A stretch of DNA of 64,000 nt, from assembly GCA_045657265.1 (NCBI GenBank), contig JAZOSU010000001.1, positions 2,653 to 66,652 of the forward strand. Reading direction: 5' to 3'. The notes beneath the pieces were generated by a model. It did no database searches. It was not told the DNA's origin and saw only the letters and a list, made by a program, of their open reading frames with translations. Shown here in pieces: positions 1-64,000 of this stretch. The position numbers and the translations under genes were made by a program. Source of the stretch: Eubacteriales bacterium. GTDB taxonomy: Bacteria > Bacillota > Clostridia > Oscillospirales > QAKW01. The stretch's first letter is position 1. Each line of letters begins with the position of its first letter.

Positions 1-533
1 TTATTGATTCTGTTATATGAAAACTCTCCGCACAATTCAACAGAACGGTGTTCCATCTTTCTTGTGAAATCAAAACAATACAGCGAGAACATCTCAACAT
101 CTGATGCAGGTACTCTGAAATTGCCTTTTGAATCATATGTATAAACGCCTTGCGAATTATTAAGTTTTATAGCCTGCCACAGACCAAATGAAATTATATA
201 CTCGTCATTGAGTTTAAGCGGATCGTCAAAATCAGGCATATCCTGTCTTATCAGATTCTGAATATAATCCTCGAAAAACTCAGGTGTGCCTTCTTTTGGA
301 GCATCTTCAGTCTGAGCTTCGTAAACAGAACCGCCATAAACAGAAGTTTCAAAAACTTCGCTTGAGTATATATTATTGGGTACAAATATTCTGTAAACTT
401 TAACAGCGGCAAAACCAATACAAAAGAAAACTGCACCTATAAAAGTAAGACCTACCATAAAGGTGAATATTCTATGTCCGTATTCTTTCAAAAACGCTGT
501 CATTTTTTCAAATAATTTATTCAAGATTCTCAT
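1..533 (-). CDS. hypothetical membrane-anchored protein (C-terminal part lies outside the window)
   Basis: Minus-strand frame is open from ATG 533 (alternative ATG 503) to base 1 with no stop, so it is absent from the ORF track. N-terminal hydrophobic helix FTFMVGLTFIGAVFFCIGFAAV. No family recognised. Confidence 0.4.
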   Translation of the reverse strand, partial: MRILNKLFEKMTAFLKEYGHRIFTFMVGLTFIGAVFFCIGFAAVKVYRIFVPNNIYSSEVFETSVYGGSVYEAQTEDAPKEGTPEFFEDYIQNLIRQDMPDFDDPLKLNDEYIISFGLWQAIKLNNSQGVYTYDSKGNFRVPASDVEMFSLYCFDFTRKMEHRSVELCGEFSYNRIN

Positions 534-617
534 CTCCTTAAGGTGACAATAATACTCTAAATACAATTTTAAAGCCTATATAGGAATAAGTCAAGTTACA
601 AAGTGTTTAAAAAAAGG

Positions 618-1571
618 TTACGAAAGCATAACTCCGAGAGCTACGCAAACCGGCATTGTAATAATTGAAAGAATTGTTGAAAAACCGCAAATCTGGGATG
701 CGAGTGCTGTATCTTTGTCAAATTTAGCGGCAAACATGGCAGTATTTGTCGCTGTCGGAGCACTGACAAAAACAGAGGCGACTATCAGGATATCCCCTTT
801 AACACCGCACAGACTGAAAAGAGCTATAAGAATCAAAGGAAGAACAAGCAGTTTGAGAAAAGCCACAAGATACATATTCTTTTCCTTGAACGCAGATTTT
901 ACATTGGCATTGGCAAGATAAGTACCCAGCATCATCATAGCCAAAGGCGTATTCATAGACCCTATGCTTGAAATAGGAGTTGTAATAACAGACGGAAGCT
1001 GAACATCAAGCAAAAACAACGGCATACCCACAAGCACTGACAAAGCACCGGGATTGATAATAATTTTTTTCAGGTCAAATTTATTGCCGTCGCCCGACAT
1101 AGTATAAACTCCGTGAGTAAAAGCAAAAATGTTAAAACAGGTAATAGCCGCCGAACAGTAAAACACACCCATGTCACCGCCGCCGCTTACCGCGTCAACC
1201 ACCGCTCTTGAAAGAGGCAGACCCATATATCCCATATTTGCATACATTGTTGCATACTTGAACACAGAAGTGCGTTTTTTATCACCTTTATTAAACAGAA
1301 ATCTCACCAATATCATTCCCACAACGTGCAAAGAAGCGGAACAGGCAAATGAAATAAAAAATCCATTTGCATTTTCAGGAGTATAGTCCACGTTGAGAAA
1401 TGAATTAACAATAACGCAAGGATTAATTACATAGAAAAGCAGGTTGTTACAAAGTTTTGCGGTCTTTTCGGTAAAAAATCCGCATTTATCCGCTGTGAAT
1501 CCCACCGCTATCATAACAGCAAGAGTCAAAACCTGCATAAAAACAGTATACATATTTGTTAAAAACGACAT
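618..1571 (-). CDS. AEC (auxin efflux carrier) family permease
   Basis: 317 aa polytopic membrane protein. Its N- and C-terminal halves resemble the AEC/malate-permease type (PF03547-like). Confidence 0.7.
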   Translation of the reverse strand: MSFLTNMYTVFMQVLTLAVMIAVGFTADKCGFFTEKTAKLCNNLLFYVINPCVIVNSFLNVDYTPENANGFFISFACSASLHVVGMILVRFLFNKGDKKRTSVFKYATMYANMGYMGLPLSRAVVDAVSGGGDMGVFYCSAAITCFNIFAFTHGVYTMSGDGNKFDLKKIIINPGALSVLVGMPLFLLDVQLPSVITTPISSIGSMNTPLAMMMLGTYLANANVKSAFKEKNMYLVAFLKLLVLPLILIALFSLCGVKGDILIVASVFVSAPTATNTAMFAAKFDKDTALASQICGFSTILSIITMPVCVALGVMLS

Positions 1572-1650
1572 ATTGGCAGATCTCCTGTGATTTTATTTGT
1601 CAAGTATATTACAAAGCTCAACTTATGTCAATAATATTGGTAAATTGTAC

Positions 1651-1679
1651 TTGAAATATAACCATATATATTTTATAAT
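1651..1679 (+). promoter_or_regulatory. sigma-A type promoter upstream of zapA
   Basis: TTGAAA (1651-1656), 17 nt spacer, TATAAT (1674-1679), 45 nt before the ATG at 1725. Confidence 0.45.
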
Positions 1680-1724
1680 ATATAAGGATTATTTTGCCCA
1701 TTAACGACTTGGGGAGGTATAAAA

Positions 1725-2051
1725 ATGAGTAAAAATAAAATAATTATATCCATCGCAGGCAGTGAACTTGTGGTAATGACAGAAGAATCAAGAGAATATA
1801 CCACAATGCTTGCAAATACAGTAGATAAAAAAATCAGAGAACTTCTTGCGTCAAGCAGTAAGGTCACAACTCCTATGGCTTGTATACTTACCTGTCTTGA
1901 CCTTTGCGACGAAAATGAAAAAGCCAAAGCCGCAGCAGCAAGAATGCGTGATGAAATCAAAAATTACTACGAACTCAACGCAGAGCTTGAAGATAAAGTG
2001 GCTTCTCTTGAACAAGAAGTAGCTATACTTCGCCGCAGAAACGGACAGTAA
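1725..2051 (+). CDS. zapA: cell division protein ZapA
   Basis: 108 aa with a ZapA-like N-terminal domain (IAGSELVVMTEESREYTTMLANTVDKKIREL) and a C-terminal coiled coil. GGAGG RBS. Confidence 0.7.
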   Translation: MSKNKIIISIAGSELVVMTEESREYTTMLANTVDKKIRELLASSSKVTTPMACILTCLDLCDENEKAKAAAARMRDEIKNYYELNAELEDKVASLEQEVAILRRRNGQ

Positions 2052-2052
2052 A

Positions 2053-2505
2053 ATGAGAATTAAAATCAAAAAAATACCGACTCCTTACGGAAAAACCGTA
2101 GATATGCCTAAATATCAGAGTGAGTTTTCAGCAGGTGCAGATCTTTGCGCCTGTATTGACGAGCCTATAACTATATCACCGCATCAGAGAGCGCTTATTC
2201 CCGCAGGCATTGCAATCGAAATGGAAAGAAGCGGATTTGGGGCTTTCATTTTTGCAAGAAGCGGACTTGCTTCAAAAAAAGGTATATGTCTTGCAAATAG
2301 CGTGGGAGTTGTTGACAGTGACTACAGAGGCGAAATCAAAATAGCTTTACTCAACACGTCGGAAGATGCGTATACAGTTGAGCCTTTTGAGAGAATCGCA
2401 CAGCTTGTTATAATGCCGGTTGAAATCGCCGAGTTTGAATGTGCAGACAGTCTTTCGGAAACTGCAAGAGCCGACGGCGGATTCGGGTCTACAGGTAAAA
2501 AGTAA
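2053..2505 (+). CDS. dut: dUTP diphosphatase
   Basis: dUTPase motifs SAGADL, ARSG, GVVDSDYRGE, RIAQLV and C-terminal GGFGSTG. Confidence 0.9.
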   Translation: MRIKIKKIPTPYGKTVDMPKYQSEFSAGADLCACIDEPITISPHQRALIPAGIAIEMERSGFGAFIFARSGLASKKGICLANSVGVVDSDYRGEIKIALLNTSEDAYTVEPFERIAQLVIMPVEIAEFECADSLSETARADGGFGSTGKK

Positions 2506-2506
2506 T

Positions 2507-3061
2507 ATGAAAATACTATTGGCATCAGGTTCTCCCAGAAGACAGTCTTTACTTAAAAATTACGGATTTGAAGTATCTGTTATAAAACCTGATTTTGACG
2601 AAAGTCAAATAAACGAAGCTGACCCTGCAAAGCTTGTTATGGCTTTGGCATCAGGTAAAATGAGCAGTATAGAAACAAATAGCTCTCTTACTTTGTCTGC
2701 AGATACAGTGGTTGCAATTGACGGTCAGGTACTGGGTAAACCCGAAAACTATGACAGCGCCTATGAAATGTTATCTACCCTTTCGGGAAATACCCACAGT
2801 GTTTATACAGGAGTCTGCATTTCATATAAAGGACAAAATCACGTTTTTTGTGAAGAGAGCAAAGTCACCTTTTACAAGCTCAGCGATTATCAGATACAGG
2901 AATATATAAAAACTGGATCGCCGTTTGACAAAGCAGGGAGTTACGGCATTCAGGATGATATGGGAATATTCTTCGTCAGATCTGTCGAAGGTGAAATAAG
3001 TAACGTGATAGGTCTGCCCATGGGCAGAGTTATCGCTGAAATCGAGAGGATAATTAAATGA
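2507..3061 (+). CDS. maf: Maf-like nucleoside triphosphate pyrophosphatase (septum formation protein)
   Basis: [16 protein letters not shown] start and the C-terminal GSYGIQD motif. The ORF-track start at 2420 overlaps dut, so ATG 2507 is preferred. Confidence 0.9.
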
Positions 3062-4092
3062 AATTAAACACCAAAAAAATAAAAAAGTTTTTTAAAATCA
3101 TAGGTTATAACGATATCGGTATCGACCTTGGTACTGCAAACACTATCGTTTACAAAACAGGCAAAGGAATAGTTCTACGCGAGCCTTCCGTTGTAGCTAT
3201 TGATACTGACCTCAAACGCCCCGTAGCAGTAGGCGCAGAGGCTAAAGAAATGATAGGCAGAACACCTCGCAGTATAGAAGCTATCCGTCCTTTGAAAGAA
3301 GGCGTTGTGGCCGACTATGAATCAACAGCAGTTATGCTTAAATACTTTATAAAGAAAGTAATGGGTAAAGCTCTGTTTACTAAAAACAGAATTCTTATCT
3401 GTATTCCTTACGGAGTTACCGATGTTGAACGCCGTGCAGTTGAAGAAGCCGCTTCTTACACAGGAGCACGTGACGTAAGAATAATTGAAGAACCCCTTGC
3501 GGCAGCTATAGGCGCAGGTCTACCGGTAAGTGAACCTACCGGTAGTATGATAGTTGATATCGGCGGCGGCACAAGTGAAGTTGCCGTAATTTCTCTTGGC
3601 GGTATCGTTGCAAGTCAGTCTGTACGCGTTGCAGGTGATGCTATTGATGCAGCCATTATTGAGCATATCAGAAAAACGTTTTCTCTTTATATCGGTGATA
3701 GAACCGCCGAAGAAATCAAACTTGAAATAGGCAATGCTTACGGTTACAAAGGCTCAATGGAAATACGCGGCAGAGACATGATTACAGGTCTTCCCAAAAA
3801 CATCACCATAACTGCTGAAGATATCTGCAAAGCAATAGAAGAACCCGTTTCGGTAATAATAGATTCTATCAAACAGACTCTCGAACAGACTCCCCCTGAA
3901 CTCTCAGCTGATATTATAGACCACGGAATAACTCTTTCAGGCGGCGGCGCTCTTCTTCGCGGTCTTGATCAACTTATATCAAAAGAAACCGGCATACCTG
4001 TTCATATAGCAGACAAACCTCTCGAATGTGTTGCTCTGGGTACAGGTAAATCACTTGAAAGTCCTGAACTCTGGAATACAATTTCAAGATGA
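3058..4092 (+). CDS. mreB: rod shape-determining protein MreB
   Basis: Actin-fold motifs [10 protein letters not shown] and [11 protein letters not shown]; 344 aa; followed by mreC and mreD. Confidence 0.95.
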
Positions 4093-4952
4093 GAGATATT
4101 TTTACTTCAAAAACTTTTATAGCGATGTGCATAATTGCCGTCTTGCTTATAGGAATGATGGTAGTGAGCGCAGTAGACAGAGGCAAAGTGACAGTTTTCG
4201 AGGATTTTGTAGGTATGTTTATCACACCTTTGCAGAATTTTTGCACAACCGTTTCTTCCGAGTCGGGTGATTTTATTAAAATTTTCACTCAGCACGATAA
4301 ACTTACGGAAGAAAACGACAAACTGAAAAATGAACTTGCCTCAGTTAGTCGCGCCCTCAGGGATGCTCAGGAATACAAGCTTGAAAATGACAGTCTCAAA
4401 CAGATGCTTGATATCAAACAGGCTCGTCAGGATTTCGTTTTTGAATCTGCTCTTATTGTTGCAAACGAGCACACAGGATATTCTCATACTCTGACTCTCA
4501 ATAAAGGCAGTCTGAGTAACATCAAAAAGCGTGACGTTGTTATTACCGCTGATGGACTTGTAGGTTACGTCAGCGAGCTTGGCACTACCTGGTGCAAAAT
4601 CACAACCGTGCTTGATTCTTCCTGTGAAATAGGCGCACTTATACCAAGAACTCAGGATATAGGCGTTCTTGAAGGTGATTATGCTCTTTCAACAAACGGA
4701 AACTGCAAAGTTTCATATCTTGGAAACGACGTTTCTCTCAATGCAGGTGACAGCGTTGTAACATCAGGCATTGGCGGTGTGTTTCCGTCAAGAATTATGA
4801 TAGGTAATATAGTAGAAATCAAACCCGAAAGTCACGGAATATCGCAGTATGCGGTTTTAGAACCTGCTGTTGATTTTAGCAAACTCAAAAACGTTTTTGT
4901 AATAACCGATTTTACAGAAAACACAGAGTCTGAAACTACTGAGGATAATTAA
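4089..4952 (+). CDS. mreC: rod shape-determining protein MreC
   Basis: N-terminal TM helix, coiled coil, and beta-rich C-terminal domain ([21 protein letters not shown]). Located after mreB with a 4 nt overlap. Confidence 0.85.
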
Positions 4953-5479
4953 TGTTTTCAAAACAGTATACACCAATTAAAATAACAGTCTACGGAGCGT
5001 TTTTAGTGGTATGTTATCTGCTTCAAAGCGTACCCGCTCTGGGCTTTCAATTTATGAGCACATCACCTGAACTTCTTCTTGTGCTCTGTATTTGTGTTGC
5101 CTATAACGAAAGTGAGACTTTTTCTGCATTTTTCGGTCTTGCCGCAGGACTGCTTAACGATATAATAACCGACAACATTGTAGGTAAAAGCGCCGTTTTG
5201 TTTATGTTTGCCGCATTTATAATATCTATACTTCTCAAAACTCTTCTGCGCACTTTTTTTCTGACATACATATTTACAGTACTGGTTACAGTGATTAGCT
5301 TTTTAATTATCGAATACGTATTTACTTGTATGTTTTTTGAGCCTATTCCCTTTGGTCTGGCTCTTTTGAAAATAATACTTCCAAAATTCTTTTTCACGGG
5401 AGTTATAGCTTATCCGCTTTATTTCGGAGTGAAATTCTTCAAAGAAAAGCTTTGGTCGGGAGGTGAACAAAGCTTATGA
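4952..5479 (+). CDS. mreD: rod shape-determining protein MreD
   Basis: 175 aa polytopic membrane protein lying between mreC and PBP2. Confidence 0.7.
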   Translation: MFSKQYTPIKITVYGAFLVVCYLLQSVPALGFQFMSTSPELLLVLCICVAYNESETFSAFFGLAAGLLNDIITDNIVGKSAVLFMFAAFIISILLKTLLRTFFLTYIFTVLVTVISFLIIEYVFTCMFFEPIPFGLALLKIILPKFFFTGVIAYPLYFGVKFFKEKLWSGGEQSL

Positions 5480-7530
5480 ATATGAAAAACGGGATCGTAA
5501 GATACGCAGTGCTGATAATCGTAACTGCGTTTATTTTTGTGTCATATGCATTCGTACTTTTTAAAATGCAGATAATTGACGGTGACTACTACAAAGAGCA
5601 GTCACAAAAACGAATTTATTCTACTGAAAGCATTACTGCTTCAAGAGGCAACATATACGATAGAAACGGTCAGCTTCTTGTCACCAACGAAACTGTTTAT
5701 ACCATTAAATTTTCAAGAACGCTTCTGCCTGCCGATCGTCAGAACGAAATAATTCTTAATCTTTGCAAACTTATGGAGAGCAAAAACGAAGAATACTACG
5801 ATTCTCTGCCCATAACCAAAACCCGTCCATTTGCTTTTACCGAACAAGAGAATTCAGAAAAACAAATAGCAAGTCTCAAAGAACAACTGAAATTAGAGTC
5901 TGATGCCACCGTCAAAGAAATTATGTCGGCTCTTTACAAAAAATATAAGGTTGATGAAGGTCTTTCAACTGACGAAAAACGTACTGTAATCGGCGTTCGC
6001 TACGAAATGGAACGCAGTTCTTTTTCGGCATCAAACCCTTTTGTTTTCGCAAGTGATATATCAATAAGTACAGTAACTACCATTGAAGAACTCAACGAAG
6101 AGTTTCCGGGAGTTGATATTGATACCGAAAGTAAAAGAGTATATACAACTCCCTACCTTGCATCACATCTTTTGGGTAAAATAGGGAAGATATACGCAGA
6201 AGAATACAAAGACCTTGCCGAAAAAGGCTATAAAATGAACGATTATGTAGGTAAAGACGGAATTGAAAAAGCAATGGAAGATTACCTGAAAGGCTCTGAC
6301 GGAACCAAGGTAATTGAGCGTGACTCTGCAGGAAAAGTTTTAGGAGTTACCACCGTAGAAGAACCCGTATCGGGAAACAGTATTGTTCTTACAATTGATA
6401 AAGACCTTCAGCAAGTCGCACAGACTTCACTGGAGGATACCATAAAAAACATTGCCGCAGGCGGAAGAAACAAGGCAAATGGAGAGGGTGCAGATGCCTG
6501 TGCAGGCGCGGCTGTCGTACTGGATGTGGACAGCGGAGAAATTCTCGCATCGGTTTCGGCACCGAACTATGACCTGACAACCTATTCGCAGGTATATAAC
6601 GTACTTGCCAAAGACAAGCTCTTGCCCCTTTTTAACCGTGCGTTTTCGGGTACCTATGCTCCCGGTTCTACCTTTAAAATGGCAACGGGAATAACAGGAC
6701 TTGAAGAAGGATTTATAACACCGTCAACAACAATAGTTGACAAAGGTGTTTACACCAAATACAGCGACTACAAACCGCAGTGCTGGGTTTATGATGATTA
6801 CGGAACAACTCACGGCGCTATAAACGTATCCAAAGCCCTTGAAAAATCCTGTAACTATTTCTTTTATGAAATATCCGATAATATGGGAATTGACGTGCTC
6901 AATGCCTACTGTAAAAAATTAGGTCTCGGTGAAAAAACGGGTGTTGAGATACCCGAATCGTCAGGTGTACTTGCATCTCCTGAATACAAGCTTAAAGCAA
7001 CCGAGTATTCCTGGTTTCCAGGCGATACTCTACAAGCTTCTATCGGACAGTCTTACAATCTTTTTACACCGCTTCAACTCGCAAATTACGTTGCTACAAT
7101 AGTAAACGGAGGTACACGTTACAAAACGCATCTTGTAAAATCAATAAATGATTCTGCAACAGGTGACAACGTAAAAGAAACCACTCCTGAGGTTGTAGAA
7201 ACATTGGAAATGAAAGATGAAAATTACCACGCTGTAATGTACGGAATGAAACTTGCCGCTCAGAGCGGTACTGCATCTAATCTTTTTTCAAATTACAAAG
7301 TCGGCGTTGGCGCAAAAACAGGAACTGCATCTGTTCCAAGCGGTACCGCCAATGGTATTTTCGTTGCTTTTGCTCCATACGAAGACCCCGAAATTGCAAT
7401 CTGCGTTGTAGTTGAACACGGCGCTCACGGAAACTACGTTGGCACTGTAGCCAAAGCTGTGTTTGATGAATATTTCAAAGATAAAACATCAAATTTAATT
7501 GTTTCAAAGGAGGAACAGCTCATCGGCTGA
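5476..7530 (+). CDS. mrdA: penicillin-binding protein 2 (class B transpeptidase)
   Basis: N-terminal TM anchor. Transpeptidase motifs STFK, SCN (SxN) and KTGT. Confidence 0.9.
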   Translation: MNMKNGIVRYAVLIIVTAFIFVSYAFVLFKMQIIDGDYYKEQSQKRIYSTESITASRGNIYDRNGQLLVTNETVYTIKFSRTLLPADRQNEIILNLCKLMESKNEEYYDSLPITKTRPFAFTEQENSEKQIASLKEQLKLESDATVKEIMSALYKKYKVDEGLSTDEKRTVIGVRYEMERSSFSASNPFVFASDISISTVTTIEELNEEFPGVDIDTESKRVYTTPYLASHLLGKIGKIYAEEYKDLAEKGYKMNDYVGKDGIEKAMEDYLKGSDGTKVIERDSAGKVLGVTTVEEPVSGNSIVLTIDKDLQQVAQTSLEDTIKNIAAGGRNKANGEGADACAGAAVVLDVDSGEILASVSAPNYDLTTYSQVYNVLAKDKLLPLFNRAFSGTYAPGSTFKMATGITGLEEGFITPSTTIVDKGVYTKYSDYKPQCWVYDDYGTTHGAINVSKALEKSCNYFFYEISDNMGIDVLNAYCKKLGLGEKTGVEIPESSGVLASPEYKLKATEYSWFPGDTLQASIGQSYNLFTPLQLANYVATIVNGGTRYKTHLVKSINDSATGDNVKETTPEVVETLEMKDENYHAVMYGMKLAAQSGTASNLFSNYKVGVGAKTGTASVPSGTANGIFVAFAPYEDPEIAICVVVEHGAHGNYVGTVAKAVFDEYFKDKTSNLIVSKEEQLIG

Positions 7531-7557
7531 TATAAAATGTGCTTTTACCTGTTTTGA

Positions 7558-8177
7558 TTATTACAATGCTCACTTTCTGCAGGTTTAAATGCAGCGCTTA
7601 TGCTTGGCGAGATTGTTCTTCTTATGCTTCACGAATGTATTTTTCTCGGAGAAAGCATTAAAATTTATCAGTTTATAGCTATATTTTTCGTTTTAGTGGC
7701 AATGCTTCTTATGAACATAGAAAGTATAAGTCTTGGCGGTACAAAACTGTCTTACTACATATTCTGTGTTTTACTGTTTCTCACAAACGGTCTGTACGGT
7801 GTATTTCTTAACGTTCAGTCAGAATACAAATCATCGGAAAGTAAAGAAATGCTTATTATTGCATATTGTTCTTTAGGTATCGTAGCCTTTACCCAACTCG
7901 CTCTTAAACAGAAAAAAGATACTTTCAAAGCATTTAAAATGAGTAAAAAGTCTGGCTGTTTATTGCTATTGCAATAATATCAGCAGGACTCGGAGCAAAC
8001 CTCATAATGTTTATCATTCCTTACATAAGCTCTTCTGTACTCTTTTCAATACAGACAGGTGGAATACTTGTTCTGTCAACTATCTATTCCGTATTGATTT
8101 TTAAAGAAAATTTATCCACACTTAAAGTCGCAGGATTAATACTTGCTATTGTTTGTATGGTTATACTGTGTATATAA
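7558..8177 (+). pseudogene. DMT/EamA-like transporter remnant, N-terminally truncated and frameshifted
   Basis: The frame opens only after TGA 7555-7557 and reads like the end of an EamA domain (IFLGESIKIYQFIAIFFVLVAMLLMN). It stops at 7975-7977. The downstream frame (VWLFIAIAIISAGLGANLIMF...LILAIVCMVILCI, stop 8175-8177) would join if the A5 run at 7945-7949 were A6. Confidence 0.6.
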
Positions 8178-8214
8178 AAAAAGCTTTGGAAACAAACGTT
8201 TCCAAAGCTTTTTA
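8176..8214. terminator. bidirectional intrinsic terminator
   Basis: Perfect 13 bp stem AAGCTTTGGAAAC/GTTTCCAAAGCTT (8181-8193/8198-8210), flanked by an A-run and a T-run. Confidence 0.6.
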
Positions 8215-9117
8215 TTATTCTACAAGATATGACATATGAAATTCTGAGAATATAGTTGAGGCTTCTGCTCTTGTTGCCGTATCAAGAGGAGCAAATCCCG
8301 TGTCTTTACCTACTATAACACCTGCCATCTGACATGCATATACAGACTCTTTTGCCCAATCGTGTATTTTAGCATCATCGGGAAATACTTTTTCATCTAC
8401 GATTTTTTTAAGTTCCATATTTTTGTAGTTTGCAAAATTAACAATCATAACACACATCTGTTCACGTGTAATAACTGCCGTGGGAGCAAAGGTAGTATCA
8501 CTTGTACCGTCTACGATACCGTTTTTAGCTGCCCACTCAACCGCCGGAGCGTACCACATTTTAACGTCAACATCAGAGAACTTTGATTTTTCTACAGGTG
8601 TGTCTGTATCTACTCCGCAGATATTTGCAAACACCTGCACAAACTCTGCTCTTGTAATTGTTTTCAAAGGTTCAAAGGTTTTTTCACCCGTGCCTTTGAA
8701 AAGTCCGCTTGTTACAGCGTAATCAACATAACCTTTATACCAAGATTTCTCAGGCACGTCATTAAACTCGGGTTCCTGCGGTGTCTGCTCGTCTTCTTCG
8801 TTATCATCTTCAGGCTTCTGAGTGTCTTCAGGCTTCTGAGTACCTTCGGGTTTCTCAGTGTCTTCAGGTTTCTGAGTATCCTCAGGCTTCTGAGTATCCT
8901 CAGGTTTCTGAGTACCTTCGGGTTTCTCAGTGTCTTCAGGTTTCTGAGTATCTTCGGGTTTCTGAGTATCTTCAGGTTTCTGAGTCTCTTCTTCGGTATG
9001 AGTCGGCATATCAGGAAGCTTTATTCCGTCATCATTTTTTGTAGCCATTACAGGCACCACAGATATCATCTGAAGTACAAGTATCAGACATAATAATATT
9101 GAAAATATTCTTTTCAT
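8215..9117 (-). CDS. secreted SLH-domain protein with acidic KPEDTQ repeat linker
   Basis: Signal peptide MKRIFSILLCLILVLQMISVVPVMA, then hexapeptide repeats, then three SLH modules (FNDVPEKSWYKGYVDYAV..., FSDVDVKMWYAPAVEWAA..., FPDDAKIHDWAKESVYAC...). Confidence 0.85.
   Translation of the reverse strand: MKRIFSILLCLILVLQMISVVPVMATKNDDGIKLPDMPTHTEEETQKPEDTQKPEDTQKPEDTEKPEGTQKPEDTQKPEDTQKPEDTEKPEGTQKPEDTQKPEDDNEEDEQTPQEPEFNDVPEKSWYKGYVDYAVTSGLFKGTGEKTFEPLKTITRAEFVQVFANICGVDTDTPVEKSKFSDVDVKMWYAPAVEWAAKNGIVDGTSDTTFAPTAVITREQMCVMIVNFANYKNMELKKIVDEKVFPDDAKIHDWAKESVYACQMAGVIVGKDTGFAPLDTATRAEASTIFSEFHMSYLVE
8806..8985 (-). repeat. in-frame 18 nt tandem repeat (about 10 units, KPEDTQ/KPEGTQ/KPEDTE) with a 72 nt higher-order period
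   Basis: Direct reading of TTCTGAGT(A/G)TCTTCAGG(C/T)-type units. The protein reads TQKPEDTQKPEDTQKPEDTEKPEG twice, plus extra units. Confidence 0.9.
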
Positions 9118-9180
9118 ATTTATTCTCCTTTTCTTTTTTATGAATCAAGTATAACACACAAAATCGTTTATTACAACAAC

Positions 9181-9222
9181 AAAAAATTACCTTGAGCGTT
9201 AAAATCGCCCAAGGTAAATTTT
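9181..9222 (-). terminator. intrinsic terminator after rny
   Basis: The minus strand reads TTACCTTGGGCG-loop-CGCTCAAGGTAA followed by TTTTTT. Confidence 0.5.
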
Positions 9223-10773
9223 TTATTTTGCATAATTGATAGCTCTGTTTTCTCTGATAAGATGTACTTTGATCTGACCTGGATATTCAAGCTGATCTTC
9301 AATCTTTTTACAAATATCGTGCGAAAGAAGTACAAGCTGATCGTCAGATACGTCTTCGGGATTAACCATAATACGTATTTCACGTCCTGCCTGAATTGCA
9401 AATGTTTTTTCAACACCGTCAAAAGAATTTGCAATTTCTTCAAGTTTTTCAAGACGTTTGATATAGTTTTCAAGGTTTTCACGACGTGCGCCGGGACGAG
9501 CCGCTGAAATAGCGTCTGCCGCCTGTACAAGAGCCGCAATGTTTGTTTTTGTTTCAACTTCACCGTGATGCGCTTCAATTGCGTGAATAACACCGAATGC
9601 TTCTTTGTATTTTTTAGCAAGGTCAACACCTATCTGGATATGTGAGCCTTCCATTTCAAAGTCAACACTCTTACCGAGGTCATGAAGAAGACCTGCTCTT
9701 TTTGCAAGTTGAACGTCTTCGCCCATTTCTGCAGCCATTACACCGCAAAGCTGAGCAACTTCGATAGAATGATTAAGCACGTTCTGTCCGTAGCTTGTTC
9801 TGTATTTAAGTCTTCCGAGAAGTTTGATAACTTCAGGATGAAGTCCGTGAACTCCTGTTTCAAATACAGCTTTTTCGCCTTCTTTTTTGATTGTAACGTC
9901 AAGATCACGTTTGACTTTTTCAACTGTCTCTTCGATTCTTGCAGGATGTATACGTCCGTCAGAAATGAGTTTTTCAAGAGTAAGTCTTGCAACTTCACGA
10001 CGGATAGGATCAAAGCTTGAAAGAGTAATCGCTTCGGGAGTATCGTCAATAATAAGGTCAACCCCCGTGATAGTCTCAAGAGAACGGATGTTTCTTCCCT
10101 CACGGCCGATGATTCTTCCTTTCATTTCGTCATTAGGAAGAGATACTACCGATACTGTAGACTCAACAACGTGGTCTGCAGCGCATTTCTGAATTGCAAG
10201 TGACAAAAGATTTCTTGCTTTTTCATCAGCATTTTCTTTATATCTGTCTTCATACTCAGAAATTTTAACTGCATAATCATGCTGTAAACGCTGTTCTATA
10301 ATGTTCATAAGTTCAGCTTTGGCAGCCTCTGCCGTATATCCTGAAATTCTTTCAAGAACAGCAATCTGCGTACGTTTTGTGTCTTCAATTTCTTTTTGAA
10401 GATCTTCAGCGTTTTTGAGTTTCTCGTTTAAAATTTCTTCTTTTTTGTCAAGATTGTCGTGTTTTTTATCAAGACTCTCTTCTCTTTGTAAAAGTCGCTT
10501 TTCCTGTCTGGTTACCTCGACTCTGCGCTCCTTGAGTTCCTGTTCCTGTTCAGTTCTTTCTTTATGTAACTGTTCACGAGCCTCAAGAAGTGCCTCTTTT
10601 TTCTTAGTGTCGGCTGTTTTTATCGCTTCATTGATTATTCTGGTTGCTTCTGCATTGGCAGAACCAATCTGTTTTTCCGATACCGATTTCCTGTAAAAGA
10701 AACCACCTATAAAAGCAATAAATCCGGTAACAAGGGCAGCGACAACAGGGATTATAATATCCACTTGTGCCAT
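9223..10773 (-). CDS. rny: ribonuclease Y
   Basis: 516 aa with an N-terminal TM helix, long coiled coil, KH domain ([12 protein letters not shown]) and HD domain (LLHDLGK). Confidence 0.95.
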
Positions 10774-10918
10774 CCTCCTTTGGATTTAAAATTTTTCACC
10801 TAATAAATTATACAACTAAACGCAAATGGTGTCAAGGGCAACCTTAATAAAATTAATAGTAGTAAAATCAGAAAAACTGTGTTATAATATATCAATACGA
10901 GTTATTGGGAGGATTTTA

Positions 10919-11755
10919 ATGATTTATCTGAGTACACTCATTCTCGGTCTTATTCAGGGACTTGCGGAATTTTTACCCATTTCAAGCTCAGGTCACCTTG
11001 TTATTTTTAAAACCTTTTTACCAAATCTTGGTGAGCTTGAGGGTGATATGACTCTTGATATTCTGCTTCATCTGGGTACGCTTATTGCGGTATTTGTTGT
11101 TTACCGTAAAACCATCGGCAATATGATAGTTGAATTTTTCAGAATGATAAGTGATATCTTCAAAGGAAAGTTTAAATTCAGTAAAGCCAACAAATATCAG
11201 CTTATGGTAATTTACGTTATTATTGCAACGCTGCCTCTTTTGGCTGTAGTTTTTGTAAATGACCGCATTGAAGCCTCTATGACAAATCTTTTGTCGGTAG
11301 GCATAATGTTGTTTGTTACTGCCGGTCTTTTATTCATTGCTGACCACAGTGTATGCGGCACAAAAGAAATCAAAGATATGAAACCCCATCAAGCCCTTAA
11401 AATAGGTCTTTTCCAGATGATTGCCACAATCCCCGGTCTTTCAAGAAGCGGATCTACCATTTCTGCCGCCATAAATATGGGATTTACACGGCAGACAGCG
11501 GTTGAATTTTCATTTATTCTCGGAATCCCTGCAGTAATCGGCGCTAATATTTTAAACGTAAAAGATATAGTTGAAACAGGAATTAACAAAGACCTTATCG
11601 GTCCGTATATTTTAGGTATAACTGTTGCCGTTTTCGCAGGAATTGCCGCAATGAAAATGGTACAATATATAACAAAAAAAGACAAATTCGGTTGGTTTAC
11701 CGTATACTGCACAGTTGCAGGTGCCACCGCAATAATACTTAACTTTATAAGGTGA
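10919..11755 (+). CDS. uppP: undecaprenyl-diphosphate phosphatase
   Basis: MIYLSTLILGLIQGLAEFLPISSSGHL signature and the SRSGSTI motif. ATG 10919 is preceded by GGGAGG; the ORF-track start at 10826 is unlikely. Confidence 0.9.
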   Translation: MIYLSTLILGLIQGLAEFLPISSSGHLVIFKTFLPNLGELEGDMTLDILLHLGTLIAVFVVYRKTIGNMIVEFFRMISDIFKGKFKFSKANKYQLMVIYVIIATLPLLAVVFVNDRIEASMTNLLSVGIMLFVTAGLLFIADHSVCGTKEIKDMKPHQALKIGLFQMIATIPGLSRSGSTISAAINMGFTRQTAVEFSFILGIPAVIGANILNVKDIVETGINKDLIGPYILGITVAVFAGIAAMKMVQYITKKDKFGWFTVYCTVAGATAIILNFIR

Positions 11756-11759
11756 TAAT

Positions 11760-14147
11760 ATGCCTAAGACGACAAAGAAAAAGACAAACACAAAAAAACA
11801 AATCAAAAATCAGAAAAAAACAGTAAGACAGGAAGTTATGGACAACGTAATGTCAGTAGTGTTTTTTGCACTGACTCTTATACTTGCCCTTTCTGTATAC
11901 AAAAACTCCCTCGGTTTTATAGGAAGTATGATACATTCCATTTTGCACGGGCTTTTTGGCTGGGCATCTTATCTGCTTCCGTTGTTCACTCTGTGGCTCG
12001 GAATAGATTTTCTCCGCTCAGACCGCAGGGTTGATTCAAAAGTAAGACTCTGGACAGGGCTTGTACTGACACTGTCTCTGTCTTCCCTTTGTTATTTGTT
12101 TGAGGGTTCTGATTTTTATGAAATGTATAATTTCGGCACCTTCTTCACTAAGGGTCTTTCTGATATGATAACCAGAAGCGGCGGTCTTGTTGGCGGAATA
12201 ATCGCATATCCGCTTATTTCAGCTATTACAAAAATCGGATTTTCAATTTTCGTTATTGCAGTTTGCATTATATGTGCACTGACATTTTTTGATCTTACAC
12301 TTTATCAGATATGGCTTGCAATCAAGTCGTTTTTTCCGCAGAAAGAAGACGATGAGCAAGAAACAGAAACCGTTGAAAAAGTCCGTCCCGAAGTTTTGCA
12401 AAAACCCGCCCGTAAAAAGAGCATTGACGTTTTTGTAGACGATGAACCTGTTATTGACGTAGAGCCGGACAAAGAACCCGAACCTGAAATAATAGTTGAC
12501 GGTGACGATATTGAAATAAAACCTTTTTCAAGCATTCCGTTTTTTGTACATGATGATATTGACAAAGGCGAGTATATAACAACCGCAAATCAACCGGAAA
12601 CTCCCCCTGTCAAACGTACAAGAAAACCAAAAACTCCTGTAGAAATCAAACCTAATCCCGAAGAAGATATTTTTGAAGATTCATATGTATTTCCACCAAA
12701 ATCACTTCTTGAAACTCCTAAAGCATCAGGCGGCATAACAAGAAGTGAGCTTGAGCAGACTGAAAATACACTTTTACAGACTCTCAGCGATTTCGGCATT
12801 GAAGCTAAAATGGTAGGAGCATCTGTAGGTCCTATTGTCACAAGATACGAAATAGCGCCAAGCAAAGGCGTACGCGTATCTAAAATTACATCCCTTTCTG
12901 ACGATATTGCTCTTTCACTTGCGGCAACCTCGATTCGTATTGAAGCCCCTATTCCCGGCAAAGCAGCAGTAGGTATTGAAGTGCCTAACAAGAAAAAGAG
13001 TATGGTATATATAAAAGAGCTTCTGGATTCGGAAGAATTCGTAAAAGCCAAAAATCCCCTTACCGTAGCTCTCGGCAAAGACATATCGGGTAATCTTGTA
13101 TACGGTGATCTTTCAGATATGCCTCATCTTCTTGTAGCAGGTGCTACAGGTTCAGGTAAATCCGTATGCATCAACACAATACTTATGTCACTTCTTTACA
13201 AGGCAAAGCCTGACGAAGTTAAACTTATACTTATCGACCCTAAAGTTGTAGAACTGGAAGTATACAATAAAATCCCACATCTTATTGTTCCTGTTGTATC
13301 AAACCCCAAAAAAGCAGCCGGAGCTCTGCAGTGGGCAGTAAACGAAATGGAACGCAGATACAACCTGTTTTTCGGAGTAAACGTACGTAACGTCAAAGGT
13401 TACAACGATTATGCTTCAAAACACGCTGACGTTTGTGAAAAAATGCCTCAGATAGTAATTATAATCGACGAGCTTGCCGATCTTATGATGACCTGTGCCA
13501 AGGAAGTTGAAGACTACATTGTAAGACTTTGTCAGAAAGCCCGTGCGGCAGGTATTTATCTTATAATTGCAACTCAGCGTCCGTCAGTTAACGTAGTTAC
13601 AGGTCTTATCAAAGCAAACGTTCCCTCAAGAATAGCTTTTGCGGTTACCTCACAGATAGATTCAAGGGTTATACTTGATGGTTCGGGCGCTGAGAAACTT
13701 TTAGGAAAAGGCGATATGCTGTTCAAAGGCAGAACAATGGGAACCGCTCAGCGTATACAATGCTGTTTTGTAAGCGACTCTGAAGTTGAATCTGTTGTAG
13801 ATTTCATTAAAAAGCACGCAGGAGATGTGCAGTATGACGAGTCGGCAAACGCGGCTATGGAAAACTATTCACAAAAAGACGGCGCTCCGTCAGGAGATTC
13901 TCAGGGTAGTGATGACGACGACACGGATGAAATGTTCTGGCCTGCGGTTGAATTTGTTATTGAAAGTGGAAAAGCATCCACTTCAAATCTTCAGCGTAAA
14001 TTCAAGCTTGGTTACGCAAGAGCCGCGCGTATTATTGATACAATGGAAGAAAAAGGCATCATAGGACCATACGAGGGCGCAAAACCCCGTCAGGTTATAA
14101 TGACTATGTCAGAATATCAGGAAGCTATGGTCAAAAGGGACGACTGA
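11760..14147 (+). CDS. ftsK: DNA translocase FtsK/SpoIIIE
   Basis: N-terminal TM segments, low-complexity linker, motor domain with Walker A GATGSGKS and IIIDELADL, and a C-terminal gamma winged-helix domain (LQRKFKLGYARAARIID). Confidence 0.95.
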   Translation: MPKTTKKKTNTKKQIKNQKKTVRQEVMDNVMSVVFFALTLILALSVYKNSLGFIGSMIHSILHGLFGWASYLLPLFTLWLGIDFLRSDRRVDSKVRLWTGLVLTLSLSSLCYLFEGSDFYEMYNFGTFFTKGLSDMITRSGGLVGGIIAYPLISAITKIGFSIFVIAVCIICALTFFDLTLYQIWLAIKSFFPQKEDDEQETETVEKVRPEVLQKPARKKSIDVFVDDEPVIDVEPDKEPEPEIIVDGDDIEIKPFSSIPFFVHDDIDKGEYITTANQPETPPVKRTRKPKTPVEIKPNPEEDIFEDSYVFPPKSLLETPKASGGITRSELEQTENTLLQTLSDFGIEAKMVGASVGPIVTRYEIAPSKGVRVSKITSLSDDIALSLAATSIRIEAPIPGKAAVGIEVPNKKKSMVYIKELLDSEEFVKAKNPLTVALGKDISGNLVYGDLSDMPHLLVAGATGSGKSVCINTILMSLLYKAKPDEVKLILIDPKVVELEVYNKIPHLIVPVVSNPKKAAGALQWAVNEMERRYNLFFGVNVRNVKGYNDYASKHADVCEKMPQIVIIIDELADLMMTCAKEVEDYIVRLCQKARAAGIYLIIATQRPSVNVVTGLIKANVPSRIAFAVTSQIDSRVILDGSGAEKLLGKGDMLFKGRTMGTAQRIQCCFVSDSEVESVVDFIKKHAGDVQYDESANAAMENYSQKDGAPSGDSQGSDDDDTDEMFWPAVEFVIESGKASTSNLQRKFKLGYARAARIIDTMEEKGIIGPYEGAKPRQVIMTMSEYQEAMVKRDD

Positions 14148-14824
14148 TGAAAAAAATATTTGTTCTTGAAGATGACAATAACATATCCTCAATAATTGCA
14201 TTTAACCTCAAAGTCCAGGGCTTTGAGGTTACTTGTGAATATGATGGTCTTTCGGGTCTTGAACGACTTAAAAATGAAAGCTACGACCTTTTGGTGCTTG
14301 ATCTTATGTTGCCGTCAATGGATGGTTTTTCAGTTCTGAAAGAACTTCGCAAAACCTCTGACATTCCCGTTATTATTCTCAGCGCACGTACTGACGAGCA
14401 GGACAAGATTTTAGGTCTTTCTCTGATGGCTGATGATTATATGACAAAACCGTTTTCGGTAAACGAGCTTATTGCAAGAATAAAAGTAAATCTTGCAAGA
14501 TACGAAAAAACCACCGTGCAGGATATAATCTATAAAGTAGGAGATATAACAGTAAACCCGAGAGCTATGACAGTTTGCAGACAGGACACACCTATATCTG
14601 TCAGCAAAAAAGAGTTTGAAATACTCGTTTTGCTTTTACAAAACAGAGGCGCTGTACTCACAAGAGAAGATATTCTTGAAAAAGTATGGGGCTACAGCGG
14701 ATATTTAGGTGACCTTCACACAGTTGATGTGGCAATAGGCAGACTTCGGGCAAAAATCGAGCTTATGCCGTCAAAACCCGAGATTATTTTAAGTCGCAGA
14801 GGGGCAGGATATTTTATACAGTGA
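14147..14824 (+). CDS. OmpR-family response regulator
   Basis: Receiver domain (DLLVLDLMLP, phospho-acceptor Asp) plus a winged-helix trans_reg_C domain (LTRKEFEILVLLLQN-like, RGAGY). Confidence 0.9.
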   Translation: MKKIFVLEDDNNISSIIAFNLKVQGFEVTCEYDGLSGLERLKNESYDLLVLDLMLPSMDGFSVLKELRKTSDIPVIILSARTDEQDKILGLSLMADDYMTKPFSVNELIARIKVNLARYEKTTVQDIIYKVGDITVNPRAMTVCRQDTPISVSKKEFEILVLLLQNRGAVLTREDILEKVWGYSGYLGDLHTVDVAIGRLRAKIELMPSKPEIILSRRGAGYFIQ

Positions 14825-16137
14825 AAAAGATAAGCACAAAACTTAATATTGCTATGCTTTCTATTACCGTGCTGACACTTGCTTTTGTAGGCGGTCTTCT
14901 TATATTCAATATGACGGTAAACTACTACCGTGAATTTGACAAAGCCTCGTCTACCGTTCTTGATAAAGATTTTTCAAAAGATTCAAATGAGCAGGTATCA
15001 ACCTATCTTGAAAGCAAAATGCCACTTTTTCACGAATGCTGTGATTATTATATTTTCGATAACGGAAATATAGTTTATTCTTCAACAACAGGCGGCCTTT
15101 TGAATTTATCAGACAATCTCGCATCGGCTTTGGCAATAGAAAACAGTGACAAAGCAGACGCTCTTGACTGTACTAAAACAATATCAGACAGCAGTTTTAT
15201 ATACATATTAGATACAAAAGAACAGCTCAGAGACAGTATTTTAGATATTACGTTTCTGTTTTTACAAGCTATCGTTTTCGCAGTAATACTTGCGGCAATA
15301 ATAAGTTTTTTTGCATCAAAAAAACTTACCCGTTCAATAAAAGAATTAGAATCGGGCGCAATTTTAATGTCAGAGGGACAGTTTTGCGAAATACCCGTTA
15401 AATCGTCTGACGAGATAGGCAGTCTTTGCACTGTATTTAACGAAATGGGCAGACAAATACAAAAAGACTACGACCAGTTTGAAAAAGCGGAAAACGCCCA
15501 AAGAGAATTTGTTGCAAACGTTTCGCACGAAATGAAAACTCCTCTGACTGTAATAAAAAGCTACAGCGAAACACTTAAAAATATGGACGTAGACAAACAA
15601 ACTGCAAATCAGTTTTTATCTGTCATTGACTCAGAGGCGGACAGAATGACCGATATCGTAAGTCAGCTTCTCAAACTATCCGGCCTTGAAACCAATGCCG
15701 TTTTATCAAAAACAGATATTGAGCTTAAATTCCTTTGCAAACAGATAACAGATAACTTAAAGTTTGAGGCTGACAAAAAATCCGTTTCATTTAATATAAA
15801 CGGACAGGCCAAAGTTCACACCGACAAAGAAAAGCTTGAAACGATACTTACAAACGTTATTTCAAATGCAGTTAAATACTGCAATGAATTAAGCGAAATA
15901 GAAATAACCATAACAGAAAAATACGTAGGCGTAAAAAATTACGGCGCAGGAATTGAAAAAGACGACCTACCTCATATTTTTGACAGATTCTACCGCACTG
16001 ACCCTGCGAGAAACAGAGAGACAGGCGGAACAGGGCTTGGTCTTGCCATTGCAAAGCAAAGCGCCGATATAATCGGTGCAAATCTTATCGCTAAAAGTAT
16101 TCCCGATGAATACACCGAATTTATACTGGAGTTTTAA
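14821..16137 (+). CDS. sensor histidine kinase
   Basis: Two TM helices, a HAMP-like linker, H-box SHEMKTPLT, N-box and G-boxes (GGTGLGLAIA). Overlaps the regulator gene by 4 nt. Confidence 0.9.
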   Translation: MKKISTKLNIAMLSITVLTLAFVGGLLIFNMTVNYYREFDKASSTVLDKDFSKDSNEQVSTYLESKMPLFHECCDYYIFDNGNIVYSSTTGGLLNLSDNLASALAIENSDKADALDCTKTISDSSFIYILDTKEQLRDSILDITFLFLQAIVFAVILAAIISFFASKKLTRSIKELESGAILMSEGQFCEIPVKSSDEIGSLCTVFNEMGRQIQKDYDQFEKAENAQREFVANVSHEMKTPLTVIKSYSETLKNMDVDKQTANQFLSVIDSEADRMTDIVSQLLKLSGLETNAVLSKTDIELKFLCKQITDNLKFEADKKSVSFNINGQAKVHTDKEKLETILTNVISNAVKYCNELSEIEITITEKYVGVKNYGAGIEKDDLPHIFDRFYRTDPARNRETGGTGLGLAIAKQSADIIGANLIAKSIPDEYTEFILEF

Positions 16138-16139
16138 CT

Positions 16140-16604
16140 ATGGATAAAAATTTTACCTGTTTTTTCACAGGACACAGAGAAATACCCGAAAATGAATATG
16201 AGAATATGTTCCGTAAAGTCTGCGATAATATTGCGCTTTTATATAAACACGGATACCGTGATTTTATAACGGGAGGCGCAATAGGGTTTGACACTCTTGC
16301 AGCCAATGCCGTTATAGAAATGCGTAAAACTCTTGATATAAAGCTTCATATATTTATTCCCTGCAGAGAACAGGCTAAATATTTCACCGAACAACAAAAA
16401 AATGAATACAACCTGATTCTTGCCAGTGCCGATTCCGCGCCTGTACTGAGCGAACGTTATCTGAGAGGTTGTATGCACAATCGCAACAGAAAAATGGCAG
16501 ACAGCAGTTCTGTGTGTATTGCCTACTGCACAAAAGATACGGGCGGCACTGCATATACTGTGAAATATGCAGAAAAAAAGGATCTTAAAATCATTTACAT
16601 TTAA
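16140..16604 (+). CDS. SLOG-fold protein, DUF1273/YpsA-like
   Basis: 154 aa. The FTGHR motif near the N-terminus, GGAIGFD, and the overall length are typical of the DUF1273 (YpsA) family. Confidence 0.6.
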   Translation: MDKNFTCFFTGHREIPENEYENMFRKVCDNIALLYKHGYRDFITGGAIGFDTLAANAVIEMRKTLDIKLHIFIPCREQAKYFTEQQKNEYNLILASADSAPVLSERYLRGCMHNRNRKMADSSSVCIAYCTKDTGGTAYTVKYAEKKDLKIIYI

Positions 16605-16614
16605 CAAAAATATA

Positions 16615-16643
16615 TTGACAACAGACTGCCTCTGTAATAAAAT
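16615..16643 (+). promoter_or_regulatory. candidate promoter for ddh nested in the preceding hairpin
   Basis: TTGACA (16615-16620), 17 nt spacer, TAAAAT (16638-16643). Confidence 0.35.
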
Positions 16644-16668
16644 TTTTTTAATAATTTTATTACAGAGG
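16629..16668 (+). terminator. 16 bp perfect hairpin (terminator of the upstream operon; the right arm contains the ddh RBS)
   Basis: CCTCTGTAATAAAATT (16629-16644) pairs with AATTTTATTACAGAGG (16653-16668). A T-rich tail follows, and the ATG of ddh is at 16677. Confidence 0.55.
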
Positions 16669-16676
16669 TATTATTT

Positions 16677-17660
16677 ATGATAAGAGTTGGTATATACGGT
16701 TACGGCAATCTGGGTCGCGGCGTTGAATCTGCTATCCGTCAGAATGACGATATGGAACTTTGCGCAGTTTTTACCCGTAGAAACCCCGATTCACTTAAAA
16801 TAAACACCGATGCTGTTCCCGTTGTAAACGTAGCTGATATAAAAAAATATACAGATAAAATAGACGTTATGATAATATGCGGAGGAAGTGCAACAGATCT
16901 TCCCGAGCAAACTCCATCACTTGCAAAGCTTTTTAACGTAATTGATTCATTTGACACTCATGCAAAAATACCTGAGCATTTTGAAAACGTTGATAAAGCC
17001 GCAAAACAAAACGGTCATACAGCTATGATTTCTGTAGGCTGGGATCCCGGTATGTTTTCTCTGAACAGAATGTATGCAGGAGCAGTTCTTCCTGATGGAG
17101 AAGACTATACTTTCTGGGGCAAAGGTGTAAGTCAGGGCCACTCAGATGCCATCCGCAGAATCGAGGGTGTCAAAGATGCCAAACAGTATACAGTCCCTGT
17201 GGATAAAGCTCTTGAATCTGTTCGCGCAGGTGATGCGCCAAATCTTTCAACAAGAGAAAAACACACACGCGAATGTTACGTTGTTGCACAAGACGGAGCT
17301 GACCTTGAAAGAATCGAAAACGAAATAAAGACAATGCCAAACTACTTTGCTGATTATGATACAACGGTAAACTTCATAAGTCAGAGAGAACTTAATGAGA
17401 AACACAGCGGTATTCCACACGGCGGATTTGTAATCCGTAGCGGAAAAACAGGATTTAATCTTGAACACAAACACATAATTGAATACAGTCTTAAGCTTGA
17501 TTCAAATCCCGAATTCACCGCATCTGTTATTGTAGCATACGCAAGAGCAACATACAGAATGAACAAAGAGGGTATGACAGGTTGTAAAACAGTATTGGAC
17601 GTTCCTCCTGCATATATCTCTCCTAAATCGGCCTCTGACCTCAGAAAAGAATTATTATAA
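16677..17660 (+). CDS. ddh: meso-diaminopimelate D-dehydrogenase
   Basis: Collinear with my recollection of Corynebacterium Ddh (VGIYGYGNLGRGVE, GWDPGMFS, FWGKGVSQGHSDA, PHGGFV, LDSNPEFTAS). Confidence 0.95.
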   Translation: MIRVGIYGYGNLGRGVESAIRQNDDMELCAVFTRRNPDSLKINTDAVPVVNVADIKKYTDKIDVMIICGGSATDLPEQTPSLAKLFNVIDSFDTHAKIPEHFENVDKAAKQNGHTAMISVGWDPGMFSLNRMYAGAVLPDGEDYTFWGKGVSQGHSDAIRRIEGVKDAKQYTVPVDKALESVRAGDAPNLSTREKHTRECYVVAQDGADLERIENEIKTMPNYFADYDTTVNFISQRELNEKHSGIPHGGFVIRSGKTGFNLEHKHIIEYSLKLDSNPEFTASVIVAYARATYRMNKEGMTGCKTVLDVPPAYISPKSASDLRKELL

Positions 17661-17665
17661 TATAC

Positions 17666-17702
17666 AAAAAGAGATGAGATTTTTAAAATCTCATCTCTTT
17701 TC
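17666..17702 (+). terminator. intrinsic terminator after ddh
   Basis: GAGATGAGATTTT/AAAATCTCATCTC stem followed by a T-run. Confidence 0.6.
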
Positions 17703-18071
17703 AGACTGTCAAAAAACTATATAAATGCCCCCCGTTTCTTCTATTATACCAGAAACGGGGGTGTGTTTATGGAAGCGTGAAAAAAGACGCAAGAAACGAA
17801 GTGATGATCGTAGATATAGAGGGGTTGGCGCCTCAAAATCACCTGCTACGCAAAGCGGAAAGAGTAATGGATTATGAGTGGTTGAAGGAAGATACAAACC
17901 ATGGGAATATATCTATGATGAAGCAAACGATCAATATATTTGTCCACAAGGCCAACCACTTCGTCATACAACCACAAACAGAGAAGGAAAACGGACTTAC
18001 CGCAGTACACCAAAGAACTGTATAAAAACCACTGCTTTATTGCTTTGAAAACAGTGGTTTTTTGACAGTCT
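17703..18071 (+). mobile_element. internally deleted IS1182-family element (about 370 bp) retaining both terminal inverted repeats
   Basis: AGACTGTCAAAAAA (17703-17716) matches its reverse complement TTTTTTGACAGTCT (18058-18071). Inside is a transposase N-terminal piece (LAPQNHLLRKAERVMDYEWL, frame of 17777). A frame-shifted C-terminal piece follows (WEYIYDEANDQYICPQGQPLRHTTTNREGKRTYRSTPKNC, 17902-18048). Confidence 0.65.
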
Positions 18072-18112
18072 ACAAAAATGGCTTTAGTACAAAACTAAAG
18101 CCATTTTTTATG

Positions 18113-18655
18113 TTATAAGTTTTCTTGTTTATAAATTCTTCCATCCACCGTATAGAATGTAACCGTATCATTTTCAAGTATAATACAGCTATGTTCTGAA
18201 CTTTCTTTAGGTATCGAAACTGAGCCTGGATTAAGATATATAAATCCGTCGTTTCTGTCAAAGGCAGGTATGTGTGTATGACCGTTAACAAGTATACTTC
18301 CCTTTACGAAAGGCGGAAGATTCTGCGGATTATATTTATGTCCGTGAGTTACAAAGAAACTGTTATTTCCGTCATAAATCATAATATATTCCGCAAGGCA
18401 AGGGAAAGAAAGCACCATCTGGTCAACTTCTGCTTCACAGTTACCTCTTACGCAAAGCAGTTTTTCTGCGCAGTTATTAAGAAGTTCTATTACTTTTTTA
18501 GGCGCATATTCTTTCGGAAGCTCGTTTCTCGGTCCATGATAAAGTATATCTCCCATAAGAACAATTTTATCAACTGCCTGTTTTTTTGCAAGTTCAAGCA
18601 TTTTCTCACAGTAGTACGCCGAGCCGTGAATATCTCCTGCAAACATTATTTTCAT
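18113..18655 (-). CDS. YfcE-type metallophosphoesterase (phosphodiesterase)
   Basis: MKIMFAGDIHG, GDILYHGPRN, GNCE and GHTH motifs; 180 aa. Confidence 0.8.
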   Translation of the reverse strand: MKIMFAGDIHGSAYYCEKMLELAKKQAVDKIVLMGDILYHGPRNELPKEYAPKKVIELLNNCAEKLLCVRGNCEAEVDQMVLSFPCLAEYIMIYDGNNSFFVTHGHKYNPQNLPPFVKGSILVNGHTHIPAFDRNDGFIYLNPGSVSIPKESSEHSCIILENDTVTFYTVDGRIYKQENL

Positions 18656-19377
18656 AATTCTATCTCCATATCAGGTTCTGCAGTATAAACTTCTACACTG
18701 TCAAAACCGTATTTTAAAAGTTCGTCCATAGCCGTAGATTTTGCCAGAAGCGGTGTATTATTATGTTCACTTATATGAGCAAGTACCGCTTTTTTCATTC
18801 CTTTTGATGCAAGATACGCAAGTGTTTTTGCACAGTCTTTATTACAAAGATGACCGCACTCCGACAGTATTCTCGCCTTAAGATTTGGCGGATAGGGTCC
18901 GTATTTGAGCATCTGTTCATCGTGGTTACTTTCCAGAACAACAGTATCTGCGCCCACAAGATTTTCAAGTATCTCGTCACTTACAATACCTGTATCGGTA
19001 GCAATACAAACCGAAGTATCCCCGAAAGATATCTTATATCCGCAACAAGGAACATCGTGAGACAGTTTAAAAGCCTCAACTTTAAAGCCGTCAATACAAA
19101 CAGGTGAGCAAAAGTTCTCGCACATATCAACGCATACACCTGAATAAAAAGGAATATCGAGGTTTCTTTTAAGGGTTGCAAGGTTTTTAGTATGGTCAGA
19201 ATGAGAATGGGTTACAAAAACAGCCTTAAGCGACAATTTATCAAGCCCGAAACGGTCTAAAACAGTACAAAGACTGCGGAGTGATACTCCGCAGTCTATA
19301 AGAATTGTTTTGCCGTTATTTTCTATAAGAGCAGCATTATTTTTACTGCCCGATGCAATTATTATAAGTCTTTTCAT
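18652..19377 (-). CDS. MBL-fold metallo-hydrolase
   Basis: HSHSDH metal-binding motif; 241 aa; overlaps both neighbouring genes. Confidence 0.8.
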   Translation of the reverse strand: MKRLIIIASGSKNNAALIENNGKTILIDCGVSLRSLCTVLDRFGLDKLSLKAVFVTHSHSDHTKNLATLKRNLDIPFYSGVCVDMCENFCSPVCIDGFKVEAFKLSHDVPCCGYKISFGDTSVCIATDTGIVSDEILENLVGADTVVLESNHDEQMLKYGPYPPNLKARILSECGHLCNKDCAKTLAYLASKGMKKAVLAHISEHNNTPLLAKSTAMDELLKYGFDSVEVYTAEPDMEIEL

Positions 19378-22300
19378 TAAATATCAGCAGCGTAAAGAAT
19401 CTGTGCCAAAGATGCACGTGTAATTACTGTTTTCGGTTCAAATTTACCGTTGCCTGTACCTGAAACAACTCCTGCTTTTGCCATTGCAGCAACTGATGTT
19501 TTAGCCCAGTCACTTACATCCGCAAAATCTACAAAATCACATTTTTCTTCTACGGGGAATTTTTCAGGGTACATATTGCAGATAAGTGTACAAAGCTGTT
19601 CACGTGTAAGTTCCATATCGGGTGAGAATGTTGTCTCTGACGTGCCGTATGTAACTTTGTTTTCATAGCACCAAGCAACAGCTGCAGCATAGTAAGCCTT
19701 TTCATCTACGTCCTTGAAAGGAGTCGCTTTAATGTCTGCTTTTGAAAGATCAGCATTTTCAAGGTTTGCAAGTACAACCGCAGCCTGAGCGCGAGTTACT
19801 TTATCTTCGGGAGCAAATTTATCATCGCCTACACCAACCATAAGGTTCTGCTCTGTTGTATAGTCTACAGCATCGCTGTACCAAGCATCGTCATCTACGT
19901 CTGTATAATCAGTTTTGGTAACAGTTGTATCAACTGTATTGGTTTTTATAGCGCTACCGCTCTGGCTTAGAGCAGTAACTGTGATTATACCGTCTGCAAA
20001 ATTAAGTTTTGTTGCAACTGTACCGTCGCCTTTGTATGAACCGTTACCTGCAATTGCATAGCTCTGAGCTCGGTAATCTCTTGCATTGAAGTATGAGGTT
20101 TCTGAATCTGAAAATACTGCAAGGTCTGTACCTAATGTATTAAGCACTTTGTTATAATCTGTACCAAGGTTATTATAAAGTTCTGCGCTTTCTGAGAACA
20201 CAAGATTATATGTGCTGTCTCCATATGACTGACCTTTAAGCCAGCCAAGTTGTTTTACACGTACATTTTCAAAAACTGCAAGTCCGTTATAGTATACTGC
20301 ATCATCAGCAATTTTTGACGCAGTGTCAAGAATTATTGTTGATACCGGACCAAACTCAACTTTATTGTAGAACTGACCTGTTCTGACCTGTATGTCATTT
20401 ATAACGTAAGGTGCAAAATCACCCTGTATTTCAGAGTTACCACGAACAAAGTATACAGGTTTTTTACCGTTTGAAACAATGCCCATACCATAAAGCATTT
20501 CTACAAAGTCTGTAGGTGACTGCATATTCTGAGCAACGCTTCCGTTCATTACGATAACGTCAGCGGTTTTTGCCATATTACGTACTTTGGTATACATTTT
20601 ATCTGATTCTTCCCACTGAGAAACAACCAGCATTTCAACGTCTTCGCCGTCGTCATAACCGTCAAAGTCAATAAGACCTGTTGAAATTTCAATACCAAGT
20701 TCCATATTCGTTGTGTATTCAACGTTCATTATGTGACGTGATACACATTCGTATTTGCCCATCTCAAGATATTTCTTAGGAACAATTACAGAGTGTATGT
20801 TTTTATTACCTGCGTTTGCTGAAAGCAACTCAAGTTTATTTGAGTTTATTCTGTAATAACCTGATGCTGAATCAGAGAATTTATAAATTTTACCGTCTAC
20901 ATTAACTCTCACCTCGCCTGTTGCAGACTCTCCATGAGTTGTAGACCATACTACGTTGTAGTATTTATTTCCTACATCAAAAACTACGGGTTTTGAAAGG
21001 AATTTGAAAGAAGTATCGTTAGCTACTGTTGTTAAACCGACTTTATTATCGTCGTTTGCTTTATAGTAATCAGGATTTCTATAGTCAGCAGGTTTAATGT
21101 CTTCTACGTATCCTTCAATTATATTTTGTTCATTAAGTCCTGCCTGTATTTCGAATTTTGTTGAAATAGGACCTTCACTTGTTGCGGCAGTTGTTGTGAT
21201 AACACCGTTTTTAAGAGTAAACTGGCTGGCAACAAATTGTTTTGCACCTTTATGCTTATAGTGAAATCCGCCTACCCATACAGGAAAAGTTGTACAATAG
21301 GAATGTCCTTCAACATACTGATCAAACTTGGCATATGCTGTTCCATCATCATTTACTGATTCAGCTATCAATGCTTCAAAGTCTTTGTCTAATGTTTTTG
21401 AAATAAGCTTATATCCTGTAGGAGTACACATCTGAAGGTAATGAGTATGGCCTGAAACCAGATAGTCTGTGCCGTATTCTGAGAAGAATTTTGTCCAGTC
21501 ATTGCCGTAATGTTTGTTTGTATCTCCGCCGTGGCTGAGGACTATTTTATACTGAGAATCTTTATTGTTATAACCGTCCAGACCTGAAAGCCAATATGTC
21601 TGTTCTTTACGGTAGTTATCGAAGCTTGCAAAGCCTGTATACTCATGGTGTGTATCAACTTTATCTTCACCATAGTCTACAACAATGGAAGAAAGGGGAC
21701 CGTAATCAAAAGTAAAATACAATTCGCCTGTATCACCTGCAAGATATTCTTTTATATATGTAGAATATTTAGAACGTGTTTCGTGGTTACCTCTTGTATA
21801 TGCTACAGGGATAGTACCCCCTGTAAGAAGCTCTGCCAGTTTGATAATATACTCAATAGAATGAGTGTCTTGTGACATCATTTTGCCATGAGTGTATGTA
21901 GTAATATCACCAAGCATAAACAACATATCGGCAGTTTTGGCAGGAAGGTTATTTACTGCTGTTTTTACTATATTCATATCGATACCGTGAGTATCGGTAA
22001 CTGTCCAGATATTGATTTCTTGCTGATTATGATATCCTTTGAATGAACGTGTTACAGAACAGGTATTACCATAAACTGCCGAATAGCCCACACGGTCTGT
22101 CACCGCTGTTGATTTTACAGTATAACTTCCTGCACCGTCGAGATGCTCTTTGGGAACCTGTACACTATGCATAGTATCATCAGTACGCACAATACCGTTT
22201 TCTTCATCATATACACGATAAAGGGTTCCGTTATATGTATACTCTACGTAACCTGTACCTGCTACATCTGTCGTCCAAACAACATTATATATTTCACCGC

Positions 22301-22415
22301 CGACAAAAACTGCCGGATTAGTCAGGATATTTATCGCTGTGGCAGCCGAAGCAAAACATGTAAAGGATGAAAGAATTAAAACAAATGTAAGAAGTATTGC
22401 TAAAAATCTCTTCAT
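19377..22415 (-). CDS. large secreted SLH-anchored protein with a duplicated metallophosphoesterase module
   Basis: Signal peptide MKRFLAILLTFVLILSSFTCFASA (start at 22415, GAGG RBS). The first module carries DTHG, GDIT, GNHE and GHTH. The second, paralogous module has these degenerated (SQWEES, MNGSV, GNSE). Three C-terminal SLH modules. Confidence 0.8.
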   Translation of the reverse strand: MKRFLAILLTFVLILSSFTCFASAATAINILTNPAVFVGGEIYNVVWTTDVAGTGYVEYTYNGTLYRVYDEENGIVRTDDTMHSVQVPKEHLDGAGSYTVKSTAVTDRVGYSAVYGNTCSVTRSFKGYHNQQEINIWTVTDTHGIDMNIVKTAVNNLPAKTADMLFMLGDITTYTHGKMMSQDTHSIEYIIKLAELLTGGTIPVAYTRGNHETRSKYSTYIKEYLAGDTGELYFTFDYGPLSSIVVDYGEDKVDTHHEYTGFASFDNYRKEQTYWLSGLDGYNNKDSQYKIVLSHGGDTNKHYGNDWTKFFSEYGTDYLVSGHTHYLQMCTPTGYKLISKTLDKDFEALIAESVNDDGTAYAKFDQYVEGHSYCTTFPVWVGGFHYKHKGAKQFVASQFTLKNGVITTTAATSEGPISTKFEIQAGLNEQNIIEGYVEDIKPADYRNPDYYKANDDNKVGLTTVANDTSFKFLSKPVVFDVGNKYYNVVWSTTHGESATGEVRVNVDGKIYKFSDSASGYYRINSNKLELLSANAGNKNIHSVIVPKKYLEMGKYECVSRHIMNVEYTTNMELGIEISTGLIDFDGYDDGEDVEMLVVSQWEESDKMYTKVRNMAKTADVIVMNGSVAQNMQSPTDFVEMLYGMGIVSNGKKPVYFVRGNSEIQGDFAPYVINDIQVRTGQFYNKVEFGPVSTIILDTASKIADDAVYYNGLAVFENVRVKQLGWLKGQSYGDSTYNLVFSESAELYNNLGTDYNKVLNTLGTDLAVFSDSETSYFNARDYRAQSYAIAGNGSYKGDGTVATKLNFADGIITVTALSQSGSAIKTNTVDTTVTKTDYTDVDDDAWYSDAVDYTTEQNLMVGVGDDKFAPEDKVTRAQAAVVLANLENADLSKADIKATPFKDVDEKAYYAAAVAWCYENKVTYGTSETTFSPDMELTREQLCTLICNMYPEKFPVEEKCDFVDFADVSDWAKTSVAAMAKAGVVSGTGNGKFEPKTVITRASLAQILYAADI

Positions 22416-22496
22416 AATACAAACCTCATTTCGCAATATAGTGGATATTCCACTCCACTTTACAACATTATACTATTAATAAGTACACTTTGTCAA

Positions 22497-22550
22497 CAAA
22501 AAAAGCAAGGCTATAAAAACAATTAATTTTCATAGCCTTGTTGTTTTTTG
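22497..22550 (-). terminator. intrinsic terminator after purC
   Basis: CAAGGCTAT/ATAGCCTTG stem with T-runs on both strands. Confidence 0.5.
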
Positions 22551-22576
22551 AGCGTGGAACTATCTTTAAGTTTCTA

Positions 22577-23260
22577 TTATCTGTTAAGGATAAGTTTTGT
22601 AAGTTCTACAGGTTCAACGATTTTGCCGTCTTTATAAACACGCATATTACCTGATGCGATTTCGTCTATAAGAATTACTTCATTTCCATTGTAACCGAAC
22701 TCAAATTTGATATCCCAGAGATCGAGTCCGATGGTTTTAAGGTCATCTGCAACTATCTTTGTGATTTTAAGTGTCTGCTCTTTCATGCTTTCAAACATAT
22801 CAAGTGACATAACGCCGAGAGCTGCAAGACCTTCGCCTGTTACAAGAGGATCGCCTTTTTCGTCATTTTTAAAGGTGCATTCAACGTAACCGCCTTCTAA
22901 AACGGTACCGTCTTCAATATATTCGCCGTATCTGCGGATAAAGCTGCTTGTTGCAACAAGTCTGCAAATTACTTCAAGACCGTGTCCGAAAACTTTGCCG
23001 GGAAGAACTTCCATTGTAGCATCGTCTATATTTGCTGATACGTAGTGAGTCTTGATTCCTGCTTTTTTCAAAAGCTCAAAATAATAAACAGATGTTTCAA
23101 GATTGGCTTTACCTATACCTTCAATTGTAAGACCTACTGTGTTTTCGCCGGGATCAAACACGCCGTCTTTACCGGTACAGTCATCTTTGAATTTAAGCAT
23201 AACGTTACCGTTATCAAGTTCATATACGTCTTTGGTTTTGCCTTGGTAAACTTTTTTCAT
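22577..23260 (-). CDS. purC: phosphoribosylaminoimidazole-succinocarboxamide synthase
   Basis: [18 protein letters not shown] start and overall SAICAR-synthase pattern; 227 aa. Confidence 0.9.
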
Positions 23261-23289
23261 ATTTTTAAACTCCTTTAAGTTTTTTTACT

Positions 23290-24660
23290 TTAATTATTTC
23301 CGGCAATATATCTTGCCACGTGAACTCCGCTTGCCGATGCGTGAGACAGTGAATGTGTTATTCCGCTACAGTCACCTATAACGAAAAGCCCTTTGTGTTT
23401 TGTTTCGAGATTTTCGTCTATAGCAACTTCCATATTATAAAACTTGACTTCAACACCGTACAGCAATGTATCAACATTAGCCGTACCGGGTGCCACTTTA
23501 TCAAGAGCATAAATCATTTCGATTATACCGTCAAGTATTCGTTTGGGAATTACAAGACTAAGGTCTCCCGGTGTTGCCGCAAGTGTCGGAATTGTGAAAG
23601 AATCTCTGATTCTGTCAGGGGTACTTCTTCTTCCCTGTATAAGATCGCCGAAACGCTGAACTATGACTCCGCCGCCGAGCATATTAGAAAGTCTGGCAAC
23701 ACTCTCACCGTAACCGTTACTGTCTTTAAACGGTTCGGAAAAATGTTTAGCAACAAGAAGAGCAAAGTTTGTGTTTTCAGTCTGTTTTGCAGGGTCTTCA
23801 TAGCTGTGTCCGTTAACGGTAACAATTCCGTTTGTGTTTTCATTAACAACGGCACCTTTGGGGTTCATACAGAAAGTACGCACAAGGTCACCGTATTTTT
23901 CTGTGCGGTATACTATCTTACTTTCGTAAAGTTCGTCTGTAAGATGGTCAAAAACCGCCGCAGGAAGCTCTACTCTGACGCCTATATCAACTCGGTTACT
24001 CTTTGTGGGAATTTCAAGATTTTCGCAAACGCTTTCCATCCATTTACTGCCGCTTCTTCCTGCAGAAATAATACACTTATCGGATTCATATGTATCGCCG
24101 TTTGCAATAACTTTATATCCCGATTCGGTCTTGTCAACTTTTTCAACCGCTGTGTTAAATTTAAACTCCGCTTTTTCTTTAAGTTCGTTATATATGTTTT
24201 CAAGAACCACGTAGTTTATATCAGTACCCAGATGTCTTACCGAAGCATCAAGCAGATGAAGTCCGCTCTGAAGACATTTCTTTTTCAATGCAGTATTTTC
24301 AGTGGAATAAAGTTTTGTTCCCTCTCCGCCGTGCGAAATATTAATTTCATCTACATAGTGCATAAGAGAAAGTGCTGTTTCTCTTCCGATATATTCGTAA
24401 AGAGTACCGCCGAATTGATTTGTAATATTGTATTTACCGTCAGAAAATGCTCCCGCACCGCCAAAACCGTTCATAATAGAACAGGGTTTACAACCTATAC
24501 AACTTTTGATTTTTTTACCGTCAATAGGACATTTTCTTTTAGAAAGTGGATTACCCGCTTCCAAAACGAGAATTTTAAGAGCCGGATTTAATTTAACAAG
24601 TTCGTAGCAGGAAAATATCCCGCCCGGACCTGCTCCGATTATAATGACATCGTATTTCAT
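23290..24660 (-). CDS. FAD-dependent oxidoreductase (COG2509-like)
   Basis: N-terminal dinucleotide-binding motif DVIIIGAGPGG and C-terminal GDCSG motif; 456 aa. Confidence 0.75.
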   Translation of the reverse strand: MKYDVIIIGAGPGGIFSCYELVKLNPALKILVLEAGNPLSKRKCPIDGKKIKSCIGCKPCSIMNGFGGAGAFSDGKYNITNQFGGTLYEYIGRETALSLMHYVDEINISHGGEGTKLYSTENTALKKKCLQSGLHLLDASVRHLGTDINYVVLENIYNELKEKAEFKFNTAVEKVDKTESGYKVIANGDTYESDKCIISAGRSGSKWMESVCENLEIPTKSNRVDIGVRVELPAAVFDHLTDELYESKIVYRTEKYGDLVRTFCMNPKGAVVNENTNGIVTVNGHSYEDPAKQTENTNFALLVAKHFSEPFKDSNGYGESVARLSNMLGGGVIVQRFGDLIQGRRSTPDRIRDSFTIPTLAATPGDLSLVIPKRILDGIIEMIYALDKVAPGTANVDTLLYGVEVKFYNMEVAIDENLETKHKGLFVIGDCSGITHSLSHASASGVHVARYIAGNN

Positions 24661-24672
24661 CTAAATCTTTCC

Positions 24673-25143
24673 TTATTTGACATATACGTTTTTGATTATC
24701 TGATCCTCAAGAGGTCTGTCTCTCATATCAGTATCACACTCTGCAATTCCATCGACTGCATCCATACCCGATACAACCTTACCAAATGCGGCATACTGAC
24801 CATCAAGATGAGGTGCATCCTGATGCATAATGAAGAACTGACTGCCTGCGCTGTTTGGCATCATTGAACGCGCCATTGAAATAACACCGCGTGTATGTTT
24901 TATGTCGTTATGAACACCGTTTGCTTCAAATTCACCTTTAATTGTATGACCGGGACCGCCTGTTCCTGTTCCGTGGGGACAACCGCCCTGAATCATAAAA
25001 CCTTTTATAACACGGTGGAAAATAAGTCCGTCATAAAAACCGTCTTCAACAAGTTTTGTAAAGTTTTCACATGTTATGGGAGCTTTGTCGGGATAAAGCT
25101 CGATTTCTATTTTCTTTCCGTTTTCAAGTTCAATTACTATCAT
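24673..25143 (-). CDS. ppiB: cyclophilin-type peptidyl-prolyl cis-trans isomerase
   Basis: FHRVIKGFMIQGG, GSQFFI and AFGKVV motifs. Confidence 0.95.
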   Translation of the reverse strand: MIVIELENGKKIEIELYPDKAPITCENFTKLVEDGFYDGLIFHRVIKGFMIQGGCPHGTGTGGPGHTIKGEFEANGVHNDIKHTRGVISMARSMMPNSAGSQFFIMHQDAPHLDGQYAAFGKVVSGMDAVDGIAECDTDMRDRPLEDQIIKNVYVK

Positions 25144-25148
25144 TGTTT

Positions 25149-26408
25149 TTACCTTTCTGCTATTCGTATATCAGCGCCGAGGTTTCTGAATTTTTCTATA
25201 ATGTTTTCATATCCTCGTTCAATATATTCAATTTCTTCTATTTCGGTTGTTCCCCCTGCTACAAGTCCCGCAATTATCATTGCCGCGCCTGCTCTCAAAT
25301 CACAAGAACGTATAGGCGATCCGAGAAGCTCCGCTCCGCCTTCAATTGTAGCAACATTACCTGTTACAGATATTGCAGCACCCATCTTGCGAAGCTCGTC
25401 CACATATTTGAATCTGCTCTCCCAGATGTTTTCGGTAATTCTGCTTGTACCGTCAGCCATTGCCATAAGCACAGCCATCTGCGGTTGCATATCGGTAGGA
25501 AATCCCGGATAAGGCATAGTTTTTATTGATGCACTTTCAATTTTGTCAGTTCCGATTATACGGATGTAATCATCAAATTCCACAACACCGATATTCATTT
25601 CGGTAAGTTTTCTCGAAATACATTCAAGATGTTTAGGAATTACGTTTTTAATAGTCACGTCGCCTCTTGTGGCGGCGGCAGCAACCATAAAAGTACCTGC
25701 TTCTATCTGATCCGGTATCACAGCATAGGTTCCGCCATAAAGTTCCGGCACACCGCGTACTTTTATAACATCTGTTCCTGCACCCGAAATATTGGCACCC
25801 ATAGAATTGAGAAAGTTTGCCACGTCAACAATATGAGGTTCTTTTGCAACGTTTTCCATAACTGTCATACCGTCAGCTGTTGCGGCGGCCATCATAACGT
25901 TTATTGTAGCTCCGACAGACACAACGTCAAAGTATATATGATTAGCCTTAAGTCCGCCTTCGCATCTTGCGTGAACATTACCACGTTCAAAATCAACCTT
26001 TGCGCCAAGTCTTTCAAAACCTTTTATATGCTGGTCAATAGGACGAAGACCTATGGAACATCCTCCCGGCATTGCAACAGTTGCCTCATTCCATCTTCCA
26101 AGCATAGCACTGAGAAAATAATATGATGCGCGGAGTCTTCTGGCAAGGTCATAAGGTATTTCGCAGGATTTTATATTTGTACAGTCTATCTCAAGAGTTT
26201 TAGAATTTATATGTTTTATCGACGCACCCATATGTCTGAGAATTTCAAGAATATTGGTAACGTCGCTTATTTGCGGAACATTTTCGATGGTGCATTTACC
26301 CTTTACCATAACAGTAGCAGGAAGAATAGCAACAATGGCATTTTTACCGCCGCTTATTTCAACTTCGCCTTCGAGTTTACAAGGGCCGTTTATAACGATT
26401 TTTCTCAC
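25149..26408 (-). CDS. murA: UDP-N-acetylglucosamine 1-carboxyvinyltransferase
   Basis: 419 aa EPSP-synthase fold. GGKNA, the PGGCSIG active-site loop and LRAGAA motifs. Confidence 0.95.
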   Translation of the reverse strand: MRKIVINGPCKLEGEVEISGGKNAIVAILPATVMVKGKCTIENVPQISDVTNILEILRHMGASIKHINSKTLEIDCTNIKSCEIPYDLARRLRASYYFLSAMLGRWNEATVAMPGGCSIGLRPIDQHIKGFERLGAKVDFERGNVHARCEGGLKANHIYFDVVSVGATINVMMAAATADGMTVMENVAKEPHIVDVANFLNSMGANISGAGTDVIKVRGVPELYGGTYAVIPDQIEAGTFMVAAAATRGDVTIKNVIPKHLECISRKLTEMNIGVVEFDDYIRIIGTDKIESASIKTMPYPGFPTDMQPQMAVLMAMADGTSRITENIWESRFKYVDELRKMGAAISVTGNVATIEGGAELLGSPIRSCDLRAGAAMIIAGLVAGGTTEIEEIEYIERGYENIIEKFRNLGADIRIAER

Positions 26409-26486
26409 CTGTCCGCCTCCTTTTGAAAAATAAAATTATCTCACCAAAATAGTATATCACATATATATCCCAAAATAAAGATTTTT

Positions 26487-28463
26487 TTATTCCAAAATGT
26501 AATTTTTGTAAAAATCAGTAAAAATTGTAGCTCCTACCGCACGGTTTGCTGTTATTGCCGGTTCAAACATATTGTTTCCCGTGCCGCTTATAAGACCCGC
26601 TCCGAAACATTTATATACTTCGGTTTTTGCCCAGGAACTTATATTTTTATCGTCTTTGAATTTTGACTGTTCTTCAGTAAGGGTTTCTCCCATATAATTT
26701 TCTATATAATTTGCAAGCATTACGCACATCTGTTCTCTCGTCACCGATAAATCAGGTGAAAACACACCTTTAGCCGTACCCGAAACTATATCGTTTTGCC
26801 ACGCCCATTTTACCGCTTGGTAAAACCATTTATCAGAAGTTACGTCTACAAATTCTTCAAAATTTTCATCGCCGTACATATTAGCGCCCGAAACGTTGGC
26901 AAGAACCTGTACAAACTGGGCTCTGCTCATATCCATATCGGGTGAAAACTTATTATCTCCCGTGCCTGAAAACATTCCGAAAGTCACAGCAGAATCTACG
27001 TAGGTTTTATACCACGCATTTTCTTTCACATCTCTGAACTGTTTTGAAGAATCAATATACTCAAAATCCTGTTTTTTGGTAAATGCCTTCATACAAAGCA
27101 TTGCCTTATGCATAGAAAAATCTATGTGACAGTCCTCAAGAGCAGTAAGAGAAGAAAAATCCTGACCGCTTATATAACAGGTATCTTCAATCTGGGTTGC
27201 GCCTTTTATTAAAGTTCCGAGATTTGACTGAACAGGGAAAAACGCTTTACCTGTGTTTTTCGGCATTGTGACTTTTATTGCAACGACAAATTCCCTGCCT
27301 GTAATTTCAACATCGTCAAAATCCATTAAGTAGTATCCGCTGTATTCTGTGCTCTCACGATGTACTCTCACAAACTTTGATTTGTCGCTCACATCACCGT
27401 CCGCCGTGTTTACATAAACCTCTAAAATCGCCCCTGCAGATGCCACGTAAGTACTTACTGCGCTTAGAGTTTCTGCAGGTGTTTTTTTGGTGTATCTCGT
27501 TGCATAAATCAAACTTTCGGTATCAAAACTGCCGTTGCTTGTCCAACCGAATTGGTCATATTGGTACACAACATCCGATATATCGTTGTTCATTTCAAAA
27601 GTGGTTGCAAAAAGCTGATAGTTTATAAACATATCGTAGTACGATACGTACACAAGGTCGGTAGTTTTATCTGCATGATACTTTCCCCAACTGTTTTTTA
27701 CAATAAATGCACCGTCACCGTCCGGAGTTTTCGAGAAATTCTCTGCACTGTAAGTATCATCCCAACCTATTATAGTTACTGCGTGGTCAGGAGATGCCAT
27801 ATTGCCGTTATAGTAATAACTGCTGCGGTCTTCATTCTGATATTCTCCGCCTCTTTCAAAATACATAGAACTTCCTACCGCGCCGTATTCCATCACCCAT
27901 TTTTTAATTAACTCTATAGCTTGTGGCTGATATCCTTTGCCGAACTCAACCATCGGAACACTTGTGAGAATCCCCTGAAAATTCAGATCGTCCGTATCTA
28001 TAAGACGAATTTCCGATTCGGAAAACTTCTCATCTTCTTCCAGAGTAACTCCCGCTCTTGAAATATAAGCCGTCGAAATATATTCGTTACCGCCCTCGTT
28101 GGGAGTTCTCACATAACCATATTTTTCGTTCGTATCTTCGGAAGTTTCAAATTTCATTGTCTGTTCTGACAAATCAAATTTTTCTCCTGTATTTTTCGCA
28201 ACATATGTTTCTATAAGTTCATTATGAACAAAAGCCCAACAAGCCGCAGTGCCAAGCTGGTCATCAACGCCCGACACAAATCCCCTCTCTGCCGAACTGT
28301 ATTTTTCAGGAAAATTCCCCTTGCCTTTAAGTAGGCTGTAATAAGATTTTCCTGAACTTTTAGGCATCAAAAAAGCACTTTCTTTTGCAGAAAAACCTGT
28401 TGCGGTTATCATATTGAAAATTAACGATAAAACCGTAATTGTACATATCAGAATTTTTTTCAT
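26487..28463 (-). CDS. secreted papain-like (C1 family) cysteine peptidase with C-terminal SLH domains
   Basis: Signal peptide. Catalytic Cys in TAACWAFV, His in DHAVTIIGWDD, Asn region VKNSWG. Three SLH modules (FRDVKENAWYKTYVDSAV...). Confidence 0.8.
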   Translation of the reverse strand: MKKILICTITVLSLIFNMITATGFSAKESAFLMPKSSGKSYYSLLKGKGNFPEKYSSAERGFVSGVDDQLGTAACWAFVHNELIETYVAKNTGEKFDLSEQTMKFETSEDTNEKYGYVRTPNEGGNEYISTAYISRAGVTLEEDEKFSESEIRLIDTDDLNFQGILTSVPMVEFGKGYQPQAIELIKKWVMEYGAVGSSMYFERGGEYQNEDRSSYYYNGNMASPDHAVTIIGWDDTYSAENFSKTPDGDGAFIVKNSWGKYHADKTTDLVYVSYYDMFINYQLFATTFEMNNDISDVVYQYDQFGWTSNGSFDTESLIYATRYTKKTPAETLSAVSTYVASAGAILEVYVNTADGDVSDKSKFVRVHRESTEYSGYYLMDFDDVEITGREFVVAIKVTMPKNTGKAFFPVQSNLGTLIKGATQIEDTCYISGQDFSSLTALEDCHIDFSMHKAMLCMKAFTKKQDFEYIDSSKQFRDVKENAWYKTYVDSAVTFGMFSGTGDNKFSPDMDMSRAQFVQVLANVSGANMYGDENFEEFVDVTSDKWFYQAVKWAWQNDIVSGTAKGVFSPDLSVTREQMCVMLANYIENYMGETLTEEQSKFKDDKNISSWAKTEVYKCFGAGLISGTGNNMFEPAITANRAVGATIFTDFYKNYILE

Positions 28464-28945
28464 ATTGTAGTAAGTTGTCCTTCCGTTTTCAGACCTTTAA
28501 ATCCGCTCTGTGACAAAGCTTCATAGGCGATAATCGCTACAGAATTTGAAAGATTGAGACTTCTTGCCTCATCAATCATAGGTATGCGTATACACTTATC
28601 ATAATTTTCCGCAAGAAGAGTTTCAGGCAGCCCTTTTGTTTCTTTTCCGAACACAAGATAAAGATTTTCATCCGTCAGGTCAGCCTCGGAATATATTTTT
28701 TTGCCTTTTGTCGTGCAAAAATAAAAATCACCGCTGTTTTGAGATAAAAATTCATCATAGTTTTTATAAACTTTAAGATCAAGATACTGCCAGTAATCAA
28801 GTCCCGCTCTTCTGACTGCTTTTTCGGAAATATCAAAAGCAATAGGTTCAATTATATGAAGTCTCATTCCGGTTGCTGCACAGGTTCTTGCAATATTCCC
28901 TGTGTTCTGCGGTATTTCCGGCTCTAAAAGTACGATATTAATCAT
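28460..28945 (-). CDS. trmL: SpoU/TrmL-type tRNA 2'-O-methyltransferase
   Basis: 161 aa. NIVLLEPEIPQNTGNIARTC start and the SLNLSNSVAI knot motif. Confidence 0.85.
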   Translation of the reverse strand: MINIVLLEPEIPQNTGNIARTCAATGMRLHIIEPIAFDISEKAVRRAGLDYWQYLDLKVYKNYDEFLSQNSGDFYFCTTKGKKIYSEADLTDENLYLVFGKETKGLPETLLAENYDKCIRIPMIDEARSLNLSNSVAIIAYEALSQSGFKGLKTEGQLTTI

Positions 28946-29046
28946 TGTTTCTTCCTTTAATTTTTATTGGATATTAAATATTATAACAAATTTCTCTTTA
29001 TTTTCAATATAAAATACTGATAATACTTAACGACGGAAAGGAGATA

Positions 29047-29078
29047 TGTATAATTGTATACACTAATACAATTATACA
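29047..29078. promoter_or_regulatory. candidate GntR-type operator upstream of the citrate synthase operon
   Basis: Perfect 12 bp inverted repeat TGTATAATTGTA (29047-29058) / TACAATTATACA (29067-29078). A nested palindrome TGTATACA sits at 29055-29062. The site ends just before the AGGAG RBS at 29081. Confidence 0.45.
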
Positions 29079-29091
29079 AAAGGAGAACAAT

Positions 29092-30468
29092 ATGCTCGAA
29101 ATATCATCTAAGACGAATTTATTGGAGCAGGCAACGTACAAATATTCTTTACAGGATGTTGCAGAGCCTAATCTTTACCGTGATATATACAGCTACGACG
29201 ATGTGCCTAAAGTTGCATTCAACCACAGAAGAGTGCCTATGGCAATGCCTGAGGATATATGGATAACAGACACCTCTTTCAGAGACGGTCAGCAGTCTGT
29301 AAATCCTTATACCGTAGATCAGATAGTTGATTTATACAAGCTTATGTCAAAGCTTGGCGGACCGTACGGTATTATCCGTCAGACAGAATTTTTTATATAC
29401 AGTAAAAAAGACAGAGAAGCTATAGAAAGATGTATGGATCTGGGTCTTAAATTTCCCGAGATAACCACCTGGATAAGAGCAAGCAGAGAAGATTTTAAGC
29501 TTGTTAAAGATTTAGGTATCCGCGAAACAGGTATTCTTGTCAGCTGCAGTGATTATCACATCTTCAAAAAACTGAAAATGACAAGAAAACAGGCAATGGA
29601 ACACTACCTTGCAACAGTAAAAGATGCTTTTGAGGCAGGCGTTATGCCAAGATGTCACCTGGAAGATATTACAAGAGCAGATTTTTACGGATTTGTAGTA
29701 CCTTTCGTAAACGAACTTACAAAACTCTCACAGCAGGCAGGTATTCCTGTTAAAATCAGAGCATGTGATACTATGGGTTACGGTGTTCCTTACACCGAAG
29801 TTGCTATTCCACGAAGCGTTGCAGGAATAATCTACGGTCTTCAGCACTATTCGGGTGTGCCCTCAGAACTTCTTGAATGGCACGGACACAACGATTTTTA
29901 CAAAGCTGTTGCAAACGCATCAACTGCGTGGTTATACGGCGCATCTGCAGTTAACTGTTCACTTCTGGGCATCGGTGAAAGAACAGGTAACGTACCTCTT
30001 GAAGCTATGGTATTTGAATATGCTTCATTAAGAGGAAGTCTTGACGGTATGGACCCACAGGCAATAACAGAAATAGCTGAATATTTCAAACATAATATGG
30101 GTTATGACATTCCGCCCATGACACCTTTTGTAGGCAAAAACTTCAACGTGACTCGCGCAGGTATCCACGCTGACGGTCTTCTTAAAGACGAAGAAATATA
30201 CAACATATTTAATACTAAAAAGATTCTTGGCAGACCTGCATCTGTAATGATAAGCAAAACGTCAGGTCTTGCAGGAATTGCTTACTGGATTAATCAAAAC
30301 TACAATCTTACCGAAAGCGAACAGGTAAGTAAAAAAGACTCCCTTGTAATTGCAGTCAAGGAATGGGTTGACAAAGAATACGAAGACGGCAGAACCGCTT
30401 CACTTTCAACCGACGAGTTGGAAGCAAAGATAGAACAGCTGTCAAATGGAAAGCTTAGGAGATTATAA
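29092..30468 (+). CDS. Re-type citrate synthase (homocitrate/isopropylmalate synthase family)
   Basis: HMGL-like aldolase TIM barrel (ITDTSFRDGQQS, HGHND). The call relies on context with aconitase and isocitrate dehydrogenase, as in the clostridial Re-citrate synthase operons. Confidence 0.7.
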   Translation: MLEISSKTNLLEQATYKYSLQDVAEPNLYRDIYSYDDVPKVAFNHRRVPMAMPEDIWITDTSFRDGQQSVNPYTVDQIVDLYKLMSKLGGPYGIIRQTEFFIYSKKDREAIERCMDLGLKFPEITTWIRASREDFKLVKDLGIRETGILVSCSDYHIFKKLKMTRKQAMEHYLATVKDAFEAGVMPRCHLEDITRADFYGFVVPFVNELTKLSQQAGIPVKIRACDTMGYGVPYTEVAIPRSVAGIIYGLQHYSGVPSELLEWHGHNDFYKAVANASTAWLYGASAVNCSLLGIGERTGNVPLEAMVFEYASLRGSLDGMDPQAITEIAEYFKHNMGYDIPPMTPFVGKNFNVTRAGIHADGLLKDEEIYNIFNTKKILGRPASVMISKTSGLAGIAYWINQNYNLTESEQVSKKDSLVIAVKEWVDKEYEDGRTASLSTDELEAKIEQLSNGKLRRL

Positions 30469-30469
30469 A

Positions 30470-31123
30470 ATGATAGAACATAGACCTATATCAATTTCCG
30501 GTCAGGTTTTTGAACAACTTGAACAGGATATACTCAACGGCAAATATGCCCGCGGAGAAATCCTCACCGAGCTTAAACTCACAGAAGCTCTCGGCGTCAG
30601 CCGTACACCTATCAGGGAGGCTCTTCGCCGACTTGAACAGGAACACCTCATTGAAGAAACAAAACGAGGTTCGGTAGTTATAGGCATCTCACCCGATGAT
30701 ATTGAAGATATGTATGAAATAAGAAAATGCCTCGAGGGTGAAGCCGCCAAAAGAGCCGCAATGCGAATAACTGACGAAGAACTGGGAGAAATGCGTGACG
30801 TTCTTGATTTGCAGAAGTATTACGCCGAAAAAACCGATGGTGATAATTCAGATAAAATCAAAGATCTTGATTCTCAGTTTCACGAAATGCTTTACCGTTC
30901 AAGCGGAAGCAACGTACTTGTACAAACTCTTTTACCGATACACAGAAAGCTTATCAAATACCGTAAAGCTTCTGTAAAAAAACACGGCAGAGCAAAAACA
31001 TCAGAGACAGAGCACGAAGCTATTTATCAGGCTCTTCGCGCTCACGATCCTGTTCTTGCCGAAGAACTTACGTTATATCATTTAAATAATGCAAAGAATA
31101 ACATAACCGAAAAGGAGATATAA
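30470..31123 (+). CDS. GntR-family (FadR/FCD subfamily) transcriptional regulator
   Basis: Winged helix (LTEALGVSRTPIREALRRLEQEHLI) plus a helical FCD-like C-terminal domain. ATG 30470 is preceded by AGGAG. Confidence 0.85.
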   Translation: MIEHRPISISGQVFEQLEQDILNGKYARGEILTELKLTEALGVSRTPIREALRRLEQEHLIEETKRGSVVIGISPDDIEDMYEIRKCLEGEAAKRAAMRITDEELGEMRDVLDLQKYYAEKTDGDNSDKIKDLDSQFHEMLYRSSGSNVLVQTLLPIHRKLIKYRKASVKKHGRAKTSETEHEAIYQALRAHDPVLAEELTLYHLNNAKNNITEKEI

Positions 31124-31124
31124 A

Positions 31125-33053
31125 ATGGGACTTACCATAGCACAGAAAATCATTAAATCTCACCTTGTTAGCGGCGAGATGGTAGCAGGTTCGGAAATCG
31201 CCCTGCGTATAGATCAGACACTTACTCAGGATGCAACAGGAACAATGGCATACCTTGAATTTGAGACAATGGGTATTGACAGAGTCAAAACTGAACGTTC
31301 CGTTGCATATATCGACCACAACACACTTCAGTCAGGTTTTGAAAATGCAGACGACCACCGCTACATTCAATCTGTATGTAAAAAACACGGTATCTATTTT
31401 TCACGTCCCGGAAACGGAATATGCCATCAGGTACATCTTGAACGTTTCGGTATCCCCGGCAAAACCCTTATCGGTTCTGACAGTCATACCCCTACAGGCG
31501 GCGGTATAGGAATGCTTGCATTCGGCGCAGGCGGTCTGGACGTTGCAGTTGCCATGGGTGGCGGCGCATATTACATTACAATGCCTAAAATGATTAAAGT
31601 AAATCTTACAGGCAAACTCCGTTCTTTCGTAACAGCAAAAGACGTCAGCCTTGAAATACTCCGCATCTTATCTGTAAAAGGCGGTGTTGGCAACATTATT
31701 GAATGGGGCGGCGAAGGTGTCAAAACACTTTCTGTTCCCGAACGCGCTACTATTACCAATATGGGTACAGAGCTTGGAGCAACAACTTCAATTTTCCCTT
31801 CTGACGAAATTACACGTGAGTTTTTAAAAGCAGAAGGCAGAGAAAACGACTGGGTTGCTCTTGCAAGTGACGACGATGCGCAGTACGACCGTATAATCGA
31901 CATAAATCTTTCAACACTTGAGCCTCTTATTGCAAAACCCCATATGCCCGACAACGTAGTTACCGTTTCAAGTCTCAAAGGTACTAAAGTTGATCAGGTT
32001 TGTATCGGATCATGTACAAACTCATCACTTCTTGATATGCTTAAAGTAGCGGCAATGCTCAAGGGCAAAGTAATTGACCCTTCTGTAAGCCTTTCTATCT
32101 CACCCGGTTCAAAACAGGTATTGTCAATGCTTGCAGACTGCGGCGCTCTTTCGGATATTCTCGCAAGCGGCGCAAGAGTTTTAGAATGTGCATGCGGTCC
32201 TTGTATCGGCATGGGCTTTTCTCCCAATTCAGGCGGTGTAAGCCTTCGTACTTTTAACCGTAACTTTGAGGGAAGAAGCGGTACTGCCGACGGTAAAGTT
32301 TATCTTGTTTCTCCCGAAACTGCAGTTGCAGCCGCTCTCACAGGATATATAACAGATCCTACAACTTTAGACTGCGACATTACAATAGACTTCCCGGAAA
32401 GCTTCAAAATTGATGACAGCGCAGTAATTGCTCCTGCAAATCCGGAAGATGCAAAAGACCTTGAAATTCTCCGCGGACCAAACATCAAAGAATTCCCTGC
32501 AAGCAAGCCCCAGAGCGATTTTCTCAAAGCTCCTCTGGTACTTAAAGTTGAAGACAACATAACAACAGACCATATTATGCCTGCAGGTGCAAAAATACTT
32601 CCTTACCGTTCAAACATTCCTTACCTTTCACAGTTCTGTTTCGGTGTTTGTGACAAAACTTTTCCCGAAAGAGCAAAACAGGCAGGTCAGAGCATTATCG
32701 TAGGCGGTGCCAACTACGGTCAGGGTTCTTCAAGAGAACACGCAGCTCTCGTTCCGCTTTATCTCGGAATAAGAGCAGTTATAACAAAAAGCTTTGCAAG
32801 AATACACGTTGCAAATCTTATAAACGCAGGTATTATGCCTCTTACATTCAAAAATGCCGATGATTATGACAAGCTTTCTCAGAATGATATGCTTTCAATA
32901 GACGGTGTTTTTGAGGGAATGGAAAAAGGTGAGATGATACTTGTCAACGAAACAACAGGCGACAGAATTCCGCTTGTGTGCAACTTCACACAGAGACAAA
33001 AAGATATTTTAAAAGCCGGCGGACTTTTAAGTTACACTAAAATTAATGGATAA
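31125..33053 (+). CDS. acn: aconitate hydratase
   Basis: 642 aa. Fe-S cluster ligand regions GSDSHT, IGSCTNS and CGPCIG, plus a swivel domain (GGANYGQGSSREHAA). Confidence 0.9.
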   Translation: MGLTIAQKIIKSHLVSGEMVAGSEIALRIDQTLTQDATGTMAYLEFETMGIDRVKTERSVAYIDHNTLQSGFENADDHRYIQSVCKKHGIYFSRPGNGICHQVHLERFGIPGKTLIGSDSHTPTGGGIGMLAFGAGGLDVAVAMGGGAYYITMPKMIKVNLTGKLRSFVTAKDVSLEILRILSVKGGVGNIIEWGGEGVKTLSVPERATITNMGTELGATTSIFPSDEITREFLKAEGRENDWVALASDDDAQYDRIIDINLSTLEPLIAKPHMPDNVVTVSSLKGTKVDQVCIGSCTNSSLLDMLKVAAMLKGKVIDPSVSLSISPGSKQVLSMLADCGALSDILASGARVLECACGPCIGMGFSPNSGGVSLRTFNRNFEGRSGTADGKVYLVSPETAVAAALTGYITDPTTLDCDITIDFPESFKIDDSAVIAPANPEDAKDLEILRGPNIKEFPASKPQSDFLKAPLVLKVEDNITTDHIMPAGAKILPYRSNIPYLSQFCFGVCDKTFPERAKQAGQSIIVGGANYGQGSSREHAALVPLYLGIRAVITKSFARIHVANLINAGIMPLTFKNADDYDKLSQNDMLSIDGVFEGMEKGEMILVNETTGDRIPLVCNFTQRQKDILKAGGLLSYTKING

Positions 33054-33065
33054 GGAGAAAAGACA

Positions 33066-34217
33066 ATGCAGAAATATATAGACAGCGCAGTAGAACAGTT
33101 CAGAACACTTATTACCGAGCAGCTTGAAAGACAGAATGAAATGGAAAAAGGTGCGGCAGTAAAAGATTTTGCAAACGCAGATAAAATTGTTATAGGTGTT
33201 TGCGGCGGTGACGGCATAGGTCCGATTATTTCAGCTGCTTCACAAAGAGTACTTGAATACCTTCTTGCCGACGAAATAAAAGAAGGCAAAATCGAAATGA
33301 AGGTTATCGACGGACTTACCATCGAAAACCGTGAAGCTTGTAAAAAAGCAATTCCCGATGACGTACTTGCAGAGCTTAAAAAATGTGACGTTATCCTTAA
33401 AGGACCTACAACCACACCAAAAGGCGGTACAATGGAAAGTGCCAACGTTGCAATGAGACGTGAGCTTGATCTTTATGCCAACGTAAGACCTGTAAGCGTA
33501 CCTGAACTGGGAATTGACTGGACATTCTACCGTGAAAACACAGAGGGTGAATACGTTCTCGGAAGCAGAGGCGTTGAAATCCCAAACAAACTTGCAATGG
33601 ATTTCAAAGTTACAACAGATGCAGGTACAAAAAGAATTGCAAGAGCCGCTTTTGAATATGCAAAAAACAACGGCAAAGACAACGTTGCAATCGTAACCAA
33701 AGCCAATATTATGAAAAAGACTGACGGTAAGTTTTCAGAGCTTTGCCACGAGGTCGCAAAAGATTATCCCGACATTACTGCAGATGACTGGTACATTGAC
33801 ATAATGACCGCTAATCTCATTAATGAAAACAACCGTTCAAAGTTTCAGGTATTTGTTCTGCCTAATCTTTACGGTGACATTATTACAGACGAAGCCGCTC
33901 AGATTCAAGGCGGCGTAGGCACCGCAGGTTCTGCAAACATCGGTGACAAATACGCTATGTTTGAAGCTATCCACGGTTCTGCTCCCAGAATGATAGAGCG
34001 CGGTGACGGTGATTATGCGAATCCTTCAAGTATGCTTAAAGCTTCCGAAATGCTTTTACGTCATATTGCAAAAGCAGATAAAGCTGACAGACTGGCAAAA
34101 GCTATGCGAATTTGTCTTGAAACAGAGAAAAAACTTGTTATTACCGGCAGAAACACAGGCGCTTCCTGTAACGAATTTGCTGATTATGTAATGGAAACTC
34201 TTGACGGAATAGAATAA
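33066..34217 (+). CDS. icd: isocitrate dehydrogenase (isocitrate/isopropylmalate dehydrogenase family)
   Basis: 383 aa. NLYGDIITDEAAQIQGGVG and RENTEGEY motifs. Confidence 0.85.
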   Translation: MQKYIDSAVEQFRTLITEQLERQNEMEKGAAVKDFANADKIVIGVCGGDGIGPIISAASQRVLEYLLADEIKEGKIEMKVIDGLTIENREACKKAIPDDVLAELKKCDVILKGPTTTPKGGTMESANVAMRRELDLYANVRPVSVPELGIDWTFYRENTEGEYVLGSRGVEIPNKLAMDFKVTTDAGTKRIARAAFEYAKNNGKDNVAIVTKANIMKKTDGKFSELCHEVAKDYPDITADDWYIDIMTANLINENNRSKFQVFVLPNLYGDIITDEAAQIQGGVGTAGSANIGDKYAMFEAIHGSAPRMIERGDGDYANPSSMLKASEMLLRHIAKADKADRLAKAMRICLETEKKLVITGRNTGASCNEFADYVMETLDGIE

Positions 34218-34263
34218 TTTTTATATAATGTTAGGAAAATTATAAATTTCGGAGAAAAACAAA

Positions 34264-35667
34264 ATGAACAATACGGAAAAGACAATGGAGAAAATCGTTG
34301 CCCTTTGTAAAAACAGAGGTTTTGTTTATGCAGGCAGCGAAATATACGGCGGTCTTGCTAACAGCTGGGACTACGGTCCTTTAGGTGTTGAACTCAAAAA
34401 CAACGTAAAACGTGCGTGGTGGAAAAAATTCGTTCAGGAATGCCCACACAACGTAGGTCTTGACAGTGCAATTATTATGAACCCTGAAACATGGGTTGCA
34501 TCAGGACATCTTGGCAGCTTTTCTGATCCACTTATGGACTGTAAAGTTTGTAAAGCGCGTCACAGAGCAGATAAACTTATCGAAGACTATGTTGCACAGA
34601 ATAATCTTTCGGACAACCCTGCAGGCTGGACTGATGAAAAAATGCTTGAATACATCAAAGAAAACGGCATTTCATGTCCTTCTTGCGGATCAAATGATTT
34701 TACAGATATACGTAAATTCAATCTTATGTTCAAAACGTTCCAGGGCGTAACAGAAGATTCAAAATCAACTCTTTATCTTCGTCCTGAAACCGCTCAGGGT
34801 ATTTTTGTAAACTTCAAAAACATTCAGCGTACAACACGTAAAAAAGTTCCTTTCGGTGTTTGCCAGATAGGTAAATCATTCCGAAATGAAATCACTCCCG
34901 GTAACTTTACATTCCGTACACGTGAGTTTGAACAGATGGAACTTGAATTTTTCTGCAAACCCGGTACAGACCTTGAATGGTTTGAGTTCTGGAGAGCATA
35001 TTGCCGCGATTGGCTTTTAGGTCTCAATATGAAACAGGAAAATCTCCGTCTTCGTGACCACGATCCCGAAGAACTTTCATTCTATTCCAAAGCTACTACC
35101 GACTTTGAGTTTATGTTCCCGTTCGGTTGGGGCGAACTCTGGGGTATTGCTGACAGAACAGACTACGACCTTACACAGCACGCTAATCACTCACACGAGC
35201 CTATGGAATATTTCGATCCCGAAACAAACGAGAAATATGTTCCTTACGTTGTTGAGCCGTCACTTGGCGCAGACCGTGTTGTTCTTGCTTTCCTTTGCGA
35301 AGCATACGACGAAGAAAACATTTCAAAAGATCCCGATAAAGAAGATATCCGTATAGTAATGCATTTCCATCCTGCACTTGCGCCTTACAAAGCAGCTATA
35401 CTTCCTCTTTCTAAAAAGCTTTCAGATAAAGCATCAGAAATTTATAACGACCTTGCAAAAGAATTCAGCGTTGAGTTTGACGATGCAGGTTCTATCGGTA
35501 AACGTTATCGCCGTCAGGACGAAATCGGTACACCTCTTTGTATCACTTACGACTTTGAAAGTGAAGAAGACGGATGTGTTACCGTTCGTGACAGAGATAC
35601 AATGGTTCAGGAACGTGTTAAAATCGAAGACCTTAAAGATTACATCGCAGCAAAAATTAAGTTTTAA
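34264..35667 (+). CDS. glyQS: glycine--tRNA ligase (homodimeric type)
   Basis: 467 aa class II aa[24 protein letters not shown] and GADR motifs. Confidence 0.95.
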
Positions 35668-35676
35668 AAATTTTTG

Positions 35677-35705
35677 TTGACAAAAGGCAGAAGATTATAT
35701 ATAAT
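35677..35705 (+). promoter_or_regulatory. consensus sigma-A promoter of rpmH
   Basis: TTGACA (35677-35682), 17 nt spacer, TATAAT (35700-35705). Confidence 0.6.
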
Positions 35706-35764
35706 ATCAAATGCTAATTGAATGATGATGGGATTTTACCCAATTTTATAAGGAGGGAAAAATA

Positions 35765-35899
35765 ATGGTTCGTACTTATCAGCCTAAAAAAAGACAGAGA
35801 AGCAAAGTTCACGGCTTCAGAAAAAGAATGAGAACAGCTAACGGCAGAAAAGTCTTAGCAAGAAGACGTGCAAAGGGCAGAGTAAGATTAACTCACTAA
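35765..35899 (+). CDS. rpmH: 50S ribosomal protein L34
   Basis: A 44-codon ORF below the ORF-track cutoff: [53 protein letters not shown]. Confidence 0.95.
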
Positions 35900-35954
35900 A
35901 TAACAGAGGGGCTCTATCATAGGAGTCCCTTTTTGTTTAATTGCAGGTAACAAA

Positions 35955-36275
35955 ATGAAAATCGACAGTGTCAAAGAAAACGTAACATTCAGAAGAGCGT
36001 ATCATAAAGGACGGGCGGTACATACGCCTGTTATGAGTATATATCTGCTTCGCAACCAACAGGGCAAAATGCGTCTTGGCATAACTGTTTCAAAAAAAAT
36101 AGGATGTTCTCCTGTTCGAAACCGTATAAGACGTATAATTCGTGCCGCGTTTTATAACTGCAGGGATATACTTCCTGATAACAGAGATATTATAGTTGTT
36201 GCACGTTCTTCAATAAAAGACCTTAAAAGTACAGATGTTGAAAAAGAGCTTCGTATTCATTTCGGTAATAATTAA
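35955..36275 (+). CDS. rnpA: ribonuclease P protein component
   Basis: 106 aa basic protein with the RNR motif region (VRNRIRRIIR), directly after rpmH. Confidence 0.9.
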   Translation: MKIDSVKENVTFRRAYHKGRAVHTPVMSIYLLRNQQGKMRLGITVSKKIGCSPVRNRIRRIIRAAFYNCRDILPDNRDIIVVARSSIKDLKSTDVEKELRIHFGNN

Positions 36276-36525
36276 ATATATAAGGAAACTTTTTCTTTTG
36301 CCTGTGCTGTTTTATCAGAAATTTATTTCACCTGCATTTCCTGCCAGATGCAAATTTTACCCCACCTGCTCTCAATATGCAGTAACAGCAATTAAAAGAT
36401 ACGGTATAATAATCGGCTCCGTTCTTGCCATATGGCGTATTTTACGTTGTAATCCATGGTCAAAAGGCGGAATTGACCCTGTGCCGGAACATCTTTTTAA
36501 AAATAACTTCAAAAGGAGAAAATAA
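36235..36525 (+). CDS. yidD: membrane protein insertion efficiency factor YidD
   Basis: YQKFISP...CKFYPTCSQYA...RCNPW signature. The start is uncertain: an in-frame TTG at 36298 after AAGGAAA would give a typical 75 aa product and avoid the overlap with rnpA. Confidence 0.85.
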   Translation: MLKKSFVFISVIIKYIRKLFLLPVLFYQKFISPAFPARCKFYPTCSQYAVTAIKRYGIIIGSVLAIWRILRCNPWSKGGIDPVPEHLFKNNFKRRK

Positions 36526-36527
36526 AT

Positions 36528-37550
36528 ATGTGGAATCTTCTTGTAACGCCTTTCGGTTACATTATGCGTTTTTGTTACGGACTGTTTAACAGTTACGGCA
36601 TAGCGCTTTTTCTATACGCTATCATTACTAAAATAATTCTTTTGCCTCTTTCAATAAAACAGCAAAAGTCACAGCTCAGTATGATAAGGCTCCGTCCGTA
36701 TCAGGAAGAGCTTATGAAAAAATACGGCGGTAACAAACAGAAATATCAGCAGGAACTTATGAATTTGTATCAGCGCGAGGGTTATAACCCTACTGCAAGC
36801 TGTCTCCCCACTTTCATACAGCTCCCTGTAATTATGCTTATTTATACCATCGTGCGCCGTCCTTTGACATACCTTGCAGGTTTTTCTCTTACAGAGATAT
36901 GGACAAAAATGCAGCCATACGTTGATACAGTTTGCAAAGGCGCAACAAAAGAAAACTTCCATCAATTTGAGCTCCAGTTATTCTCTGCGCTTTCAAATGC
37001 AGGAGAAATTGATATAAATGCAAAATTTCTCGGAATTTTTGACCTTGCATCAAAACCCTCTCAGTTTTTACAAGACGGTAAATTCTGGCTTATCCTTATA
37101 CCTATTCTTGCAGGTGCTACATCTTATCTTACAAGCTGGATTTCCCAGAAACTCAATCCTTCGATGGCAGACCCGTCAACACAGGGTTCAATGAAAATGA
37201 TGAACATAATGATGCCCCTTATCTCAGTATGGTTTTCATGGAGCTACACATCAGCTCTCGGTCTTTACTGGATAGCATCAAACATTGTAGCTATCGGTCA
37301 GATATTCCTTCTTAATAAAATGTATTCCCCTGCCAAAGCTCTGCAGGAAGTACAGGACAAAATTCAGCGTGAAAAAGATGCCGAAAAAGAAAAACGCAGA
37401 CTTGCCGCTGAAAAACGCGCTCTTGCCGGAAGCAAAAACAGCAAGAAAAAACGCGCTATGAATGCACAGTACGCCGCATCTGAGAAAAAATCAGAAGAAG
37501 GCGTTATTGATACTGAAAATAAACAGGAGACAAACGAAAATGGCAATTAA
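36528..37550 (+). CDS. yidC: YidC/Oxa1 family membrane insertase
   Basis: Polytopic protein with conserved PLSIKQQKS, GYNP and CLP segments and a basic C-terminal tail. Confidence 0.9.
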   Translation: MWNLLVTPFGYIMRFCYGLFNSYGIALFLYAIITKIILLPLSIKQQKSQLSMIRLRPYQEELMKKYGGNKQKYQQELMNLYQREGYNPTASCLPTFIQLPVIMLIYTIVRRPLTYLAGFSLTEIWTKMQPYVDTVCKGATKENFHQFELQLFSALSNAGEIDINAKFLGIFDLASKPSQFLQDGKFWLILIPILAGATSYLTSWISQKLNPSMADPSTQGSMKMMNIMMPLISVWFSWSYTSALGLYWIASNIVAIGQIFLLNKMYSPAKALQEVQDKIQREKDAEKEKRRLAAEKRALAGSKNSKKKRAMNAQYAASEKKSEEGVIDTENKQETNENGN

Positions 37551-38328
37551 AGAATTCTTTTTCGAGGGCAAAACCATTGATGCCGCTCTCGAAGCCGCAG
37601 CCGCACAGTTTGGCGAGGACAAAGACCTTTTGAGTTATGAACTTATCCAGGCTGCAACAAAAGGCATTTTCGGCTTAGGCGCAACTCCCGCAAAAATCAA
37701 AATTGAGCGTGAAGTTGAAGACGAAAAACCTATCGAAAAACCACAGATGCCTAAATTTGAACCGGAGAAAATCTCCAAAAAACAGAAACCTGCAAAAGCT
37801 GAAAAGCCTGTAGCAGAAAAGAAAGAAAAATCGGATCCTATCATAATTGAAAGAAAACTTTCACCGGTAGACGAAAATGACGAAAACGTTCAGAAAATCA
37901 AGGACTTTATTTTAGGTCTTCTTGAAAAACTTGAAATCGAAGACGGAAGCGTTACCGTAAACCTTGACGAAAACGGTGATTATTTTGTTGACGTTGCAGG
38001 TTCTAAAATGGGCGTTGTAATCGGAAGACGCGGTGAAACCCTTGATGCTGTTCAGTATCTTACAAACCTTGTTGTAACACGCGGTCTTGACAAAAAAGTT
38101 GTTCTTGACAGTGAAAACTACAGGGCAAAAAGAATTACTACAATAGTAAATCTTGCAAACAAAACAGCAGACAAAGCAATCAAATACAAAAAGAACCAGT
38201 CCCTTGAGCCTATGAGCGCTTATGAAAGAAGAATCATTCATACAGCTCTTGCAGACAGGGAGAATATTTCAACCTATTCTGTAGGCACAGAGCCAAAAAG
38301 AAAAGTTGTTATTTCTTATAAAGGTTAA
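37540..38328 (+). CDS. jag: Jag/SpoIIIJ-associated RNA-binding protein (KH + R3H)
   Basis: Starts MAIKEFFFEGKTIDAALEAAA (Jag N-terminal domain). KH domain (IGRRGETLDAVQYL) and R3H domain (ERRIIHTAL). The ORF-track start at 37462 lies inside yidC. Confidence 0.85.
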   Translation: MAIKEFFFEGKTIDAALEAAAAQFGEDKDLLSYELIQAATKGIFGLGATPAKIKIEREVEDEKPIEKPQMPKFEPEKISKKQKPAKAEKPVAEKKEKSDPIIIERKLSPVDENDENVQKIKDFILGLLEKLEIEDGSVTVNLDENGDYFVDVAGSKMGVVIGRRGETLDAVQYLTNLVVTRGLDKKVVLDSENYRAKRITTIVNLANKTADKAIKYKKNQSLEPMSAYERRIIHTALADRENISTYSVGTEPKRKVVISYKG

Positions 38329-38333
38329 TAAAA

Positions 38334-38367
38334 ACGGGGAAAGGGGATTACTTTTCCCCGTTTTTTT
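38334..38367 (+). terminator. intrinsic terminator or attenuator after jag
   Basis: ACGGGGAAA/TTTCCCCGT stem followed by T7. Confidence 0.6.
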
Positions 38368-38384
38368 GAAAGGAACCGACATAA

Positions 38385-39746
38385 ATGGATACTATTTGTG
38401 CTATCGCAACAGCCAGAGCCGCATCTGCTATCGGAGTAATCAGAGTCAGCGGACCGAATGCTATTGAAATATGCGATAAAATTATAAAACTTAAAAAAGG
38501 TACTCTTTCTGAAAGCAAAACAGGCGCTATGCGTCTTGCAAGAGTTACTGACGGCAAAACTGATATTGATGAGGTTTTGTGCGTTGTATTCAATGCCCCT
38601 GCTTCATATACAGGAGAAAATATGGTGGAAATAAACTGCCACGGCGGTGTTTCTATCATTGACAGAGTAATGAAACTGCTTATAAAAAACGGCGCCCGCA
38701 CAGCAAGTGGCGGTGAGTTTACAAAACGTGCGTTCTTAAACGGAAAAGTAGATCTCATTCAGGCAGAAGCCGTATGTGACCTTATTAATTCAACCTCAGC
38801 CCTTGATGCGTCTTTGGCTCTTGACCGTATGTCAGGAAGACTGTCAAAATGTTTCAATGAGATTTTTGAAAGTCTTACCTCTCTGAACACAGACATTCTT
38901 GCTTATATTGACTTTCCCGATGAAGGACTTGTTGACGTTGAAGACAAAACTGTGCTTGATACCCTGAAATCTATTGAACAAAAACTTGAAAAACTTGAAA
39001 AGAGTTTTGAAATAGGTTCAATTATCAAAGAAGGCGCAAAAACAATTATTTTAGGTGCGCCAAACGTTGGAAAAAGCACTCTTCTCAACGCGATTCTCGG
39101 TTATGACAGAGCTATTGTATCAAGTACCGCAGGTACAACACGAGATATGGTATCTGAAAAAGCAATTATGGGCGGTGTTACATTAAATCTTTGCGATACT
39201 GCAGGAATAAGAAGTAAAGCAGAAGAAATAGAAAAAATAGGTATTGATATTGCCACAAAATCCCTTGAAGATGCAGACCTTGTTTTTGTCGTGTTTGACA
39301 GTTCAAGAGCTCTTTCGGATGACGATATGAATATAGTTTCTCTTGCGAAAAATAAAAACGCAATAGCCATAATAAACAAATCCGACCTGACACAAAAAAT
39401 TGACAGAACGTATATAGAAGATAATTTTGTACACGTAGTTGATATATCTGCATCCAAAAATTTGGGTGTTGACAAAATAGCGGACATTGTGAGACAATTA
39501 TTCTTAGGCGGAGACATTTCTGTAGAAAACAGTATGCTTATAACTAATTCAAGACATTTTGAAAGAGTTGTCAAAGCCCGTGAAAAAACTCAGATGGCAA
39601 TTTCAACTATTGAAAACGGATTTACTCCTGACCTTGCAAGTATTGATATTACCGAAGCGGCAAGTGAAATAGGTCAGATTACCGGTATGAGCGTTGCAGA
39701 AAAAATTATTGATGATATTTTTGCAAAGTTCTGCGTAGGAAAATAA
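38385..39746 (+). CDS. mnmE: tRNA modification GTPase MnmE
   Basis: MDTICAIATA start, G domain GAPNVGKST / DTAG / NKSD, and the C-terminal CVGK motif. Confidence 0.95.
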   Translation: MDTICAIATARAASAIGVIRVSGPNAIEICDKIIKLKKGTLSESKTGAMRLARVTDGKTDIDEVLCVVFNAPASYTGENMVEINCHGGVSIIDRVMKLLIKNGARTASGGEFTKRAFLNGKVDLIQAEAVCDLINSTSALDASLALDRMSGRLSKCFNEIFESLTSLNTDILAYIDFPDEGLVDVEDKTVLDTLKSIEQKLEKLEKSFEIGSIIKEGAKTIILGAPNVGKSTLLNAILGYDRAIVSSTAGTTRDMVSEKAIMGGVTLNLCDTAGIRSKAEEIEKIGIDIATKSLEDADLVFVVFDSSRALSDDDMNIVSLAKNKNAIAIINKSDLTQKIDRTYIEDNFVHVVDISASKNLGVDKIADIVRQLFLGGDISVENSMLITNSRHFERVVKAREKTQMAISTIENGFTPDLASIDITEAASEIGQITGMSVAEKIIDDIFAKFCVGK

Positions 39747-39760
39747 TGAGGTGATTTAAA

Positions 39761-40495
39761 GTGAAAAAGTTTATTGCTGCATTTTGTGTAATTACACTGT
39801 TGATTTGCACTTTTTCTGTAAACATATTTGCAGAGCAGACGGAAGAAAAAACAGAAACCGATGTTTCGGCTGAAGTTCCAGAAGAAAATCAGCCTGAAGA
39901 GGATACAGAGGGGCAGCCTGAAACTACTGAAATTACTTTTGAAGACGTGGCAGATGATGCCTGGTACAAAGAATACGTAGACTATGCTGTCTCCAATAAG
40001 TTGTTTGAAGGTACTGACAAAAATCAGTTTTCTCCTGATATGACAATGACGAGAGCTCAGATAGTACAGGTTTTTGCAAATATCGCAGGAGTTGACACTT
40101 CTGATAACAGCAAAGAATCCAGATTTACTGACGTTGAAAAAGATAAATGGTATACTGCAGCTGTAATCTGGGCAGCAGAAAATAAAGTTGCAGAAGGTAC
40201 AAGTGATTATACCTTTGAACCAAACGACCCTGTAACAAGAGAACAGATGTGCGTTATGCTTGTAAACTACGTAGAAAACTTCCTTGGACAGAGTTTTCAG
40301 GGTACATCCGCAATTATTCCTTTCAATGATGACAAGGAAATAAGCGAATGGGCGCGTTATAGTGTATATGTATGTCGCAGAGCCGAACTTATTGACGGTA
40401 CAGGAAACGGAAGCTTTGAACCCAAAGCAGAGGCTTCAAGAGCCGCCTGTGCTACAATATTTACAGATTTTCATAAAAAATATATAACAAAATAA
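39761..40495 (+). CDS. secreted SLH-domain protein (paralog of 8215-9117)
   Basis: GTG start after GAGGTG. Signal peptide, acidic E/P/T-rich linker and three SLH modules (FEDVADDAWYKEYVDYAV...). Confidence 0.8.
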   Translation: MKKFIAAFCVITLLICTFSVNIFAEQTEEKTETDVSAEVPEENQPEEDTEGQPETTEITFEDVADDAWYKEYVDYAVSNKLFEGTDKNQFSPDMTMTRAQIVQVFANIAGVDTSDNSKESRFTDVEKDKWYTAAVIWAAENKVAEGTSDYTFEPNDPVTREQMCVMLVNYVENFLGQSFQGTSAIIPFNDDKEISEWARYSVYVCRRAELIDGTGNGSFEPKAEASRAACATIFTDFHKKYITK

Positions 40496-40560
40496 GAACC
40501 CGACCCTCACTGCGCAATTGAAATTGCGAGCGGGTACCCCGGAACCTTGTTGTGATTACA

Positions 40561-40577
40561 ATAAAAAATCAGACCCA
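40561..40577. repeat. left arm of the inverted repeat bracketing the 4HB/Kv unit
   Basis: ATAAAAAATCAGACCCA. Its reverse complement, with one extra A, occurs at 42070-42087. Confidence 0.6.
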
Positions 40578-40602
40578 TTTGAGCCGTACTCTTAAGGACA
40601 GT

Positions 40603-40637
40603 AAAAAAGCTGTGTAGAAAATTTCTACACAGCTTTT
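40603..40637. terminator. bidirectional intrinsic terminator between the SLH gene and the K+ channel gene
   Basis: AGCTGTGTAGAAA/TTTCTACACAGCT stem flanked by A6 and T4. Confidence 0.6.
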
Positions 40638-40748
40638 AATTTTGTCTTATACTGTAACAAGCAGGACATTTTGGCGCCCAAATGTCACTCGTTACGAGAA
40701 CCTAAAACCCTTTATAACATTTTTTATATTTCAACCTATTTGCAACTA

Positions 40749-41459
40749 TCACTCTTCTTTGTTAATCTCTGCGAGATAACCAGCTGTAATAACACCAGAT
40801 GGCAGTGCAATTATTGCAATGCCAAAAGCAGAAGATACCATTGTAACAATTCTGCCGATTGTTGTCACTGGATAAATATCGCCATAGCCAACAGTTGTTA
40901 GCGAGATGGTTGCCCAGTAAATAGCATCAAAAAAAGTCTCAAATGATTCCGGCTCAACATTATATATTACAAGTGCAGAAACCAAAATATAGGCAATTGC
41001 CATTGTTGCAACTGCAGATAAAACTTTTCTCTGCTTTTTAAACACACTTGTTATAATGTCAAAACTTTTTGAATATCTCAAAAATTTGAAAGCACGTAAC
41101 ACCTTTAAAGTTCTTAACAGTCTAAATAGCTTCAACAATCTAAAGCCACTGTTTAAGATGGAAACAGAAGGCAATATTGAAACCAAATCAATAATTGCCA
41201 TTGGTGTAATCGGGTAGATAAAGAAAGAAACCGCTGATTTTTTAAGTTTGTAATCTGCGGTTATCAACCGCAAAAAATAATCTAAGATAAAAATGCTTAC
41301 AGTTATGTAATCTATCCACCGAAAAACAGTGTTTGTTTCTTTAAAAGCCAGTGGAACAACACTTATAACGATAGTTGCCATCATTATAAAATCGTAAATA
41401 TTACTCAACTTACTGCCATTGTCTACCGGCTCAATTACTGAAAACAATTTCTTTCTCAT
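40749..41459 (-). CDS. voltage-gated K+ channel (6TM, Kv/KvAP-like)
   Basis: S4-like segment RLLKLFRLLRTLKVLRAFKFLR with basic residues at every third position. Selectivity filter TTVGYGD. 236 aa. Confidence 0.85.
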   Translation of the reverse strand: MRKKLFSVIEPVDNGSKLSNIYDFIMMATIVISVVPLAFKETNTVFRWIDYITVSIFILDYFLRLITADYKLKKSAVSFFIYPITPMAIIDLVSILPSVSILNSGFRLLKLFRLLRTLKVLRAFKFLRYSKSFDIITSVFKKQRKVLSAVATMAIAYILVSALVIYNVEPESFETFFDAIYWATISLTTVGYGDIYPVTTIGRIVTMVSSAFGIAIIALPSGVITAGYLAEINKEE

Positions 41460-41818
41460 AATTCACACCTTTTTGATTTTACTGTTTTAAGTGATGAAAT
41501 TAACATTCTGCGAATGGCACCACAATCGTTTTGAATATCTTTATAAGTTTCTTCAGTCATACATCCTGTCTCAAAAAGAAGTTCTAACCAATATTCCGTT
41601 TCATAACATTCTTTTTGAGCTATTTCAAGTTTTGAAATAAAATCTTTGGTTCCTTGAGCGTATTGTGCTTCATGTAAATTTGCACCGATAGAAGTTGAAG
41701 AACGAAGCAGTTGATTAATTAAAACTGATTCTTTATGAGTTGATTTCATATCACGGCAAAGAAAAACATTTTTCTTTGCAAACTCTTTTGCTTTATCTCT
41801 TAAAATACTATCAGCCAT
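41456..41818 (-). CDS. four-helix-bundle protein (TIGR02436 / 23S rRNA intervening-sequence protein / Avd-like family)
   Basis: QLLRSSTSIGANLHEAQ...KDFISKLEIAQKECYETEYWLELL matches my recollection of the family signature. ATG 41818 is preceded by GAGGTG. Its stop overlaps the K+ channel start as ATGA. Confidence 0.8.
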   Translation of the reverse strand: MADSILRDKAKEFAKKNVFLCRDMKSTHKESVLINQLLRSSTSIGANLHEAQYAQGTKDFISKLEIAQKECYETEYWLELLFETGCMTEETYKDIQNDCGAIRRMLISSLKTVKSKRCEL

Positions 41819-41837
41819 AGTTATCACCTCTAAATTT

Positions 41838-41866
41838 ATTATACATAAAAGCTGATAGTCTTTCAA
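41838..41866 (-). promoter_or_regulatory. consensus sigma-A promoter of the 4HB/K+ channel operon
   Basis: The minus strand reads TTGAAA (41866-41861), 17 nt spacer, TATAAT (41843-41838). The leader is very short. Confidence 0.55.
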
Positions 41867-42040
41867 GTTATATTCCGACTTTGTCGGAGTGATATTATTG
41901 CCTTGCGGCAATAGTGTTATTGAAACCTTGCGGTTTCAGTGGTATTTTGTTCGCCCATAACTGCCGAAGGCAATATCACTTGGACTTTAGTCCAAATATC
42001 ACTGCGTAGCAATAGAACTCGCCGCAAGGCGAATAAAACT
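41866..42040. repeat. mirror-symmetric array: 9-nt motif AGTGNTATT / AATANCACT alternating with six short GC stem-loops
   Basis: Motif copies start at 41866, 41888, 41913 and 41938 in one orientation, and at 41956, 41972, 41995 and 42033 in the opposite one. Hairpins lie at 41875-41887, 41897-41912, 41922-41937, 41963-41971, 41981-41994 and 42019-42032. Confidence 0.6.
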
Positions 42041-42068
42041 GGGGTTGTATCCTTACGGATACAACCCC
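42041..42068 (-). terminator. intrinsic terminator after the 42105-42524 gene
   Basis: The minus strand reads GGGGTTGTATCC-GTAA-GGATACAACCCC (12 bp stem) followed by AGTTTTATT. Confidence 0.55.
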
Positions 42069-42069
42069 T

Positions 42070-42087
42070 TGGGTCTGATTTTTTTAT
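42070..42087. repeat. right arm of the inverted repeat bracketing the 4HB/Kv unit
   Basis: TGGGTCTGATTTTTTTAT is the reverse complement of 40561-40577 apart from one extra T. Confidence 0.6.
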
Positions 42088-42104
42088 TTGCTTAACCCCT
42101 TGAT

Positions 42105-42524
42105 TTAAGGATGCTTAATTTGATCAAAGCTGTAATGTCCGTCAACACCGTCAGTTGTATCAGTAGTTATAACAACATAATAAGGATATGCAGCGTCAGG
42201 TACAAAATATCCTGAATTATATGTATTTCCTGTATGATTAACAGTAAGTACAAGCTGATCTTTTTGATACTTTCTCCATTGGTAAACTTTAGCAGTAACT
42301 GTACAGCTCTCCGGATTATCTACAGAAATATTCAAACGTGTTTCTACATCATCTAACGCGTAACTTATCTGTTTATCAGCATTAAACTTCGAGGAGTCTA
42401 TCGGTATAGAATAGCTGTTTCTCAAAGTTTTTGTCTCGAAAGCTGCTGATACAAAGATTGACATGGTGCAAATAAACAATATAACCATAATGATAGCTGT
42501 TAAAAATTTATTTGATTTTTTCAT
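42105..42524 (-). CDS. hypothetical secreted or membrane-anchored protein
   Basis: 139 aa with an N-terminal signal/anchor (FLTAIIMVILFICTMSIFVSAA) and a beta-rich remainder. No family recognised. Confidence 0.55.
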   Translation of the reverse strand: MKKSNKFLTAIIMVILFICTMSIFVSAAFETKTLRNSYSIPIDSSKFNADKQISYALDDVETRLNISVDNPESCTVTAKVYQWRKYQKDQLVLTVNHTGNTYNSGYFVPDAAYPYYVVITTDTTDGVDGHYSFDQIKHP

Positions 42525-42552
42525 ATTCCTATTTCTTTTCTAAACCTTGTTA

Positions 42553-42975
42553 TTACATATTTTCGTCATAAAGAACATCTAACTTATCGGTAAGAGGTCT
42601 AAAATAGTCTGTGTCGACTGTATATATGTATTTGTACTCCTTTGTCTGCCACCATATTGTAGAAGAGCCAAAGTCATATGATTTATATTCGCCGTCTTTA
42701 AATTTGACATCAAACCCATATGTCCAGCCGTCTGATGTGCCTGTTTCTTCACTGCTAATAATAGTTGCGCCTTGCAAATAATCTACAAATTCTTTTATTT
42801 CGTCTTTATCCGTTATATTTTCTCTATACTGCATTTTCGCAATTTGAATTTCCTCTATGTCATCTGCATTCCAGTCGGAGAATAGCTTTTCTTTTTTATT
42901 AGCCAAGCAACCCGAAACCAAAACAACTGGTAAAACTATACAAATAATTAAAGTAAATATTTTTGTGTTTTTCAT
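42553..42975 (-). CDS. hypothetical lipoprotein
   Basis: 140 aa with a lipobox (LVSGC) after a hydrophobic signal. No family recognised. Confidence 0.6.
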   Translation of the reverse strand: MKNTKIFTLIICIVLPVVLVSGCLANKKEKLFSDWNADDIEEIQIAKMQYRENITDKDEIKEFVDYLQGATIISSEETGTSDGWTYGFDVKFKDGEYKSYDFGSSTIWWQTKEYKYIYTVDTDYFRPLTDKLDVLYDENM

Positions 42976-43064
42976 TTTTTGTTTCCTCTCAATTATTTTT
43001 TAAAAATTTTGTTTTCAACCAAAAAGGCATACTAACCATTGGAATCATCCCCCATTTTTTATTG

Positions 43065-43114
43065 TCAAGGAAAAAGTGTATATTTCTCCCTCAAGGAAAA
43101 AATATATTTTCCCC
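43065..43114. repeat. imperfect tandem direct repeat (26 + 24 nt)
   Basis: TCAAGGAAAAAGTGTATATTTCTCCC followed by TCAAGGAAAAAATATATTTTCCCC. Each unit is itself a loose palindrome (GGAAAA...TTTTCC type). Confidence 0.8.
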
Positions 43115-43150
43115 TCTATAATATATAACAACTCTATAATATATAACAAC
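43115..43150. repeat. perfect 18 nt tandem duplication
   Basis: TCTATAATATATAACAAC occurs twice back to back (43115-43132 and 43133-43150). Each copy contains TATAAT. Confidence 0.9.
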
Positions 43151-43452
43151 CGAGAGCGGCATTTTGTGACAAAATAATTTTAAGTTTGTATGTTTCAACA
43201 AAAAAAGGACTTTAAATTTAGTACATATAACCAAACTATTAGTAAAAGTAATTTGTATTGGATATTATTTCATTTTTATATATTATAGCAAATAATAAAG
43301 TGATAGTAAAGACACAAAACGCAGTGAATACTGCTTGTATTCACGAGGCTTTTAACATAGAAACGGCGAAAATTTGTCTTTTATAAATAAGTTCGGATTA
43401 TTCTTGTTACCTTACGACAATGTTAACAACCTACTTTTCTATTAATAATCTA

Positions 43453-43481
43453 TTTACTTTTTATTAATGAAAGAGTATAAT
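43453..43481 (+). promoter_or_regulatory. candidate promoter of the atp operon
   Basis: TTTACT (43453-43458), 17 nt spacer, TATAAT (43476-43481). Confidence 0.35.
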
Positions 43482-43515
43482 TTGTAGTTAGATACAATAC
43501 CTTTTTTTAAAAGGA

Positions 43516-44355
43516 GTGAATATTAAAAGAAATATGAGCAAAAAACAAAAACTTATAAGTATTATCGTTTTTATTTCGGTAATGGTACTTTTGCTTATAG
43601 GTATTTTTGCACTGCCGTCAAAAGGCGGACATGCTTCCATTCAGGAAGTTATGCAAAACGAGGTTTTGCACGAAACTCACAAAATAAGCCTATTTGGTTT
43701 AATGGATGTAAACCCCGGTCTTATTTCAGCTTTTGTTGTGACAGGAATGATATTCCTGTTTGCGCTGATAGTGCGAATATTCGTAATACCTAAATTTACT
43801 ATTATCCCGAATAAATTTCAGCTACTTCTGGAACAAGCGGTAGGTCTGTTTGACGGACTTGCAAAATCCAACAGTCCTCATAACAGCGGCTTTATCGGTG
43901 CTTACGTGTTTGCGGCAGGTGTTTATATTTTTATAAGCACAATATTCGAGCTTTTTGGATTTCAAGCAGTAAACACCCTTGGAACATCCCAGACACTTCC
44001 CGCTCCTCTTGCTGATATAAACGGAGCAATTGCAATGGGCATTATGTCATACGGCATAATTCTCATAGGCGGAATTGTCACAAACGGACTAAGCGGAGCA
44101 GGACACGCTCTGAAAGATTTTTCACTACCCATATCTATGAGCTTCCGTCTTTTCGGAGCTATGCTCAGCGGTGCTTTGGTAACAGAGCTTGTATATCATT
44201 ATATGTCGCTGAGTTTTGTACTGCCGGTTATAGTCGGAGTACTGTTTACACTTATACACGCAGTTGTTCAGGCATACGTACTTACGATGCTTACAGCACT
44301 GTTTTTCGGAGAATGTACCAAACCACATAAAACACATAAAAAGGAGAAAAAATAA
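43516..44355 (+). CDS. atpB: F0F1 ATP synthase subunit a
   Basis: Polytopic protein with the conserved Arg in SMSFRLFGAMLSG. The start is uncertain: GTG 43516 overlaps the AAGGAG RBS, and ATG 43534 is 17 nt downstream of it. Confidence 0.85.
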   Translation: MNIKRNMSKKQKLISIIVFISVMVLLLIGIFALPSKGGHASIQEVMQNEVLHETHKISLFGLMDVNPGLISAFVVTGMIFLFALIVRIFVIPKFTIIPNKFQLLLEQAVGLFDGLAKSNSPHNSGFIGAYVFAAGVYIFISTIFELFGFQAVNTLGTSQTLPAPLADINGAIAMGIMSYGIILIGGIVTNGLSGAGHALKDFSLPISMSFRLFGAMLSGALVTELVYHYMSLSFVLPVIVGVLFTLIHAVVQAYVLTMLTALFFGECTKPHKTHKKEKK

Positions 44356-44356
44356 A

Positions 44357-44710
44357 ATGAAAAAAGCAATATTCTTATTTGTAATTATTATGATGATAGC
44401 TGCTCTTGCAATGCCTGTTTTTGCAAACGAAGCAAATGCACAGACCGAAGATGCCGCTACTGTTGAAACACAGGCAGAAGATATGACAAAATCACACAAA
44501 GCATATGCCGCAGGTATCTGCGTTGCTCTTGCTGCTGTTGCAGGTGCTATCGGTATGGCAATAGCAATATGCAAATCAAATGAGAGCATTGCACGTCAGC
44601 CTGAAGCTGAGGGTTCTATCAAATCAAATATGATGCTTGGTCTCGTATTTATCGAAACTGCGATCATCTACGCTCTTATCGTTGCTATTCTCATTATATT
44701 TGTTCTTTAA
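44357..44710 (+). CDS. atpE: F0F1 ATP synthase subunit c, possibly with an N-terminal extension
   Basis: C-terminal 75 aa form a canonical c hairpin (IARQPE loop, carboxylate in VFIETAIIY). ATG 44357 has a strong AAGGAG RBS and adds a signal-peptide-like 42 aa. The alternative internal ATG is at 44483. Confidence 0.85.
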   Translation: MKKAIFLFVIIMMIAALAMPVFANEANAQTEDAATVETQAEDMTKSHKAYAAGICVALAAVAGAIGMAIAICKSNESIARQPEAEGSIKSNMMLGLVFIETAIIYALIVAILIIFVL

Positions 44711-44723
44711 GGAGTGTCTTTAA

Positions 44724-45209
44724 ATGCCGCTTAATATTGATTTTCAACAAGTTCTTTTGCATATGCTGAACTTTGTTATTTTATTTGGCATATTATATTT
44801 TTTGCTGTACGGTCCTGTTAAAAAGTTTATGGACACCCGCTCACAGACCTATAAAGATATTGATGACCAGATAAACAAAAAACTTGAAGATGCAAATCAG
44901 ACTAAAGCCGAGTATGAGAAAAAACTCGAAAACGCTGACAATGAAATTGCCAAAAAACTTGCACTTGCTGAAGCAGAAGCAGAAAAACAGGCTCAGGAGA
45001 TTTGCAAACAAGCTAAATCCGATGCCGAAAAAATCATTTTGAAAGCAGAAGCAGAAGCAGAAAAAGAACGCATTCAGTTAATTGAATCTTCAAGAAAAGA
45101 AATAGCAGAATCTGCATCTGAAATGGCAGAAAAAATTGTTGCTCAGAGTATCCTTGACACATATAACCAGTTTATTTCTTCCGCCGAAAGAGGTAATAAA
45201 GATGCTTAA
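44724..45209 (+). CDS. atpF: F0F1 ATP synthase subunit b
   Basis: 161 aa with an N-terminal TM helix and a long charged helix (AEAEAEKQAQE...). Confidence 0.85.
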   Translation: MPLNIDFQQVLLHMLNFVILFGILYFLLYGPVKKFMDTRSQTYKDIDDQINKKLEDANQTKAEYEKKLENADNEIAKKLALAEAEAEKQAQEICKQAKSDAEKIILKAEAEAEKERIQLIESSRKEIAESASEMAEKIVAQSILDTYNQFISSAERGNKDA

Positions 45210-46904
45210 TGCAATAATCTATGCAAAAATTGCTCCAACAGAAGAGCAAAGCGCAAAAATTAAAAGTTTTCTCACTAAAAAATACGGTGAGAAAATAAAG
45301 CTTTCGTTTCATAGAGATGAAACCGTAATAGGCGGTTTTCGTCTTGAAGTAGAAACGGATATCTATGACTTTTCTATAACTGGCAGACTTGAACAACTTA
45401 AAACACATATAGAATCTCTCGGTGTAAAAGAAGATATCGTACCTCTTCTTAAATCAACTGCAAAAAACTGGACACCGAAAGTTCTTGCAGAAGAAATCGG
45501 TACAGTTACCGCTATTTCTGACGGAATTGCAACTGTTGAAGGGCTTCACAACGCTACATACGGTGAAATTCTTATGTTTCACGGCGGTGTACGCGGTATG
45601 GTTCAGAATATTACTCTGAAAAATGCCGACTGCATATTATTCGACGATAACGACGAAATTTCCGAAGGAACCAAAGTTAAACGTACAGGAAAAGTAGCAG
45701 GTATTGCAGTAGATGAAAAACTGCTCGGAAGAGTAATCGGTCCGCTCGGAAATGCAATTGACGGAGGCGGAGAAATACATTGCGAGGGTTATCGCAAAAT
45801 AGAACAATCCGCTCCGGGCATTACTGACAGAAGCCCCGTTAAAAGACCTATGGAAACAGGAATTCTTGCTATTGATTCCATGTTTCCTATCGGAAGAGGT
45901 CAGAGGGAACTTATTATAGGAGACCGTCAGACAGGTAAAACTGCTATTGCCCTTGATACTATTCTTAATCAGAAAGGCAAAGACGTTATCTGTATTTACG
46001 TCGCAATAGGTCAGAAAGCAAGTTCAGTTGCCCAAATCGTTTCAACACTTAAACAAAAAGGCGCTATGGATTATACAGTGGTAGTGTGCGCATCTGCCGC
46101 TGAAAGTCCTGCGCTTCAATATATTGCGCCCTTTGCAGGTTGTGCAATTGGCGAATATTTTATGGAAAAAGGTCAGGATGTACTTATTGTATATGATGAT
46201 CTTTCAAAACACGCAGTAGCTTACCGCTCACTGAGTCTTTTGCTTGGTCGTTCTCCCGGCAGAGAGGCATATCCAGGTGACGTATTCTATCTTCATTCAC
46301 GTCTTTTAGAACGTTCCGCACAGCTTTCAGACGAAAACGGCGGTGGCAGTATGACTGCTCTTCCTATCGTTGAAACTCAGGCAGGTGACGTATCTGCGTA
46401 TATACCAACTAATATAATCTCAATTACTGACGGTCAGATATTCCTTGAAAGTGACCTTTTCTTTGCAGGTCAGCGTCCTGCCGTAAATATCGGGCTTTCT
46501 GTTTCCCGTGTGGGCAAGGATGCTCAGACAAGTGCTATGAAAAAATCAGGGGGTACACTTCGTCTTGACCTTGCACAGTACAGAGAAATGAAGATATTCA
46601 CACAGTTTTCAAGCGACCTTGACGAGTCTGTAAAACGTCAGCTGATTTACGGCGGCGGTCTTATGCAGCTTTTACGTCAGGGCAGATATAAACCATACGC
46701 TCAGCATCAGCAGGTCATTCTGCTTCTTGCAGGAACTGCGCATCTTTTTGAAAACATTGCCGAGGATGATATCTGCGACAAAGCAGAAGCGCTTCTTGAA
46801 CATTTTAGCAAAGAACACTCTGCTATTTGTACCAAAATAGATAGCACAGGTAAACTCAGCGATCAGGAAAAACAGGAAATACTTAAAATATCAGGTGATT
46901 TCTT

Positions 46905-46917
<13 letters not shown>
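45202..46917 (+). CDS. atpA: F1 alpha subunit fused at its N-terminus to a delta (OSCP) C-terminal domain
   Basis: Residues 1-70 resemble the delta C-terminal half (APTEEQSAKIKSFLTKKYGEKIKLSFHRDETVIGGFRLEVETDIYDFSITGRLEQL). From about residue 72 on, a full alpha follows (GTVTAISDGIATVEGL, Walker A GDRQTGKT). One uninterrupted frame; ATG 45202 follows GAAAGAGG. Confidence 0.85.
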
Positions 46918-49612
<2,695 letters not shown>

Positions 49613-49631
49613 TAAAAAGTGATGGAATTTG

Positions 49632-49685
49632 AACCGACCTCCCTATCGTTAGATTTTTGGTCTAACGATAGGGAGGTCGGTTTTT
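49632..49685 (+). terminator. unusually long hairpin terminator after the atp operon
   Basis: Perfect 22 bp stem AACCGACCTCCCTATCGTTAGA (49632-49653) / TCTAACGATAGGGAGGTCGGTT (49661-49682) running into a T-run. Confidence 0.7.
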
Positions 49686-49745
49686 GCATGTTAAAATAGC
49701 TCCTAACAGAATTAACCGCCGTTTTAACACCTCTTTCCCTCATCA

Positions 49746-49940
49746 AAAGATAACTCTCTAACGGAAAATTTCTTTGGAATATTAAAGCAGGAAATGTATT
49801 ACGGCGAAAAATTTGAAAGCGTTAACGCTTTCGTTGATGAATTAAAGAAATATATTCATTACTACAACAATGAACGTATTTCCTTAAAACTAAAAAGAAT
49901 GAGTCCGGTGCAATACCAAACTCATTCACAAGCAATTTAA
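49746..49940 (+). pseudogene. IS3-family transposase C-terminal fragment
   Basis: Translation KDNSLTENFFGILKQEMYYGEKFESVNAFVDELKKYIHYYNNERISLKLKRMSPVQYQTHSQAI stop. This is the conserved tail of IS3/IS150 OrfB integrase cores. No upstream catalytic region is present. Confidence 0.7.
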
Positions 49941-49955
49941 TATTTAGTTTTTTAT

Positions 49956-51353
49956 TTATTTTTTAATGAGTATTTTTACTCCGTCTTTGGTGTCTTCAAG
50001 AATTACACCCATATTGGCAAGTTGATTACGGATTTCGTCTGCTTTTGCAAAATCCTTGTCTTTTCGAGCCTGTGTACGCATATCGACAAGTTCCTGTATT
50101 TCCTGCGGTACTTCTGCGGGAATATCTTTGGTAAGAATATTAAGAACGTTGCAGAGTTCTTTGAGTTTTCCGAGAAGTCCTGTATAAAATTCAGCCGAAC
50201 CGCCTTCTTTTTCGCTGTTTATTTTACGTACCATATCAAATATAACAGAAACGGCATCTGCGGTATTAAGGTCATCGTCCATTTTCTCGCAGAATAAAGT
50301 TTTGAAACTGTCATACTGCGCAAGTAATTCTGTTTCATTTTCGGTAATTTTCTGTGTTTTAGCACTTTTAATTGCAAATTCAAGGTTGTTCTTTGCGGTG
50401 TAAAGACGTTCAAGTCCGCCTTTTGCCGCATTAAGTACGTCAACACTGTAGTTTATTGGGCTTCTGTAGTGAGATGAGAGCATAAAAAATCTGATAGTCT
50501 CATATCCGTATACGTCAGCGGCTTCGCGGACGGTAAAGAAGTTGCCGAGAGATTTGCTCATTTTTTTGCTGTCAACGTTGATGTGTCCGTTGTGGAGCCA
50601 GTAATGTGCAAACTCTACACCGTGTGCAGCTTCCGACTGAGCAATTTCATTTTCGTGATGTGGAAAAACAAGGTCAACACCTCCACAATGGATATCAATT
50701 GTTTTGCCGAGGTATTTTGTTGCCATTGCAGAACATTCGATATGCCATCCCGGTCTGCCCTCGCCCCAGGGAGACGTCCAAGAAGGTTCGCCGGGTTTTG
50801 CGGCTTTCCATATAACGAAATCAAGAGGATCTTCTTTTTTGTCGTTTACTTCAATACGGGCGCCGCTTTTAAGCTCTTCAATATCATAGTGTGAGAGTTT
50901 ACCGTAATCGGGGAACTTGGTTGTGCGATAGAATACGTCACCGTCAACCTCGTATGCCATACCTTTTTCAACAAGAGTTGAAACAAGTCTGATAATATCG
51001 TCAATACATTCTGTAGCTCTTGGGTGAACTGTTGCTTTTCCTACGCCAAGAGCACCTGCATCTTTGTAGTATTCTTCGATAAATCTGTCACCGAGCTCTT
51101 TTACTGTGATACCCTCAGCGTTTGCCCTTTTAATCATTTTATCGTCAATGTCGGTAAAATTCTGCACAAAACGGACTTTTTTACCGCAAAATTCAAAGTA
51201 TCTGCGAAGTACGTCAAAGGTAATAAAAGGTCTTGCGTTTCCTATATGAAAGAAATCGTAAACTGTAGGACCGCAGGCATACATTGTAACGGTACCGGTT
51301 TTGATTTCTTTAAATTCTTCTTTTTGTCTTGTAAGTGTGTTATAAAGCTTCAT
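49956..51353 (-). CDS. cysS: cysteine--tRNA ligase
   Basis: Class I motifs HIGN and KMSKS; 465 aa. Confidence 0.95.
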
Positions 51354-51981
51354 TTTGATTGTCCTCTAATTTCTTTTCAAGTTTATCAAGCCTTGCCTGT
51401 AATCTGCAAAGTTCTTGCGAAACAGGGTCGGGAATATGAATCTGGTCAAGCTCGGAAACAGGACGTCCGCCTTTTCTGACAACTCTTGCAGGTACGCCTA
51501 CTGCAGTACAGTCGTCGGGAATATCAGTCAGCACAACGGCACCTGCGGCAATCTTAACGTTGTTGCCTATATTGACAGGCCCAAGCACTTTTGCGCCTGC
51601 GCCTACCATTACGTTGTTGCCGAGGGTAGGGTGACGTTTTCCTGTGTCTTTACCTGTACCGCCGAGAGTTACACCCTGATAGATAATGCAGTTGTCACCT
51701 ATCTCTGCAGTCTCGCCTATTACAACTCCTGTGCCGTGGTCGATGAAAAATCCTTTTCCTATTGTGGCGCCGGGATGTATTTCTATTCCTGTTTTGAATT
51801 TTGCTCGTTCGCTAAGCCAACGGGCAATAAAATATCTGCCTTTAAGCTGGTGCTTGTGAGCGCGTCTGTAGTATCTGAGCGCACGGAATCCCTTATAAAG
51901 AAGGTATATTTCTATATCACTTCTTGCGGCAGGGTCGCGCTGTTTTATAAAATCAATTTCGTATCTGTATTTGTTAAACAT
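51340..51981 (-). CDS. cysE: serine O-acetyltransferase
   Basis: Hexapeptide-repeat left-handed helix ([28 protein letters not shown]); 213 aa; adjacent to cysS. Confidence 0.9.
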
Positions 51982-51985
51982 AGCT

Positions 51986-52561
51986 TTATTTAGTAGGGTC
52001 GATGAAATTTTTGTTCTGGTTTACATATACTGCGCCGCTTATTATTGTAAGCACTGCGCTTATCCATAGTACAACGTTTGTAACTATTGAAACTATAATC
52101 GTTACAGTTTCGGGTACTGAAATTATACTTAAAAAGTACTGAGTTGCAAGTACGTAGATTATAGCGGACATCTGGCTGACTGTTTTTGCTTTGCCCCACA
52201 TATTAGCCGCAATAACTACGCCTTTGCCTGAAGATATAAGACGGAGTGAGGTTATGAGAAATTCACGGATAAGAACAATGAATGTTATCCAGGTAATTCC
52301 CTTGCCGATACCGAGGCTGATAAACGCAAGATACGCGGCTGTTGTCAGCATTTTATCTGCAAGGGGATCGAGAAACTTTCCGAAATCGGTAATTAAATTG
52401 TATTTTCTTGCCATTTTACCGTCAATCAAATCTGTGATGGAAGCTGCGGCAAAAAGTACGAGAGCTACAAGATAATGATGTGGGAAATTTATAAGCATTG
52501 CCGCCATAAAAAGCGGTGTCATAAATATTCTGAGAACTGTCAGCTTGTTTGGTGTATTCAC
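51986..52561 (-). CDS. pgsA: CDP-diacylglycerol--glycerol-3-phosphate 3-phosphatidyltransferase
   Basis: CDP-alcohol phosphatidyltransferase motif DLIDGKMARKYNLITDFGKFLDPLADK. Confidence 0.9.
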   Translation of the reverse strand: MNTPNKLTVLRIFMTPLFMAAMLINFPHHYLVALVLFAAASITDLIDGKMARKYNLITDFGKFLDPLADKMLTTAAYLAFISLGIGKGITWITFIVLIREFLITSLRLISSGKGVVIAANMWGKAKTVSQMSAIIYVLATQYFLSIISVPETVTIIVSIVTNVVLWISAVLTIISGAVYVNQNKNFIDPTK

Positions 52562-53892
52562 TTTACTATTTCTCCAATCAATTCAAAATCCATACATTCT
52601 GTGATTTTTACTTTTATTATTTCTCCTGCTATAAGGTTTCTGTCAGATGTAAAGAAAATTTTTCCGTCAATGTCGGGAGCTTCCTTGGGACTTCTGCCAA
52701 AGAAACATTCTGCATATCTGTCAAACCCTTCCACAATAACAGGAACAACTGTTGATATAAGGTTTTGCTGTTTTTCAAGAGCAATTTCCGACTGTAAAAG
52801 CTCAATAGCTTCTGCTCTTGACGCTTTTATATCATCTGCAATCTGACCTTCCATATCATATGCGGGTGTTTCTTCTTCGGGTGAATATGTGAAGACGCCT
52901 AATTTATCGAACTTTGCTTTTTTCAGGAAATTACAGAGTATTTCAAAATCTTCTTCTGTTTCCTGCGGAAATCCTACCATAATGGTTGTGCGAAGCTCAA
53001 CGTCTTTTATTTCACGTCTGAGTTTTTCTATAAGCTCAAGCAGAGATTTGTCATTTCCCGGTCTGTTCATTTTTGAAAGAACGTTTCCGCTTGCGTGCTG
53101 GACCGGCATTTCAATATATTTGACTATTTTATCCTGAGTTTTAAAAACTTCGATAAGCTCGTCTGTGATTTTATCGGGATACAGGTACATAACTCTCAGC
53201 CAACAAAGTCCCTCAATTTCGCAAAGTTTTGTTAAAAGCTCAGGGAGTTTTCTCTCGCCGTATATGTCTATACCGTAGTTTGATGTATCCTGTGCAATTA
53301 CAATAAGCTCTTTTGCGCCGCCACCGACAAGTTTTTTAGCTTCTGCAACAATGTTTTCCATGTGTCTTGATTTGAAAGGACCGCGTATATCGGGTATTGC
53401 GCAGTAACTGCAACGGTTGGAACAACCGTCTGCTATTTTAAGGTATGCGCTGTAGTTTGGAGTTATGAGATATCTGTCACCCTCAAGCTGAATGTTTGAA
53501 AGGTCATCAAACATCATAACTCTTTCACCTGCCATAACTTTTTCTATGGCAGTGACTATTTTGTCAAAACTGCCCACACCTACAAAACCGTCAACCTCGT
53601 AAAGTTCTTCGGCTATGTTGTCACTGTATCTTTGGGCAAGACATCCGCAGACGATTATTTTTGAAAGTTTCTTTTCGTTTTTAAGCGCTGCAACTTCAAA
53701 AATAGTATCAAGGGCTTCTCTTTTTGCATCTTCAATAAATCCGCAGGTGTTTATAACGGTAACGTCGGATTTTTCCGCCTCGCCCGTTATTTTATATCCT
53801 GCATTAACAACAGCGGCTATCATATGCTCTGTGTTTATCTGATTTTTTGCACAGCCCAGAGATATAAAACCTACTGTAATATCTTTATTCAT
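52558..53892 (-). CDS. rimO: ribosomal protein S12 methylthiotransferase RimO
   Basis: UPF0004 N-terminal domain (ISLGCAKNQ), radical SAM CSNRCSYC and a C-terminal TRAM domain. Confidence 0.85.
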   Translation of the reverse strand: MNKDITVGFISLGCAKNQINTEHMIAAVVNAGYKITGEAEKSDVTVINTCGFIEDAKREALDTIFEVAALKNEKKLSKIIVCGCLAQRYSDNIAEELYEVDGFVGVGSFDKIVTAIEKVMAGERVMMFDDLSNIQLEGDRYLITPNYSAYLKIADGCSNRCSYCAIPDIRGPFKSRHMENIVAEAKKLVGGGAKELIVIAQDTSNYGIDIYGERKLPELLTKLCEIEGLCWLRVMYLYPDKITDELIEVFKTQDKIVKYIEMPVQHASGNVLSKMNRPGNDKSLLELIEKLRREIKDVELRTTIMVGFPQETEEDFEILCNFLKKAKFDKLGVFTYSPEEETPAYDMEGQIADDIKASRAEAIELLQSEIALEKQQNLISTVVPVIVEGFDRYAECFFGRSPKEAPDIDGKIFFTSDRNLIAGEIIKVKITECMDFELIGEIVK

Positions 53893-54514
53893 AATCTTCC
53901 TCCGAATCGGAAAGTATAGTTGTTATAGAGTCGTAGTCGTAGCCGTATCTTATAAGAGCGGAAATTAATTTTGAAACGCCTTTTCTGTCCGATTGGTCAT
54001 ATCTGAATTTTTTGTCACACAAAACTTTGATATTACCGTCAAAATCGGTTTCAAGTTCTGCTATACAGTTTTCTGCAAGGTCTTTTGATATACCTTTGAT
54101 GCAAAGCTCCTGAAGTATTCTTCTGGGTCCGTATAATTTAGACGACGCAAGATATGATGCAAAAGCTTTAGCATACCGCTCGTCATTTATATATCCCGAC
54201 TTTTCAAGGTCATGGCAGACAGTCTTACAGATATCCGCATCAAACCCGAATCGGTTTAATTTCTTGAAAAGAGCATTCTTTGACAAATCACCGTAGGACA
54301 AATAGTTGTAAGCTTTAGCTTTAGCTTTTGTAAGGGAAACGGCAGACTCAATTTCAGACAGTCTCTCACTGTCAATTTCATCTCCCACCCGAATACCCGA
54401 TTCAATAACTGCATCCTCGGAAATGGTAAGTATAAGTTCTCCGTCTGCATATATGTCAAAATAACCTTTTTTATCGGGAACGGGCAGAATTTCCGTTATA
54501 TTACTCAAAATCAT
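53885..54514 (-). CDS. recX: recombination regulator RecX
   Basis: 209 aa starting at ATG 54514 ([12 protein letters not shown]...) with helical repeats typical of RecX. The longer 312 aa ORF overlaps recA out of frame. Confidence 0.75.
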
Positions 54515-55595
54515 CAGCGGAAACGTCAATACTTGCAGAAGCAGCAGATTTTGCGGTTTCAGCTTTTGCGGCAGGTTTTGCCGTAGCTTTTTTGTCATCT
54601 GTTTTTGCATCTGCATTTGCAAGACATTCACGGATTCTTGCTTCAACCTCGTCAGAAATATCAGCATTGTCTCTGAGGAATTTCTTGGCAACTTCTTTAC
54701 CCTGACCAATTCTTGTCTCACCGTATGAGAACCATGTACCGCTTTTTTTGATAATACCGAATTCAACGCCAAGGTCAACAAGCTCTGAGTATTTGGAAAT
54801 ACCTTCGCCGTACATAATGTCAAAAGTAGCTACCTTGAAAGGCGGAGCAACTTTATTTTTAACAATTTTACATTTTACAGTGTTACCGACAATGTCAGCA
54901 CCGTTTTTGATAACGTCAGTTTTTCTGATGTCAATACGTACAGATGCATAGAACTTGAGAGCGCGTCCGCCTGTTGTTGTTTCAGGGTTGCCGTAAAGAA
55001 CACCGACTTTTTCACGAAGCTGGTTGATGAAAATAGCAACACAGTTACTTTTTGAAATTACACCTGCAAGTTTACGCAGAGCCTGTGACATAAGTCTTGC
55101 CTGAAGACCAACGTGAGATGCACCCATATCACCCTCGATTTCTGCTTTGGGAACAAGAGCTGCAACAGAGTCAACTACAACAACGTCAATAGCACCGGAA
55201 CGTACAAGAGCTTCTGTGATTTCAAGAGCCTGTTCACCTGTGTCGGGCTGAGAAACAAGCACGTTGTCAACGTCAACACCAAGAGCCTCTGCATAAACAG
55301 GGTCAAGAGCGTGTTCCGCATCTATAAAAGCGACTTCGCCGCCGCGTTTTTGAGCTTCTGCAATAACGTGAAGAGCAACGGTAGTTTTACCTGAAGATTC
55401 GGGGCCGTAAATTTCAACTATTCTGCCCTTTGGAACGCCGCCTATACCGAGGGCTGCATCGAGTGCCAGTGAACCTGTGGGAATAATATCAACTTTCATA
55501 TTTGTATTATCACCCAGTTTCATAACAGCGCCGTCACCGTACTGTTTTTTTATCTGAGCAAGAGCTGTTTCCAGCGCATTTTTCTTATCTACCAT
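54501..55595 (-). CDS. recA: recombinase RecA
   Basis: Walker [11 protein letters not shown]1/L2 loop regions, and an extended acidic/Ala-Lys-rich C-terminal tail. Confidence 0.97.
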
Positions 55596-55628
55596 TTTAT
55601 TTACTCCTAAACATAGTTATATACAGTA

Positions 55629-55657
55629 ATTATATAATTTTATGTATACAATGTCAA
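55629..55657 (-). promoter_or_regulatory. consensus sigma-A promoter of recA
   Basis: The minus strand reads TTGACA (55657-55652), 17 nt spacer, TATAAT (55634-55629). The spacer contains the palindrome TGTATACA (55643-55650). Confidence 0.6.
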
Positions 55658-55768
55658 TAATTCAAAATGGATTTTTGAGGTTGACTATTATGTGAGGTTG
55701 GTGTACTATTATATAGATAGATGTTTTTGCGTATATAGTCAGTAAGTATAATGAAACGGAGATTTGTT

Positions 55769-57610
55769 ATGAAATATCTGAAAAATCTGCTGAACAGTAA
55801 AACACGCACTTTTATTTTTGCATTTGACGCTCTCTGTCATGCGATCATTTGCCTTATTGCAATTCTTATACTAAACACTTTCGGAGTGAAAATTGCTTTT
55901 ACCATAATTGCACTCAGATTTGCATTATTTATGATATCGGCTATCGTTTTCAGGCTTCACAATAATATTGACAGCGGTTTTGAAACGCTTATAAGGAGTG
56001 TAATTACCGTATTTGTAACGTCGGGAGTATCACTTTCGGTATTTCTTCTTTGTGATATTATAAAACCTGAACTTGCATGTGAATTTTTTGTGCCGGATAT
56101 TATTGCGTTGCTTGTTATTTATATTATTCGCGCTATGTATAGCTACTATATTCACGAGTATAAAAAACAACTCGCAAAAGAAGTTAAACATCCTACGCTT
56201 ATTGTAGGAGCGGGAACTGCAACCCGTTTGCTTTTAGGTGAGCTTGAAGCGATAAATTCCAAATACTACCCCGAATGTCTTGTAGATGACGACGTTGCGA
56301 AACTTCATACCAAGCTTATGGGCGTTCCTATTGTAGGTACTATTGATGATATACCTGCTATAGTTGAAAAGAGGAATATACATACAATTATTATTTCAAT
56401 ACCTTCTGCCGAAGTGGAATCTATGAACAGAATAATTGAAAAATGCACAAATACCCATTGTTTTATAAGAACGCTTCCCTCTGTATCCGAGCTTATTGAA
56501 CATAACAGAAAATGTCTTACTTCAATGAAAGATATTGCAATGGAAGACCTGCTGAGCAGAGAGCCTATTACCGTAGATACCTCCAAGGTACAGGAAATGG
56601 TACAAAATAAGGTGTGTATGGTAACAGGTGGCGGCGGATCTATTGGTTCAGAGCTTTGCAGACAGATAATTTCATATAAACCAAAAAAACTTGTTATTGT
56701 TGATATTTATGAAAACAATGCGTACGATATACAGCAGGAACTCAGACTCAAATACGGTGCATACGTTCCTCTTTCGATAGAAATCGCTTCTGTGCGTGAT
56801 CTTGACAAGATGGAAGTTCTATTTAAAAAATACAAACCGAATCTTGTTTTTCACGCAGCTGCGCATAAACATGTTCCGCTTATGGAATATGCCGCAGAAG
56901 AAGCGGTGAAAAACAACGTGTTCGGCACTTATAATATGGCAAATCTTGCGGTTAAACATAAAGTTGACAGATTTTTGCTTATTTCAACTGACAAAGCGGT
57001 TAACCCTACAAACGTCATGGGTGCGTCAAAAAGATGCTGTGAAATGGTTATCAAACATTTTTCAAATATACAGAAAGAAACTGTATTTGTAACAGTAAGA
57101 TTCGGTAACGTACTTGGGTCAAACGGTTCAGTTGTCCCGCTTTTTGAAAAACAGATTCAGAAAGGCGGACCTATAACTATTACCCATCCTGAAATCACAC
57201 GTTATTTTATGACTATACCCGAAGCAGTGTCTTTGGTACTTCAGGCAGAAACCATGGCGCTTTCAGGCCAGATTTTTGTTCTTGATATGGGTAAACCTGT
57301 TAAAATAGTAACTCTTGCCGAAAACCTTATCAAGCTTTGCGGATTCCGTCCGTATAAAGATATTAAGATAGAATTTATAGGTCTTCGCGAAGGCGAAAAA
57401 CTTTATGAAGAACTTTGTCTTGACGAAGAAGAAACAATGCCTACCTATAACAAGAAAATATTTATCGGAAGCCATATTGCATTGGCGAAGGATTTTGAGA
57501 CTAAGCTTGAAAAACTGCGTGAGTATGCAGAAAATAACGATTCGGTCAACGTTATAAAACAGCTTGAACAACTTGTGCCCACATATTCCCCTGACAAAAG
57601 AATACATTAA
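55769..57610 (+). CDS. membrane-bound polysaccharide biosynthesis protein, CapD/PglF/WbpM-type NDP-sugar 4,6-dehydratase
   Basis: N-terminal TM helices, then two Rossmann regions (VGAGTA, VTGGGGSIGSEL) and an SDR catalytic region. ATG 55769 follows GGAGA; the alternative is ATG 55751. Confidence 0.85.
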   Translation: MKYLKNLLNSKTRTFIFAFDALCHAIICLIAILILNTFGVKIAFTIIALRFALFMISAIVFRLHNNIDSGFETLIRSVITVFVTSGVSLSVFLLCDIIKPELACEFFVPDIIALLVIYIIRAMYSYYIHEYKKQLAKEVKHPTLIVGAGTATRLLLGELEAINSKYYPECLVDDDVAKLHTKLMGVPIVGTIDDIPAIVEKRNIHTIIISIPSAEVESMNRIIEKCTNTHCFIRTLPSVSELIEHNRKCLTSMKDIAMEDLLSREPITVDTSKVQEMVQNKVCMVTGGGGSIGSELCRQIISYKPKKLVIVDIYENNAYDIQQELRLKYGAYVPLSIEIASVRDLDKMEVLFKKYKPNLVFHAAAHKHVPLMEYAAEEAVKNNVFGTYNMANLAVKHKVDRFLLISTDKAVNPTNVMGASKRCCEMVIKHFSNIQKETVFVTVRFGNVLGSNGSVVPLFEKQIQKGGPITITHPEITRYFMTIPEAVSLVLQAETMALSGQIFVLDMGKPVKIVTLAENLIKLCGFRPYKDIKIEFIGLREGEKLYEELCLDEEETMPTYNKKIFIGSHIALAKDFETKLEKLREYAENNDSVNVIKQLEQLVPTYSPDKRIH

Positions 57611-57646
57611 AAAAAGCTCCTTGAAAAATTATTTCAAGGAGCTTTT
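57611..57646. terminator. bidirectional intrinsic terminator
   Basis: AGCTCCTTGAAA/TTTCAAGGAGCT stem flanked by A5 and T4. Confidence 0.6.
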
Positions 57647-57651
57647 AGATT

Positions 57652-59097
57652 TTATCTGATAACATCGGTTCCTTTTGCGGTTTCCGAGGCGTTTGCAAGA
57701 TGCTTTTTGTGTTCTTCGGCAGTTACCGAAAAGGTTGTTTTTGTTCCGTCACTTATGAAATACATATATCCTGAGCTTTCGGGGTTTATTACAGCCTGAA
57801 TTGCCGCGAGACTCGGTGTACATACGGGACCTGTGGGCAGACCCGTATAAATATACGTATTATAAGAACTGTCAGTTAATTTGTCGTCAGAATTTAAAAC
57901 TTTTTTGCTTTGCGCAAGTACGTAGTTTATGGTCGACGTAAGCTGAAGATAATTTTCAACAGGGTTTGAAAGTCTGTTTGCAAGAACTGAAGCGACGGTT
58001 TTATAGCTGTCCGCATTGTCACATTCTGCATAAACAAGAGAAGCCGTTGTTATAATCTCGTCAAGACTTTTGCCTGTTTTTTCAATAAGAAGTTTGTTTT
58101 CTTCGGTAAGAACAGTCTGCTCAAATCGCTCAAGCATTTTTGAAACGATAGAAATTGCACTTTCGCCTTTTGCTATTTCGTAATCGCCTGCAGGCAGATA
58201 CCCTTCAAGTCTGCAACGTCGGTCGGGTAGATTACGGACAAACTCAAATTTTTCATAGTCGTATGAATTGAGCGCCGAATCAAGCTCGGTTATGTTTGCA
58301 TATTTTCCTGCTGTGAGAATTTCTGTTATATCGTCCTGAGTTGCGCCTTCTGGAATGGTCAGCTTTAACATTTCAGCCTGTGCGGATGTACGTTTTAGCT
58401 TTGAAATTATCTGATTATAATCAAGCCTTGAATTTAAAGTGTAATCACCAAACTGGAATTTTCCGTCAGCTTTTTTGATGAATTTACTGTAAAGAGCAAA
58501 AACTGTAGGGTGTTTTATAACACCTGATTCTTTAAGTATTTTTGAAATAGCAGGTGTTGTGCTTCCCTCAGGAATTGTAACAACTATATTCTCGTCGGGT
58601 TTTATAAATGCAAAAATATCATTACTTATATTTACAATTCCGAAAGTGAGAAAAAGTGCAACAAGGACACAGATTCCGTAAAATCTCACGTGTTTCATAT
58701 ATCCTTTTACGTTTTCCTGAGAAAACCACATTTTCCAGTTGAAATTCTTTTTCGGGTAAATTTCTTTTTTGATTGTTTCGGATTTTTTTGTTTTATGAAC
58801 GTTTACGGGGTCTGAAATAATAGTTTCTTCGATAATTCTCGTTTTGTCAGATGCCTGTTTTCTGATGTTTGGAGTAACAATGGTATCTGAGCTTACTTTA
58901 GGAGAAACTATTGTATCTGAAGTGACTGAATCTGTATTTTTTACAGCGGGAGTGATTATAGTATCTGAGCTTACGGTATCAGGTTTTTTGATATCGTCAA
59001 AGATAATATTTCTGCTTTGAGGCTTGTAACTGCCCGTAACTCCCGGATAACTACCCGTAATATTACGTTTTTTATTTGAAGAATTATCGTTTGGCAT
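57652..59097 (-). CDS. mltG: endolytic murein transglycosylase MltG (YceG-like) with a long N-terminal extension
   Basis: TM helix followed by a YceG domain (LTIPEG, YNTYIYTGLPTGPVCTPS). The cytoplasmic N-terminus carries SDTI(I/V)(T/S)P repeats. Confidence 0.85.
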   Translation of the reverse strand: MPNDNSSNKKRNITGSYPGVTGSYKPQSRNIIFDDIKKPDTVSSDTIITPAVKNTDSVTSDTIVSPKVSSDTIVTPNIRKQASDKTRIIEETIISDPVNVHKTKKSETIKKEIYPKKNFNWKMWFSQENVKGYMKHVRFYGICVLVALFLTFGIVNISNDIFAFIKPDENIVVTIPEGSTTPAISKILKESGVIKHPTVFALYSKFIKKADGKFQFGDYTLNSRLDYNQIISKLKRTSAQAEMLKLTIPEGATQDDITEILTAGKYANITELDSALNSYDYEKFEFVRNLPDRRCRLEGYLPAGDYEIAKGESAISIVSKMLERFEQTVLTEENKLLIEKTGKSLDEIITTASLVYAECDNADSYKTVASVLANRLSNPVENYLQLTSTINYVLAQSKKVLNSDDKLTDSSYNTYIYTGLPTGPVCTPSLAAIQAVINPESSGYMYFISDGTKTTFSVTAEEHKKHLANASETAKGTDVIR

Positions 59098-59247
59098 TTG
59101 TAAAGACCACCTTCAACATTCAATTCATTATATATAATATATTATATCCAAGCACACTTAAAGTCAAGTATGTTAATTTTTGTGATATTTCTTGACATAA
59201 ATAATTATATGTTATATTTTAATAATATAATTACGCGGAGGTAAAAA

Positions 59248-59772
59248 ATGAATTCAGATTACACAGTGTTACCGTTTCTTGATATCACAGTAACAACAAG
59301 ACTGCTTATTGTTACTTTTTTAGTTTTTGTTTTCACTCTTGTTGTAAAACAAATAATTTTTAAAAATTCAATGACTTTGCATAGAGCGCCCGTCAGCGTG
59401 ATTTTTGCATATATCTGCTGCAGTGTGGTAAACGTGATGTTCTGTACTTTTCTGTATTGGTATTGGGCGGTTTTTCTTTGTACGGTAATGTCTCTGATTT
59501 ACGCGTTTACAACAGCAAGAGAGGTTAAAGAATCAGGCGAAGAAGAACGCATGGGCATTTTCGGACTTAATAAAGATATAAGACGGATAAGGGGAGAATT
59601 GTTTAATGATATGTCGGTAGAACAGCAGATTGAGTACAGAAAAAACGTAAAAGAATACGGATTTTCAAAAATTCTGTTTGTTGTAATTACTCTGATAATT
59701 CCTGCACTTGCAATAGCAGTATTTCATTTTCTTAATATAGGATATCTTTTCTTCCCTGTACTTGTTTCATAA
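59248..59772 (+). CDS. hypothetical membrane protein
   Basis: 174 aa with about four hydrophobic helices around a charged central loop. GGAGG RBS. No family recognised. Confidence 0.5.
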   Translation: MNSDYTVLPFLDITVTTRLLIVTFLVFVFTLVVKQIIFKNSMTLHRAPVSVIFAYICCSVVNVMFCTFLYWYWAVFLCTVMSLIYAFTTAREVKESGEEERMGIFGLNKDIRRIRGELFNDMSVEQQIEYRKNVKEYGFSKILFVVITLIIPALAIAVFHFLNIGYLFFPVLVS

Positions 59773-59775
59773 AAT

Positions 59776-59815
59776 AAAAAAGATGCACGAAAAAATTCGT
59801 GCATCTTATTTTTTT
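59776..59815. terminator. intrinsic terminator
   Basis: AGATGCACGAA/TTCGTGCATCT stem with flanking A-run and T-run. Confidence 0.6.
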
Positions 59816-59892
59816 GATAGATAGGAAAATTTATTTCTCCTTGATTTTCCCGCTTTTTGCGTTTTGGAGAAATTTTACATCCCCATTTTTAA

Positions 59893-61671
59893 TTATTTAA
59901 CGTTTGCTTTAAGAGTTTCAAGCTGTGCTTTAAGTTCAGAAGGAAGTCTGTCGCCGAATTTCTTGTAGTGTTCTTCGATTTCAGCAGCTTCTTTTGCCCA
60001 GATGTCTTTGTCAACAGCAAGAATGCCTTTGAGAACTTCGATGTCCATATCAAGATCTGTAAGGTCGATATCTTCAGGACGTGGTACGTAACCGATAGCT
60101 GTTTCAACTGCATCAGCTTTGCCTTCGCAACGGTCGATAATCCAGTTAAGAACTCTCATATTATCGCCGAAACCGGGCCAGAGGAAGTTACCATCGTCAT
60201 CTGTTCTGAACCAGTTAACGTTAAAGATCTTAGGAGCTTTGTCACCGAGTTTTTTGCCCATTTCAAGCCAGTGAGCAAAATAGTCACCCATATGGTATCC
60301 GCAGAATGGAAGCATAGCCATAGGATCGCGACGAACAACACCTACTGCACCAGCAGCAGCTGCAGTTGTTTCAGAAGCCATAGCAGAACCGATGAATACA
60401 CCGTTCTCCCAGCTCTTTGACTGATATACAAGTGGAGTACATTTAGCACGTCTACCGCCGAAGATGATAGCAGAGATCGGTACGCCTGCGCCTTTGTTGA
60501 ATTCGTCTGAAATGCAAGGACAGTTTTCAGCAGGAGCTGTAAATCTTGAGTTGGGGTTAGCAGCGCAAGTTGATTTGTCAGCTTTGTCGAATTTAGAAGC
60601 ATCCCAGTCTTTGCCTGTCCAATCAATTGCATTCTGAGGAAGATCTTTGTTAAGGCCTTCCCACCATACTGTGTTGTCTGAAAGGTCATGAGCAACGTTT
60701 GTAAAGATGGTGTTTTTCTTTGTTGATGCAAGAGCATTGAAGTTTGATTTTTCGTTAGTACCGGGAGCAACGCCGAAGAAACCGTTTTCGGGGTTAATAG
60801 CGTAAAGTCTGCCGTCGGGACCTATTCTCATCCAAGCAATGTCATCACCGATAGTCCATACTTTATAGCCTTTATCACGGAGATATTTAGGCGGAATCAT
60901 CATAGCGAGGTTTGTTTTACCGCAAGCTGAAGGGAATGCAGCAGCTACGTATTTAACTTCGCCCTGTGGATTTTCAACGCCGAGGATAAGCATATGCTCA
61001 GCCATCCAGCCTTCTTTCCAACCCTGGTAAGAAGCAATACGGAGAGCAAAACATTTTTTACCGAGAAGAACGTTACCGCCGTAACCTGAGTTAACAGAGA
61101 TAATTGTATTGTCTTCGGGGAACTGACAGATGTATCTGTATTCAGGGTCAATGTCACATCTTGAATGGAAGCAACGTACCCAGTCATTGCTGTCGCCGAG
61201 AACGTCAAGTACTTTAAGGTCAACACGTGTCATAATGATCATGTTGAGAACAACGTAGATAGAATCAGTAATTTCAATACCGATTTTAGCAAGAGGTGAA
61301 CCTATCGGACCCATTGAGAAAGGAACGATGTACATTGTCTTGCCTTTATAACTGTCACGAGCGATGTCGTAAAGTTTTGCGTACATTTCTTTGGGGTCGT
61401 ACCAGTTGTTTGTAGGACCTGCATTTTCTTTTTCTCTTGAACAGATAAATGTTCTGTCTTCTACACGGGCAACGTCATTCTGTTTTGTTCTGTGAAGATA
61501 ACAGCCGGGAAGTTTTTCCTGATTAAGCTGTTCAAGTTCGCCTGTAGAACAAGCTTCGGCGCGAAGCTCATCTCTTTGCTTGTCGCTACCGTCTACCCAT
61601 ACTACATTGTCGGGATTAACAAGATTTTTAATCTCGTCTATCCATGAGAGAACTGTTTTGTTAGTTGTCAT
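59893..61671 (-). CDS. pckG: phosphoenolpyruvate carboxykinase (GTP)
   Basis: 592 aa. The kinase-1a P-loop region (FPSACGKTN) and overall pattern fit GTP-dependent PEPCK. Confidence 0.95.
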   Translation of the reverse strand: MTTNKTVLSWIDEIKNLVNPDNVVWVDGSDKQRDELRAEACSTGELEQLNQEKLPGCYLHRTKQNDVARVEDRTFICSREKENAGPTNNWYDPKEMYAKLYDIARDSYKGKTMYIVPFSMGPIGSPLAKIGIEITDSIYVVLNMIIMTRVDLKVLDVLGDSNDWVRCFHSRCDIDPEYRYICQFPEDNTIISVNSGYGGNVLLGKKCFALRIASYQGWKEGWMAEHMLILGVENPQGEVKYVAAAFPSACGKTNLAMMIPPKYLRDKGYKVWTIGDDIAWMRIGPDGRLYAINPENGFFGVAPGTNEKSNFNALASTKKNTIFTNVAHDLSDNTVWWEGLNKDLPQNAIDWTGKDWDASKFDKADKSTCAANPNSRFTAPAENCPCISDEFNKGAGVPISAIIFGGRRAKCTPLVYQSKSWENGVFIGSAMASETTAAAAGAVGVVRRDPMAMLPFCGYHMGDYFAHWLEMGKKLGDKAPKIFNVNWFRTDDDGNFLWPGFGDNMRVLNWIIDRCEGKADAVETAIGYVPRPEDIDLTDLDMDIEVLKGILAVDKDIWAKEAAEIEEHYKKFGDRLPSELKAQLETLKANVK

Positions 61672-61754
61672 AGTCTTTCTCCTTATGTTTTTGAATTATA
61701 CATAGCAATTATATCTGCAATATAACAAAAATGCAATATAAATTTGCAAATTAT

Positions 61755-62579
61755 TTACATAAACATATTCTGATAAAATTCTGTGAATTGGTTTGGCGTA
61801 AACTGTTCGCCTCTTGCTTTATCAGAAAATCCCATAGATTCAAGTACATTTACCGCTTTTTGTTTCATGTCGGGGTTTTTGAAAAGTGATGTAAGAACCT
61901 TGCGTCTTTGGGAAAATACGTTGTTTACAAACATACAAAAATCAGATTCCTTGTCTATTGGCAAAGGCAGATTTTTTTTGAACGAGAGTTTTATTACTCT
62001 GCTTGTGACGTGGGGAGCGGGAATAAAACAGTCAGCGCTAACGTCAATTACTGTTTCTATATCGCAAAAATACTGCGTCAGTACACTTATTGCTCGGTAT
62101 CCGTCGTCTTTCGGGGTTGCTGCAAGTTTTTCGGCTGCTTCTTTCTGTATCATAACAACCGCTTTTGTCAAAAAAGAGTGATTTTTAAGCAGTTTTGAAA
62201 TAATATCTCCCGTTATATTGTAGGGCAGGTTGCCCACAACGGTAATATCACCCTCTGCAAATATTTCCGATGACAGCTTATTGATGTCGGTTTTCAGAAA
62301 ATTCTGATATATAAGCAGGTGATTTGAAACGTCGGACAGAGTCTCTTTCGTAACGTCAGAGAGTGATCTGTCTATTTCTATTGTCACCACTTTTTCAAAA
62401 AAATCACAGAGTGTTCTTGAAAGAACTCCGAGACCTGCGCCTATTTCAATGGCAAAAGGCGTACCTTTTGCAGAAGATGCAATAAGATCTATGATGTCCT
62501 GTCTGTGCAGAAAATTCTGACCGAAATTCTTATTTGCGCGAATATTATATTTTTGTATGAGTTCTTTTGTATCCATCAT
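61755..62579 (-). CDS. rsmA: 16S rRNA (adenine1518/1519-N6)-dimethyltransferase
   Basis: KNFGQNFL motif, SAM-binding EIGAGLG, and NLPYNI. Confidence 0.9.
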   Translation of the reverse strand: MMDTKELIQKYNIRANKNFGQNFLHRQDIIDLIASSAKGTPFAIEIGAGLGVLSRTLCDFFEKVVTIEIDRSLSDVTKETLSDVSNHLLIYQNFLKTDINKLSSEIFAEGDITVVGNLPYNITGDIISKLLKNHSFLTKAVVMIQKEAAEKLAATPKDDGYRAISVLTQYFCDIETVIDVSADCFIPAPHVTSRVIKLSFKKNLPLPIDKESDFCMFVNNVFSQRRKVLTSLFKNPDMKQKAVNVLESMGFSDKARGEQFTPNQFTEFYQNMFM

Positions 62580-63124
62580 TTGCGAAGAGGTTTAAAGGTT
62601 GAAAGCATTATATCTGAATTTTTTGCAAAGTAATCGTAACTTGCAGGTTCGGCTATAAAAGTATAAACGTAAACGTACTTACCGCTCTCAACAAAAGTAT
62701 GTTGCAGACGGAGATTTCCATCGGTTGTAGTGCCTTCGTATACAATTCTGTATGCCCTGCAGGTGCCGACAGTCATTTCCTGCTCGGAAATTTTGTTGTA
62801 GCCCTCAATAGATTTGGGGAGCTGATTAATGTAACCTGTGACGTAGTTATCAAAAGCCATTTCGTTTTCTTCCAGTTGCTGACATACGACAGATACGTTA
62901 TCTCTGTATTTGTCCGCAAAACCTTCGTTTGGCGTTGCAAAAGCAACGGTACGGTTTTGTTTATCTTCTGCAATTTCCCAAAAATCAGGATATTCAATTT
63001 CAACACCTATGGGAGAAGATCTGTAAAGAAGATATCCTTCGTTAGATGCGTGTCTTGAACTGCAAGAGCATAAAACGGCAAGACAAATAACCAGAATAAG
63101 CGATATACTAACAAGTTTTTTCAT
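62576..63124 (-). CDS. hypothetical lipoprotein
   Basis: 182 aa with a lipobox (LCSCSS region) after the signal. Overlaps rsmA by 4 nt. No family assigned with confidence. Confidence 0.55.
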   Translation of the reverse strand: MKKLVSISLILVICLAVLCSCSSRHASNEGYLLYRSSPIGVEIEYPDFWEIAEDKQNRTVAFATPNEGFADKYRDNVSVVCQQLEENEMAFDNYVTGYINQLPKSIEGYNKISEQEMTVGTCRAYRIVYEGTTTDGNLRLQHTFVESGKYVYVYTFIAEPASYDYFAKNSDIMLSTFKPLRK

Positions 63125-63224
63125 AAAAAAGTCTCCAAAAATAAATTTGCACCCATTATGCGGAATTATACCACAGTTTCCTATTTATGTCAAAGAATAA
63201 ATTATTAATAATGGTCTGAGACTA

Positions 63225-63253
63225 TTGTTTTTGAGATAAGTGTTTGGTATAAT
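63225..63253 (+). promoter_or_regulatory. candidate extended -10 promoter
   Basis: TTGTTT (63225-63230), 17 nt spacer, TGgTATAAT (63245-63253). Confidence 0.45.
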
Positions 63254-63284
63254 TGAATAATATAAAACTACAGGCGGAAATGAT

Positions 63285-64000
63285 ATGGATAAAAAAACGA
63301 AATATACAAGCATAGGCGGAAGCGCTCTTATCGAAGGGGTTATGATGAGAGGAAACGGAAAAATGGCGATGGCTGTCCGCCGTGCAAACGGTGAAATTGT
63401 ACTTAAAGTGCAAAAATCCGAAAACCCCAAAACAATTTTTGTGAAAATACCGGTTATCAGAGGGATTATAAACTTTGTACTTTCTATGATGACCAGTTAT
63501 AAAGCACTTATGTATTCAGCTGACGTATCAATGGCAGATATTGAAGATGAAGAAGGCGGCGGTATATCTGAAACAACAGGCAAAGTGCTTACTGTACTTT
63601 CGATGGTACTTGGCGTAGTGCTTGGGGTTGGTATGTTTATGTATCTGCCGACTTTACTTGCTGATTTGTTTTCTAAACACGTAATTGAGCTCGGTCCTGC
63701 CGTAAAACGCATAATTGTGGGGCTTGTTAAAATTGCGATTTTTATGGTGTATATGATTCTTGTATCTAAAATGGAAGATATGCGCAGAGTGTTTATGTAT
63801 CACGGCGCAGAGCATAAAACCATATTCTGCTTCGAATCAAAAGACGAGCTTTTGCCCGAAAAAGCAAAAGAATATAAACGTTTCCATCCCAGATGCGGAA
63901 CTTCGTTTATTGTAATTACTCTTATTGTCAGTATTTTTGCATCTTTGCTCATTCCGTGGAAAAACGCTCTTTTCCATTCAATACTTAAAATACTTTTTCT
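63285..64000 (+). CDS. DUF1385 (YqhQ-like) membrane protein, 3' end outside the window
   Basis: Starts MDKKTKYTSIGGSALIEGVMMRGNGKMAMAVRR, typical of DUF1385. The frame stays open to the window end, so it is absent from the ORF track. Confidence 0.8.
   Translation, partial: MDKKTKYTSIGGSALIEGVMMRGNGKMAMAVRRANGEIVLKVQKSENPKTIFVKIPVIRGIINFVLSMMTSYKALMYSADVSMADIEDEEGGGISETTGKVLTVLSMVLGVVLGVGMFMYLPTLLADLFSKHVIELGPAVKRIIVGLVKIAIFMVYMILVSKMEDMRRVFMYHGAEHKTIFCFESKDELLPEKAKEYKRFHPRCGTSFIVITLIVSIFASLLIPWKNALFHSILKILF

What the first reader, a model, noticed from the sequence alone, without database searches (positions are those of the whole stretch)
45202..46917. No separate delta gene: a delta (OSCP) C-terminal domain is fused in frame to the N-terminus of the alpha subunit
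The operon order is a-c-b-[fusion]-gamma-beta-epsilon. The b gene ends at 45209, and the next ORF starts at 45202 with about 70 residues that resemble only the C-terminal half of delta (..APTEEQSAKIKSFL..ETVIGGFRLEVETDIYDFSITGRLEQL..). It then runs without a stop into a complete alpha, including an N-terminal helix-like segment (KEDIVPLLKSTAKNW) before GTVTAISDGIATVEGL. The helical N-terminal domain of delta, which normally docks on alpha N-termini, has no coding space anywhere in the operon. A covalent delta-CTD/alpha tether would replace that non-covalent contact in the peripheral stalk. With three alpha copies per complex it raises a stoichiometry question: three tethered delta-CTDs for one b dimer. 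I do not recall this architecture being described; b-delta fusions are the known variant.
Basis: partly seen in the sequence, partly recalled or inferred. Interest (0 to 1): 0.55.

Follow-up and report, generated by a model that had tools for sequence, protein, structure and literature searches.

The report
Natural delta-CTD/alpha fused ATP synthase subunit
This bacterium's ATP synthase has no separate delta subunit: only the half of delta that holds the outer stalk is built onto every alpha subunit, the same design engineers used in 2025 to give the enzyme up to three stalks and a higher proton-per-ATP ratio.

Summary
ORF 45202-46917 (571 aa) is one reading frame. It holds a delta/OSCP C-terminal domain (residues 1-72), then a complete alpha subunit that keeps its N-terminal helix. 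The operon is a-c-b-[deltaCTD-alpha]-gamma-beta-epsilon, with no atpH and no coding room for a delta N-terminal domain.

It is not an assembly error. 119 of the 120 closest database homologues, and all 80 related genome loci fetched, have the same fusion and the same delta-less operon.

Ueno et al. (Nat Commun 2025; PDB 9JC1) built this same "deltaΔN-alpha" fusion in Bacillus PS3. They showed it recruits up to three b2 stalks, each with an a subunit, and raises H+/ATP to about 5.9. They also noted natural fusions in Acidaminococcus fermentans and two other proteins, none tested. 9JC1 is the best PDB match by fold, and the only chain that aligns over both parts by sequence.

Most likely mechanism: losing the symmetry-breaking delta N-domain leaves three equivalent b2 docking sites, so the enzyme can carry more than one stator. 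This is inferred, not shown. What is new here is the breadth across gut and rumen Clostridia.

The parts
43516..44355 (+). atpB, Fo subunit a (279-aa ORF). The true start is uncertain: the GTG at 43516 overlaps the SD AAAGGAG, and the next in-frame ATG is at 43534.
   Evidence: PF00119 ATP-synt_A, E 1.5e-16. DNA read.
44354..44710 (+). atpE, Fo subunit c (118 aa). It has an N-terminal signal-peptide-like extension and an acidic linker before the usual hairpin.
   Evidence: PF00137, E 1.1e-13, on residues 52-114. The extension and the motif FIETAIIYAL are conserved in the related loci.
44724..45209 (+). atpF, subunit b (161 aa). It has ordinary length and carries no delta-like extension.
   Evidence: PF00430, E 4.9e-22, on residues 11-139. 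An alignment of 79 b sequences shows a conserved C-terminal motif, S.SD.YDQFL..A.R.
45186..45193 (+). Shine-Dalgarno sequence GAAAGAGG of the fused gene, 8 nt before the ATG. The start overlaps the atpF stop by 8 nt, consistent with translational coupling.
   Evidence: Read directly from the sequence.
45202..46917 (+). Fused gene for deltaCTD-alpha (571 aa plus stop).
   Evidence: An identical 571-aa protein (P0001) is in the public collection, from an NCBI contig of 74 kb.
45202..45417 (+). Delta/OSCP C-terminal domain, residues 1-72: four strands and two helices.
   Evidence: PF00213 profile positions 104-171 of 172, E 5e-12. AF2 pLDDT above 90. Foldseek top hits are delta CTDs.
45418..45489 (+). 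Short linker (SLGVK) plus the alpha N-terminal helix (EDIVPLLKSTAKNW, then TPKVLAEEIG), residues 73-96. This junction motif, IIPL(I/L)(K/R)ET..NWTP.ALAEEIG, is the most conserved stretch of the N-terminal region across the family.
   Evidence: Alignment of 110 homologues. Helix at 79-89 in the model. TIGR00962 aligns from profile position 5 at residue 77. Aligns to the alpha N-helix of 9jc1_I.
45490..46917 (+). Alpha body: beta-barrel, P-loop nucleotide-binding domain (GDRQTGKT) and C-terminal helical domain.
   Evidence: PF02874, PF00006 (E 4.9e-83) and PF00306.
46905..47819 (+). atpG, gamma (304 aa).
   Evidence: PF00231, E 3.3e-88.
47806..49209 (+). atpD, beta (467 aa).
   Evidence: PF00006, E 1.5e-73.
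49193..49612 (+). atpC, epsilon (139 aa), with its C-terminal helical domain.
   Evidence: PF02823, E 1.5e-17; PF00401, E 2.2e-5.

Best explanation
The gene encodes a genuine, conserved 'deltaΔN-alpha' subunit of the housekeeping F-type ATP synthase of an uncultured Clostridia bacterium. Each of the three alpha subunits carries its own delta C-terminal domain, joined by a very short linker to the alpha N-terminal helix. In ordinary enzymes that helix packs against the delta CTD to form the docking site for the C-termini of the b2 dimer.

The delta N-terminal domain is absent. In ordinary enzymes it sits on the three-fold axis, binds the other two alpha N-termini and so limits the enzyme to one stalk. 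Without it, the F1 head offers three equivalent b2 docking sites.

The most likely consequence is that the enzyme can assemble with two or three peripheral stalks, each holding its own a subunit against the c-ring. That would multiply the ions moved per turn. It would allow ATP synthesis at a low ion-motive force, or more ions pumped per ATP when the enzyme runs in reverse. Both would suit a fermentative gut or rumen anaerobe.

Shown here: the fusion, its domain boundaries, its conservation, the delta-less operon, and its equivalence in sequence and fold to the engineered construct.

Inferred: the number of stalks and a subunits in the native enzyme, and the physiological benefit.
For: Domain architecture and boundaries.

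The fusion is conserved, so it is not an artefact:
- 119 of the 120 best homologues (63-77% identical) are 570-588 aa, or about 670 aa, and begin with the same delta CTD and junction motif.
- A scan of species-representative genomes returned 80 loci. All match from residue 1-4 through 115 of the query.
- Wherever the flanks are present, the operon is a-c-b-fusion-gamma-beta-epsilon with no delta ORF.

No alternative route to a free alpha was found:
- There is no in-frame ATG, GTG or TTG between codon 1 and codon 125 in the window.
- There is no conserved internal start in 73 related genes.

No delta-NTD-like coding piece was found in the six-frame translation of the 64-kb window, or in the 80 loci.

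The b subunit keeps a conserved C-terminal motif, as expected if it still docks on the delta CTD.

The engineered equivalent is the closest solved structure:
- PDB 9jc1 chains I, J and K (Bacillus PS3 delta residues 105-178, linker, alpha) are the top three Foldseek matches to the full-length model, over 568 columns.
- 9jc1_I is the only PDB chain that aligns by sequence from residue 4 across both parts.
- That construct bound 0, 1, 2 or 3 stalks in 15, 51, 26 and 8% of cryo-EM particles. Every stalk carried an a subunit.
- Its a and b stoichiometries were 2.4 and 2.0 times wild type, its H+/ATP was 5.9, and it made ATP at a pmf where wild type could not.

Nature does build multi-stalk F-type enzymes. 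Chloroflexus aurantiacus F1Fo is a2 b4 delta2 c10.

The same authors predicted a multi-stalk enzyme for the natural Acidaminococcus fusion.
Against: No native enzyme of this type has been purified or imaged. I found no such report in the searchable library.

Even in the engineered enzyme, the single-stalk form was the commonest class on cryo-EM grids.

Stalk number depends on how much a and b the cell makes and on c-ring size, and neither can be read from sequence. The a gene has a poor initiation context, which might keep a limiting.

Variants with two tandem delta CTDs per alpha (six per F1) exist. That is more docking modules than a c-ring could plausibly serve, so not every delta CTD need bind a stalk.

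A delta or delta-NTD gene elsewhere in this genome cannot be excluded from a 64-kb window.
Confidence: 0.6

Rival explanations
1. Single-stalk enzyme with a covalent tether. Only one of the three delta CTDs binds the single b2 dimer and the other two are idle. The covalent link compensates for the lost delta-NTD contacts, and the ion/ATP ratio is unchanged.
For: 51% of the engineered particles carried one stalk. The a gene has a weak initiation context, with the SD overlapping the GTG and the next ATG 17 nt away, so a may be limiting. Tandem double-CTD variants show that the number of delta CTDs need not equal the number of stalks.
Against: In the engineered enzyme, nothing beyond the fusion was needed to obtain multiple stalks from an unchanged operon. 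Biochemical stoichiometry gave about two stalks per complex, and the authors attribute the lower cryo-EM count to loss on the grid. There is no evident selective reason to lose the delta NTD and keep this state across at least 80 species if the outcome were only a weaker single attachment.
Confidence: 0.3
2. The fusion is only apparent. Either a free alpha and a free delta CTD are made by internal initiation or proteolytic cleavage, or a full-length delta encoded elsewhere in the genome serves as the real stalk cap.
For: Only 64 kb of the genome could be inspected. Post-translational cleavage cannot be judged from sequence. In two related genomes the gamma gene runs in frame into beta, yet keeps an internal SD and ATG for beta. 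Readthrough ORFs with internal starts therefore do occur in this group.
Against: There is no in-frame start codon between codons 1 and 125. There is no conserved Met or SD at the junction in 73 genes; the SD-like hits come from Glu-Glu codons next to Val codons inside the barrel. The junction is the most conserved part of the N-terminal region, which is not what a cleavable or dispensable linker would show. No delta-NTD-like piece was found in the window or in +/-7 kb of the 80 loci. [quoted passage not shown]
Confidence: 0.07
3. Sequencing or assembly artefact, or a decaying pseudogene: a deletion removed the delta NTD and the delta stop codon in this one assembly.
For: None, beyond the prior that fused ORFs are often errors. 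One database homologue (P0002, 832 aa) is indeed an assembly duplication. One related locus (L085) is riddled with frameshifts.
Against: The same architecture is found at 63-77% identity in 119 independent protein clusters and in 80 species genomes from many studies. The delta CTD has invariant positions and a confident fold. The alpha part scores far above the equivalog cut-off.
Confidence: 0.01

Closest known systems
Engineered Bacillus PS3 deltaΔN-alpha fused FoF1 (Ueno et al., Nat Commun 2025, PMC12229609; PDB 9JC1)
   Same: The domain order and boundaries are the same. The delta CTD (PS3 residues 105-178, matching window residues 1-72) sits directly in front of the alpha N-terminal helix, with no delta NTD and no free delta. 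9jc1 is the best fold match, and 9jc1_I is the only PDB chain that aligns by sequence over both parts.
   Different: The window gene is natural, not designed. Its linker is about 4-5 residues shorter than the engineered one (alignment gaps). The junction is a conserved motif rather than a Gly/Ser linker. The native epsilon keeps its C-terminal domain. Stalk number and ion/ATP ratio are unknown here.
Natural delta-alpha fusions noted in Acidaminococcus fermentans (UniProt D2RLW6), G4Q3K6 and A0A1I2C5T3 (discussion and Suppl. Fig. 9 of PMC12229609)
   Same: As described there, delta and alpha are fused in one gene, the delta NTD is missing, and the authors predict a multi-stalk enzyme.
   Different: Acidaminococcus is a Negativicute, whereas the window and the 80 loci are Clostridia lineages. 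I could not obtain those sequences, so common descent versus independent fusion is untested. That paper gives three examples. The family seen here covers at least 80 and up to about 400 species genomes.
[quoted passage not shown]
   Same: It is a natural F-type enzyme with more than one delta CTD per F1, and therefore more than one b2-a stator. Its delta CTD is a fold match to the window's N-terminal domain.
   Different: There, delta is a free subunit with a shortened four-helix NTD that dimerises on top of F1, which fixes the number of stalks at two. Here there is no NTD at all, and the CTD is covalently attached to alpha.
Mycobacterial and Gordonia b-delta fusion (PDB 7JG5; PMC5709465)
   Same: A peripheral-stalk component is fused to a neighbouring gene product. 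The delta CTD is homologous.
   Different: There, a full delta with its NTD is fused to the C-terminus of one b-type subunit, and the enzyme has one stalk. Here b is free (161 aa) and the partner is alpha.
N-ATPase (Dibrova et al. 2010, PMC2881411)
   Same: The operon lacks atpH, and only a C-terminal delta-like region survives, fused to another subunit. The window's delta CTD hits the N-ATPase b model TIGR03321 at profile positions 188-245 of 246.
   Different: In N-ATPases the delta-like part is attached to b, not alpha. The gene order is atpDC-Q-R-BEFAG. The window's alpha scores 601 against the 750 cut-off of the N-ATPase alpha model, and its gene order is the ordinary F-type one.

Membership tests
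F-type ATP synthase alpha subunit (AtpA, TIGR00962) | Full-length match above the curated equivalog cut-off, covering the beta-barrel, P-loop nucleotide-binding domain and C-terminal domain. | tested here: met
   706.9 bits against a cut-off of 484.45, residues 77-563 on profile positions 5-493 of 503. PF02874, PF00006 and PF00306 all match.
ATP synthase delta / OSCP (PF00213, TIGR01145) | C-terminal alpha/beta domain that binds the b C-termini. | tested here: met
   PF00213 profile positions 104-171 of 172, E 5e-12. The confident AF2 domain matches the delta CTDs of 6n2y, 6oqr, 9itj and 7jg8 at rmsd 2.2-3.7 A. Binding to b itself was not tested.
ATP synthase delta / OSCP (PF00213, TIGR01145) | N-terminal helical bundle that caps F1 and binds the alpha N-termini. 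| tested here: not met
   Nothing matches profile positions 1-103. The ORF starts 2 residues before the CTD match, and the upstream gene is an ordinary b that ends 8 nt after the fusion's start codon. TIGR01145 scores 45.4, below its 57.5 cut-off. No NTD-like piece was found in the window or the related loci.
deltaΔN-alpha fused F-ATP synthase (engineered 9JC1; natural examples named by Ueno et al. 2025) | One polypeptide holding the delta CTD immediately N-terminal to a complete alpha, with no delta NTD. | tested here: met
   aligned to 9jc1_I over query residues 4-102; 9jc1 I/J/K are the top three fold matches over 568 columns.
deltaΔN-alpha fused F-ATP synthase (engineered 9JC1; natural examples named by Ueno et al. 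2025) | No separate delta subunit in the enzyme. | tested here: inconclusive
   There is no atpH in the operon, the 64-kb window, or +/-7 kb of the 80 related loci. The rest of the genome could not be searched.
deltaΔN-alpha fused F-ATP synthase (engineered 9JC1; natural examples named by Ueno et al. 2025) | More than one peripheral stalk (b2) and more than one a subunit per complex, with a raised ion/ATP ratio. | not testable with these tools
   This needs stoichiometry, cryo-EM or thermodynamic measurement of a native or expressed enzyme. It has been shown only for the engineered PS3 construct.
deltaΔN-alpha fused F-ATP synthase (engineered 9JC1; natural examples named by Ueno et al. 2025) | Common descent with the Acidaminococcus fermentans fusion (D2RLW6). 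| not tested
   The sequence was not obtainable. The AlphaFold-database library was not available.
Mycobacterial-type b-delta fusion | Delta fused to the C-terminus of a b-type subunit. | tested here: not met
   The b subunit is 161 aa with its own stop at 45207-45209. NF009961 (B/delta) scores 22.8-39.3 against a cut-off of 328.
N-ATPase | Gene order atpDC-atpQ-atpR-atpBEFAG, a long b with a delta-like tail, and N-type alpha and beta. | tested here: not met
   The gene order is a-c-b-alpha-gamma-beta-epsilon. TIGR03324 scores 601.3, below its 750.5 cut-off, and TIGR03321 b scores 55, below 224.7.

The most novel reading that the evidence does not exclude
A large, previously unsurveyed group of gut and rumen Clostridia (at least 80, possibly several hundred species) natively runs an F-type ATP synthase with two or three stators (a2-3 b4-6). 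The ion/ATP ratio would then be two to three times the value set by the c-ring. This would be a natural low-gear ATP synthase. It would lower the ion-motive force needed for ATP synthesis, or the ATP cost of maintaining a membrane potential, in fermentative anaerobes.

Related natural variants seen here point the same way: two tandem delta CTDs on alpha, and a free delta with one NTD and three tandem CTDs. They suggest that the number of delta CTDs per F1 is an evolutionary dial for stator number.
Probability: 0.45. Interest if true: 0.8.

Novelty: new member of a known kind. Interest (0 to 1): 0.55.

Why it matters
The ion/ATP ratio of ATP synthase has long been taken to be set only by c-ring size. 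In 2025 an engineered deltaΔN-alpha enzyme, and the two-stalk Chloroflexus enzyme, showed that the number of stators can also set it.

If the natural fusion in this window behaves like the engineered one, a widespread group of gut and rumen fermenters uses that second dial. That bears on three things: the minimum energy quantum for chemiosmotic ATP synthesis in anaerobes, energy budgets of Rnf/Ech-based fermentations, and ATP-yield engineering.

The practical gain is a well-populated natural family in which the published prediction can be tested. It includes a cultured isolate (Lachnospiraceae bacterium G41, locus L062) and variants with two delta CTDs.

The finding also flags an annotation problem. 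Pipelines that require eight F-type subunits would score these operons as incomplete. The named homologues I saw carry only the label 'subunit alpha'.

Tried and rejected
- Searching the protein collection with only the first 103 residues found nothing, because that tool needs shared 5-mers. The full-length query worked.
- Exact-sequence look-ups of the fusion, beta and CysS found no contig, although an identical protein (P0001) is in the collection. The source genome therefore stayed unidentified. The nearest species-genome locus is an uncultured Clostridiales MAG, at 56% identity over the N-terminal 115 residues.
A 6-sequence alignment worked. Because one of its two search patterns is generic for alpha, the '400 confirmed' figure is an upper estimate. 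Only the 80 returned loci were verified as fused.
- The all-against-all profile search and the profile search of the 90% clusters returned almost only contig-end fragments. Full-length fused proteins evidently cluster with ordinary alphas, so neither search gave a family size.
- The full-length AF2 model was mediocre (mean pLDDT 64). I therefore modelled residues 1-117 separately.
- The AlphaFold-database fold search, which might have retrieved D2RLW6 and named species, was unavailable.
- I looked for an internal start at the junction. The SD-like hits in 14 of 73 genes are Glu-Glu codons upstream of Val codons inside the barrel. They are not conserved and would delete the alpha N-helix, so I rejected them.
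- I considered reading Na+ versus H+ specificity from the c subunit. The site has E, T and Y but lacks the Gln of the I. tartaricus-type Na+ site.
- I considered judging a/b expression from initiation signals. I dropped this because no control set of canonical Clostridia operons was at hand.
Full report
**1. What is in the sequence**

- The + strand between 43516 and 49612 carries a compact F-type ATP synthase operon. Pfam identifies the products in this order: subunit a (PF00119), c (PF00137), b (PF00430, 161 aa), a 571-aa protein, gamma (PF00231), beta (PF00006) and epsilon (PF02823/PF00401).
- The 571-aa ORF starts with the ATG at 45202. This is 8 nt downstream of a GAAAGAGG Shine-Dalgarno, and it overlaps the TAA of the b gene (45207-45209).
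- Its first 69 residues match the last 68 positions of the OSCP/delta profile (PF00213 positions 104-171 of 172, E 5e-12, 46.7 bits, well above the 22.3 cut-off).
- The rest is a complete alpha. The atpA equivalog TIGR00962 aligns from its position 5 at residue 77 and scores 706.9 bits against a cut-off of 484. The alpha N-terminal helix is therefore kept.
- The full-delta equivalog TIGR01145 is matched only over its C-terminal third and stays below its cut-off (45.4 against 57.5).
- There is no coding room for a delta N-terminal domain between b and the fusion. b itself has normal length.
- The neighbouring genes are housekeeping (yidC, mnmE, cysS, cysE, rimO). This is therefore the chromosomal, presumably main, ATP synthase operon.

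**2. Is it real?**

- A search with the whole protein returned an identical 571-aa protein from a 74-kb NCBI contig. Among the 120 best hits (63-77% identity), 119 have the same N-terminal extension: 111 are 570-588 aa long and 8 are about 670 aa.
- The only exception, P0002, is an ordinary alpha with an assembly duplication.
- An alignment of 110 N-termini shows a conserved delta CTD, followed by a strikingly conserved junction, IIPL(I/L)(K/R)ET..NWTP.ALAEEIG. This runs straight into the GDGIATV motif of the alpha barrel.
- A scan of one genome per species (GTDB representatives) gave 578 pattern hits, of which 400 were confirmed by tblastn. The 80 loci returned all match the query from residue 1-4 to 115.
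  - They come from MAGs labelled Lachnospiraceae, Oscillospiraceae, Christensenellaceae, Anaerovoracaceae, Mogibacterium, Ruminococcus, Gallimonas and others.
  - One is a cultured isolate, Lachnospiraceae bacterium G41.
  - One of the two search patterns is generic for alpha, so I treat 80 as verified and 400 as an upper estimate.
- In every locus where the flanks exist, the operon is a-c-b-fusion-gamma-beta-epsilon with no delta ORF.
- Single-sequence probes for a delta N-domain found nothing in the six-frame translation of the window or in those loci.
- Assembly error and pseudogene decay are therefore excluded.

**3. Is a free alpha made anyway?**

- In the window there is no in-frame ATG, GTG or TTG between codon 1 and codon 125.
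- Across 73 related genes no start codon with a ribosome-binding site is conserved at the junction. The few SD-like matches are Glu-Glu codons next to Val codons inside the barrel.
- Proteolytic processing cannot be judged from sequence. However, the junction is the best conserved part of the N-terminal region, which argues against a disposable linker.

**4. Structure**

- The full-length AlphaFold model was only moderate (mean pLDDT 64). Even so, its three best Foldseek matches in the PDB are chains I, J and K of entry 9JC1, aligned over 568 columns. Ordinary alphas align over about 470-500 columns.
- A separate model of residues 1-117 is confident (pLDDT 92-96 over residues 1-60). It shows four strands and two helices, followed by a helix at 79-89.
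- Its 46 best PDB matches are all C-terminal domains of delta, OSCP or mycobacterial b-delta: Bacillus PS3 6n2y_I at rmsd 2.9 A over 69 columns, E. coli 6oqr_W at 2.2 A over 67, and Chloroflexus 9itj_S.
- By sequence, 9jc1_I is the only PDB chain that aligns with the query from residue 4 across both the delta part and the alpha N-helix.

**5. What 9JC1 is, and why it settles the interpretation**

- 9JC1 is the engineered Bacillus PS3 enzyme of Ueno et al. (bioRxiv 2024; Nat Commun 2025, PMC12229609).
- Their reasoning was that the delta N-domain sits on the pseudo-three-fold axis of alpha3beta3 and so limits the enzyme to one peripheral stalk. They deleted it (residues 2-104) and fused the delta C-domain through a short Gly/Ser linker to the N-terminus of alpha.
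- Results for that enzyme:
  - The a and b stoichiometries were 2.4 and 2.0 times those of wild type.
  - Cryo-EM classes had 0, 1, 2 and 3 stalks in 15, 51, 26 and 8% of particles. Every stalk carried an a subunit.
  - The delta CTD / alpha N-helix / b2 interface was canonical at all three sites.
  - H+/ATP was 5.9, and ATP was synthesised at a pmf too low for wild type.
- In their discussion they report that the Acidaminococcus fermentans operon has a delta-alpha gene fusion lacking the delta N-domain (UniProt D2RLW6, Suppl. Fig. 9). They name two more proteins, G4Q3K6 and A0A1I2C5T3. They predict natural multi-stalk enzymes that 'await experimental verification'.
- A natural two-stalk, two-a F1Fo has since been solved from Chloroflexus aurantiacus. 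There, a shortened delta N-domain dimerises on top of F1 (PMC12002316).
- I found no later paper on a native delta-alpha enzyme.
- A 2025 database of rotary ATPases (ProAD) defines complete F-type sets as eight subunits, delta among them. It does not mention the fusion.

**6. Mechanism I consider most likely**

- The window's subunit is the natural counterpart of the engineered one. The delta boundary is the same: window residue 1 corresponds to about PS3 delta residue 105. The alpha N-helix is retained, and the natural linker is about 4-5 residues shorter.
- The b subunits of the family keep a conserved C-terminal motif, as expected if they still dock on the delta CTD.
- With no N-domain on the axis, the three alpha subunits offer three equivalent docking sites.
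- In the engineered case nothing more was needed for extra b2-a stators to assemble from an unchanged operon. My best estimate is therefore that the native enzyme carries more than one stator at least part of the time. That would give a proportionally higher ion/ATP ratio.
- That is inference. Stalk number depends on a and b supply and on c-ring size, and neither is readable here.
- I put 0.6 on the multi-stator reading, 0.3 on a single-stalk 'tether only' enzyme, and less than 0.1 on hidden delta, cleavage or internal initiation.

**7. Comparison and novelty**

- The gene is a member of the alpha family. It carries a delta C-domain, but it fails the delta family's N-domain criterion.
- It is not a mycobacterial-type b-delta fusion, because b is free.
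- It is not an N-ATPase, because the gene order and model scores are wrong. N-ATPases are still a useful precedent for an F-type enzyme that keeps only a delta-like C-terminal part, there attached to b.
- What this analysis adds:
  - The fusion is the rule in a large, diverse set of gut and rumen Clostridia, rather than three isolated proteins.
  - The operon context is uniformly delta-less.
  - There is no internal start.
  - Relatives exist with two tandem delta CTDs on alpha.

**8. Verdict**

- The feature is real, conserved and biologically interesting. However, its kind and its probable mechanism were published in 2025.
- Novelty: new member of a known kind. Interest: 0.55. The native stoichiometry is still untested, and this family offers many candidates in which to test it.

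Noticed in passing
window 44354-44500 (N-terminus of subunit c); also the c genes of L001-L080: Subunit c (118 aa) starts with a signal-peptide-like segment (MKKAIFLFVIIMMIAALAMPVFA/NE) and an acidic linker before the usual hairpin. This extension and the ion-site helix FIETAIIYAL are conserved in all the related loci shown. The Gln of the classical Na+ site is replaced by Met or Gly, so ion specificity is unclear.
   Followed up: partly
L003 8729-11065 and L019 8732-11068: In two related MAGs the gamma gene has no stop codon and runs in frame into beta, giving a 779-aa ORF. A strong internal SD (AAAGGGAGG) and ATG for beta are retained. A gamma-beta fusion protein would be hard to reconcile with a rotating gamma. 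This is probably readthrough plus internal initiation, but it is unexplained.
   Followed up: partly
P0032, P0035, P0038 and five other ~670-aa proteins; L081 7001-9013: These variants carry two tandem delta C-domains in front of alpha. The copies give a local alignment score of 186 in P0038. That makes six delta CTDs per F1. The operon in L081 also has a second, divergent c gene (4691-5059, 67 of 123 positions identical) upstream of a.
   Followed up: partly
P0263; L082 6001-7095 (also L083, L084): This is a free-standing delta of 364 aa with a normal N-domain followed by three tandem C-domain repeats. It sits in an otherwise canonical operon with an ordinary 504-aa alpha: an unannotated 120-aa ORF, then a-c-b-delta-alpha-gamma-beta-epsilon. 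It is listed in 44 blocks of the contig index, and 23 contigs were read. It is a different way of placing three delta CTDs on one F1.
   Followed up: partly
P0291; L085 6001-6570: This is another tandem duplication in which the repeated unit includes the junction motif (..NIVPQVKERIKNWTPKVLEQE.. and then again ..NVVPLIKETIKNWTPKALEK). It suggests a duplication event independent of the 670-aa group. The contig has frameshifts in gamma and beta, so the reading is uncertain.
   Followed up: no
window 45202-45480 against NCBIfam TIGR03321: The delta C-domain also hits the C-terminal end (profile positions 188-245 of 246) of the N-ATPase b-subunit model. N-ATPases lack atpH and any delta N-domain (PMC2881411). 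By the logic of Ueno et al., they too might not be limited to one stalk.
   Followed up: no
window 43500-43540: The a-subunit gene has an odd initiation region. The SD AAAGGAG overlaps the first possible start (GTG 43516), and the next in-frame ATG (43534) lies 17 nt beyond the SD. The true start and expression level of a are uncertain, and these are the parameters that would limit stator number.
   Followed up: no
window 42105-42975, minus strand: Two adjacent small ORFs (139 and 140 aa) with signal- or lipoprotein-like N-termini lie just upstream of the operon on the opposite strand. Neither matches any NCBIfam family.
   Followed up: no
P0002 (832 aa, second-best hit): This is an ordinary, unfused alpha in which residues 8-339 are repeated in tandem. 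It is an assembly artefact, not a fusion protein.
   Followed up: yes
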